From NCBI RefSeq assembly GCF_006345805.1, contig NC_043011.1, positions 67,654,464 through 67,718,463 of the forward strand: a stretch of 64,000 nucleotides of DNA, written 5' to 3'. This DNA comes from Octopus sinensis (lineage: Eukaryota). Numbering within the stretch: position 1 is the first letter of the stretch; every line of letters starts with the position of its first letter. The notes under the pieces were generated by a model. The model saw only the letters and a program-made list of their open reading frames with translations. It was not told where the DNA came from and ran no database searches. The position numbers were made by a program, and so were the translations under genes. This document shows positions 1-64,000 of the stretch, one piece after another.

Positions 1-487
1 AGTCTGTTTTCATTTCATCTATAGCCTTTATTACATCGTCTTCCTTTATATCGATGTAATTTATCGTCGCCGCCTCTGAGTTTATATCTGCAGTGGTAAA
101 GAAGTCAGTTGGATTGGTGATTTGGAGATGCCCAAGGGGTGGAGTGAAAACACTCCTGAATTGCTCATTCAGTATTTCACTTACTCTCATTGGTTTTCCT
201 GTGAGTGTACCATCCTCTTCAAGGAGTGGCCCTATCCTACAGTGCACCGTAGCTGTTTCTTTGGCATGCATGTAGAAAGCTCTGGAGTTAGATTTTATGT
301 TGTATGTAGCCCAGGCTTCTCTGTCTGCTCTTTCTTTTTCATGGGAGAGTTGCAGACATTTTTCAATTTCCAGCAGTTTTATTTTCAGGCGGGACTTTTC
401 ACTGCTTTCAATTTATTTGTTTAGGCGATTTGAAACTTTTGTACGCCGTCTCATTAGAATTTTCCTCTCTGGGGATTTTGCTCTTAA
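1..487 (-). mobile_element. CR1/L2-group LINE ORF2 linker fragment (degraded)
   Basis: Minus strand reads ...TINYIDIKEDDVIKAIDEMKTD and [20 protein letters not shown], closely similar to the ORF at 7832-8803. Confidence 0.8.
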
Positions 488-542
488 ATATATATATATT
501 TTTACTATACATATATATATATATATACATATATATGTATAT

Positions 543-586
<44 letters not shown>

Positions 587-868
587 TATAGATATATGTA
601 TATATATGTATAAATATATATATATGTATATATATATATGTGTATAGATATATGTATATATATATCTGTATATATTTATGTATATATATATGCGTATTTA
701 TATATGTGTATATACATGTATGTATATATATATATATATGTATATATGTATATGTATATATGCATATGTATATATGTATGTATATATGTAAATTTATATA
801 TATATATGTATATATATATGTATATATATGTAAATATACATGTATATATATGTATACATATATATATG

Positions 869-899
<31 letters not shown>

Positions 900-900
900 G

Positions 901-937
<37 letters not shown>

Positions 938-968
938 ATAAATATGTATATATGTGTATATATATATA
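488..968. repeat. (TA)n/(TATG)/(TG) compound microsatellite
   Basis: Direct inspection. Confidence 0.97.
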
Positions 969-1084
969 GTTGGAATTTACAAAAGTTGAAGATGGGTGTG
1001 TAAACAAAGGGCTGTATCAGTTTAATGCTCGGGAAGGTGAGAATGCCTTTTACATTTTGAACTGATGCGCTCCAACAGAAAGGA
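969..1084 (-). mobile_element. Degenerate Penelope pseudo-LTR-like fragment with decayed hammerhead-like motif (1046-1083)
   Basis: Similar to the repeats at 11082-11317 and 31560-31710; minus strand ccttt-CTGTTGGA-gc...ttc-AAAA-tg-TA-aaagg. Confidence 0.5.
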
Positions 1085-1087
1085 TAT

Positions 1088-1193
<106 letters not shown>

Positions 1194-1277
1194 TGTTTAT
1201 GTATGTATGGATGGATGAATGTATGTGTACACATACATACAGATACAGAATGATATTCTTGAACATATCTATTCCAG

Positions 1278-1399
1278 GTTACTTGACCCAGCCTATATTG
1301 TCAGTGATACCGAAGTGCTGCTACGGGAATATTTAAAGATACGTAATGCTCAACCAAGCGACGATGAATGGGAAGTTGACAGCCCAATTGTAAAATCTG
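1278..1399 (+). CDS. Bcl-2-family gene, internal exon (BH4-like helix plus acidic loop)
   Basis: Acceptor ttccAG at 1276-77 and donor GTtagt at 1400. Encodes [40 protein letters not shown]. Its phase-1 end matches the phase of the exon at 10351. Confidence 0.65.
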
Positions 1400-1669
1400 G
1401 TTAGTTACGCTTCTTCTTGTTTCTACTGAGTCGGTACAAAGGCAATATCCTAAAGGACACAATACAGAGTTTTTGGGTTTTTTTTATAATTAGCTTTTTT
1501 TTATTTCCGGTTTTCCCTGTTATAATTGAAAACAGCACAGCGAGGGGACTGTGAAGTCTTGTATAAAACAAATGGGGAAGTGTCACCTTTTATTTGGAAA
1601 AGAAAGGAAAAGAGAGAGCAAAAAATGCATAAATAATAATAATAATGGTAAATAAATAATAATTACATA

Positions 1670-1896
1670 TGTTATGTGTCGTTTCGTTCTGATGGGAAAT
1701 GGACAACTCAATTGAAGGCATATATCGTTTTAAGTCTTTATTTGCTTTGCATGTTACACCAACTGTCTGACATTCAGCGCAGTGATACTTATATACCTTA
1801 GACATAGCGTAGTAGTACTTATAAATTAGTGCCAAAAGCGGGGACGTATTCCAGACACGCACGCCCACGCATGCACATAGATATGAATGTGTAACA
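1670..1896 (-). repeat. Gypsy 3' LTR (227 bp, TG...CA)
   Basis: Direct repeat of 6366-6584 with about 12 substitutions by manual count; polypurine tract AAGAAGAAGAGA (minus strand, 1897-1908) adjacent. Confidence 0.93.
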
Positions 1897-4800
1897 TCTC
1901 TTCTTCTTGAAAAAATAAAGGGGTCTTTTGGCAGTGAAGACAAATATAGTAGTCTTCCTTACTCTAATGGATTGTCAGCGCGAGGTGGCAATCCTGCGGC
2001 AGAAACCGTGAGAGTATTCTGCCTCTGCTTTGTAATCTAGCAGAATTAGTTACTTATCTTTTCATTTTTTTTCAAGGCCTTTGTCATGAATAAAAAGAGA
2101 AAATATTTACATTTTTATCAAAATATACCATTACTTTCAATTGCCTAAAAAAATTTAATAAGAAAATGAAAACCAAAATTGAGTAAAATTAAATTAATCA
2201 TAGCAGTTTTGAAAGTTCATGTATATTTTTATATGAAATTCATATGGTAGCAGTTATTTGTCTCCTGATGTCTGCTAGCCATAAGAGTAGTAGTAGATTT
2301 TTTAACGGTATCGAACCGGTGGCAGAATGTTCTTTCTCCATCTGGTGGATCTTGTGCTTCGCACCGGTGTCTGAAGTGTGTTGTTGGGCTACCGATAGGT
2401 GGTTGTGCCCGTTGGGGTGATAATTCTGTTGGTGTTGTCACTGATGCAGTAGGTGTTGTACATGTTGTCTGCTGAGGGGTGGTTGGTGCCCGTTGGGGTG
2501 ATGATTCTGTGGTTGTTGTCACTGATGCAGCAGGTGTTGTACACGTTGTCTGCGACAGCTTTGGTGTTGGGCGGATGTGGGCCCTGTTGCGTCTCGGCTG
2601 CCTACCAGATTCCGTTTCTATTATATATGATCTTGGATTTTCAGCTCTACTGACAACCTGTGCTGGGATCCATGTTTTAGTTACGGGATCTTGAGTATGC
2701 ACATGTTGTCCTCCAAGTATCTCAGGTAAGTATTGTGCATGTTTGTTGTAATATTTCTGTGATTGTTCTTGAGTGGCTGCTAGCTTTGCCCTTGTCTCTT
2801 CCTGGTCAATAGGAGGTTGGATCTTACTTGGCAGGGTAGTTTTGTACTTCCTGCCATTCAGCAATTCTGCTGGGGATTTCATATCAGCTCTCAGTGGTGT
2901 CGCTCGTAGGGACAGAAGTGCCAGGTGTGGGTCTTCTTTAGTCTCTCGGCATTTGACTAGTGTTCTCTTCACTGTCTGCACCTGTCTTTCTATAAACCCA
3001 TGACCTTTGAGGTACTGTGGAGATGAGGTTGTAATATTGAACCCATACTCATCGGCTAGCTTTTTGAATTCTTGCGATGTGAACTAGGTTCCATTGACAC
3101 ATATGATCTGCTCTGGTATTCCTTGCTCTGCTAGAAGTCCTCGAGCCACTGTAGTGATTGTTTTGAATCTCAGGTCTTTCACTTTTCTCACAAATGGAAA
3201 TTTGGAGTAATAGCAGGCCATTATCAAATACCATTCTTGGTTTTCTATGAACAGATCTACTCCAATAGTTTGCCATGGTCTTCTTGGGATGTCACTAGAT
3301 ATCATTTCCTCCTTTTGTTGTGAGTTTCTGTACTTTTGACAGCATGTAGAAACTGTATTTTCTATGTCTTTGTACATGCCTACCCAATATACTGCTGACT
3401 TGGCTCGGAGCTTGCATTTCTTCATTCCTAGATGCCCTAGGTGGATCTTGTCAAGAATCTCTTTTTGCATTGACTTGGGTATAATTATTCGGGGTCCAGT
3501 CATCAGGATTCCATTCTCCACTGATATATCATCATGGATGGTCCAATATTCACGAATGAGGGGCTGCACCTGACGTCTCTTTTCTGGCCACCCCTGAATC
3601 ACCATCTGAGTAAGGAGCTGGAGTTCTTCATCTTTGCTGGTCTCCTCTTTGATTTCTGCTAGCTTTGTGGTTGTTACATTTACAATGTAGTGGACGTTTA
3701 TGCTTAGTCTTTCCATCTCCTGTTTATCACGTGAGGATAGTCTGGAAAGAGCATCCGCCAATATCAGGTCTTTTCCTGGCTTGTACCTGATATCGTAGTC
3801 GTATGTTTGAAGCCTTAACAGTAATCTTTGCAGTCTGGTTGGTGCTTTTGTGAGGTTTTTTCTATGTATTTGTTCTAGCGGGCGATGGTCTGTTTCAATA
3901 TAGAAATGTCTGCCATACAGGTATGTATGGAACTTTTCACATCCATATACTACTGCCAGGAGTTCCCTTTCAATATTTGTGTACCTTGCCTCTGTGAGAG
4001 AGCTTTCGAGGCATATGCAATGGGTTTACCTTCCTGTATCAGTGCTGCACCAACTCCTCTCATAGAAGCATCGACTTGGAGTATTATTGGTTTGCGTCTG
4101 TCATAGTATTGCAGAGTTGTCTCCTTACTGATGAGCTTTTTGATTGCTTCGAAATCCTGTGTGTATGAAGCACACCAATCAAACTCTACGTCATATTTGT
4201 TTAGATCTCGGAGATTTGCATACCCAGCCAGCTTGTGTATGAAGGCTCCCATGTAGTGGATGAGTCCCAGGAAGCTCCTGAGTTCCTTCTTGTCTTTGGG
4301 TTCTTTGATGTCTCTGATGGCTTCCACTTTAGCGGGGTCTGGTTTAACTCCCTCTGCAGAGTATATAATTCCAAAGAATTTGCACTCCTTTGCTTTTATC
4401 ACACACTTGTCTGCATTAAATTTGATACCTGCTTGTCAGGTTTTCTCCATAGCTTCATGTAAATTGAAGTCATGTGTGGTCTCATCCTTGCCATGCACTT
4501 GGATGTCATCTGCTATCCCAATTGCTCCCTTGCAGCCTTGGTAGGTCTCATCTATTTGGCTCTGAAAAACATCTTGGCTCACCTTCAATCCAAATGGGAG
4601 TCGGTTGAATCGATATCTGCCAAATGGTGTGTTGAAGGTAGTAAGCATGGATGACTCTTCGTCTATCTTTATATTCCAGTACCCATTACTGGCATCCAGT
4701 TTGCTGAATAATTTGGACCCAGCCAATGATGGTGTGATTTCTTCAAGGGTTGGAATTGGATGGTACTCTCTTTTTAATGCCTTGTTCAGGTCCCTTGGGT

Positions 4801-6353
4801 CGAGGCATATCCGTAGGGTACCATTGGGTTTTTCCTTGATTACGATTGAATTTACCCAGTCTGTTGGTCGTGTCACTTTGGTGATTATTTCTTTTTTTCC
4901 ATTCTGTCCAACTCTGTCTTCAGCTTCTCTTTTAGTTCTAGAGGGACGCGGCGAGGTGGGTGAACAATTGGTTTGATATTTGGGTCGACTGTTATATGGT
5001 ATCGACATTTCACAAAGCACTGTATCGTCAAATCATTCAGGGTACATGCTTATCAGTTCTTTGTTTGTGATGGGTGGTCGGTCTTTGATAGGCATATCTC
5101 TGTCAATCCTGCTTGGAGCTGCCTTCACTTCACCATTGATTGACACAATATTTAGCTTTTTGCAGGTATCGTGTCCAAGAATTGCTGGTCCCTCTGTTCT
5201 TGTGACATTAAAAGAACACGTGATTATTTTTCCTTTGTGTGTCCCTGTGATTGTTGTTTTGCCCAGTTGTGGAATCCTGGTACCTCCGTACGCAGTGAGG
5301 ATTACATCACTTGGTGTGAGGATTCCTTCTTTGACTTTATCCTCTTGTGTCATGTGTTCTGGGAACACCTTTTTGTGGAGGTTGACAGGCAAGATATCAC
5401 TCTGGGCTCCAGTGTCAATCTTCAGCCTTAAGTCAATGTTTATTCGTTTCTGGTCGTCATTTCCCATCTCATGCACATTTATTGAGCCGACTGCCAAGAA
5501 TTCCTCCTCTGAGGTGTTTTGTTCTTGTTGTTGGGCATGTATATCTCTTTTTCTATTTCCGCTCCTCTTTGAAAATTGGGGCTTGTTTTTCTGGGATTTT
5601 GTTACCCTACACATATTTTCCTAGTGGTTGGGTTTTCCACATGCTTTGCAGTGTGTACCGAATGCAGGATATTTCTTCCGGTTATTGAACTCATGCTCCG
5701 TACCACAGTACTGGCATGTTCTTTGTTTGCGGGTATGTGCCTAGATACAATATCTACACTGCTGCCTAGTGAGTTTGTTTGTAAGGTAAGTGAGGTCATT
5801 TGTTTGGTAGTGGCTTCGAATGCTCTTGCAGTGTCTACTGCTTCTATCAACTGGAGAGCGTCCTTACCTATGAGGGATTTCTGAACTTCTTTATGAGCAC
5901 ACCCCCATATTAATTGATCAACAATTCTTTCGTCCTTATCTTTGAATTTGCATTTTTCGGCAACATTCTTTAATCTGGACAGGAAGTTGTCAATCGTTTC
6001 TTGTGGGTCTTGTTTCAGGCCCCTGGAATTCGTATCTGTGAATTCTATGGTTCGACCTGGGCTCTAGGTGCCTTTCAAATTTCTCTAAAAGTGTGTCTGG
6101 GTTATTGCAATCCGATTCTGACATGTCCCAGCTATTGAATAGGTCTAGGCCCTCCTCTCCCGTCCATAAAAGGATGTAGCTTACCTTTTCTTCGGCGGTT
6201 GTACCTTTCAGGAAACTTTTGAAAGCTAGTTGAGTTTTCTGTTTAAATTTCTTAAACACTTCCACGATATCATCGGAGTCCCAGTTCATGGTTGGATGTA
6301 AATTCATCTGAACAGTGACGGGGTCGCCATTTTGCAACCCCGTGTATGTATGT

Positions 6354-6365
6354 CCGCTGCCACCA
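6354..6365 (-). promoter_or_regulatory. Primer-binding site TGGTGGCAGCGG (tRNA-Leu-type 3' end)
   Basis: Lies immediately inside the 5' LTR and is complementary to ...CCGCUGCCACCA. Confidence 0.8.
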
Positions 6366-6583
6366 TGTTATGTGTCGTTTCGTTCTGATGGGAGATGGAC
6401 AACTCAATTGAAGGCATATATCGTTTTATGTGTTTATTTGCTTTGCATGTTACACTAACTGTCTGACATTCAGCGCAGTGATACTTATATACCTTAAACA
6501 CAGCGTCGTAATACTTATAAAATAGTGCCAAAAGCGGGGACGCATTCCACACACGCACGCCCTCGCATGCACATAGATATGAA

Positions 6584-6584
<1 letters not shown>
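6366..6584 (-). repeat. Gypsy 5' LTR (outer 8 bp replaced by (AAAT)n)
   Basis: Matches 1670-1888. Confidence 0.93.
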
Positions 6585-6634
<50 letters not shown>

Positions 6635-6841
6635 ATGAATAAATAATGATAAATAAATAAGTTTCGTTTTGGGATTTGATTTGGAAGATTCTTTATGTGA
6701 GTTTGTGTGCTTGAAGCATATTCTGTTGCGCCTGGGGAGAGTCATTCTCTTTTGGTGCCTTATAATTTAACACACTCACCAGTAAAAGTTCTGCTTAATT
6801 CTTTTTTATTCGTTTTTCTTTTTTATATTTTTTTATATTTT

Positions 6842-7095
6842 TCATCACCATCATCATCATCATCATCATCATGCTAGCATGGGTTGGACGATTTTGACTG
6901 AGGGCTGGCAAACCAGATGGCTGCACCAGGGTCCAGTCTTGATTTGGCAGAGTTTCTACAGCTGGGTGCCCTTCCTAACGCCAGCCATTACGAGAATGTA
7001 GTGGGTGCTTTTTACGTGCCACTGGCACGGGGGCCAGTCAGGCAGTACTGGCAGTGACTTCGCTCGAATCTTTTTGCACATTCCACCGGCACGGA
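6842..7095 (-). mobile_element. RTE-type LINE/SINE 3' end with (ATG)n tail
   Basis: (CAT)n followed by gctagcatgggttggacg...tgcccttcctaacgcca, typical of RTE-related tails. Confidence 0.55.
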
Positions 7096-7260
7096 TTATT
7101 TACTTTTAATTTTGCATTTTTTATTTTTTGTTATAATTGGAAATTTGACCAGTGAGTGTGTTAAATAATAAGGCACGAAAAGAAAATGACTCTCCCCAAA
7201 CACAACAGAAAATAAATAAATTATGATGATAAATGAATAAATAAATAAATAATAATAATG

Positions 7261-7319
<59 letters not shown>

Positions 7320-7376
7320 CAGCGAAAAAATAAATAATAATAATAAATAAATAATATTAATAATGAATAGAATAGG

Positions 7377-7526
7377 TGCAGGCGTGGCTGTGTGATAAGT
7401 AGCTTGTTTAGCAACCACAGGGTTCCGGGTTCAGACCCACAGTGTGATACCTTGGTTAAGTGTCTTCTACTATTGCCTTGGGCTGACAAAAGCCTTATGA
7501 GTGGATTTGGAAAACACAAACTGGAA
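7377..7526 (+). mobile_element. tRNA-derived SINE (family A)
   Basis: A-box-like TGGCTGTGTGAT and B-box-like GGTTCAGAC; same family at 37760 (+) and 50320-50484 (-). Confidence 0.8.
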
Positions 7527-7696
7527 TATATGCTCACATTATATATATATATATCACGTGATCACGTGACCGACCAGACCATCAGATGTTGTTACACATC
7601 GCTGGTCACAATGCGTTAACATTGTTTTAGCCTTCGAATGACGCCACCCCGCTGGCTAAGCGAGCAGGCCAATATATATATATATATATACATATA

Positions 7697-7791
<95 letters not shown>

Positions 7792-7819
7792 TATATATAT
7801 ACTATATATATATATAGAG

Positions 7820-8735
7820 AGAGAGCTGTCTATGATTGGGCCAAAAGTAACCAGAGACATACACCCTAAAGGAAGCACCCGAAATCTCTACAATCTGTAC
7901 TTCCACAAAGCAGATTGGAAAAAAGAGATCCTCAGAGAGGACTGCCCGGAATGTCTCTCCACACCAGACATTAACATGAAACTAGAATGCTTCATGTCTT
8001 CTATGCAAGCCGTATGCCAGAAATTTGTCCCAGAGCACAAGGCCAAAACAAATAGGAGCAAGATTCCAAGAGACAGGAAGATCCTCATGAGACGACGGAC
8101 GAAGGTTGCAAATCGTCTCAAACAACATCCCAAAAGTAGCAAAACGTCCCGCCTAAACACAACACTGATGGAGATCGAAAAAAGGCTGCAACAATCCTAT
8201 GTGAGGGAGAAAGCAGACAAAGAAGCCTGGGTTATAAAAAACATTAAATCAAACCCAAAGGCCTTCTTTCATTACGCGAAAGAAACAGTCTCAGTGCACT
8301 ACAAGATAGGACCCCTCCTCCAAAAGGATGGCTCCCTCACAGACAGTCCAACTAAGATCAGTGAGATGCTGAATGACCAGTTCAAAAGTATCTTTACGAC
8401 CCCGTTGGAACACAGAAAAGTGAACGAACCAGTGGACTTCTTTGCCGCCTCACCTATAACCAGCAAGGCGGTTACAATAGAATGTATTGACATTAGCGAA
8501 AAAGATGTCCTACTAGCCATAGATAAAGTGGACACAAACTCAACTGCTGGTCCAGATGGTTTCCCAGCAATCCTCCTCAAAGCATGTAAGCATGCCCTGG
8601 CAAAACCCCTCAAGATTCTCTTCCAGAGCTTTCTTGCGAATGGCAAACTGCCAAGCAAGCTGAAGGAAGGAATAATATGCCCAATACATAAAGTGGGAAG
8701 TAGAGCAGATGCCAAAAACTATAGGCCTATCTCTC
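7820..8735 (+). mobile_element. CR1/L2-group LINE ORF2 fragment (linker plus RT N-terminus)
   Basis: NPKAFFHYAK, AGPDGFP, ICPIHK..NYRPIS; truncated after RPIS. Confidence 0.9.
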
Positions 8736-9555
8736 CTGACTGCTTTTACTATAGAAATCCTAAGCCACAGAATCGTCATAAAATGCAAGATATTCTGCTT
8801 TAAATGAAGAAATGTTATCAATGATATGAAACATTGGTCTAGATCGATGCTGTGTGGTAATGGTCTGGACGAGATGACAAGTATCATAATGGCGGTATGA
8901 ACTGTCCTGAATTGGTGTTGTAACGGGTGAAAGAAGTGTTAACGCAATGGCTGCTGGGTGTGTAGATATATTTGAAGGAAGGAAGGCTTTCGGAAATGAT
9001 GTGAGAAATATATAACCAAAACGGTAACCGGAAGTTGCCCAGGATAATGCATTGGAGCAGTCACGTGGCAGATGGAAAATGAGGGGAAGTGATATGATGG
9101 TTACTGAAAGCGTGTGTGTATGTGTGTGTGATCAATACCTATGGAGCTGTGCTTACCTCCGTCGACGGGTGCCTGACTTCAATTTTTTCCTAGATTCCTT
9201 TTCTATTGTGATTAACGAAATTATTCCAAAACATTTTATTGCAATGAAATACATTTAAAACATGTTATTCTATGCTCCGAGGTACATTATTACATACCGT
9301 TTTCACTTCTTTTGGGTTTAATATCTAGCTGTTAGCCTTCAGTTGCGATGTAGTGCATTGACTGATAAATTGCCTCATTGTAGACACACAAATTAACAGA
9401 GTCAATGCTCTGTACGTTAATAACCAATATCTGGAATGTATAATGTTGCATTTTGCAGCAATTTGACTGAAATTACATATTTAGGAATGAATTAATAAAT
9501 TATAGAAATCAAAAACTAGTGCATTTTATTTTCTGTATATATGTGTATACTTATT

Positions 9556-10320
9556 TGCATGCATGCATGCATGCATTCATACATACATACATACATACAT
9601 ACATGCATGCATACATACATACATACATGCATGCATGCATACATACATACATACATACATACATGCATACATGCATGCATACATTCATACATACATACAT
9701 ACATGCATACATACATGCATACAACATACATACATGCATACATGCATACATGCATGCATGCATGCATACATACATGCATACATACGTACGTAATTCATAC
9801 ATACATACATGCATGCATACATGCATGCATACATTCATACATACATACATGCATACATACATGCATACATGCATACATACATACATACATGCATACATAG
9901 ATACATACATGCATACATACATGCATGCATACATGCATGCATACATTCATACATACATACATACATGCATACATGCATACATAGATACATACATGCATAC
10001 ATACATACATGCATACATACATGCATACATGCATACATAGATACATACATGCATACATACATACATGCATACATACATGCATACATACATACATGCATGC
10101 ATGCATGCATGCATACATACATGCATACATACGTACGTAATTCATACATACGTACGTACATTCATACATACATACATACATACATACATACATACATACA
10201 TACATACATACATACATACATACATGCATGCATGCATGCATGCATACATACATACATACATACATGCATACATACGTACGTACATTCATACATACATACA
10301 TACATACATACATACATACT
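9556..10320. repeat. (CATA)n/(CATG)n compound microsatellite
   Basis: Direct inspection. Confidence 0.97.
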
Positions 10321-10350
10321 TCTTACTAATATATTATTTTCATAAATCAG

Positions 10351-10541
10351 ACAAACCAAATATATCAACCTGTCAGGAAGTTGGACGCAACTTAGCGCGG
10401 ATGGGTAACGAATTTAATGAAAAATATCAGGAGAATACCAACTGCGTTCTTGGTGAATACGAACCTAGTTTAAATGAATATGATAATTTCAAAAAAGCTG
10501 CCATGAAATTGTTATCAAAAATTCAAGAACCAGGTCTACAG
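10351..10541 (+). CDS. Bcl-2-family gene, BH3-containing exon
   Basis: Acceptor tcAG at 10349-50 and donor CAG|GTaact at 10542. Encodes DKPNISTCQEVGRNLARMGNEFNEKY...YDNFKKAAMKLLSKIQEPGLQ. LARMGNEF resembles the Bak/Bid BH3 motif (LxxxGD). Confidence 0.75.
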
Positions 10542-10944
10542 GTAACTGCAATCTCATTTTTCATATTACCTCACAAAAAATTATAACATCTACACTTCTG
10601 TCCCATTTTAAATGAATTGTTTAAAATTCAAATTTCAAGGCTGCTGTTCCTGTCCTCTTTGTGTATAAAGAAGATGTTATACTTCTTCTGATTCTTTATC
10701 CAGAATCGGCTTTTGTTTTGTGTGTGTGTTTAAATGGTCAATACTATCTCTAAATTTACACACTTTAAAATGATTCGCTCGCTTTCACTCTCTCTTTCCA
10801 TCTCCCCTTCTCTCTTCCCCTTAGTCTGTCTCACACTCACATACATACACGTACATGGGCACATACACAAACACACACACACAAACAGCATAGGTCTGGT
10901 GGAGCAGTATGAGGAAATACAGGCTTCTTATATATATATATATA

Positions 10945-11030
10945 TAATATTAATTCGAGACAAAACCACTATTTTGCAAAACAAACGAGGAAAGACTTAA
11001 TCAATACATAAAAGTTTTTAATATAAAGAA
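10945..11030 (-). repeat. Fragment of the pseudo-LTR that follows the hammerhead at 54620
   Basis: Reverse complement of 54684-54757 (gagacaaaaccactattttgcaaaacaaac...aatcaatacataaaa). Confidence 0.8.
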
Positions 11031-11080
<50 letters not shown>

Positions 11081-11081
11081 A

Positions 11082-11317
11082 CGGGAAGGTTTACGAAAAT
11101 AAACAAAAGACGAAGGCAGGTGGAGTACAAACAAACAAATGTATCAGTATGGCACTCAGGAATAGAAATAGTTAGTTAAGTTAGTTAGTTAATTATTTGG
11201 CTCAAAAAGCAAAAAGCAAGGCCATGTCTTTTACGTTTCGAGCTTACGCTCTTCGACAGAAAGATACACAGAAAAGAAACAAGGAGAGAGAAAAATGCGT
11301 GTAGGAGCTAACGGTCT
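11082..11317 (-). mobile_element. Penelope pseudo-LTR-like repeat with variant hammerhead (11227-11264), interrupted by a LINE tail at 11169-11226
   Basis: Reverse complement of 31560-31710; the insert matches the 3' end and (TAAC)n tail of the LINE ending at 24804. Confidence 0.7.
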
Positions 11318-11327
11318 ATTATTATTA

Positions 11328-11377
<50 letters not shown>

Positions 11378-11429
11378 TATTATTATTATTATTTTATATT
11401 ATTATTATTTATATTATTATTTATATTTA

Positions 11430-11490
<61 letters not shown>

Positions 11491-11543
11491 TTATATTATT
11501 ATTTATATTATATTATTATTATTATTTATTATTATTATTATTA

Positions 11544-11588
<45 letters not shown>

Positions 11589-11608
11589 TATATTATTATT
11601 TATATTTA

Positions 11609-11659
<51 letters not shown>

Positions 11660-11692
11660 CATTATTATTTATATTATTATTAATTTATATTA

Positions 11693-11758
<66 letters not shown>

Positions 11759-11764
11759 ATATTA

Positions 11765-11799
<35 letters not shown>

Positions 11800-11879
11800 T
11801 ATTATATTATTATTATTATTATTAATTATTATTATTATTATATTTATATTATTATTATTATATTATTATTATATTATTA

Positions 11880-11913
<34 letters not shown>

Positions 11914-12027
11914 TATATTATTATTTATATTTATATTATTATATTATTATTATTATTATATTATATTTATATTATTATTATTATTATTATTATATTTATA
12001 TTTATATTATTATTATTATTATTATTA

Positions 12028-12080
<53 letters not shown>

Positions 12081-12327
12081 TTATTATTATTATTATTATT
12101 ATTTATATTATTATTTTATTTATATTATTATTATTTATTATTATTATTTATTATTATTTATATTTTATTATTATTATTATTATTATATTATTTATATTTA
12201 TATTATTATTATTATTATTATTATTTATATTATTATTTATATTTATATTATTATTATTATTATATTATTATTTATATTATATTATTATTATTATTATTAT
12301 TATATTATTATTATTATTATATATTTA

Positions 12328-12364
<37 letters not shown>

Positions 12365-12430
12365 TATATTATTATTATATTTATATTATTATATTATTAT
12401 TATTATATTTATATTATATTATTATTATTA

Positions 12431-12477
<47 letters not shown>

Positions 12478-12583
12478 TATTATTTATTATATTATATTAT
12501 ATTATATATTATTATTATTATTATTATTATATTATTTATTATTATTATTATTATTTATATTATTATTTATATTTATATTATTA

Positions 12584-12629
<46 letters not shown>

Positions 12630-12695
12630 TATTATTATTATTATATTATTATTTCTATTATTATTATTATTTATATTATTATTTATATTTTATTA

Positions 12696-12746
<51 letters not shown>

Positions 12747-12752
12747 TATTAT
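11318..12752. repeat. Long imperfect (ATT)n microsatellite (about 1.4 kb)
   Basis: Direct inspection. Confidence 0.98.
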
Positions 12753-12779
12753 ATAAGTAGATAGATATACATATACATA

Positions 12780-13690
12780 TACGAGGTCTGATCAATAAGT
12801 ATTCAAACTGTTGCCATAGTAACGAAGCTAAAGCATGCAGAGTGAAGCTCCTTGAACTCTGCTCTGTATGCAAACTAAGTTTTAACGTTCTAGTTCACTT
12901 CTGCTATTTACAGCAGTGCCTGGAAGGAAGGTGTGTACCGTGATACTGTCACATTGGCCATGACAGATAAAGTTGTTATGGCGACAGCTGATCACAGGCC
13001 TACGCAAGGTTGCAGAAAGTGTATGGAGAGAAGTTTATGAGCCGCACACAAGTATACAAGTGGTTTAGACGTTTCAAAGATGACCGAAAAATGTCGATAT
13101 TGACGAACGTTCTGGGAGACCCGCAACCAGCAGAACTGAGGAAAAACATCACAAATGTACGTGCAGCTGTGAGGGGAAATAGTAGAATCACCATCTGTGA
13201 GTTATCAGAGCATGTGCAGATTAGTTACTGTTCAGTCCAGTCCATTATCACTAAAGATTTGAATATGAGACGCATGTCTGCCAAGTTTGTGTCAAAACTG
13301 CTTTCAACTGAACAAAAAGACACTCGGGCTTCAGTTCCGGGTTGCGGATCCGTGGAATAAGCTGCCGGACGAGATGGTGAAGATGCCGACGACCGCTCGG
13401 TTCAAAGTCTCCCTTGACCACAAGTGGCCTGAACTCTTTACATGAACACCACCCTGTACATAACTCCATGTCCCCCTAAATGGCCTTGCTTTTTGCCTTT
13501 TGAGCCAAAATTTAACTAACTAACTAATTAAAACCTCTTTGATCGTGTGGAGAACGATGAAAACTTTGCAAAGGCATCTTAGCAGGTATCCCAAAGCTTT
13601 TGGCAAAATTTGATGCAGATTCTCTGCTCAGCTTTCTCTGTCATGGTCAATGCGACGATCGCACACTACACACTTTCCTTCCAAGCACTA
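12780..13690 (+). mobile_element. Mariner-family DNA transposon relic with internal inverted duplication
   Basis: TIR-like TACGAGGTCTGATCAATAAGT; HTH fragment LQKVYGEKFMSRTQVYKWFRRFK; 13590-13690 is an inverted copy of the 5' region (MTEKAEQRICIKFCQKL on minus). Confidence 0.85.
13336..13531 (+). mobile_element. 5'-truncated copy of the LINE at 21724-24804 nested in the mariner
   Basis: Near-identical to 24614-24804, including the (TAAC)n tail. Confidence 0.92.
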
Positions 13691-13934
13691 TATATATATA
13701 TATATATATATGTGTGTGACAGCAGTGTTACCGATACATCAAACAAGTTGTCACCTTCTGAATTTTACTGAATAGAATGGGTCTTCGTGAATGTGCAATA
13801 AAGTCAAGGTTTGCGGTTAATTTTGACATATCTTTCAGACAACTCCGTCGCCTTATCCAGTAAGAATATGATTATCGAGGGATAAAAATCTACAATATCA
13901 AACTGTATATCTAACTGTATGCTTATTCTTTAAA

Positions 13935-14150
13935 TTCTTTTCTACTCTAGGCGTAAGGCCCGAAATTTTGGGGGAGGGAGCCAGTCAATTAGATCGACCC
14001 CAGTACGCAAATGGTGCTTAATTTATTGACCCTGAAAGGATGAAAGGCGAAGTCGACCCCGGCGGAACATGAGCTCAGAATATAAAGACAGACGAAAAGC
14101 TGCTAAGCATTTCTCCCGGCGTGCTAGCATTTCTGCCATCTCGCCACCTT
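13935..14150 (-). mobile_element. tRNA-derived SINE (family B, MetaSINE-like central domain)
   Basis: Minus strand gtcgacttcgcctttcatcctttcagggtcaataaattaagcacca; copies at 17678-17883 and 37460-37690, degenerate at 34585-34745. Confidence 0.75.
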
Positions 14151-14628
14151 GCTTATCCTTTGAATTCCTATGACAGTGCTCTGCTTATCCATTAGCTTCT
14201 TAATTTTATTTTTTATATTTCTTAGCAATATTTTTATACTAAAACTTTTCCGCTCCTTGCTGGTAGGACCGAAATAGGTTTATACAATGTATAAATCCTA
14301 AAGACTAATTCATTATCTGAAGATCTGACATTGTAATATGCTTATAAGGTTTTCCTTCCACAGCGGATATGTTTTTCATTAATAACAAAACATAATCCTC
14401 CGGATGACGTAAGAAAATAATTAAGGAACAATTTCGCCCTGTTTGTTTTGTTTTACTGCAGGAATCTCTGAACTTTCTAAACATGGAGACTAAGGAAAGG
14501 AAACTTGAGCTACAATATGAGTCTTCATCGCAGTTTTCTCATTGGATGCATTGAAATGAACGTGAAACTTTACATACTGATTTCACTTAAATCGCACATT
14601 ATATATATATATATATATACACGCGCAT

Positions 14629-14721
<93 letters not shown>

Positions 14722-14823
14722 GCATACACACTCCTACGAACATTTATCATATATGTGTATGTAAATATCTATATATGTGTTATATGTATGTTTGTGTATG
14801 TGTCTATATGTGTATAAGTAATT

Positions 14824-16047
14824 TAGGGTGAAGCGAAAAATATAACTTTCGAAATTTGTTACCAAAAATCGATATTTTGTTGAGAATTAGGGTTAAAAGA
14901 AAGGTGTATAAAGAATTTTGTGGTTAAATATTTTTTCAGGCTCCGTAACGCAATTAAAATTATTAAACATCGCCATTTTTGGTCGAACTTTGGATTTCAT
15001 GGGTTATAAAGTCATAACAAATATTGTTTCTACACAGCAGAAGGCAAAACAGTAAATATAATATACTTAAAAGGTTGCATACCAAGATTCAATATGATTT
15101 ACTAATATTTTGAGGTTCCGCATTGACGATAAATAGTACGGGAGTGTGATGACTCATAAGTCAATAAAGCGCCATGACAATGAATGCCCAATATTTTGTA
15201 CTCCGTGTGATCTTAGCGAGTGAGTTTTGCCAACTTACAAGGACGTACTAAAATGTGTTTTATTTGAACCAGAAAAAGAAAAGAATGTTATTAAGAAAGA
15301 TCCTTCAATTAAACTAATTATCGAGATTGTAACAGAAAAGATAATTCTTGCGTTATGATTGAGTCGGTTAAACCGAAAATCTTAAACTTTTATCTAAGGT
15401 ACCAAGCATTACAAAAATCTGTGAAAAATAGTAAAAATATGCCATCGTTTCAAACAGAAGGCAATGTGTTTAAAAACAATGCAACAAAAGATTTATTTGA
15501 CATTTGCTGCTCCAAGCGCATCTCCTTTAAAAACTGCAGTTGTAGTTGTGACAAAATGTACCACAGAGTGAACAATATTTTTTACAGGATCAACGTGTCA
15601 AGAATCAAAAATTGGTTTACACGTAATTTTATTTTAATGTGTGTGTAATCTAGATCTCATCTAACACATATTTTCGATGACCTGGTGTTACGAATAATAG
15701 AGAAAACAAAAGTCGAAAAGTCTATTTATTTCACATAATTTCAAAATTTCAAGTGCGTTGCGTAACTTGAAGATATAAATATTAGAGCTTGAACATTTAA
15801 TACTCTTGTTTCTAAAGGATGTTATAAAGAAAAAGGGGTTCGTTATAATGAATGTGAAAAATAAAATGAAGTACAGCAAACGTGTTATAAATTGAATTTT
15901 CGCTCATTATTCAAAATTTCAAGTGAGCGGAGCTGAAAAATGTAAATTAAGGAACTTCAGATTTTAACAGTTGTTTTTAAAGAATTTCGCAATAAAACAT
16001 ATATTTCTGGCAACATATTTCAAAAGTACCTTTTTCACTCCACCCTA
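14824..16047 (+). mobile_element. hAT-type (hATm-like) DNA transposon deletion derivative
   Basis: Imperfect long TIRs TAGGGTG.../...CACCCTA; internal fragments LPTYKDVL and LFDICCSK..CSC..FLQDQR. The family assignment is from recall, not a search. Confidence 0.6.
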
Positions 16048-16063
16048 ACGTACATATATACAT

Positions 16064-16141
<78 letters not shown>

Positions 16142-16166
16142 TATATATTGTCTTTTCTTCTTCCAG

Positions 16167-16285
16167 CTAATCGCAGTATTTGAAATCTGTCACCGATATA
16201 CATCTACGCACCCACCATTGACTGATGGAAGTATACAGCATGCTCTAAATACATTCGTGATACTTTCACTTCAGGTGGTAACTGG
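16167..16285 (+). pseudogene. Candidate Bcl-2-family BH1-BH2 exon (apparent 1-nt frameshift)
   Basis: Strong acceptor tcttttcttcttccAG; LIAVFEICHRY... continues the exon 10351 frame; shifted frame KYIRDTFTSGGNW ends at donor GTaggt (16286). Confidence 0.5.
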
Positions 16286-17677
16286 GTAGGTTTTGAATTC
16301 CTTTCTTAATATTTTTTGCTATACAATATTTTCGTAAAATTTAGATTATTTTCGAGATACCTTTGTAATAATTTTCTGAAGTATTTCCATTTTGTTTTTT
16401 CACATTTCAAGCTATTCTATTCTGTTGACTCCATTGTGTTCCTGTGTTCCTTTTTGAAGACTGTTTCTTTTAGAGATCTCTGTGTAGATCCATTTCTTGA
16501 CCATTCCATAGTGTTATTTTAGTCTATCGTTGCTGGTTTGCCCTGATTTTCTTCCTATTTTTGCCCTTTTTTGCTATAACTTCTGTAATATTGCTGTAGA
16601 TTTCGTTATATTTTCACTTATAGATTGTAAAGTGTCATTTTTCTTCACGCTTTTCATATTATTATCTGACATTTTGTGTTCAATTTATAGATAAGGTAAC
16701 AATTTCTTGTATACTCATTTGCATCATTCTTCTTTAGATTCCCCGTTGTAATTATAGATGTTTTCTTAACATTTTTGTAGTCTTTTTGTACACTATTCCA
16801 TTTAGTATACAGATTTTAGTTTCCTCTTAGGCGACTTTACAATTTTATTAAGGTTGTTGTTCAGCTGGATCAAGGACGGATGAATCAAAATGTAATCTAT
16901 ATCTGCTCTTGACTACGTAGGCATCTAAAACAATTTGCTGTAGCGTGATATATGCTACCAGATCATACTTGCTCGCAACAGATGTTTAAGCTTTTTGCGT
17001 GTAAAGAGAATATCCTAGAGTTGTTAGATAACAAAAATTGTGAACAAAATTTTGTTAATTAGAGCCATGATAGGCTGACGGCTGATCATTTTACTCACTT
17101 CACCACACAACCCCTGCTAATCTTTCTATCTCTAATTACTGAATCAAAATCACTTTTTTATAGCGTTATTCTCAATACAGCAAGGTGTTCCGCTTGGATC
17201 CGATATCAAAAACCTTGAATAAAAATATAAAATTGATGAAGTTATAATGAAAACATGTAAATAGATTTAAGCAATTAATTTAAGTGAGAAGATCGAGGGA
17301 GAAGATCAAGTAGTGCAATGGTAACACTGTCATCTTACAACAAGAGATATGGTCAAGATCATTTTGGTGGTATGGCACCTTTTTCTGCCGCAAAGCAAGC
17401 GCTGAGATTGATGTAACTGACTACCCCCCCTCCACAAAAGCCTCAAACTCTGTGCCTTTAGTAGAAAGCATTATTTTCAGTTGCAATATTAACTGCTGTC
17501 TCTCAGCAGTAACACAAAATTAAAGTCGCTAATGTTAAGAGTTACCAATCTATATTTAAAATGTGCAAACGAACCATATTTCTATACATTCGTCTGTTGT
17601 TGATCTTTTTTTCATTAATTTTCAATAAAAATTCACATCCACTGAACAGCTAACCTCAACAACAACCACGATACATA

Positions 17678-17883
17678 TTCTTTTCTACTCTAGGCACAAA
17701 GTCCGAATTTTGGGAGAGGGAGCCAATCGATTAGATCGATCCCAGTTCGCAACTGGTACTTAATTTATCGACCCCGAAAAGCAAAGTCGACCTCGGCGGA
17801 ATTTGAACTCAGAACGTTAAGACAGATGAAATAGCGCTAACCATTTCCCCCGGCGTGCTAACGTTTCTGCCAGCTCGCCTTCT
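17678..17883 (-). mobile_element. SINE family B
   Basis: Similar to 13935-14150. Confidence 0.8.
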
Positions 17884-18140
17884 TACAACCACAATATATT
17901 TTGTTCCTTTTACGACCCCAAAGTACTTTGTTTGAATTAGTTGATGGCCACTTTTGCACTAATATCCTTTTTGATTGGATTTCATTAATTTATTCGACAG
18001 CCTTTATATATTTTGTTGAATGGCTGTTCTTAGTACTTTGGTGTCGTATATTGTTTTAGCAACAATATCCTGTCACATCAGAACGTAGTGTCCCAAAATA
18101 TTTTCGTAAGTACTAATTAAATATCTAATTTCTTCCACAG

Positions 18141-18341
18141 ATATATGGCATAATCGATATTCTCAATTTCATCTTGGAACATTATGGACATTACATATAT
18201 TTCTGTTGACATTAGCATCGCTCACAAGGTTTCATCTGCCGAAATCATGCATGATATTCATGTGTGAAATATTTCTTACCAGAGTTTCTTATGCTCATCC
18301 AGCAGTTCTGGGATAACCACACGGAACTTTATGGGAACTGG
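18141..18341 (+). pseudogene. Second candidate BH1-BH2-like exon with internal stops
   Basis: Acceptor tttcttccacAG; 201 nt, phase 0-0; IYGIIDILNFILEHYG...FLMLIQQFWDNHTELYGNW|GTaat; three stops in the middle. Confidence 0.35.
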
Positions 18342-20036
18342 GTAATCCTTGAGAGTAAACAGCTGACTCTGATATTTCAGCTGTTGTTCTCTCATTTGAA
18401 CACTTAAATGAGTTAATTGTTCTAACCTTTGGTGTAAAGGTTAAGAATTCAGGAAAGAATAGACAAAATATTTGTGTAGTCTGTTTTTCATCGGGTGATC
18501 CCAGCTATCTTCACAATATATAGTGGGATCAAATATTTGAATTTGAAATGAAGGAAATGTGTAGTAAAAGGCGTGTATAATTCAGATATTTTACTTTTAT
18601 TTCTTATTTTGTTTACTTATTACGAAGTACTAAAACTTTTTGGTCGATGGCAATTACGTATAGGGCTATTTCATTCTTATTAGAAACTGTCAGCATGATT
18701 TAACATGTGACTTATAAACATTTTATGGAGCGAGATATCTCGTTAAAGATGGACATATTTACAATCAGGAGCAAATACATGGAATGTACGTTTTAAAATC
18801 ATATTTGTGTAAAACAATCTTAAGAGTAATAACCTTTTTTTTTATTCTCATGCACTAGAATGGATTTTTCTAAACTCTTAAATTATATTTTGAAAAATCT
18901 GTGACGCAATTAGGTAGCATTGCGACGAACATAGATACTTCTTTGGCGATTCAGTGTAGCGTAGCGCACTATTTACGTTCGTCTGATCTAGATCACTGTC
19001 ACATGTATGCAAACATTTATTTACTCTCCAACACATATAATCACTGAGTTTGATATTATTTTTGGAGATATCAACAATAATAGATTGCACGAGAGAGATC
19101 GCCATGTTTCTGCCTTTAAAAAAATTTGTCTGATGACAGTTTCGGAAAATTAGAAGAAAATTTTCCCAATTTTCGACTGTAAACTTTTTAAATTTGTATT
19201 TATTCTACAGTCATGTCAATCAGTTTCTTTTTAATGCAGAAACATAAGTATTGGGTGATAGTGATGACTGTGACGATAAAGTCGATAATTTAATTACATT
19301 TTAGTAATTCTCTTCTACGGCACCTTTTGACTTACGTATGCTGCTAAGGAAATAAACTGACAATCGAACAGCTTGGATAACAACTTCTATCTATTTCTGG
19401 AATTTTTGAGACAAAGAAATTTGGATGAATATTACTGGTCGAATAGTCAAGAAGGCCACTTCGCTGTCAAGAGGTCTTACGCTCAATCCGGGTCAATCAC
19501 GGTCTCTGGTGATTGCATAACTTCTTGGACGAATATACTGGATCATAGTATCCAACGAAGGAATAACTGGCCATGGGGGTTATTATTGCAGTGAAGATAT
19601 AGTATATAGAGAGAGATAAATAGACAGAATGAGGGAGAGAGAGAGAAAGAAAAAGATACAGAAATGGAGAGAGATAAATAGAGAGACGTTATATAATTAA
19701 TTGGAAAGTAGTTTAAGAATGAGTAAAGGACTATTATAAGGTTTACTGCCTTTTTTAATTTACTGCCCAGAATTTGAGCAAATACATTTGAAGTATTGTG
19801 TCGGATGTGTGACCAATACTCCTGCACAGGAATGGGATACAAATACAACAGATATAGGCTCTGTCTGCAGTTTGCTCTAAGTGTTTCCCTTTTCTGCAAC
19901 ATTGTGTGTCTCTCCGACATATTTAGTAACCTGTTATTGCTATAAATATTAACATTGACGTCAAGTTTCTGGTTAACATAGCCATGCTTAATATATAATT
20001 TACATACAAATACCACATTTTCTTTTACTCTTTCAG

Positions 20037-20216
20037 AAACCAGAAAGAAATTAAGTAAATACTACAAACTTCGATGATGAGGCAGACAACCTAACTGAAA
20101 AAGTGAATGAAGAAAATTTTAGAGAAGAAAACCAAGGAGATGGCCCCTTACTGACTATTGCTGAGAACAATGATAACTACGACCCACAAGGATTTGCCTC
20201 CTTCAAATGGTTGTGA
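20037..20216 (+). pseudogene. Candidate downstream/terminal exon (acidic, early TAA at 20052)
   Basis: Strong acceptor tttcttttactctttcAG; frame 0 KPERN*VNTTNFDDEADNLTEKVNEENFREE...GFASFKWL*. Confidence 0.3.
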
Positions 20217-20439
20217 CAAGTTCTTTTTCTTACAAAGGAACTCAGACAAAGGACGTCCAATAAGCCTGATCGTTCATAGTAACAGGCAGATTTTCCAGCG
20301 TTATACCAGTTATATTGCGCTGGTTGGTCGATGTAGGTTAAATGAGGGTTTTTTGTCATGAGTAGTCTTCCATAACAACAACTTATGAACCACCTGTGAT
20401 AAGACAAAAGGGTCAAAGGTCGTTCCTGAGACAGAAGAT

Positions 20440-20675
20440 TAGAAAACCGGTTTCCGGATTCTTTGGCGTAAATATTCCCCACCCCACCTTCTCCACTTCC
20501 TGGACGAGAGTCAGGTCCATTGCAAATTGCTCATTTTTGCCAGCCCAAGTGGACTGGAACAACGTGAAATGAAGTGTCTAACTCAAGAATACAATGCATC
20601 GCCCAGCCCAGGAATCGAAACCGCAGTCATACAATCATGTGTCCAACACCCTAACCACAATGCACCTCCACAGTG
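20440..20675 (-). mobile_element. tRNA-derived SINE (family C)
   Basis: ggactggaacaacgtgaaatgaagtgtc...ggaatcgaaacc...ccctaaccac; related copies at 35425-35555, 60760-60875 and 62350-63030. Confidence 0.7.
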
Positions 20676-21723
20676 ATAATAATAGAAAGGAAAAAAACAT
20701 TTCCACTTTTGTGCTGGGTGTAGAGTCGACTTTTTCTCTCTGGGGTCCTTCACTATAAAAACTATTAGTGGGTCCTTAATTCATTTAAAGTAACGTTTAA
20801 AATATTTGGTGAGGTTACTTTATACAGGGACACCATCTCATTGGATTAACCATAGTTAAGTTAGCATTCGTGTATTTGATATAATGAGTATCAAAATTTT
20901 AATTAGAAATGATTATGTGGAGAGGGAAGAAACAACATAAACCCACAACCTTCTATTTGTATTTACTGATAATCTCGTTACTACTACATGTACAGTGTAA
21001 TATATTCTTGGCTGGAGAGGGCTGATAACACCGAAACATACTGGTAGTAGTCTCCTGTAGATGGCAAAAGGATGAACATAATACTACGTAATGAAATAAT
21101 GTCCTTACTCAACCATATAAAAACTTTTTCATTAGATTTCTGATACTCTATTAACAATTCTTTTCCCATGCAGATGACGTGTTTAAAAAAATTAACGTTT
21201 CTGATTTCATTTCTTTAAATAAGGTAAATTTCCATATTTTCACAAATATATATATACTTCGTGATTCTAGTATAATTATTTCTATAAGAATGTCGTTTAA
21301 ATTTGACGATGTAACACCAGTCCAGAGTTGCCTTCCTTGTCTACAAAAACTTACTAACGACAAATTTTATCCAGAATTTTTTTTTTTTTTGTAAGTAATC
21401 AATGAAAGCGTTATAATAATTATAAATAATTATATTTTAACAATTATAGATAATTGTAAATAATTATATAATAAGTATAAATAAAAATAGTTTTGATTCC
21501 AACTGTATTATTTAAAATCTTCATTTGACAGAAGTATTACTTGAAATATCCATTTGACGCAAATAAACCCTTATCGCTGCCAAATCTTAAATCTCTATCT
21601 CTCATATATTTAGAATGGGTAATTACGGAGAGAGAAAATTAAGAAAGAGATTGAAAGAAAAGTAGATAAAAATACATAAATACGTGTGTGTGCGTGTTTG
21701 CATGATATATATATCATAATATA

Positions 21724-24700
21724 TCCGAACTAAAGATGAGGAAACAAATGGGAGAGAAGGGTTTACGCATCCAAGATGGACAGATAATCAAGTCCTACCT
21801 CTGATCCCATGCTGTAGTGCTGACAGGGAAAGTGAAGTGAGGGCAAATCGAAGTGGAGTTGATACCCCCGTCAACGATGCTATCTCTGATACCCCTTATT
21901 CTGCTTGTTCCCCAACTCCCGCCCCTCAGACTTTACAGCTCAGCATCGTCTATACCAACTCGTGCTCCTTATTCCCAAAGTTCAGTGAACTATTTACACT
22001 GGCCATACGTGACTCCCCTGTTGTGATAGCTATCACCGAGACTTGGCTGACTCCAGCAGTAAAGGACTCAGAAATCCACCTGCAGGGCTACGTCCTTTTC
22101 AGATGTGACAGAGGAAAAAGGCGAGGTGGAGGTGTTGCTGTGTATGTTAAGTCTGAGCACAAACCGTCCAGCGGTATTCTACCCACTAATGCTCAACCTA
22201 CAACAAAATTTGATGCCGTCTATTGCTAGCTGAGCCTATCCGAGTTTTGCCTGCCCGTGTTGGCTGTCTACAGGCCGCCTCTTGCCGACCCCCAGGACGA
22301 TGCTCATTTACTCGAAGCGATAAGATTCGTTTCAGCTTCGCATGACTGTTTGGTACTAGGAGACTTCAACGCTCCCACGATCGATTGGCCCGCATCAATT
22401 TGTACAACATCTTCCCGGTTCGGCCAGGCCCTTCTTGACGTGGCTGAAGATTGTTTTCTATCGCAACATGTTGAATATCTGACAAGGCATCGGTCTGGGC
22501 AGCAGCCATCTATGCTAGATCTGGTATTCTCCCGCTATCCAAGATCAGTGTCAGACGTATCTGTGTGCGCCCCTCTTGCCAAGAGTGATCATGCGGTCCT
22601 GAAGTTCGTCATGCACACAACTTTTTCTACGCCCACGACTACTTCGCTGCCACGTAGAGTCTTCTCTGCAATTAATCTTGAAATTCTAACCGAGGCTTCC
22701 GCGCTTCTGGACTGGCGATCCCTGATGACGTTGTCCTCAGTTGACGAACTATGGTCATCCCTCAAAGCATATGTAATCTGGTTGACTGACCAGGCAGTTC
22801 CCGTTGGGCTTCCCAAGAAGAAGAAACACAAGCCCTGGGTGACGAAGAAGGTTAAACGAGAACGTCGACTCAGAGATATTGCTTGGGCTGAATTCAAAAA
22901 TCTGGATTCGACTGCAGCTTTTGAGGTGTACAAAACTCAACGAGACCGAGCCGTGAAAATTGAAAAGAAAGAACGCTTCAGTTATGAATACAAAATCGCG
23001 GCAAATGCCAGTAGCAATCCAAAAACCTTCTTTGCCCATGTCCAGCGGAATTCCCGCTTGAACAGCCAGATTGCAACGTTGGTAGACTCAACAGGCGTAT
23101 CGATTGAGGACCCTTATCAACAGAGCCAATTATTTGCCGAGGCTTTTTCAACTATTTTCAAACAAGATGATGGTCGTGAACCCCCTCCATTTGATAGATC
23201 GGTACCTCCAATGCTTCGATTGGTCATCACGAGGGACGAAGTCAAACGTGTTATTCAAGGCCTCGATGTCAACAAGGGTCACGGCCCTGACGGCATACAC
23301 CCACGGGTTATCAAAGCGTTGGCTCCGGTCATCTGCGAGCCCTTAACACGTCTATTCAATATGTCATTGGCGACGGGTGTTATACCTGCAGACTGGAGAA
23401 CAGCGATAATCTGCCCAATTTTCAAGAAAGGGAGCCGCGAAGACCCGCTTAACTACCGACCGGTTTCCCTTACATCAATAATCAGCAAGATGTTCGAAAC
23501 CATCTTAAGAAAAGTATGATGCTCCACCTCCTAAACACAGCCTCTATCTCGATTCCCAACACGGCTTCGTGCCGAAGAGATCATGCTTGACCAACTTACT
23601 TGTAATGGAAGAATTGGTGACGCGCATCCTCGATGATAGTGATGCTGTTGACATCGTTTTATTGGACTTTGCCAAAGCTCTTGACTCGGTAAACCACCGC
23701 CTAATACTTGTCAAGCTTCAAGAATATAGTTTCCATCCGGATATTGTAAGATGGGTTGGTGCCTTCCTCTCAGATCGCTCCTTCCAAGTCCAAGTTAATG
23801 GTTCGCGGTCCGACGTCTCCAGTGCGAGCAGTGGCGTGCCTCAAGGTTCAGTGCTTGGGCCCTGGTTGTTCTTAGTCTTCATAAATGACTTGCCCGACGA
23901 CCTCACGCAACACACCCTTCTATTTGCCGACGATATCAAACTGGTCGCTCCTCGCGGTGATATAGAGGATCTTCGTCGATGCCTCCACCAAATTTGGAAG
24001 TGGTCTAACGATTGGGACCTGTGTCTGAACGTGTCAAAGTGCTGTCATCTGCCTGTTGGCTCTCCTCCTGCAACTCAACTTGACTTCGAGCCGGGTCGTC
24101 TGCTGCTGGAGAGGACCGATCAGGTAAAGGACCTGGGTATCTTGGTGGATTCCTCCTTTTCGCCTTCGGCCCAGTGCGTCCATGCTGCCAACAAAGCACG
24201 CGGAATTCTGTTCTTGATTCGACGGTCATTCGGAATGCTCACAGCAGCCATATTCCTACCACTCTATGTCACGCTGGTGAGACCCATATTGGAGTATGGG
24301 ATTCAAGCCTCTTCTCCTTATCTCCTCAAAGACATACAGCATCTCGAAATAGTCCAGAGGCTGGCTACCCGCATGGTTCATGGTCTCAAAAATTTGTCCT
24401 ACGAAGAAAGGCTGAGGACGCTCGACCTTTGTTCTCTTGAAAAACGCCGCCGCCGTGGTGATCTCATTCTCGCCCACAACATCATAAGCGGGAAGTGTAA
24501 CCTCTCGAAAGAGCTGTTCTTCACTCCGGCTCCAGAGCGTCGGCTGCGGGGTCATTCCGAAAAGCTCTACCTGCGACGATTTCATCTCAATCGAAGGAGA
24601 GGAGCTTTCTCCGTCCGGGTTGCGGATCCGTGGAACAAGCTGCCAGACGAGATGGTGAAGATGCCGACGACCGCTTTGTTCAAAGCCTCCCTGGACCTCA

Positions 24701-24787
24701 AGTGGCCTGAACTCTTTACATGAACACCACCCTGTACTTAACTCCATGTCCCCCTACATGGCCTTGCTATTTATTTTTGAGCCAAAT

Positions 24788-24804
<17 letters not shown>
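21724..24804 (+). mobile_element. CR1/L2-group LINE, ORF1 C-terminus plus complete ORF2 (APE endonuclease + RT), one stop and one frameshift
   Basis: YTN, ITETWL, YRPP, GDFN, SDH (APE); NYRPVSL, QHGF, DFAKA, GVPQGSVLGP, FADD (RT); stop at 22227, frameshift near 23515; 3' (TAAC)n tail. Confidence 0.95.
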
Positions 24805-24879
<75 letters not shown>

Positions 24880-24985
24880 AATGTGTGTGTATATGTGTGT
24901 GCGTGTGTGTATTGCGTGTGTGTGTGTGCGTGTGTGTTTATATATATATATATATATATATATACACTGATAAACTTTTTTTGTT

Positions 24986-25051
<66 letters not shown>

Positions 25052-25136
25052 ATATTATATATATATATATATATGTACATGTTTATATATTTGTTGTGCA
25101 AGATTTTTTATGTGGAACAGATGTTGTTATATTTCG

Positions 25137-25484
25137 GAATGGTCATTTTGCCAGTTTAGCCAATAAAAACACACGCACTATATATTTGGTGTTATTTTGC
25201 TTCAGTGTTATTTATTTTTTATATTAATCTTAATCTTATTTCGGCCAGAGTTCTTTCGTCACACTCCTGTGACCGCATCAGTGGTCCTTTGTTTTCTTCT
25301 TTCTTATTTGCGTCTCTCCTTACCAACAGTCAGCCATTTTGTATTTCTATTGTATGTCTTCATTTGCGCATGCTTATATCTCTATGTACGTCTATGTTTA
25401 TTTAGTGTGTGTGCCTGAGCAAAATAACAACAAATATATAGTGCGTGTGTTTTTATTGGCTAAACTGGCAAAATGACCATTCCT
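25137..25484. repeat. Small element with about 65-bp inverted arms (25137-25202 / 25418-25484) enclosing a hammerhead-like motif (25245-25284, minus)
   Basis: gaatggtcattttgccagtttagccaataaaaacacacgcactatatatttg and its reverse complement; internal cca-CTGATGC-g-gtcac..gtgac-GAAA-gaac-TC-tgg. Confidence 0.7.
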
Positions 25485-25490
25485 ATATAT

Positions 25491-25522
<32 letters not shown>

Positions 25523-25523
<1 letters not shown>

Positions 25524-26290
25524 CTAGCAGCTAAGCCCGGTTTCACCCGGTCTGTTTGGATGATGTGGCTGTCATCGTTTCCGGTCAGGCATAATCTATA
25601 ACAGTGTTTCTCAGCCTTATCATTTCGGGTTTCCTGTTTCGATTGGAGCCTCCAGCTGTATGAAAATTTCCTGACCCTCCTCCCCCTATCAGAAAACATC
25701 TTCAGGAGTTGTGAAAAGTAATTTGTACGTAGTCTGTTTCTGAGAGATATTGTATTGGACCTCTATCTAATCATTAAAACATTGATTTAATTATGAACAT
25801 AGAAATAAATTCTACATTAGTACCTATTTTTGTAAGCAGTTATATCCATAAAAATTTTATTTGCAGAGAGCAGAAATTGAAAGAAGATATATGAAATGGA
25901 CGTATGTGTATGTGTGTGTTGTGTGTCTGTTTGTGTGTGCATGTGTGCGTGTATGTGTTTACAATAGTTGATTTATGGAAAAGATTATGTAAAATTTTTG
26001 AAATGCAAATATGTGAATGAAAATTAAGTTCAGACCTCTACATTGTAGCTAGACCTGATAGAAATAGCAAAATGGTATATGCCGGCTGTGTGAGCAACTG
26101 GTTGTTTTAATGGCGGAACAAACAGGGGAATTCTATTTGAAAAAGTTTTAATCGATTTTCTCAATAAGTATGGGGGCTAGGAAAATAATACAAACCGCAT
26201 TCCAGTCTATGCACCCATCCTCACATGTGTGCCATTTTTTCACGCGACAAGAAAGAATACAATGATCGCCCATGTCCAATTTATATTATA
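25523..26290 (-). mobile_element. Helitron-like non-autonomous element
   Basis: CTAG terminus in an AT site with subterminal hairpin ccgg-tttcac-ccgg; the other end runs into (TA)n. Confidence 0.5.
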
Positions 26291-26531
26291 TTATTTATAT
26301 ATATACATATATATATATGTATATACATATATATGTATATGTATATACATATATATGTATATGTATATACATATATATGTATATGTATATATACATATAT
26401 ATATATATGTATATATGTATATATATATATATATGTATATATATGTATATGTATATATATTCTGAGCTGAAACTTAAAAAAGGGAAAATACATATATATA
26501 TATATGTATATACATATACATACATATATAT

Positions 26532-26584
<53 letters not shown>

Positions 26585-26722
26585 TACATATATATATATA
26601 TATAGATAGATAGATAGATAGATATACATATACATATATATGTATATATCTAACTATATATATATATGTATATATGTATATATATATATATATATTATAT
26701 ATGTATATATGTATATATATAT

Positions 26723-26781
<59 letters not shown>

Positions 26782-26809
26782 ATGTATATACATATATATA
26801 TATATATGT

Positions 26810-28268
26810 ATTTTCCCTTTTTTAAGTTTCAGCTCAGAGCTGCTGCCATGCTGATATACCGCCGTTTTGCGCTACACCTTTAATATTAGGAGCCTCCTCT
26901 AATATGTGGCACTTGGTGAAGAATGGAGTTTGATATAGCTACCCTTATTTGCACCTCTTGCCGTGAGGTAAGCTCATCTGGGACTCTCGACAGGAAGATG
27001 TCCAGCTTTGATTTAAAAACCCCTACATATACTTTGTGCAAATTCCTCAGACTTTTTGGAAGAATATTAAAAAATTATGGGTCCATGAAAACCCAGGCTG
27101 TTGCAGTAACTGGTCCTGAAGCGTGATGACATTGCTAGGATCTTTGGCACTATGCAGTGTCGTCCCGTTCTAGCATTGGTGTAGCTTTCAATGCCAAAAT
27201 TTGGCACAATTCCTTCCAGGACCTTCCAGGACCTTCCAGGACCTTCCAGACATATATTACTGCATACCTCTCCCGTCTTCTCTCCAGGGAGTTGAGTCTT
27301 AGCTGTTTCAACCTTTCCCAGTACCTGAGCTGCTGCAAAGAGACGATCTTCTTTGTGAATCTTCTCTGGATTGCTTCAAGGTCCGCTGTTAATCTCACAG
27401 TGGTGGGTGACCATAGCTGTGAGTAGTAACACAGGCGGCTGAGGACGAATGTCCGCCAGAGGACCATCATGGTTTCCTTATCTCTGGCTCTGAATATTCT
27501 GAGGATCCATCCCGCCATCCGTCTGCACTTTGCCGCCATCCTGGTAATGTGCACTTGGAAAGAGGTATCATCACTCATGTCGATACCCAGGTCCTTCACA
27601 GACTTAGGCTCTGGGATTGAAATTCCCTGTGGACCGGTGTTCCCTGTAGGTTTAATATTCAGTTTTGGATGCTTGTAGTGCAGGGCCGTGAATTTTTCAG
27701 CATTAAACTGCATATTATTATCCTCAGCCCATCTGTAGATTGAGTCCAACTCCTGCTGCAGGTGTGCAACATCGCTGGGGTTCTGTATCTTCTGTGAGAC
27801 TTTCGTATCATCTGCATAGCTTGCCAGAGTGGTTATCCGGGCATTTGAGGGCATATCTGAGAGGGCCACTATAAAAAGCAGTGGTCCCAAGACAGTGCCC
27901 TGCGGAACACCACTCACTATTTGTGTGCTCATAGAGGTGGCTCTATTAGCCACTACTACCTGACTCATATCTTTCAGGAAGTCATGTAACCACACTCCAA
28001 TTTTTGCAGGTATGCCGAGGTCACTCAGTTTGTGTCGTATCATACCATGATCCACCTTGTCAAAAGCTGTTTCAAAATCAAGGTATATTACATTCACATT
28101 TGATTTGTTGAGTAACTGCCTCAACACCCAGTCATAATGTTGTAAGAGCTGTGTCAGACTGCTCCTACCTGGTCGAAAGTCATGTTGGGTGTCACTTAGC
28201 AAGTTATTTTCCTCAAGGAATGCGATTTGTTTCTTTCTGACTATCCGTTCCATGACTTTGCTGATGTG
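26810..28268 (-). mobile_element. CR1/L2-group LINE RT and 3' end (5'-truncated)
   Basis: ORF 27150-28271: YLDFETAFDKV, GVPQGTVLGPLLF, YADD, LERRRERY. Confidence 0.93.
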
Positions 28269-28574
28269 CACACATATATATATGTATATAGATACATATA
28301 TATATATATTATATATATTAATATATATATATTATATATATATTATATATATATATATATATATTATGTGAAATAGAAAGATGAATAATCTTGTAGTAGA
28401 TTAATCAAAAGTTTAACCGATACCTTAGTAGCAAAAATCACAGCAGTGAACAGCACGGTTGGAGGTACAACCATCTGGCGTTGCAACCGTGCGTTGGTGC
28501 GGATAATTGAAATTAAAAATTATTGGTGAATTGAAGAAATGGAGCTGAACGCAGATTGAACAGAAATCGTTTTA

Positions 28575-28663
28575 TTTCATTCTACACGTGTTTCGAAAGG
28601 CACAAATTACCAAAATCCGATTGAATAATGGGACCATATTGTGTCTTTCTCTTCAGGAAGAAA
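28575..28663 (-). ncRNA. Type-I hammerhead ribozyme (sense to the PLE)
   Basis: tttcttc-CTGAAGA-gaaagacacaa..ttgtgcctttc-GAAA-cacgtg-TA-gaatgaaa; palindromic stem III. Confidence 0.88.
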
Positions 28664-30028
28664 AAAGGAATCCGTTGGAAAAACAAAAACAGAACAGAGG
28701 CAGAGCAAAAAACAAATCGAACTGTGCTCCTAAGAGCCCATGGCGAAACTGTTTATCAGTGTATGTTGAGACCGGTGGCTGAAGAATTCAACAGTCAGGC
28801 ATCGGTCAAACATGTGGGTGAGGTGTATAGATGTTCTTTGTGACCGAGAATAAAGTTCTAACTATTTAAAGAATATTGGATGTTTTATAAGGGGCGAGAA
28901 AAAATCTACTTAGAGACGTGTGTGTGTGTATACTGTTCTATATATGTGTGTGTTGGCGTAGGGGTAGAAAACATTTTTTGTGTACGTGTGTGCGTTTGAT
29001 CGTTCGGCTGTCAGTGGCTACTGCCGTGATAACCGTTGGGTGGCAGAAAGAAAAAAAATAAAGAAATTATATATATATATTTATGTTTTATGTGTGTGTG
29101 TGTGTGTTCATCTAAGCCTACCTTGACAAGGAAACCCCCCGCTGTGAAAAACAACCCCGTTTGTCTTACAGGAGTAATTTCCCTTGCAGTGTTAATTGTA
29201 GATATCTTAAAATCTAATTCAGAATTTGTTACCAAGGGCTAGGGTGCCGGTCTTATTTATAAACGCTATTTAAAGGCCAGATAAGTGTAACGCCGCCAAT
29301 GGGGGCATCGAAAAGCCGACTGTAAGAGCCCGTTTACCATCCGGCCTCTGGCAAACAAAATATGGAAGAGTTCGGAGACACAAAGGTTGCACTGTCTTCT
29401 GCCCCTATCAAATGGGAGGGCCACCGACAAAATTGACCATTCCAGCCTATAGCTAAGTTCGCATCCTTCAGTCGCCATATTAGCTTACTGAGTCCCGTGG
29501 TCTGGCGCTTGTTCACGTCCCGAAAAGTTGCGTAATGGTTGGAGACACGCAAAGACAATCTTGAGGATGATGCCCCTATATAAGTGAAGGCATCTGAGTC
29601 CGTGTAAACCTTGCATTGGTAGACGGCGTTTCTGATCTTGGAGTTCGCCGACGTGAATCTTACTCTGCTAGGATTGGTTTCTGAAATTAGAACTGCGTTC
29701 CTGTCACTATATTCGTTCCGAGACCTGCAGCCGCTTACTACTCTATTTTCCACTACGTCACTATTAACTATAGGAATAACCCCTGATTCTCCACTATCTA
29801 TCAGAGTGCTGTCATTGCTACTGCCCGTGGTACTGCTATTGCGGTCACAAAGAACATCTATACACCCTCACCCACATGTTTGACCGATGCCTGACCTGTT
29901 GAATTCTTCAGCCACCGGTTCTCAACATACACTGATAAACAGTTTTCGCCTGGGCTCTTAGGAGCACAGTTCGATTTGTTTTTTGCTCTGCCTCTGTTCT
30001 GTTTTTGTTTTTCCAACGGATTTCCTTT

Positions 30029-30118
30029 TTTCTTCCTGAAGAGAAAGACACAATATGGTCCCATTATTCAATCGGATTTTGGTAATTTGTTGCCTTTCGA
30101 AACACGTGTAGAATGAAA
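30029..30118 (+). ncRNA. Type-I hammerhead ribozyme (inverted pLTR copy)
   Basis: CTGAAGA at 30036-42, GAAA at 30099-102, cacgtg, TA, stem I ttc/gaa. Confidence 0.88.
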
Positions 30119-30178
30119 TAAAACGATTTCTGTTCAATCTGCGTTCAGCTCCATTTCTTCAATTCACCAATAATGTTT

Positions 30179-30236
<58 letters not shown>

Positions 30237-30286
30237 TTATATATATATATATATATAATATATATATTTATTTATTTTATAGAAGG

Positions 30287-30337
30287 AGCTTCTACAGGAC
30301 TAGAACTGTTTCATTCAAATGAAATCATCAGGAAGCT
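30287..30337 (-). ncRNA. Type-I hammerhead ribozyme, canonical core
   Basis: agcttc-CTGATGA-tttcatttgaat-GAAA-cag ttctagtc ctg-TA-gaagct; 6-bp stem I; the inverted copy at 30377-30427 has GAAA>TAAA. Confidence 0.85.
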
Positions 30338-30509
30338 TGGCGTCAAGTATGCTTGGCGTCAAGATTCTTGACGCCAAGCTTCCTGATGATTTCATTTGAA
30401 TTAAACAGTTCTAGTCCTGTAGAAGCTCTTTCTATAAAATAAATTAATTTACTCTGCCATGTATTGAGTACCTTATTTACTGTGGTTAACCCCGACTCAA
30501 CCCGCGACC

Positions 30510-30544
<35 letters not shown>

Positions 30545-30552
<8 letters not shown>

Positions 30553-31080
30553 CAGTTTGTCTGTCTGTGTGTCTATCAGGTTGTACCCTCACCCTGACCA
30601 CGGCTTTCAACCGATTCTGATGAAACTTGATACACACATACTCCAATGTCATAATTCAAAACTAACGTAGAGAAAATTTTGAAAAGTTCCCCCAGTTCTT
30701 AAAAAGACCGATAAATTCGAGATGGGGTCGAGAATCTAAGCTTTTCATATGCAACACATTTTCCGTTGTAGTTTTCACAACTTGCAATCGATCTTCACCA
30801 AACTCATGGTGAAGCTTAGTGTTACCCTGAGAAACTCAATTCTGACGTTAGTTTTCCATGCAATACCTTACCATCAGAAAAAATCGATAAAATCATGCCA
30901 TTTTGGGAAATTGCGTTCAAATTCAAGATGACATATTTTCAACAATATCTTTAACAAATTGGCAGAAATTTTTTTTAAAATTCACAGCGAGCATCATGTC
31001 AACTCCAAGGAGCTATATGGCCCTTTTTATTCCAATAGGATACTTTATTACTGGAAAAAAATCGGTTAATTAAATCATAT
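30545..31080 (+). mobile_element. Helitron-like non-autonomous element 5' part
   Basis: (TA)n start, gtctgtctgtgtgtc, and ccgattctgatgaaactt motif with a degenerate internal repeat. Confidence 0.45.
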
Positions 31081-31559
31081 GTGGCACACATAGCAAACCG
31101 ATTTGTGTATTAAACACTAACCACATACTGTCTAGGGGGCGCAACTCGAACTTCTTTAACTCTCTTACTCCCCCAAATAACTATCAAACAGCTATCGATA
31201 TTCCAACCCCCAGGAGGAAATCTAGACTTAATCTTCAAGGTATCCCACATGCAAACCAAAGATTACATCGAAACCTCCAGACTAACCTAAGTTTTGGTGA
31301 ACCAATTCCTACCAGGAAGAAATTACATTCGAGACTTTACCCACAACACCGCCACTTCAAGCAGTCAACGAGACAAAACATGAGCAGACAACATAACCTT
31401 GGCATAGGAACGTCGTATACACAAAAGTATTTGAGTGAAGAGAAGACATTGCAGCCTACGCATGCGCCTTCGTTCCCTACAGGGAAAGGACTAGATCGGG
31501 ATTAGTCGTTGCCTACTAGGGGCTCTTAAATACCTGGGCTACTACACAGATTTTTTCCC

Positions 31560-31811
<252 letters not shown>

Positions 31812-31914
31812 ATAAACGTTAAACCCTCCTTTCCTTCTTTCCTGAGCGTCCAATAATACTATATTTATTCCACGTCCTCGCGTTGTGTTTTTTTGTGGTT
31901 TCTTGTTTGGATTA

Positions 31915-32000
<86 letters not shown>

Positions 32001-32019
32001 TATATATATATACATATAT

Positions 32020-34077
32020 ACAAATTGAGATAGGGGTTGTAAATGCAACCTCCATGGGATAACATATATCCAATATACTGCTAGTGAAGTACCCAACAAA
32101 GTTAATACATAAATGTTAATGATTGCGATGCAATTAATTCATTTACTGTATTATATGGGCAAAGGTAAGATGATTTACCACAAATTACTAATACAAGATA
32201 AGAAAATGGAGAAATACATCTAAATCAAATATCAATTACCAGATAATACTCAATCACATACTTTATTAAACCACCACATAAGAGACTGTAGGGTTAAATA
32301 TAAAAATCAGAACAAATCAGTGTACATAAAGGAATGTACATAAAAAAGTGTACATAAAAGAGTAATGTTGTATAATAAGTGGAATATATATAAAAGAGAA
32401 TATAAATATAATTAAATATAAATATAAGTATAGATTACATCTTACAGCTGTTTCGGCCATGTAGATAGGTATGTCTCATTTTACCAATATTAGCCCTTTA
32501 TGGTTGGTCAATATATAGATATAAATGAGACATTTACAAAAATATCATAAGGCCTCTTCGGAGATTATGTAATAAAATCAGTCTACATATATACCCACAT
32601 GGGTGTGGGTGCATACCCATAATACAACATATATATATATATACATATGAGTGCATATACTCTTATTCCTATACATATAAAAATATACATATACATAATG
32701 ATATAAATAAATAATATAAATTAGTAAACATATATATGTGTTCCACATTCAATGTCTCAGTTTTTCGACTTAATATTGTGATAATAAACATACACAAATT
32801 AGTACCTAGATGCAAATATACATAGTCAATTGTACATTATATTACTTCGGCTAAATTTATTCTTACTCTTAGTGAATAGTCTATATATTACTTTATGTAT
32901 AGTTCTGACTATATCCGTTTTAATCTGCATTGCATATGGTATTATTAGCCATAGTGTATCATCATCACTATGTGGATTACTCCTCAAGTTGTTATTCTTG
33001 GGAAAAACTCTATTATTCTTCCAACCCATATGCTTTCTACCCTTAGTATTGTCAATATAATGCCTAGAATTCCCCTTCAGATTGGTTTTATTAGTGACTT
33101 TATTGTTATTGTTATTCTTATTATTATTATTGTTTAGATGAACTCCATTATTACCATAAATATTATCAATGTTATTATGCCTATTGTTAATATCCCTACT
33201 CCTAATAGTTCCACCTGTGTTCGAAGGATTATTATTGGGTATATACCAAATTTTATTTTTGTAGCCCGCCTTCAGCAATGCCGTGTTGTATTTTTCACAA
33301 TGCTTATTGAATATGTCCTCGTTTGAGGATAGATAAGAGATTCTCTGACTAATACTTCTTACCAGTGACCTTTTAATTTGAGGTGGGTGATTGCTAGAGT
33401 AGTTTATATATACTAAGTTAGAATTAGGTTTAATATACGGTTCATGCATTCCATTAGTAAAGTTGCAATTGACATCTAAATAATTATCAGAGTAGTTTTT
33501 ATTTTCAATAACTATGGATAAGCCAAAACTTTTTTTAAATTTATGTAGTCGTTTTTTCAGTAATTCTAGCCTCCTATTAGAAGTGTTTCTGACTGGAAAT
33601 AAAGCGTCGTCCCTATATAGTCCGCCCTTTAATTCAGGGAATTCCCTATTAAGGTTATCGAGTAGATACATCCCCACTAGATCCGGCACTTCCGCTGAAT
33701 CCGACGAGCCCATGATGATGTCAAATAAATTAGGTGTGTCTTTTCTAGCCCATAGTTTGTTATCAAACTCTGTTAATGTTTTTCTAGCTGTTAAGATAAC
33801 CTTTATCTCCCCCATACTTAAGTTGGTATGTTTCCTAGCAAAAGTTAAAGCCTTATTTAGTATAATAGGGTTGATGGAGGAGTAGTAATTTTGTATATCA
33901 AATTGGATTAATTTATTGCTACTGCTATCACTGACCTGAAATGGAAAAACACCCAGGGTGCATTGGATTGGTTCTCTACAATTCAGGTTAGTGATAGCAG
34001 AAGCAATAAATTTATCCAATTTGATATACAAAATTACTACTCCTCCATGAACCCTATTATACTAAATAAGGCTTTAA
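32020..34077 (-). mobile_element. Penelope-like element RT fragment with 3' pLTR and 5' fold-back
   Basis: ORF 32826-34031: QFDIQNYYSSI, MGS..SAE..DLVG, GLYRDD, NYLDV, YINYSSNHPP; inverted arms 33845-33940 / 33982-34077. Confidence 0.9.
32434..32573 (-). ncRNA. Type-I hammerhead with long stem II extension (core U4>C)
   Basis: attacataatct-CCGAAGA-ggcc..(atgtctcattt/aaatgagacat)..ggcc-GAAA-cagctg-TA-agatgtaat. Confidence 0.75.
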
Positions 34078-34079
34078 TT

Positions 34080-34276
34080 AAGCTCCACGCGGTTCCGGAA
34101 AAAGTTAATGGCGAACTTCTGACTCTTTCGCCACAACTTTCTCTCACTCTTTCCTCCGGCAACTTGCAGCTCATCTGCGATAGACCGGCGTCCCGTCCAG
34201 GTGAGGAACCTATAGGCCAAGGAAACCGGAAAACCGGCCCTATGAGCCCGGCGTGGTTCGAGAAGGAACAAACAAC

Positions 34277-34279
<3 letters not shown>
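34080..34279 (+). mobile_element. SINE family D, 5'-truncated
   Basis: Matches 62138-62340 (ccacgcggctccggcagaaggtaatggcgaactt...gaccggcgtcccgtccagg). Confidence 0.8.
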
Positions 34280-34325
<46 letters not shown>

Positions 34326-34849
34326 TTCCAATAATGAAGTCAAACCAAACTAATGTTTTGAAATAACTTCTTAGCGTAACACGATATGTGTGTATGTGTG
34401 TGTACGTGTGCATAAGTGTATGAGCATGTATATGTGAGTGTGTATGTGTGTATACATTTCTTGTATATTTCATTTATATAAAATTGGTAAATTGCTATTT
34501 GAGACCAAGCATTGAGTGGTTATATTATTAATCAGAATTTTGATTTCCTAATCAGGATTTTGATGTAAACGCACACAAGAAGAATAATTGATTACGTCAA
34601 ATCAGACACGTATCTTACTTTATCGCTTGTCCCTGAAATGATAAAAGATGATGTTGACCCGGCAGGAATTGAACTCAGTACGTAATGCACCAGAACCAAT
34701 ACCGTGCGGCATTAATTCAGACGCTCTAACAGTTCTACCACTTTATAAATAGAGAAACTAATCTGATGGAAATTAGTCTTTTATATGGTTCGTCAACTTG
34801 ACTGTGTTAGGAGTATCGGACCGGTTTTCCGTTTTGTCTGGCGTATATA

Positions 34850-35421
34850 TACGAGGGTGAGTCAAAAAGTAATGCCATTTTTGTTTAGGACAGGTATAAT
34901 TACTAACACAGGAACATGTATCATACATCAAAATGAAGCTGGTCCTCTGAGGATTACATCCCTACTTCTCAACATAGTCACCGTTTCTCTCAATAGCAAT
35001 GTTCCACCTTCGAATGAGAGCATGTATCCCTGCCCCGAAAAATTCTGTTGACTGTTCTTTGAGCCACTTCTTCACTACAGTTTTCACTTCCACGTCTCTG
35101 GGATTTTTTTAGCACCTTCAGACCATCATCTCTTTGGCTCCATGAAAGAGGGTTTGAGAGGCAAACATTATTCCAGTGATGAGGAAGTGAAAACGGTAGT
35201 GAAGAAGTAACTCAAAGAACAGACAACAGAATTTTACGGGGCAGAGATAATGCTCTCATTCGAAGGTGGAACATTGCTATTGAGAGAAACGGTGACTCTG
35301 TTGAGAAGTAGGGATGTAATCCACAGAGGACCAGCTTCATCTTGATTTATGATACATGTTCCTGTGTTGGTAATTATACCTGTCCTAAACAAAATGGCAT
35401 TACTTTTTGACTCACTCTCGT
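34850..35421. mobile_element. Palindromic mariner derivative made of two 3' ends
   Basis: TIR TACGAGGGTGAGTCAAAAAGTAATGCC at both ends; arms inverted over more than 200 bp; residual LAPSDHHLFGSMKEGLRGKHY. Confidence 0.9.
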
Positions 35422-35936
35422 GCCTCTCTGAGTAGACTGGAGTAACATGAGATGAAGTGTTTTGTTAAAGAACACAATGCATCGCCCGGTCAGGAATTGA
35501 AACCACAATCTTACGATCATGAGTTCATCACTCTGACTACTAAGCCATGCACATCCTTTTATGCAGGTATCGTTAATGCAGTTACGGGTTCAAAAAGTTT
35601 GGTTTGCAAATTTTCCTGATGAATTTAAATACTGCACTTTTTTGATACTAACTTGTCTGAGCCCGCCCTTGGTTGTATGTTAAGAAACCTTCTCGTAAAA
35701 TAAAGTATTCCAAGAAAACTTCATGCTAATTTGTGTTTCAAGCACCAATATAAAACGACAAAATTGTTTTAATAAATCTTCCATTGGTTTCCAAATTAAA
35801 GGAAATTAAAGGCAGAGAACAACTGAGAGTCAGAAGCTGTATCTGTCAAACAGAGACATGCTGTCTGTCTGTCTGTTCGTTTGTCTGTTAGTCCCTCTAC
35901 CTAACAGTCGATCTATTCGTCCATCCCTCACCCTTT

Positions 35937-36014
<78 letters not shown>

Positions 36015-36224
36015 CCCCTCTCTCTCTCTCTCCATACATATATATATATATCTGTCCGTCTGTCCGTCGACTTATCTGTCTGTGTGTCTCTGTCCGTCGA
36101 CTTTTCAGTCAGTGTGTTTCTCTGTGTCTATATTTTGCTTTCTTCCTTAAGTAACACTTTGAAGTGTATTGCATACCCACGTACAGCAATCTCTCTCACC
36201 GCACCAACTATTGATATATCTATC

Positions 36225-36720
36225 TCAAGTGATGGAAAAAGTCATTAACCACCCCCCACCTCCCGCAACATCTTTAATCAGTCTACCTCCGCAATGACCA
36301 CTCGTATGATCATCCGTATAACTCCCGAAGACGTAGTCTTTGATATCAGTCACTAATAGATCCTTTCCCTTCAGAAATTTATAGAAAATATTCTTGTTGC
36401 ATTGGACATCAGCATTGCATTCCACTGTGTCTGACAGAGAAATCTCTTGTCAAAACTACTCGATTTTGAATCTTCTCCAACCTATCTCTCACCTCGTAGA
36501 TCTGTGGTTTCCTGTCAGATTGCACAGATATGGCGTGTGCAGATGGAGCTAACTCTATAAACTCTGGTGGACCCCAAGGTTCATTTTTACATCTCACAAT
36601 GTTCTACTTGCCTTTACCTATAACAACCCCTATTCATATGAAGATGGTACTAATTTCCTCCCGTCCATACTCAAGCGCCATCTTTGTGAATCTTAGACGC
36701 TTTACAACACACCATCACTG
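36225..36720 (-). mobile_element. Degenerate LINE APE endonuclease fragment
   Basis: Broken minus-strand frames with VLTRDFS (GDFN-like) and SDHH-like motif. Confidence 0.4.
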
Positions 36721-37759
36721 AGTCCGGGGACGGAGACCTCAGGAACATTCTTTAATCAGATCAAAACATTTCCCTCCTTCGACCACACAAACACGAAACA
36801 TAGTTCACCTCAGTCTAAGCAACAACCAAATTCTAGGCTTTGTCATCACTGAATAGTCCTTTTAACGATCCCAAATGCTCTGCAGACTAATTACTGCAAC
36901 ACAAAGACTTACCTTTTTCCTCAGGACCAGAAAACAGTTCCACTGACAACAAGAACATAAGTACTGTCAAACATTTTACCAATTTATTATAAAAACGCCT
37001 TACTCCAGTACATCTTATTTCACATTGGTTAAGCGTCTTCTGCTGTAGACTTGTATTGGATGAGGCTACCTAAATGATATTTGGGTGAACAAAAAGCCGT
37101 GCCAAAGCCTGTCAGCGCATGTGTGTGTGTGTGTTACCTTGTCTCGGGCTCTCACTTCTTTCATGAAGTTGCAGGGTCATTGTTGTGACAAATGATATGC
37201 CTTGGGGATTTTTTTACAGCAGACGGAGCCCATCTCTCTCCTGGTCTGACCACTGCAAATTTCGTCTAAAAAAAACCCAAAAACAAATCCGCGCTGGAAG
37301 AATAAGAGCAGAATTAACCCAGATTGTAGAATGGCGTTTTATTTAACGACTCTCAGAGAATAAAAATCCGAGTTAACCTCGACAGGATTTGAACTCCAGG
37401 CATAGAGAGTCAATGTGTGGTGGCAAATAAAAGAATGATTATTATTATGATTATTATTATTGGTTTTAAATTTAGGTATAAGGTTAGCAATCGCAGAGAA
37501 GGGGAAAGTCGATTACATCGACCCCAGAATGCAGATGGTACTTTTTTTATCGACCCCGAAAAGATGAAAGCTAAAGTCGATCTCAGCGGAATTTGAACTC
37601 AGCCTCAGAAAATAAAGATGGACGAAACGCCACTAAGAATTTTGTCCGGCTTCCTAACGATTCTGACAGCACTCTTCTGTCAGCTCATCACTTTATCTCC
37701 TGTACTCACATCGTTTACATTTAAAGTGTATAAATATATTTCGTTTTGTAAATAAATAA

Positions 37760-37796
37760 GTGCAGGGGTGGCTGTGTGGTAGGTAGCTTGCTTACC
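37760..37796 (+). mobile_element. SINE family A head, truncated at the Tx1-like insertion site
   Basis: gtgcaggggtggctgtgtggtaggtagcttgcttacc. Confidence 0.8.
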
Positions 37797-39415
37797 TTTG
37801 TCGGAGACAGACGTGTTTTTATGGTGGAGAGTTCTTGCTGCTTGATGTTACGTCTTTCGTCATGAAATATTGAACTTTGAGGCTCGACTACAGGTAGGCG
37901 TTTGCTGTATTTTTTTAGGGCTTAGTGGAGTTTGTTGCCCTGTATTTAATATTTTTTGGTGAGCAACAGTCTCCACTCTGCTCCAGACAATTGCCTGCTT
38001 GTGGTCGTGCGTAAAGACTCACTTTGCAGTGAGAATTGTATTTTTTTGAGGAGGCGTAAATTAATTTGTTTACAAAAATTGTTTTTGTTTTTGTGAATTT
38101 CCACTGGATTACCAAAGAGTACCAAGGCAGGAAGGACTATTTTTGCGACTGAAGTACCTGTATTATTACGGAGTTGCGGAATTGTGTTGCCGTGGATTGA
38201 ACTGTCTTCCTTCGTTCTTTATTTCTGCTCTGTCTTTCCGTTCTTTGACAAGAGGCTGGGTGAGTGGGCTGCCACCCGGAATAGAGCCTGAGTGGATAGA
38301 GGATACTATCCGCCGGGGTCTGGGTGGCAGCGGAGCCAGACTCTTGAATGTTAGAATGCTTCCTGTCGCTGATTGAGTGGGGTCGAAAGCAATTTTGATC
38401 CTATGGACCCAATCAGCCAAAGATCTGGTCTTCCCAGATTTTCTAAAGATGGCCGGTTCTAGGTATCCAGTGACTCCTGAGGGACGCCCCCCACCAAGTG
38501 TCATCTGTGCCTGAAATCGGGTCACATCAAGCGGAAGCGCCCCAACAACCATACAAGGGCACTGGAAAAATTAATAGAGGAGGATGTTTTTCCTCCAATG
38601 GAGCTTCCCGAGCATATAGAGGAGGGAGGTGTAGAAAAAGTCGAGGGAAAGGTAGCCCCCTCGAAAGGAAAAAAAGAAAGGTGGACAACAATGGTTGCAC
38701 ACCGATGGATCCCGTGGCGGGAAGGAGGGACACACGGACAAGCCGGAGGTACCTCACTCTCCCGACTCGAAAAAGGGGAAAAAGAAAAGAATGAAAAACG
38801 GGGCATCGCCGGCGGTTGCTGGTGCACCGGCGATATGTTCCGAAACCCCTTCGGTGGAACGTGATCCACTGGAGGTGGGGAAGAAGAAGGCCCATCTCAG
38901 TGGAAATGTTGAAGAACATGTCATCTTGTATCTCAGGTGAGGGGCTGTAGAGAACTTTATAGAAAGTTCCTGTGATAGTCCTTACCTAATGGACTCGACT
39001 TGTATTCCAGAGTGGCCTCCGCAGGTGGCTGCTCGGGTACTGGGAGAAAGGAACCTTTATCACATAATGGGCTCCTTCTCAAAGGAAGAGTATAGATCAT
39101 GTGTAAAGGACCCCAACTTGCGCTTGCTGGAATGCCTGCAGGAGGCAAAAATGTTTATTAAAGAATCATTGATGTAATTGTTTTCAATTGTAATGGACAT
39201 TTTTGCCCATAAAAGTGTAACATATTGTAAGAGGTTTAATACCTCAGTTATTTTTTTTTTTATGTTTTAGAGAAGCAAAAGTCAGCGGGCGCTTTTTGTC
39301 ATCTCCCATCCTTATCATCCTTGTATTATTATCATCCACCTCATTAATGTCCTTGTCCAGCCCGCAAGCTACCATACTCTATGTACTGCCTTTATGGCAA
39401 ATTCGATAAAATAAA
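37797..39415 (+). mobile_element. ORF1-only Tx1/L1-like element 1
   Basis: Degraded ORF1 (LTRGWVSGLPPGIEPEWIED; CHLCLKSGHIKRKRP knuckle), no ORF2, 3' ATAAAATAAA followed by target duplication 39416-39429. Confidence 0.75.
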
Positions 39416-39429
39416 GTAGCTCGCTTACC

Positions 39430-41397
39430 CGTGGAAGTCGTCACGCTGGTTTGCAGCAGACGAAAATTGAATTTGTAAGACGTTCTACCGTAAGGTAAGA
39501 CTTTTTGCTCTTTGAGTCCAGTAGGATTTGTTGCCTGTAGGTTTTATTTTTTGTACAAGCAAGGAGTCCTTACTGGATTCGGAGCTTTTTGTTTGCCGTG
39601 GTAGAGACGTGTGTGTGTTTTCTGATAATTGTGAGAATTTCTGTGGGGAGTTCTCTCCAAATTGTTTTTGAGAATTTTCAAGAACTGTGCCTGTGTGGAA
39701 GTCTTTGGGATTACACAAGGGATATTACAAATATTGAAAGGCCAGGAGTACCTAACGGCCGAAAATACTTTTCTTTGCTGTTGTTTGAACTCTCGTTTCC
39801 TTCATCTATCATTTAGTTGAAAAAAAAACTGTATTGAACTGTTATTTTTCTTTTTTCTTCCCTTCTGTTGAGTCTTTCTCTTTTTGTTTTTCTTTCTTAA
39901 TTATTTCAAAAAATTTTGTGGACTTTCTTTGGACTTTTTGTTATAAATGGCAAAGAAATTTATAGAGTGGGAGTTAACACCTCCCAAGTCATGGCTTAAT
40001 GAGTTTGAAAGGAAGACGGTGGTATTGAGGGCTTATTCAAAGTCGCTCGATTCCATATCCGTCTTCCCGAAAGCTACAATTGTGAAGGAGCTGGCAGAAT
40101 ATATGCCAGCAATTAAGTATATTTCACGTGGGGTCAAATTTGCAACGGTCTGGTTGCTATTTGACTCCCCACAAGAAGCTTGCGAATTTGCAAGTCGGCC
40201 CCTCGAGGGCAATGAAATTATGTTCCTTCCCACTTATTGTGGGAAGAAGTTGACGAGGGCTTGGGTCTGCGGTTTGCCACCCGGGATTGAGCCCGAGTGG
40301 ATAGAGGATTCTATCCGCCGGGGTCTTGGTGGTAGCAGTGCCAAGCTGCTCAATGTAAAAATGCAACCTACGGCTGATTGGGAGGGGGCAAAAGCTGTTT
40401 TAACCCTATGGACCCAATCAGCCGAAATTCTGGTGATGCTCGAGGGATCCCCCCCCCCCCCAAGTGTCACCTGTACCTAGAAACCGGCCACATCAAGAAA
40501 AACTGCCCAATGACCAAAATAGGGTCCTGGAGCAGTTAATAGAGGCATCACTCCCTGCTCCCTCATTGGAGGGAGAGAAGGAGGAGGATGTTTAGGAGGT
40601 GGAAGCCTCCTCGAAAAAGCGAAAGCGAAAGGTGGGCAACCCACCGAAAGACCCCAGCGCTGCGGGAGGAAGGGAAGACCTGCTGGACACAGCAAAGGAA
40701 CACCAGCCTCCCGCGGTCAAGGGTAAAAAGAAAAGAAAAACAAAACAGGACATTGCCGGCGGTTTGTGACATGCTGCCGGCGTGTCCCGATGCTCCTTCG
40801 GCGGGTATGCCGCTGGAGGAGCAATTTGTGGTCCTCTTTCACAAGGGAGGGACATTGCAGAGTGTAATTGGCAAAATTGAAAGGAAGGGCCGGTGAGAGG
40901 GGCTTCTGTCCTGCACGGAGGACCCTGAGTGGCCTTCGCAGGTGGCTGAGGAGGTCATGTGGGAGACCGATCTGTGCAGGATAATGAACTCCTTCCCGGC
41001 GGACTCCTTCAGATACATGATGAAATGTTCAAGTTTGAAACGGACCAGGTGCTTCAATGAAGCGAGGAGCCTGGTCCGACAGAAGAGTTGAATTGCTGGA
41101 CATTTTTGTAAGAGGTGTATTACCTCAAAAAGACTTTGTTTTTTTATATATAAAAAGTAAGGGGATTATTGCCTCGCGTGTGTCTATTTACTGAACTGTG
41201 TAAGAGGTTTATAGCCTCATTATGTGATTTAAAAAGAAAAGGGAACAATGTTTTAGAGAAGTGAAAGTCGGCGGGCGCTTTTCTCTTCTCCCATCCTTAT
41301 CATCCTTGTATCATTATCATTCATCTCATTACTGTCTGTGTCCAGCCCGCAACCTACTCTCTGTGTGCTGCCCTTGTAGCAAATTTAATAAAATAAA
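39430..41397 (+). mobile_element. ORF1-only Tx1/L1-like element 2
   Basis: ORF 39947-40480 plus frameshifted CHLYLETGHIKKNCP knuckle; 3'UTR shared with element 1; followed by GTAGCTTGC at 41398-41406. Confidence 0.8.
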
Positions 41398-41406
41398 GTA
41401 GCTTGC

Positions 41407-44400
41407 GTCGTGGAAAGACGTGTTTTTTTTTTTGTTTTTTTGTTTTTTTGGCGGTGAGTCAAACGTTTTGTTGCACGTGGATAATTTTTCTATTGTTGAA
41501 TGTTTATTGTTGAATATTTTCGTGAACTTTGAAAATTTTTGTTGAAATATTGAAATTATTAATATTGAACTTATTAATATTATTAATATTGAACTTATTA
41601 AAGCAGTTGTAGGCTTTATTGCCCCCCCCCCTGCGGGGGTGGCATTTGAACTGTTATCCTCATTAAGAGGAAAAAAATATTATAGGTTTCCCGTTTTATG
41701 GGATAAGCAAATTATTATTGCGATAAAAATTAAATTTTAGCCGTTGTAGGCTCTATTGTGGCATCCGCCACTAGCGTGGGCGAGATTTGAACTGTTGTCC
41801 TCGTTATGAGGAAATAAAATTATTATAGCTTTCCCGTTTTGGGGGATTCTATATTTTATTATTGTGTGAAAAAAAAAAATTAATTTCGAACGTTGTAGGG
41901 TTTGTTGCTACGTCTGCCCCCCCCCCCAGCAGGGGTGGGATTTGAACTGTAGTACTCGTTAAGAGAAAAAAAAAGTAAAATATTATAGGTTTCCCTTTTT
42001 CTGGGATTAAATTGTGTATCATTTATTTCGAACGAATATGTCGGTCGAAATAATCCCAGAAACGAACCAGCTGTATGAGCCAGCAAAAAAGTTCGCGGCA
42101 GTAACCGCTGTAACTTCTAAAGATATTATAATAGAAACGGAGAAGCTCTCCGAGTTTTTTGAGACAATTATAGAGGAAGATGGGGAGATAAAGATCTCAC
42201 CCTCCCCTAGTGTTGAAAATCTGAAGCTCAGCTTGTGAAGTCGAGTTGCCTTTTACTGTGATCCTGTGAGTAAGTAAATTGTTGATTTTGTAAAAGTTAT
42301 TGTTATTGTTAAACGGTTTTTGGATTTTTGTCTGTCTGTATTGAGACAGACAAGGAAGAAGCGGTCTGACCCTCCCTAAGGGAGAGATGGCAAGGCGAAA
42401 TATGTTCGAGAATCTCAGTGTGTCGGATTTGTCGACCTCTGAGGAGGAGCTTGAAAAGGCTGTAAAGAAAATGGACAAAGAATTAGGAACCACATACGCA
42501 CGAGCAACAAGGTCGGTAGAGAAATAAATAGACTTAGCCAAGTTGCCAAGCTATCAGGCTTTTGTAAAAAAGGTCGGCGATGAAGTGGAATTGTCGCCGC
42601 CACAAAAGAGAAGAGAATGGCACGAACGAAGGACCATCGCGTACCGAGTTTATGCTAACGAAAAACGAAAAATAGAAGTAGTCGGAATGGAGGTAATCGA
42701 AGAAGAGCTGAAAAGGATAAAATAAGAGATTATATTCCTGGCTAGAGGTGTAGGATTCGGTACCGTGGTGGTCCAGTTTGAGGACGAAAGCGTAGCGAGA
42801 AGAATGGCGGTGAGACAGTGAAGACGGAAAAGGTGTTCCTTCTGCCCTCGTATCTGGGTAGAGGGACAACCCGGATCAGGGTGGAGGGAATACCTCCCAA
42901 TATCGATGGCGAGTGGATCGTGGCAGCCATCATCAGTGGATGCGAGGAGGAAGTAGACATTCTCCATGCCACGGTGAAGGATGAAGGAGGCTGGAAGGGT
43001 GCAGTTCTCGAAATGAACGTACAAGCGGAAGCCGAAGTACTGGATCAACTGGTAGAGAGCATCAAAATGGGAAACATTATTATAAGAGTGTGGGTGGAGG
43101 GCAGAGCTCCGTGCTGCTAGAAGTGTGGTTGAAAGGTCACATAAGAGCTAACTGCCCTCCCCCATCAAAGGAAATAAGTTTGGAACCTCAAAGAGAGGTA
43201 GTAACCGAGGAGGAACAGAATATAATGGAGCAGAATACAACGGAAGAGGAGGAAGTACTAAAAGAATGGGAAGACGGCAGAAGGAGAAAAGTGAATCGTG
43301 CTGAACCCCAATCCACCCCAACACCACCCGCACACTTTGAGGCTCACCCTTCCCCTGCAGACAGTGAACCCACCCGCTCCCCAACAACAAGAAAACAAAA
43401 AAAAAGAAGCAAACACACAATATAACTCTAAAAATTCTAGGCCCCATATTCTTGATATTTGGAACCCAGAAGATGTAAGGGAAATAATAAAAGACTGGGG
43501 GAAAGTAAAATGGAATGACTGTTGGGACAGGGCGAGGATGACGTATGCAATAATTCCGGAAGACCTGGTAAAAGAACTTGGAGAAGAATTGCAAGGAGAA
43601 ACTATAAACTGGTTAGATATAAAATTGAAGAGGGAAGATTGTCTGAAATGGAAAGGACATATAATTCTAAACTGGAGGACTATATGCATATCATTCCAGT
43701 TTAAGGAAGGACAGGTAAGTGATGCTAGCGGATGGGGCCGTTAGCATCACTTTCATTTTTTTCATTTTTCTCATTTTCAAATTTCACTTATTCATACTTT
43801 GTGTAATTGTGATGTTTTATGTCCTCAATGTTTGTATTGTCCCCTCTGTGTAGCCCTTTATGGGTAATAAAGAAATGAAATCTGAAGAGAAAGACAGTCA
43901 TTTAAAAACGTGCAGTCCTTCATTGAAGAAATTCAAGCACTTCGAAAAGTGCGAAATAGAAAAATGCCTGGCCCCTATATGGAAAGATATAAAATACATA
44001 GCGAGGGGCCGGGCATATGGAACAATAGAGGCCAGATTTGAGACGGCCGAAAAAGCCCAAGAGCATTCAGTGAGTCCTCTGAAAACGAAGGAGATGGTGC
44101 TACTTCCAACAAAACACCCGCTCCCAAACAAAACACCCCAAAACCCCAGGCCATGCACACACCGGTCCCGACAGAAACAAATGCACCCACCCCCTCTGAA
44201 GTAACAACTCCTCTGGAAGACACCATGGAGGTAACAGAGGGGAAGGTCAAAACAACCAGGAAAGAGAGAACACATGCCCTTCCCCATCCATATCCCCCAC
44301 AAAGAAAAAAGAAAAACAGCACACCACAGAAAAGAAAAGATCCCGCTCCACTGTCCCAGAAGAGAAAATAAAAAAGAGCAAAGACGGAACAAAAACCCAG

Positions 44401-46245
44401 GTAAAATTTGATACCAGGGATAAATATTATGGATATTTTAAAGAAGCACCACACCGTGGAGCTGTTGCAGCATCCCGGAAGAGAGATGTGCGTGGATATC
44501 AGAAAAATTGTATAATGAAATGAAGGGTAGACATCCGAGGACCATCGCGAATATCCCGGACCTTTGGCGGTATTTGAAGGAGTTTTTGAAGGAGCAGGAG
44601 GAAAGGACTGCCTCACGTGTGGTGAGGTCAGCCCCAGCATCACCAATTAAAGAAAAAGTCAAAAAGTAAGTAGAATCCTTGCTTTGCTTTTGTTTTAAAT
44701 GACTGCACTTAATCTTGGGTGTTTGAATGTGCGTGGTCTGAGCTCGAAGTGGAAGCAAACTTGTTTCCTCGATGACTTCAGATCACACGATATGCATGTG
44801 ATGGTTGCTACAGAGACCAAGCTGGACAGTCTACAAGCCTTCTAGCCCCTCCTTAATGACTATGTCTCCTAGCCGGACCGGAGGGCGAGGGGGTGTAGTA
44901 GTACTGGTTCGAAAAGGCTTGGCTCTGCAGACAAGTACAGTTTATGTAGACCCAGAAGGTGGGCTAGTCATCTTTGATGTGACATACAGCAGTAAGGCCT
45001 TCTGGTTGATCGGGATCTATGCACCTTATGCTAAAGGATTTCAAACTGATTTTTATCGGCGCCAAGAGAACTTTCTCATGACGTCGAAGACATTAGTGGC
45101 GTTAGGTGGCTATAACGCTATTGTTGATGCGCGCATCGATAGCGTTGGCTCGATCTATAGGAAAGTAAACTCACGTCTCATAGACCTGCTCAAGCGATTT
45201 CAGCTGGCAGATCGTTACAGACTTGACCATCCGAACGTCCCAGAGTGGACCTGGATGAGTGGCGACGGAAGGTTCAAGTTCTATTTAGATAGGATAGTGA
45301 TAAGAACTGGAGATAAGTCTAGTTTTAGCTGTCTACAGCTTGTCCAAGTAGCATACACTGACTATAGAATGGTTAAGTGTAGACTGGACGTAGATAGTAC
45401 AGTTAAGAGAGGATCCGGCTACTGGAAGCTGAACAAGTCTATTTTGACTTGCAAGGCATACCGTAGCCGGACTGAGGAATTAGTACAGAGGGCGTTAACC
45501 GGCGCGGTGGTTAATAACCGATGGTGGTTCGCCCTGAAGAGTGTCATTCGTTTTGAGTCTATTAGGTTTTGCCGTCAGCTAAGACTAGATAAGGCCAGAA
45601 TAGAAGGGCAACTAGTTAAGGGCCTAGAGGAGGCGTTAAGTTTGGGCGCTGCATCTTACATTTTGGCAGCGAGAACGGCCTTGGACCGTCACCTCAAAGC
45701 TAAACATGAGGGGTGCAGAGTTCGGGCTAAAGTGCGCGCATTGGGCCGTGAGGGAATTAATGTTGCCGGATGGGCCCGTACAGTAGAAACCCAGCGTGGC
45801 AATGATGCCACAATTAGGTCTCTCGTGGATGACAATGGGAGTTCGGTCGATGGACGGGACGAGATGTGTGAGGCGATACACAAGCACTTTGCAGAGTTGT
45901 TTGGGAGTGGCGGGGCGCTGGATCGTGGCGAGGCCCTTAGGGACTTCCTGTCTGGCGGCCCGCCTCTCTCGGCACGAGAGGCTGAGTGCTGTGAAGGAAG
46001 TAATCGAGGTACTGGGCGAATGCCCTGGGGAGAAGTCAACGGGTCTCGATGGTCTGCCTGAGGAATTTTACAAAACTATGCCAGACTTGTTCGGGCACCT
46101 GCTGGCTAGCGTCTACGCTAATTGGCAGCAGAATGGGAGAATTTCCAAGTCTGCGAGCCGAGGGATGGTGACGTTGATCAGGAAGAACCCGAGCAAGGGG
46201 GACGAGATAGGGAACTTCAGACCCATAACTCTGCTGAAACTTCCT
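41407..46245 (+). mobile_element. Tx1/L1-clade LINE (5'UTR monomers, ORF1, ORF2 APE plus RT start), 3'-truncated, interrupted at 42227-43877
   Basis: ORF1 from 42038 resumes at 43888; ORF2 GCLNVRGL, ATET, IYAP, WTW, YLDRI, GYWKLN, GLDGLPEEFYK, NFRPITLL. Confidence 0.88.
42227..43877 (+). mobile_element. ORF1-only element 3 nested in ORF1 of the Tx1-like LINE
   Basis: TSD AAATCTGAAG at 42217-26 and 43878-87; ORF1 remnants RRTIAYRVY, FLLPSYLG, VEGRAPCC.KC..KGHIRANCP; 3' ccctttatggg-AATAAA tail. Confidence 0.82.
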
Positions 46246-46375
46246 GTTTCTTGAGTAACGCTGCGATGGACTGGCGTCCCGTCCAGCTGGGGGGAACACA
46301 TACGCCATAGAAACCGGGAAACCGTGTTCATGAGCCTGGCTAGGCTTGAAAAGGGTGAAAGAAGAAAGAAGAAGA
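46240..46375 (+). mobile_element. SINE 3' half (family D-related)
   Basis: ctgcgatggactggcgtcccgtccag...(GAA)n tail. Confidence 0.6.
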
Positions 46376-46874
46376 ATATTTTATTTAGTTTTTATTTAGT
46401 TTTTTTTTTTGTTAATATGCAAATTTAAACGAAGGTAAAAATAATTCAGAATGAATTTATTGCAAGTAACCTGCCAAGTGCTAATAAATATAAAGACACT
46501 AAATATATAGGAGTTATTGGTGTTTTTTAACGATGGCATGAAAATCGTTATGTCGAAGTAGTTCTTTCTCTTCATCAAAATAGACCTTTGGAATAATACC
46601 CCAGCCAGAATGAGCCGTTTTCATAGGTGCTCGACTGAAATCTATTTTGTGGATATCTTTAGATGTTTGAGAATTATTTTCGTCCAAAGTTTTATTTATA
46701 TTTCCTTAGTATACTTTTTTTTTTATTTTGTTGTTGTTTTTGTTTTATCATTAATATTATTACTGTTGTTCAAAACGAGTAAAGATGAAAATGCAACTAG
46801 CGGTCTACTCAGTCGATAATAAATATAGGCTATATATAAAAGATGTCAAAAGGAAACAAGACTTGTTGGTAGGT

Positions 46875-47426
46875 TTAGCGATGGCGTGAATTTTGTTGAA
46901 GTCGAAGTAATTCGTTCTCCTCCTCAATGTAGACCTCCGGAACCATACCCACGTTAGAATAAACCATTTTCACAGTTGCTCGACCGAAAATCCGTTTTTC
47001 ATACTCAATCAGTTGCTGCCAAAATCCAACGTTCGGATGAATCACATATCGTTTCCTCTTCACAAATTTGTAAGCTTGCAGTAAGCTCATCCTTTCGTAC
47101 TTCATTAAATAGGCAATACAAAGACTAGCCGACCGACTAACTCCAGCCACACAATGGACCAGAACTTTACCATTTTTCAAACTGGCTTGACGAATCATGT
47201 CAGCACAACGATCAAAGTAAATGCCGAGGTGTGCCCGAGAAGAATCATCTACCTGAATATTAACGCACTCAACATTTTCACCTTTGAAGTTCGGAACATC
47301 GAGGGTGCAGTTTATAATATGAGTGATTTGAAGTGAGCGAACCTTCTCTCGAGACACTGCTGCAGCAGCACAAAGATACAAATACTGTGTGATCTCAGCG
47401 ATTTGGTTAAATATTACAATATTCAT
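46875..47426 (-). CDS. DUSP14: Atypical dual-specificity protein phosphatase, DUSP14/18/21-like (single coding exon; open frame extends upstream to 47846)
   Basis: QIAEITQYLYL, acid loop QVDDS, active site VHCVAGVSRS, PNVGFWQQLIEYE, C-terminal TVKMV...G.VP.VY as in DUSP14; 183 aa from ATG 47426. Confidence 0.92.
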   Translation of the reverse strand: MNIVIFNQIAEITQYLYLCAAAAVSREKVRSLQITHIINCTLDVPNFKGENVECVNIQVDDSSRAHLGIYFDRCADMIRQASLKNGKVLVHCVAGVSRSASLCIAYLMKYERMSLLQAYKFVKRKRYVIHPNVGFWQQLIEYEKRIFGRATVKMVYSNVGMVPEVYIEEENELLRLQQNSRHR

Positions 47427-48870
47427 TTCGGCTCTTTTCTCTTTTGATATGACTGGAAGAAATCGACTTTGCTTTGGTTCTCCTTCCGACTTTTTATCAA
47501 CTGTTTTGGACCTCGAATATGTTGTTGCTGTTGATGACGTGGAAGTTGCACATCCTCTAGCAGATGATGTAGATAAATGCGGGGAAAATGATATAGATGA
47601 CCGTGTTGATGATGATGGTTTTGGGGGTGGTTGTGACGGAGATGGAAGAGGGGACAACGTGGAAAACTCCGATGAACGGTAATCCTTTGAAAACGGTGAT
47701 GTATAGTCAGCAATGCTCGGTATTAGTGGTTGCTCCTTGAAATATGGCGATGACGTCTGGGATAGCAACAGATGATGGTTTCTGAAATGGTAAAACAAAA
47801 CATGGTCAACTGGTAAACGGGAATAATTGCGACGTAACGTGCTTGATCAATGGTCGTATTCGCCTTCATAAAAATGCTTAATTAATTGGTCAATTATACA
47901 GTGAAGCACAGGTTAATCAAAGACAAAATCATTATCAAATTAAACAATAATTGTTGCTGTCGTTGTTTTCGCTTTGCAGCTACCCGATTTCCGGTTCGAC
48001 TTTACTGCGAGAAACCTTGAGCGAGTAAAGTACCTTCAGCCATGCATTCGGGTCCACCAAACACTTTTGAGTGGAATTCAGTAGACGGAAATTTTGTATT
48101 CAGAAGACTTCTATTTTGAAATTTTTATCCCGAAATTTTATTTAGCGAAATTTTGCAGTCCGGAATTTTGTATGCCGACCTTTTTTTTATATTCTGAACA
48201 TTCACTGATATAATTTTCACTTTAGAGTTTGTATTTGGCATCTGGAATTATGTGGCAACTCGTATTACATTGTTTTGTGTTGTAGCGAGTGGCAACTACG
48301 GTACTCCGTTTATAAAAATGTTTCAATGGTGAAGTCGTCCTGGCAAACAACCTCATTTTCTCATACGTTATCTCACAAGATATAAACATAGCCCAGTTCA
48401 CTTCAACTTCAGCTACACCAGGACCTTTACAACACTTACAGTGACCAAACTAATGTTTAAAAGTAGAAAAAAAAACTTCCTCCTTGTACATCATCGCATT
48501 TCATCATTTCATCAACTATAAACATGCTTCAATTCACAATTTATCCCCCCCCCCGCTAACTATGTCTACCATACAGTTGACGATTCGCTACCCACCCGCC
48601 ACAGTCCACTTCCCATTCTAAAAGTAATGATTTCAAAGAGGTGCAATGGTATTTCCACGTCAATCCTTAACTATCAACTGACTTTACATTTCTATGCATT
48701 TTTTTCTAATGTGTCATGGCTTAAGCCTGTACAAATCACGATGCCAGCAGACATTCAGTTGATCATACGCGCTCACCATTCAGCTGTTCATTGTTGAACT
48801 ATTTACCGTTTTGGGGAAATGGTCTGTTCATCTTATTCAGTCGATACTGCGTGAAGAACCGAATGCAAAA

Positions 48871-50047
48871 CGGGGTGCGAAGGGTATTTGAGGACATGTG
48901 TGGTAATTTAATAGAGCAACTCTCGTCTTGTAAAAACCAATGGTATTTTAATAAAAGTTTGTTCGCTTGTTTTCAATAAGCTTATAAGATTATTTCTATG
49001 GCTCCGCCTTCAGCTTCGATGACTGCCTCAACATGGGACTGGAATCGTTGACACGCCTATGCTAAATGGTCCTTATTCATTTTAGACATCACCTAGACAA
49101 TGGCAGACTTTAATGAAGCTATGGTATTGTCAGGATATCAGTTCCTCTCACTTTCAACAACGTTCGAAACATTGTAGGCCACAAGTTTAATGATACATAA
49201 TCCTAAAAATTGTCTGAAATCCACTCTTGGGCCACGTGTGCTTTGTGAGAAAATAGTTCTGTTGAAACACGTATGGCTTTCCACTTCGAAATTCATTCAC
49301 CCATGGCTCAATAGTAGTATCCAGCAACTGCTATTTTAAGACCCGGTGGAAAGATATCTGGTAGCATGGTATGGCCTTTGTTACTCACAAATCGTAAAAC
49401 CATTAGTTACTGGGAAAAGTGTGAATTACTCTGGAGACATCAGACGGATCTACACATAAGCAGCTATCATTTTCCTGTTAGATGTTTGGTCTTGGTTGAA
49501 GTTATTCTCATCAAAGAAAACTCAAATCAGGCCATGTTCGTAAAGGATTTTTTAACCATGTCAAGTAACTGCTTCGCACAGATCAAACAGTTTTCGTGTG
49601 TCTTTGTAGACATCACTTGGGCTTCTCCTCAGTACATACGATTCGTGCAGCACAGTTTTGAAAGTGCACTCTGACAGTCCTTTGGCGATAGACCCCATTG
49701 ATTTTTCAAGATGAACATCGATGATGTTTTGAACCCTTATAGAGGCCGAACGTCTAGAATGCATTTTTGTTATTTTTCTCGTTCTTACAGTTGAACCATT
49801 ACTGCCACTGGCTCGTACTTCGTTCCGAACTTTGTGTATAAGAGTTCTTGTAACATTAAGAAAGTTGGCAATTTCTAAATCTCTGACTTTCGTACATATG
49901 GCAACAATGGCTGCATGTCCTTTCATATCTTGTGTTAGCGTTCTATCTTCCATGGGGGATCTGAAAAGAATAAAAGCTTTTTAATTGCTTGGAAGAAAAA
50001 TAATAAACTGATAATTAAGTGTCCTCAAATACCCTCGCACCCAGTGT
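48871..50047 (-). mobile_element. Degraded Tc1/mariner (maT/DD37D-like) element
   Basis: TIRs gggtgcga(a)gggtatttgaggaca at about 48871 and its reverse complement at about 50020-47; fragments EIANFLNV, FFDENNF, VFQQ, EAVIEAEGG. Confidence 0.8.
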
Positions 50048-50087
<40 letters not shown>

Positions 50088-50090
<3 letters not shown>

Positions 50091-50484
50091 TACTTGTTTC
50101 AGTCATTTGGTTGCGGCCATACTGGAGCACCGCCTTTAGTCGAGCAAATCGACCCCGGGACTTATTCTTAGTAAGCCCAGTACTTATTCTATCGGTCTCT
50201 TTTGCCGAACCGCAAAGTGACGGGGACGTAAACACACCAGCATCGGTTGTCAAGCAATGCTAGGGGGACAAACACAGACACACAAACACACACACACATA
50301 TATATATATATACATATATACGACAGGCTTCTTTCAGTTTCCGTCTACCAAATCCACTCACAAGGCATTGGTCGGCCCGGGGCTATAGCAGAAGACGCTT
50401 GCCCAAAATTCCAAGCAGTGGGACTGAACCCGGAACCATGTGGTTGGTTAGCAAGCTACTTACCACACAGCCACTCCTGCGCTC
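50088..50484 (-). mobile_element. SINE family A, long copy (head at 50484, body, 3' part to 50088)
   Basis: Reverse-complement head gcgcaggagtggctgtgtggtaagtagcttgctaaccaaccacatggttccgggttcag. Confidence 0.85.
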
Positions 50485-50503
50485 CCACTCCTATATATAT
50501 ATA

Positions 50504-50550
<47 letters not shown>

Positions 50551-51590
50551 ATATATATATACACATATTTATATACATACACATTGTATGTTTGTGTGTG
50601 TGTGCGTGCGTGCGCGCGCGTGTGTGCTGACAAGTTTTGACAAGACACAAAAATTAATTTCCTTAAGAGCATCAGTTTAATCATTTCACAAAACAGCTCA
50701 GTTAAGTAAATCTGAAAGGAGGTGAGGTGGGAGGGCAGCAATGCAAGATTCATTAGATGCAAACCAGATATGGTAGAAAACTTATGATTACGAAACTTTG
50801 TATCTATTCAAAGAATTGTTCTCTTCAGTATGATCCCTTCGGCATGTAACTAAATGCAAAGCTACTCGGATAAGCAGCCTTTTATAGTTGTGGCTAGCAA
50901 GTAGCTTGTTCAACACTACACCAAACAAACAGAGGAGATACATCAGATCTGAACAGCTACATTTAAGGGGATCATTAGGGGCCTCTAACTTACGCAGTTG
51001 GTTTAATAATATACACAAACGACAAACAAGGACGTTGTATATATCTCAGGGGATATGTACGAGGTAGTCGTATAAACCATCATAATTCATAGAAAACTAA
51101 GGTAATTTTAAAGGTATGGCTAATGTCTATGAGGTGGAGGTGATGCAGAACTAAGGTGGGATCATGCATAATTTCAAGAAGTTCAAGGAATTGCTTTTCA
51201 TCTGTTCAATGGGAAACAAAAGGTGATATTATACCAATAAATACGTGCATAAATACATATAAATACATACGAACATGTATTTGTGTGTGTCTGTGTGTGT
51301 CTGTGTGTCACTGAAACTTCCAGAACTGGAAATCCTTAACGAAGCCTTGGCTTGGTTAAGTGTTATACAAGCGTAGTAAGACTACTAATGAAGGCCATGA
51401 TGCAATATCGACATCTATAACAATACTAGTTCAACTTTTTGGTACTGAAGAACAACTCACAATAACAAGACGACAAGATACAAACTATTTACAGACAACA
51501 AGCACATCACATATATATGCCCATCATCAGCAGCCTAAGTATATCACTATGGTTTTGACACACACACACATATGCATATGTGTATGTGCA

Positions 51591-51625
<35 letters not shown>

Positions 51626-51705
51626 CACATATATATGTGTGTGTGTATGTATATGCGACGAGTATACATACATACATATATATGTATATATATATATATA
51701 TATAT

Positions 51706-51776
<71 letters not shown>

Positions 51777-51869
51777 TATATATATATATATATTATATAT
51801 AATAGATGGCTCGTTTTCTTTCATGATAACGAGGATCTAAAACAGAACCGGGCTGCAACATCATCAGTA

Positions 51870-51974
<105 letters not shown>

Positions 51975-51975
51975 C

Positions 51976-52055
<80 letters not shown>

Positions 52056-52954
52056 GTACATTATACCTTTTATTATTTCATATATTTTTATATTTTCACA
52101 CATAATAATTTTTTCTGTACTCTCCCATCCTGCATTTTTCCTGTGCCTATATAGACGTGTATATAGATTCATTTGTACACGCGTGTGAATACGTATGAGT
52201 GGGCAGTTTTAGGTATGTGTGTGTGTGCGGGCATAAGAATGCATATATATATATACGTTTTTAATTAGTATTTTTACAATTTTTTTAGGTTTTGGGGGGT
52301 GCATAAGTATATTCATTTTTTGGGTATGCGTGTGTGTGTATGCGTATTTAAACATGTGCGGGTATGTACATATATGGGCGTGTGTGTGTATGAGTGCATA
52401 ATGGCATGTCCGTATATGAACGTGGTTTTCATGCTTTGTATACTTCCTTATGTTTTTTTCTGTTACCTTTAACCATGTTTGTTCTTGTGCTTGTGCGTAT
52501 ATAGACGTATGTATGAACTTTTACAGTACGCATGTGTGTGTATGAGTTTGTATATATATGCGTATACATTTGGCAAAAAATGCGAGTGAAGATGTGTACG
52601 TTTTCATAGTGACATATAAGTACGCATGTGGGTCCGCGAGCGCACATGTGAGCGTATGACTAGCCATGTTTACGTGTTTACCCTGAACTTTTAATCTTAA
52701 TTTATATAAGTAGCAGAATTATAACACAGTAATTTCCTTTTATATAACGGCATTTTTTCATAGCGTTTTTCAGATGGCCAGATAACCGGAGAGATGGTGT
52801 TGTGGATTTCCACTTCGGCATCTGAAACTCAGAGTTTTATCTTGACTATTGAGTAATTGTAACGTATTATTTTATAGATAATTTCCTCTATTTGCATAAT
52901 TTTAGGTCTCTTTCTTTCTTTTGTTATCTTTACCTTTCTACCATATATATATAT

Positions 52955-53001
<47 letters not shown>

Positions 53002-54259
53002 ATATATATATATATAGATATATATATAATATATATATATACATATATATATATATATGCATATATATATATATATATACATATATATATACATATATAT
53101 ATAGATATATATACATATATATATACTATATATATACATATATATATATATATATACATATATATACATAGCGCGTATTCTTTTTATACATAGTTAGGTT
53201 CCTATGGTAACGTAATTTTGGTTTGACGTTTTTAACGGCTTAGAATTTAATTTCACTTCATAATTTGAAACTGACTTGAAAGTATGTATATTATTTCTCC
53301 TTATGTCATATTGTTATTTTTGATATTCTGGTTACTACGATGTATTTTATATATCGTATATGTGTAATAATGTTGTTTTTCTTTGGAGTGTTTATGTATG
53401 TGGGATTGTGTGTGAGTGTGTGCGTATTTTAGTTGTATAATTTATTTATCTGTATGAGTGTGGGTGTGTTAATATTGTTGGATATATCGTGTTTAGTGAG
53501 TATGTATATGTATATGGTGTGTGTTTTACGTATGTATATTTGTGTGTGAATGTGTTTATGGGTTTGCTATATAGGTTTGGGGATGTATGTGTTAATTTAT
53601 CTCTGTGGGGGGTTGAGTGGGTTTTTGGAGTATATATTGATGTTTATATGTATGTATAGGTATGTGTGAGTGAGGTGGGTATTTGTATATGTCGTGGGTG
53701 TGTGATTTACGTGTGTGTATTTGTGTGTGAATGTTTAGGTTAGGGGGATTGCTATATAGGTATGTTATAGAGTTTAGTAAAGGGAGATTTTATCATTATA
53801 TGTTTTTATGAGTTTTAGTTTATCATGGTAGTTTTATTAAAGAATTCGTAGTAATTTATGTCTATTTACGATGTCTGTTATTTTATTACATTATTTCATT
53901 CATAATTTTTAAGTAATGTTCGTTTTACCAAGTGAATATAATTTTTAATTCCATTTCTCCATTCATAATTTTAAATGATGTTCGTTTCTAGAGCGGGAAT
54001 GTGGGTTGTATGTGTGTGTGAGGGAGTATGAATAAGTATTGTGTTGAAGTATTTGGCTATTTTATTTATTTATCGTTGCCTAGACGTTTTTATGTGTATG
54101 TATAGGGATATATATATAGGTGTGTGATTTAGTGTATGTATTTAGATATGGTTATATATAATTAGTTATATGTGTATGGGTGTATATATAGTTTATTTTT
54201 TGTTTTGTTTTATATTTAATTGTTGATAGGTTTATTTTAGTTTATATTTTTTTTTTTTT

Positions 54260-54480
54260 TTGTACTTGTTTCAGTCATTTGACTGCGGCCATGCTGGAGC
54301 ACCGCCTTTAGAGTGGTGAAAGAGTACAGCAGGGATCACCACCATCCCCTGCCGGAGCCTCGTGGAGCTTTTAGGTGTTTTCGCTCAATAAACACACACA
54401 ACGCCCGGTCTGGGAATCGAAACCGCGATCCTCCGACCGCAAGTCCGCTGCCCTAACCACTGGGCCATTGCGCCTCCATA
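54260..54480 (-). mobile_element. tRNA-derived SINE
   Basis: Minus head tggaggcgcaatggcccagtggttagggc...ggtttcgattcccagaccggg; related to 61020-61390. Confidence 0.75.
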
Positions 54481-54619
54481 TATTGTTTATATATTGATTA
54501 TATATGGATTATATATAGGTTATATATAGATTATATATTTATATTTTTTCATTAATACTTTAATTATTTTAAAATTATTATTTTTATATTTTAAAATATT
54601 GATATTTTAGATTGGAAGT

Positions 54620-54662
54620 CCACCTGAAGATTGTCGATCAGGACAAGAAACAATTGTAGTGG
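54620..54662 (+). ncRNA. Minimal type-I hammerhead ribozyme, canonical core
   Basis: ccac-CTGAAGA-ttgtc gatcag gacaa-GAAA-caattg-TA-gtgg; all stems perfect, palindromic stem III. Confidence 0.92.
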
Positions 54663-54757
54663 CGGTTTTTTTTTTACTTTTAATTAAAATTTTATGTATT
54701 GATTAAGTCTTTCCTTGTTTGTTTTGCAAAATAGTGGTTTTGTCTCTAATAATATTA

Positions 54758-55026
54758 TATACATATATATATATATACATATATATATACATACATATAT
54801 ATATATACATATACATATATATACATATACATATATATACATATATATATATACATATACGTATATATACATATACATATATACATATACATATATACAT
54901 ATATACATATACATATATACATATACATATACACATATACATATATACATATACACATATACATATATACATGTACACATACATATATACATATATACAT
55001 GTACACATACATATATACATATACAC

Positions 55027-55077
<51 letters not shown>

Positions 55078-55086
55078 CATATATAC

Positions 55087-55119
<33 letters not shown>

Positions 55120-55163
55120 CACATATTATATATACACATATATATATACACGTATATATATAC

Positions 55164-55196
<33 letters not shown>

Positions 55197-55325
55197 CATA
55201 TATAGATATATAGATAAAGATAGATGTATGTATACGTGTAGAATGTACGTATGTACATACGTATGCATTCATAAATCTATATACATACATACATATACAT
55301 ACATATATGTGCATATATACATAAT
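54758..55325. repeat. (TA)/(TATACA) compound microsatellite
   Basis: Direct inspection. Confidence 0.95.
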
Positions 55326-55604
55326 GTTTAATGTATTATATGCGTGTGTGTTTGTGTGTGTTAGCGCGTGCGGTGAGCATCAGTTTTATTTCCTTTGCCC
55401 GCCAAATTCATTAAAAAGGCATTGGTAAAAGTCAGTTGCGGAGATTGAGACTGAAACCCCTTCGTTATGAAGCGAGCTGCTCAGTCATGCAATCACATCT
55501 GTATATGAGTGTGTATATGTTTCTGAGTGTGGATGTTTTACACACACAATCATGCATATTATATATATAATATATATTTTATAAATCTCATGTATGTAAA
55601 AGCG

Positions 55605-56130
55605 TACCGTAAATCCTCCAGTATAGTCCGCCCTTGAGTATAATACGCAGGTAATTTTTAGGGGGCTGTACCTCTGAAAAACCTAAACCTTATGTATAAT
55701 ACGCATCCCTTCTATAACTTGGGTCGTGCGTAACAAAACCAGCAGCACCTAGTCGAACAAACACTTCCGCGCCTGCATAATACAATAATGGTGATGTTTT
55801 TAACTGTTATATGGGAATGTAAATATGTTTGCAAATTGTGTTTGTTACATATTATTCTATGTTCTGAATACTTTTAATTTAATAAATGTTGCTTACTGCA
55901 AGTTATGGATGATTCTTTTATGACTTCATTGCTTTCAGGCTTAGCTTAAGGTATTTTCGTGCCCGACATCACAAAATGCGTCTGAATAAACATTGTCGGA
56001 CAGCAAATAGAGACACGGACATTGCTTAGAAAATATTTTTCATTTTTAACCTCGTATATAGTACGCACTAGGGATTTTGACCTCCAAATTTTGGGAAAAA
56101 TATGCGGATTATACTCGAGGATTTATGGTA
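55605..56130. mobile_element. pogo/Tigger-type MITE
   Basis: TIRs TACCGTAAATCCTCCAGTATAGTCCGC / GCGGATTATACTCGAGGATTTATGGTA; no ORF. Confidence 0.8.
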
Positions 56131-56279
56131 TGTGTATGTGTGTATGTATAAATATTACACACACATACACACGCCATACATACAAACGTCATACATACAT
56201 ACAAGCAAGCATGCATACATACGTGCGTGCGTGTGTACGTACGTACATGCATACATACATACATACATACATACATACA

Positions 56280-56312
<33 letters not shown>

Positions 56313-56552
56313 GCAGGTTGGCGGTGAAACATAAAATAAACAGGTTTAGTAATATTTTGGAAAAAGTGTATTTCAACAGGAATCTAAAAGTGCACTGCTG
56401 GTTCATTTGAGACAGAGAAAATAGATTACAGGTGGAAGAGAAAATATTTCTAGTATCGGATTACAACTATTTTGAGATGGAATATTTTTAAAACTGAAAG
56501 CGCTTTTCTAAACGATCATAATTTTTGCAGTCGAAAACCGAGAAAACCAGGC

Positions 56553-57181
56553 TTCGTCTCTAGCTGGCTTTAGACACAATATCAGTGTCCTTGGAGTATT
56601 TGCAAAGGGAGGCTTCGTTCCTCGCAAGCCTGAGGGATACGCTCGAACTAGTTTCGGGATTGTTGTCCCTCGTCAAGGGATGGCCTCCCTTTGCAAATAC
56701 TCCAAGGACACTGATATTGTGTCTAAAGCCAGCTAGAGACGAAGATCTCTTGGGGCTATAAAGCTACAGTAACACCCCCTCCCCAATATGGTTAGCCATG
56801 ATAAGATGGCTTCTATACTTTACATTATCGAGCGATTACTGTTTCAATCTCATTCTGAGATTTAATTATGCTTACTGTTCGTTTTTCGACATCAGTGGCA
56901 GACGCCATTAGAAAAACTTATATATATTTGCAAAGGAGCCTTCTGTTTCATCGCTACCTGGTGGTTACCGCCCGTTGACGAGGGACAACAATCCCGAAAC
57001 TAGTTCGAGCGTATTACTCAGGCTTGCGAGGATGGGATGGCCTCCCTTTGCAAATACTCCAAGGACACAGATATTGTGTTTAGAGCCAGCTAGAAACGAA
57101 GATCACTTGGGGCTATAAAGCTACAGTAACACCCCCTCCCCAATGTGGTTAGCCATGATAAGATGGCTTCTATACTTTACA
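56553..57181. repeat. Non-coding tandem and inverted repeat carrying a U3-variant hammerhead (56969-57011, +)
   Basis: Direct repeat 56677-56825 / 57034-57181; inverted 56553-56612 / 56683-56743; cgcccg-TTGACGA-ggga caacaa tccc-GAAA-ctag-TT-cgagcg. Confidence 0.75.
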
Positions 57182-57268
57182 TATATATATATATATATAC
57201 ATATATAGATATACATACATATATATGCATATATATATGTATATCTATATATACCTATCTATATATAT

Positions 57269-59652
57269 AACAATTGCAGCGTGGAAGGTGTTTGTAAGCC
57301 ATTTAAGAAACACACAAAAGCCGTTCGATTCACTTCAACATTTAAGTTTAATTTGCCAAAATATTTTCGTCGCTAAAATCCGCGACCTGTTCACTGACAA
57401 AAATCCGTGCTGCATCTGAGAAAGTAACAGTTAGTTCGTCATATATATGTACGTATGTATGTGTGTGTGTATGCATACACATATGTATGCACGTATGTAT
57501 GTATGTATGCATATACGTACATACGCCTGTGTATGCATGTATGTATGTATGTATGTATATATGTATGTGTGTGTATATGCACGCACATACACACTATAAA
57601 CATAAAGCTATAAACCTGTAGTGATGGATAGATGTAGAGTGACCATTCATCACAGTAATATCAAATTTCAACTTCCCCCGCCGAAGCCAGGAAGTGATTT
57701 ACGACCCTCACTCCCAAAACTATACCCTAAAACCTATTATCAGATATTTATCTCTATATCACAGAACTTTTGTTTTACTATTGTGCGTATGTATGTATGT
57801 ATGTGCGTATGTACGTATGTGCGTATGTATGTGCGTATGTATGTATGTATGTATGTATGTGTGTGTATGTACATACGTACGCATGTGCGTATGTATGTAT
57901 ACGCGCACGTATGCATGTGCCCATGTATGTGTGTGCGTACATGTACGTGCGTATGTACGTGTGTATGCCCATACGTAGGTATGTATGTATGTTTGTACCC
58001 ATGTGCTACGTATGTATGTGAGTGTCTAGGAGAATGGGCAGACGTGTCTGTGAGAGTGTGTACATGTGTATGTGTATGTGAACGTATGCCCGTGTACTGG
58101 CATGTGTCCGTCCAAGTTGTGTACATGACTGTTACTTTGTTGAAGGTTGTATACATATTCACATATATGTTTGTATAGACGCACACACATATATATATAT
58201 ATGTTTGGGTGTGTTTTTGTTCCTCTCATCACCGTCTAACTGTGAATGGATACAACGCCTAAGTGCAACTGTACGTATCAAACAACGTACGCTCATACGG
58301 TTATATATAACTGCACATACGCATTGCAACCTGTACGTAAGGATTACAAGTAAACGAGTTCTACAAGCAACAAGCAACAAGTTCTGGAATAGGTTAGAGA
58401 AGGACACACAAAAGGATGAGAAACGTTACTTGGTACGATAATACGATAACAGGAGATTTCACGGAGTAATGTTTGTTGACGCCACACCTAAGAATGAGCT
58501 AAGTAAGGCATTCAAGAAAATCCTGCGCACTACGGGACTAAAAATTAAAGTTGTAGAAAAGACAGGTAGGACTATCAAATCGGCATTATGCAGATCATAT
58601 CCATTTGATAGAATCACCTGTCAAAGTAATTGTGCAGTATGTTCGACAAATCCACATGTAAATTGCAAAACCAAGGGCACTGTATACCAGATTAAGTGCC
58701 AAGAGAGAGCTTGCGCGACTAACCCAGAATCATACATAGGTGAGACTTCTAGAAGCATCAATGATAGGTTCAAAGAACACCTGGACAACTACATTGAAAG
58801 GAAGCCAAACTCCATCTTCTACCAACATGCTATAGCCTGCCACAAAGGATCCTTAGGGAAACTTAAGTTGAACATCCTATCAACACATCCCACCGATGCA
58901 ATGTTGAGACAGGTCACAGAAGTTGTTTGTATACAATAATACAAACCTACTCTCAACCGAAAGTCCGAATGGAATAACATCCAGATCCCATTCAGAAGGA
59001 CTATTCTATAACCACCCCTCTCTCTCTCTCTCTCTCTCGTTTACTTGTAGTACTTACATACAGGTTGCAATGCGTATGTGCAGTTATATATAACCGTATG
59101 AGCGTACGTTGTTTGATACGTACAGTTGCACTTAGGCGTTGTATCCATTCACATTTAGACGGTGATGAGAGGAACAAACACACACCCACACATATATATA
59201 TATGTGTGTGCGTCTATACAAACATATATGTGAATATGTATACAACCTTCAACAAAGTAACAGTCATGTACACAACTTGGACGGACACATGCCAGTACAC
59301 GGGCATACGTTCACATACACATACACATGTACACACTCTCACAGACACGTCTGCCCATTCTCCTAGACACTCACATACATACGTAGCACATAGGTACAAA
59401 CATACATACATACCTACGTATGGGCATACACACGTACATACGCACGTACATGTACGCACACACATACATGGGCACATGCATACGTGCGCGTATACATACA
59501 TACGTACATGCGTACGTATGTACATACACACATACATACATACATACATACATACATACATACGCACATACATACGCACATACATACATACGCACATACA
59601 TACATACATACATACATACATGCATACATACATACATACATACATACATACA

Positions 59653-59683
<31 letters not shown>

Positions 59684-59887
59684 GTATATGCATACATACA
59701 TACGTACATATATATGACGAACTAACTGTTACTTTCTCAGATGCAGCACGGATTTTTGTCAGTGAACAGGTCGCGGATTTTAGCGACGAAAATATTTTGA
59801 CAAATTAAACTTAAATGTTGAAGTGAATCGACCGGCTTTTGTGTGTTTCTTAAATGGCTTACAAACACCTTCCACGCTGCAATTGTT
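57269..59887 (+). mobile_element. Penelope-like element 3' part: GIY-YIG endonuclease between long inverted pLTRs
   Basis: ORF 58469-58939: C..C..C..GTVYQIKC..SYIGETSR..RFKEH..QH..H..MLRQVTE; arms 57269-58358 / 59036-59887. Confidence 0.9.
59755..59804 (+). ncRNA. Type-I hammerhead with G3-C8 swapped core (inverted copy 57352-57401, minus)
   Basis: tttgtca-GTGAACA-g-gtcgc ggatttta gcgac-GAAA-atat-TT-tgacaaa. Confidence 0.78.
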
Positions 59888-59938
59888 TTCGTTTCAGCAC
59901 ACGATCTCAGATCAAATTACTTGCTATGCGAGTACTCT

Positions 59939-59985
<47 letters not shown>

Positions 59986-60251
59986 TGGAAGGTTTGAAGA
60001 TGATGTACAGGTATTTTATATTAGAAGAAATGAGGTACTCAGAAATTCGGATGGTTTTATATTTACAGATATTTATTACATGTATTAGCGCTTTCTCCCG
60101 TTCTAGTGGGGTTTTCAAATCGAACTAAGTTCTTGTGTGAAAAGTTTTGACCATTTTATAGTGTTATTGAGTTTGTAGTGGTGGGGAGGAATATAAGACA
60201 GTACAAGAGGGTGATGGATGAGGAGAAAGTGAGAGAGAGAGAGAGAGAGAG

Positions 60252-60309
<58 letters not shown>

Positions 60310-60375
60310 TGTTTGTATTTGGAAGGTGTGCTAAAGAAATTTTTTTTTTGCTCTGCGAACAGGATGCTTATGCAG

Positions 60376-60407
<32 letters not shown>

Positions 60408-60471
60408 ATATATATACGTATATACACATATATATATACATACGTATATATACACACATATGCATGTAGAG

Positions 60472-60572
<101 letters not shown>

Positions 60573-61019
60573 TAGATAGAGGATTTCCTTGTCGTAGACG
60601 ACAGTTGAGAATTTCGTATTTTCATGTTGCGAAATCCTGAAACTACGATTTGTCTCTGGTGACCAAATTCTTGCGCTGCCCTCTCTCCAGAAAACCATGA
60701 TGGCCTGGACAGGTGCACCGGGTGCACCGGGTGTTACGTGTCAAATAACGAAGTGACTGCCGGGCAACGTGACAATGAGCTATTTAACTTAAGAACACAG
60801 CGCACGGCCTGATCCAAGATTCCAAACCATGATCTCGCAATCCTTAGTGCAACACCCTAACCACTAGACCACGCACACATGTGTGTGTGTGTATGTGTGT
60901 GTGTGTGTGCGTGCGTGTGTGTGTGTGTATGTGTGTGTGTGTCTATGCATGTATGTATGTACATACGCGCACATACATACACAAAAACAGTTTATGTGGA
61001 TATATGATGACAGCGTATG

Positions 61020-61390
61020 TAACTTCGAAGTCTGTCAACTCTTCCCTTGTAAATGTGGCACTCCGTCGGTTACGACGACGAGGGTCCCAGTTGATCCGAT
61101 CAGCGGAACAGCCAGCTCGCGAAATTATATCGAGGAGATATAGCGAGACATAGAGTGTGACGAGGCTGACCCTTTGAAATATAGGTACAACAGGAACAGG
61201 AAGAAAAAGTGAGAGAAAGTTGTGGTGAAAGGGTAGAGCAGGGTTCGCCACCACCTCCTGCCGGAGCCTCGTGAAACTTTCGATGCTTTCGCTCAATAAA
61301 CAACTCACAATGCCCGGTCTAGGAATCGAAACAGCGCTCCTACTACCGCGAGTCCGCCGCCCTATCCACTGGGCTATTGCACCTCCACCT
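61020..61390 (-). mobile_element. tRNA-derived SINE, long copy
   Basis: Head ggtggaggtgcaatagcccagtggatagggcggcggactcgcgg...ggtttcgattcct-like on the minus strand. Confidence 0.75.
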
Positions 61391-62049
61391 TTGTAAACGA
61401 AGATATCGTAAAATACTAAAATGCATTGTGTAAACCTTTAGTTTAACGTTAAATTGGTTTTTTAACGTAACTTGACTGTGTGTGTGTATGTGTGTAAGTC
61501 TGTCTGCTTGTGTGCGTATGTGTGTGTGCGTGTGTGTGTGAAAACTATGTTTACATTAATAATTTTCATTGAATTTAAAACTCTTAAAGTTCAAAGCTAG
61601 TCGCTAATACATACATATATGAATAACAACATGAGTGTGTGTGTGTGAGCGCGCTCGTGCGTATGTGCGCGCGTGTGTGTGTGTGTGTGCGCGTGCGTGT
61701 GTGTGTGTTTGTGTGTATGCGCGTGTGTGTGTGCGTGCGTGTGTGTGTGTGTGTGTGTGTGCGTGCGTGCGTGTGTATGCGTTCTTTGTATGCATGTGAA
61801 TGTTTGTGTTTCACCCAGGCAATCTCAAATGTAGAATCCCTGGAATGTTTTACAAAGTTTCGCAATACTTTCAATTGAAGAATGTGAATAGGTCTGACTG
61901 GTTCTTTCTTGAAGAACCTAAAAATACAAGGATTCTAAGCAAATAAGTTCTTACATAGTGCAGTTTTTCAATGATGGTTTGTACAGGTGAAAATCTGGGT
62001 ATAAGAGCTGTAAGTTTTTCATTAGATTTTTGTTTGTGCATTGTGTAAA

Positions 62050-62340
62050 GAGTGGTTAGAACAGTGGATTCGCGGTCGAGGGATCGCGGGTTCGAATCTC
62101 AGACCGGGCGATGTGTGTGTTTATGAGCGAAACACCTAAGTTCCACGCGGCTCCGGCAGAAGGTAATGGCGAACTTCTGCTGACTCTTTCGCCACAACTC
62201 TCTCTCACTCTTTCCTCCTGCATCTTGCAGCTCACCTTCGACAGACCGGCGTCCCGTCCAGGTGGGGAACGTATACGCCAAGGAAACCGGAAACTGGCCC
62301 CTAATGAGCCAGGCATGGCTCGAAGAGAAACAAGCAAAAC
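62050..62340 (+). mobile_element. SINE family D
   Basis: agtggttag A-box-like and GGTTCGAATC B box. Confidence 0.8.
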
Positions 62341-62515
62341 ATAGTGTAAAGAACTCTTTCGGTCATGAATGACCATTGGATTGCACCTACAAAGTTCCTC
62401 TCCGAGGCACAAGTCCAGGCAAAGTTATTTGTCGAAGACCAGCAGTCAACCCTGCATAACAGTCTCCTCTCTCCATGCCTCCGATGTTATCCAAGAGAAA
62501 GGCAGAGGTCTATAC

Positions 62516-62852
62516 CAGTGCTCCGCAACCTTTCACTTGCGGTGCACTTATATTCTTTTCAAAAATCGGTGGCACGCCTGGATTAAAAATATAATTGAAA
62601 GTATAGGGAACAAAGTTATATTCAGGTGATATTGCGGCACACCTAGCTTCGTCTCGTAGCAGACCAGTGTGCCGCGGCATACCAGTTGCGGTACACTTTT
62701 ATTCTTTTCAAAAATCGGTGGCACACCCTGAACTAAAAATATTACTAAAAGTATAGGGAACAAAATTATATTCAGGTTACACTGCGGCACACCTAACATC
62801 GTCTCGTAGCACACCAGTATGTGTGCCGCGGCATACCGGTTGCGGAGCACTG
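62516..62852. mobile_element. hAT (Charlie-like) MITE with internal tandem duplication, inserted in a SINE
   Basis: TIR CAGTGCTCCGCAACC / GGTTGCGGAGCACTG; 8-bp TSD gtctatac / gtccatac; about 150-bp unit present twice. Confidence 0.9.
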
Positions 62853-64000
62853 GTCCATACAGCTGGGCACCGGTGATGACACTATTCTTTTCTATAGCTG
62901 AGTGAACTGGAGCAACGTGAAATTAAGTGTCTTGCTCAAGAACACAACACACAGACCGATCCGGGAATCGAACTCAAACCTCGCGATTAAAAACCCTTCG
63001 CTCTAACCACTGAACGACGTGCCTTCACATATTATTAACGACGAAAGCAGTATTAGTACCAAAAAGTAATCTTTTCATCCATCTTAACGTGAATGCTTTG
63101 TTATAACACCGAATACTATGTCATTATCCTTGAGTGATTCTCTCATATAATCGTTTGGTGCATAAAACCACATGCACATAGATCGTAGCAGACGATGTAT
63201 GCACCAGTGTATGAATGCCAGTGTTGATATGTATGTGTATATGGACATGTATGTATGTGTGTATGTATGTGTGTATGTATGTATGTCATTATTCAGTTTA
63301 TGACAAAATTTCTTTCCAATAGAGAAAGAACCGGTTTCTACCCAAGATCCGAGACTCCTTCCTTGGAATTTCAACATCAACAACAGGGTATGTATGTATG
63401 TATGTATGTATGTATGTATGTATGTATGTATGTATGTATGTATGTATATACGTGAGCGTGTGTGTGTGCATGCAAGCATGTGCGCTTGTATATAAATATA
63501 TGTAAGTATAGTGTATGCATGCGTGTGAGTATACATGTGAACATGCTTGCGTGTATGTATGTCTCTATGTATGCTTATTTGTATTCATGTATTTGTGTAT
63601 ATATGCATTTGTATGTGTGTGGTTATGTATGTGTTGTGTATATGCATGTGTGTGCATGTGTATATACATTAATGTTTATAAGTATATATACATGTATACT
63701 TGTTTGTATGTTTCATTACATATATACATACAGATGTGTGTGTGTTTGTTTATCCATATGCTACCGTGTATCTATGGACATGGATGGATGGATAGATGGA
63801 TGGACGGATGGACGGACGGACGGATGGACGGACGGACGGACGGATGGATGGATGGATGGACGGACGGATATATGAATGGATGGATGGATGTGCACTTACG
63901 TTGGTATATATTATATGAGAAACGCACTCACCTTATAAAGTTCATATCTGCAGACATTGTAAATGTTATTATTCTTGAATAGAAATAATTGAAAAAACCT

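Follow-up and report, generated by a model that had tools for sequence, protein, structure and literature searches.

Introduction

The closest described relatives of the motif studied here are the minimal hammerheads of Penelope-like retrotransposons (PLEs). For those with a short palindromic helix III, Cervera and de la Pena 2014 (PMC4209133) put forward a dimer model. The same paper reports that PLE hammerheads cleave poorly in vitro, leaves other functions possible and describes a Drosophila Penelope intron as ending at helix I. In our hand count of the 56 motifs in its Fig. S3, positions 3 and 8 were C3-G8 in 53, U3-A8 in two and U3·G8 in one; a purine at position 3 occurred in none of the 56, in a figure whose descriptors could not find one. 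U17 was present in 24 of the 56, and the oyster entry carries a UUU triplet.

The pairing of positions 3 and 8 has been probed with engineered ribozymes. The C-to-G/G-to-C swap was the sole rescue that a full double-mutant scan recorded in this core region (PMC9901934), and a review also reports that the C3G/G8C swap restores activity (PMC8495972). In the hammerhead of the anole Poseidon PLE, single mutants at 3 or 8 were dead and the double mutant was partly rescued, and cleavage required the PLE protein; according to the accessible text of that study, core mutants had no effect on insertion in vitro and no RNA-seq read had either of its ends at the cut site (PMC11167929). For viral type I hammerheads, translation driven by cleavage has been shown (PMC13725137). 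PLE hammerheads cleave poorly in vitro and were dispensable for insertion in the one reconstituted system, and any role in vivo is putative. Short-stem-III PLE hammerheads were surveyed on a large scale by Lunse et al. 2017. Neither G3-C8 nor A3-U8 was found as a natural hammerhead state in the literature searched, including the accessible parts of PMC10085705, PMC7229834, PMC6155905, PMC6765202 and the Craig supplement; Lunse et al. 2017, Przybilski and Hammann 2007 and the Perreault supplements may contain them.

Results

A minimal type I hammerhead with an inverted core pair

The window, that is, the whole 64-kb stretch of DNA analysed, holds a minimal type I hammerhead inside a PLE pseudo-LTR (pLTR), and its core reads GUGAACA (Table 1). 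The anatomy given in the earlier note (a 7-bp stem I, a 5-bp stem II, the GUGAACA core and GAAA-ATAT-UU) was confirmed. The motif combines the open stem I, closed stem II with G10.1-C11.1, GAAA, A15.1-U16.1 and H17 of type I PLE-minimal hammerheads with both the extra nucleotide that separates position 9 from 10.1 and the short palindromic helix III of that form. The literal CUGANGA core is absent; the Watson-Crick complementarity of positions 3 and 8 is present as G3-C8.

Table 1. Features of the hammerhead motif and of the insertion that carries it (window positions).
Feature	Position	Strand	Remarks
Hammerhead motif	59755-59804	+	core GUGAACA
Stem I	59755-59761 with 59798-59804	+	7 bp
Core, G3 to A9	59762 to 59768	+	G3 = 59762, C8 = 59767
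G3 and C8	59762 and 59767	+	tertiary Watson-Crick pair, flipped relative to C3-G8
Extra G between positions 9 and 10.1	59769	+	missing from the earlier note
Stem II	59770-59774 with 59783-59787	+	5 bp, G10.1-C11.1
GAAA, then ATAT	59788-59791 (GAAA)	+	U16.1 = 59796, U17 = 59797
Helix III, 6-nt palindrome AAUAUU	59791-59796	+	
Predicted cleavage site, 3' of U17	59797/59798	+	hammerhead numbering applied to the sequence
Whole insertion	57269-59940		inverted pair of 5'-truncated PLE copies, TA microsatellite on both flanks
Inverted 5'-truncated arm	57269-58358	-	3' UTR + pLTR
Second hammerhead copy, in the inverted arm	57352-57401	-	one base different, U·G wobble in stem I
Broken, 5'-truncated RT-thumb/linker/GIY-YIG remnant	58374-59011	+	between the arms
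PLE 'tail'	59888-59940	+	right arm only
Likely ORF start within the pLTR	59854-59931	+	aligned with the family B N-terminus in tandem L318
Inferred capped pLTR transcription start	59739	+	5'-end pile-up, usually one untemplated G

The fold of the motif is more stable than that of shuffled sequences (z = -3.4; 1 of 200 shuffles was equally stable). When a loose descriptor with G3 fixed was run over the window, it returned two sites, the motif and its inverted copy, against a chance expectation of 0.10. In the window, not one Rfam family reached its gathering score, and no hammerhead family appeared among the 150 weak matches listed (169 in total) for 57200-60000. The expectation that CUGANGA searches would miss this core thus holds, and the Rfam hammerhead models miss it too. 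The UUU triplet, which had been called unusual, is not, since U17 is frequent among PLE-type hammerheads and UUU itself occurs in the oyster (Cervera Fig. S3, PMC4209133).

Two predictions count against a reading in which cleavage is selected. Folding of the window motif predicts a G3·U17 pair that lengthens stem I (P = 0.67). Additionally, the dimer with the active helix III is predicted at -27.2 kcal/mol and is disfavoured compared with two monomers (-29.4) and with dimers joined by longer palindromes (-29.0 and -29.6).

One inverted insertion of a probable Neptune-clade element

The segments 57269-58358 and 59036-59887 pair in inverted orientation as the two arms of one insertion. The left arm retains a 207-nt UTR segment (57581-57787) that is absent from the right arm. 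The remnant between the arms has indels near its 5' end and an in-frame stop at 58937-58939, and its Pfam GIY-YIG match (E = 2e-4) falls just short of the cut-off. At the likely ORF start, the similarity to the family B N-terminus was equalled by 3 of 500 shuffles. We considered whether the two window copies could be independent direct pLTRs of a tandem element, and this was ruled out by their arrangement as arms of one inverted insertion. Because both arms belong to one insertion event, the two hammerheads are one observation. The earlier note had read GUGAACA in both copies, which is correct for the core, but the second copy has a one-base difference and is read from the minus strand, and the two lend each other no independent support.

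A member of the family (locus L101) has an open frame of 1,042 aa that encodes a reverse transcriptase with YVDD and a GIY-YIG-type C-terminal end. Its translation contains a CX3CxxC linker, within the CX2-5CxxC range of Neptune, and the CCHH endonuclease motif, and it reads DKS where Neptune has DKG; the features of Hydra (no CCHH, a CxCX5C linker and a DKT motif) are lacking. The single ORF that joins a reverse transcriptase to a GIY-YIG endonuclease at its C-terminus, the pLTR, the inverted 5'-truncated copies and the one-sided tail are those of an endonuclease-bearing (EN+) PLE. Pfam gave no match to the long L101 frame; 183 protein homologs were found, of which the best in the database is labelled Octopus vulgaris and has 99%-identical copies in the studied genome, which makes an octopus the likely host. 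By the motif definitions of Craig et al. 2021 (PMC8557442), the host element is likely to be a PLE of the Neptune clade. No relative was found in viral contigs.

Most copies of the family are pLTR fragments of 150-200 bp, often in head-to-head inverted pairs (for example, G000:C1:2860562-2860637), and these fragments behave like a pLTR-derived SINE. No same-strand pLTR-ORF-pLTR tandem of the studied family was present among the loci examined; direct tandems do occur for family B (L318) and at L167.

State of the 3-8 pair within the family

The genome was scanned for the exact motif with positions 3 and 8 left free. This yielded 6,114 matches, 5,567 (91%) of which are G3-C8, and genome-wide there were 0 copies of the canonical C3-G8 form. 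The natural compensatory variant proposed in the earlier note is therefore the state of the whole family. Among 100 of the matches listed (6,114 in total), the copies that are not G3-C8 comprised seven single changes, and such single changes at 3 or 8 are the independent decay of dead copies after insertion, as expected. Chance alone would give about 2.4 double revertants, and 0 were observed (P = 0.09). Dead copies only mirror the master element, so within-family fixation is uninformative on selection; we rejected it as proof of selection, since it reveals only the state of the master element. The fixation check suggested in the earlier note confirms the family state and is uninformative as a test of selection. 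As to its refuting condition, that the two positions vary independently, they decay independently among the dead copies of the family and are coupled across families.

In 69 copies anchored 3' of the core, G3 differs in two and C8 in three, whereas three loop II positions differ in 27-40; the latter mark a second subfamily with an unchanged core. In contigs of four runs from four organisms, one run with low cover, no variant reached 3% at G3 or C8, and loop II was variable while positions 3 and 8 were not. An older lineage has the core GUGACCA, also G3-C8, in at least 13 distinct places among the matches listed. Seven of these loci were compared with the pLTR 3' of the hammerhead: identity was 68-75% in four and 89% in one, and two gave no match. 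In this lineage, G3-C8 persists through about 30% divergence of the flanking pLTR sequence.

Covariation of positions 3 and 8 across related families

In the studied genome, families B, C and E carry homologous hammerheads 3' of the endonuclease. The pair is C3-G8 in family B (95 of 100 among the matches listed; 3,492 in total) and in family E, and U3-A8 in family C (93 of 100 among the matches listed; 1,910 in total). The studied motif occupies the position of canonical CUGANGA hammerheads in sister elements, and its stem II is homologous to theirs, with compensatory changes.

Scans of metagenome loci left positions 3 and 8 unconstrained. The sequence extends to the end of the endonuclease in 22 of 78 loci. 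A hammerhead is present in 12 of the 22 (11 distinct): C3-G8 in five, U3-A8 in four and A3-U8 in two. The motifs of L149, L150, L160 and L168 were chosen by eye, with a weak stem I in L149 and L160 and loss of G12 in L168. Ten of the 22 loci had no hammerhead (six with at most 250 nt downstream and four with more room) and were excluded from the counts. The A3-U8 motifs lie 3' of PLE endonucleases at L160:2810 and L167:1512; in the L167 tandem, an ORF lies on either side of the motif.

Among 17 aligned related hammerheads, the 3-8 pair is C-G in seven, U-A in five, A-U in two, G-C in two and U·G in one, and it is unpaired in none. Nine rows changed on both sides, which 0 of 500 shuffles matched, the shuffle ignoring kinship, and slid controls scored lower. 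A protein tree of 15 families requires at least seven changes at position 3, seven at position 8 and seven for the pair; therefore, every change is coupled. G3-C8 and A3-U8 fall on separate branches of this tree. Starting from C3-G8, U3-A8 takes two transitions and G3-C8 two transversions. Also kept in the aligned families are U4, G5, A6, G12-A14, A15.1-U16.1 and a non-G at 17. Selection for 3-8 pairing is likely on the basis of this cross-family covariation. The claim that the variant was selected for function consequently stands on the comparison between families, and the argument from two copies, which are one insertion event, does not.

We also considered whether avoidance of a 3-17 trap explains the rarity of a purine at position 3. 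This fits the studied family, which has U17 and not C17 (cf. PMC3884650), C17 being predicted to trap G3 in stem I, but is weakened by the complementary positions 3 and 17 in L149, L150 and L167.

Several other core variants were seen. Family B (81 of 100 among the matches listed; L121 and L131-L135) and metagenome locus L147 have C rather than A at the otherwise conserved position 9; C9 followed by the extra G is possibly another tolerated core variant. A second hammerhead family adjoins the insertion at 56552-57182, with a hammerhead at about 56969-57011 on the plus strand and a truncated inverted copy near 56640-56679. It is a non-coding, retrozyme-like tandem repeat of about 357 bp, with 3-4 units in L386, and a U3·G8 wobble occupies its core in 96 of 100 among the matches listed (175 in total); this may represent a step between C3-G8 and U3-A8. 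The amplification of this repeat and of C9 in family B indicates that imperfect cores can spread. Unrelated hammerhead-like motifs at L113:5331, L062:616 and 1087, L070:4106 and L108:734 show that the genome holds several more hammerhead-bearing repeat families.

Copy ends and the inferred transcription start

Ends were mapped at 96 anchor sites, using the loci of 100 places among the matches listed (9,356 in total). At the 5' side, eight copies extend upstream past 59725, and 66 start at 59735-59759 with a peak at 59739. In 13 of the 17 copies that stop at 59739, the end is preceded by G, as opposed to C in the template (P = 1e-5 against 25%), and the inverted arm could have templated some of these G. 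The extra G is presumably cap-derived, given the behaviour of reverse transcriptases. We infer that 59739 is a capped transcription start. With the likely start codon at 59854, the hammerhead would then be part of the 5' UTR and its predicted cut would lie 59 nt downstream of the cap. We also considered a splice junction for the 5' pile-up, but bases -2/-3 are heterogeneous and no upstream donor fits; a capped start fits better. A branch-point-like motif, a pyrimidine run and an AG are present at 59720-59743, the AG preceding 59741, near the inferred start.

The 3' ends are bimodal, at 59883-59889 (33 copies) and 59933-59945 (51 copies), near 59887 and 59940. Sequence upstream of the predicted cut site is present in 91 of the 96 sampled copies, which hence came from uncut RNA; this argues against a required role of cleavage. 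No convincing pile-up marks a cleavage footprint at 59798 in the genome, where three of the 96 copies begin. These three start exactly at 59798 and were rejected as cleavage products, as they are inversion junctions explained by microhomology of stem I.

Discussion

Overall, we suggest that the 3-8 pairing is probably kept by selection for slow, dimer- or protein-assisted self-cleavage, predicted after U59797. In the putative mechanism, transcription would start at about 59739, so that the 5' UTR would contain the hammerhead, 50 nt upstream of the ORF start at 59854. The helix III palindrome AAUAUU would form only between two strand-swapping motifs, as in tandem read-through transcripts. It may perhaps be that cleavage of such tandem transcripts frees unit-length RNA, while capped transcripts with a single motif stay uncut and are copied into the short insertions. 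The inverted arms in the window are parts of one dead insertion and would fold onto each other, not into the usual dimer.

Much of what is seen inside the family would also suit a relic, in which G3-C8 drifted in the master element and hitch-hiked to high copy number, with retrotransposition having no need for cleavage. The sampled copies stem from uncut RNA, mutant hammerheads leave in vitro insertion intact in the anole PLE (PMC11167929), U3·G8 and C9 variants have been amplified, changes at 3 and 8 are uncoupled within the family, and an inactive fold might be trapped by the predicted G3·U17 pair. However, drift from a pyrimidine at position 3 to G3-C8 takes two transversions, yet none of the 17 family-level pairs is mismatched, all seven minimal changes on the tree are coupled and the pair has outlasted about 30% divergence of the flanking pLTR; we regard the relic as improbable. 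In another alternative, the 3-8 pair would be selected for the folded shape as a binding or regulatory element, recognized by the PLE protein or acting on translation from the 5' UTR, with little or no cleavage. The location of the motif after the inferred start site and ahead of the start codon would suit such an element, as would the poor in vitro cleavage of PLE hammerheads, for which other functions are possible (PMC4209133), and the lack of RNA-seq ends at the anole cut site in the accessible text of PMC11167929. We nevertheless consider it unlikely: the conserved residues are those of the catalytic core, the 3-8 pair belongs to the active fold (PMC9901934) and the anole motif does cleave when the protein is present (PMC11167929).

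It is very improbable that the hammerhead reading is itself wrong, with the motif a stem-loop that arose by chance or with G3 and C8 dictated by an overlapping code. That the Rfam hammerhead models miss the motif and that a 19-codon upstream frame overlaps it would agree with such an error, an idea that the canonical C3-G8 homologs of families B and E largely refute. The sister-element position and homologous, compensated stem II, the low chance expectation in the window and a likely main ORF that begins 3' of the motif all speak against it as well. Returning to selected self-cleavage, a more speculative extension, which we think somewhat doubtful, is that all four Watson-Crick forms of the 3-8 pair occur naturally in Neptune-type PLE hammerheads. 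Those with a purine at position 3 would have arisen independently and would be invisible to CUGANGA and Rfam searches, hiding thousands of active ribozymes per genome, and the coupled change would point to cleavage 59 nt after the cap, just 5' of the ORF, as a selected switch between capped template and cut forms of the RNA.

The 3-8 pair and its swap were already established structurally, which limits the surprise; G3-C8 here is a natural, family-wide state. The 3-8 pair is part of the active fold, and its repeated coupled change offers evolutionary evidence for selection on that fold in PLE hammerheads. Additionally, over 5,500 copies of one family in the studied genome escape ribozyme searches in which CUGANGA is fixed or U3-A8 is the sole alternative, so that for some PLE families the hammerhead counts, and calls of 'no hammerhead', may be in error. 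The G3-C8 family provides a ready test case for dependence on the 3-8 pair.

Compared with known systems, the motif shares with the PLE minimal hammerheads (PMC4209133) the type I form, the extra nucleotide between 9 and 10.1, G10.1-C11.1, the short palindromic helix III, the pLTR position and the frequent U17. It differs from their consensus in that the extra nucleotide is G instead of H. Natural U3-A8 is described there for schistosome PLEs, whereas we found G3-C8 here and A3-U8 in two relatives. Natural 3-8 covariation was also reported by Perreault et al. 2011, who name only U3-A8 in the accessible text (PMC3088659). The host family shares with the Neptune EN+ PLEs of Craig et al. 2021 (PMC8557442) a C-terminal GIY-YIG with CCHH, the CX3CxxC linker, inverted 5'-truncated copies, the one-sided tail and TA-microsatellite targets, but has DKS instead of DKG. 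The clusters of 3' ends match the two internal RT starts and the tail of Frangieh et al. 2024 (PMC11167929). The same swap is present in the C3G/G8C hammerheads of PMC11167929, PMC9901934 and PMC8495972, where it partly restores cleavage that either single change abolishes; the earlier note had also stated that the double swap can rescue activity. Those ribozymes are laboratory mutants, whereas G3-C8 here is the natural state in more than 5,500 genomic copies.
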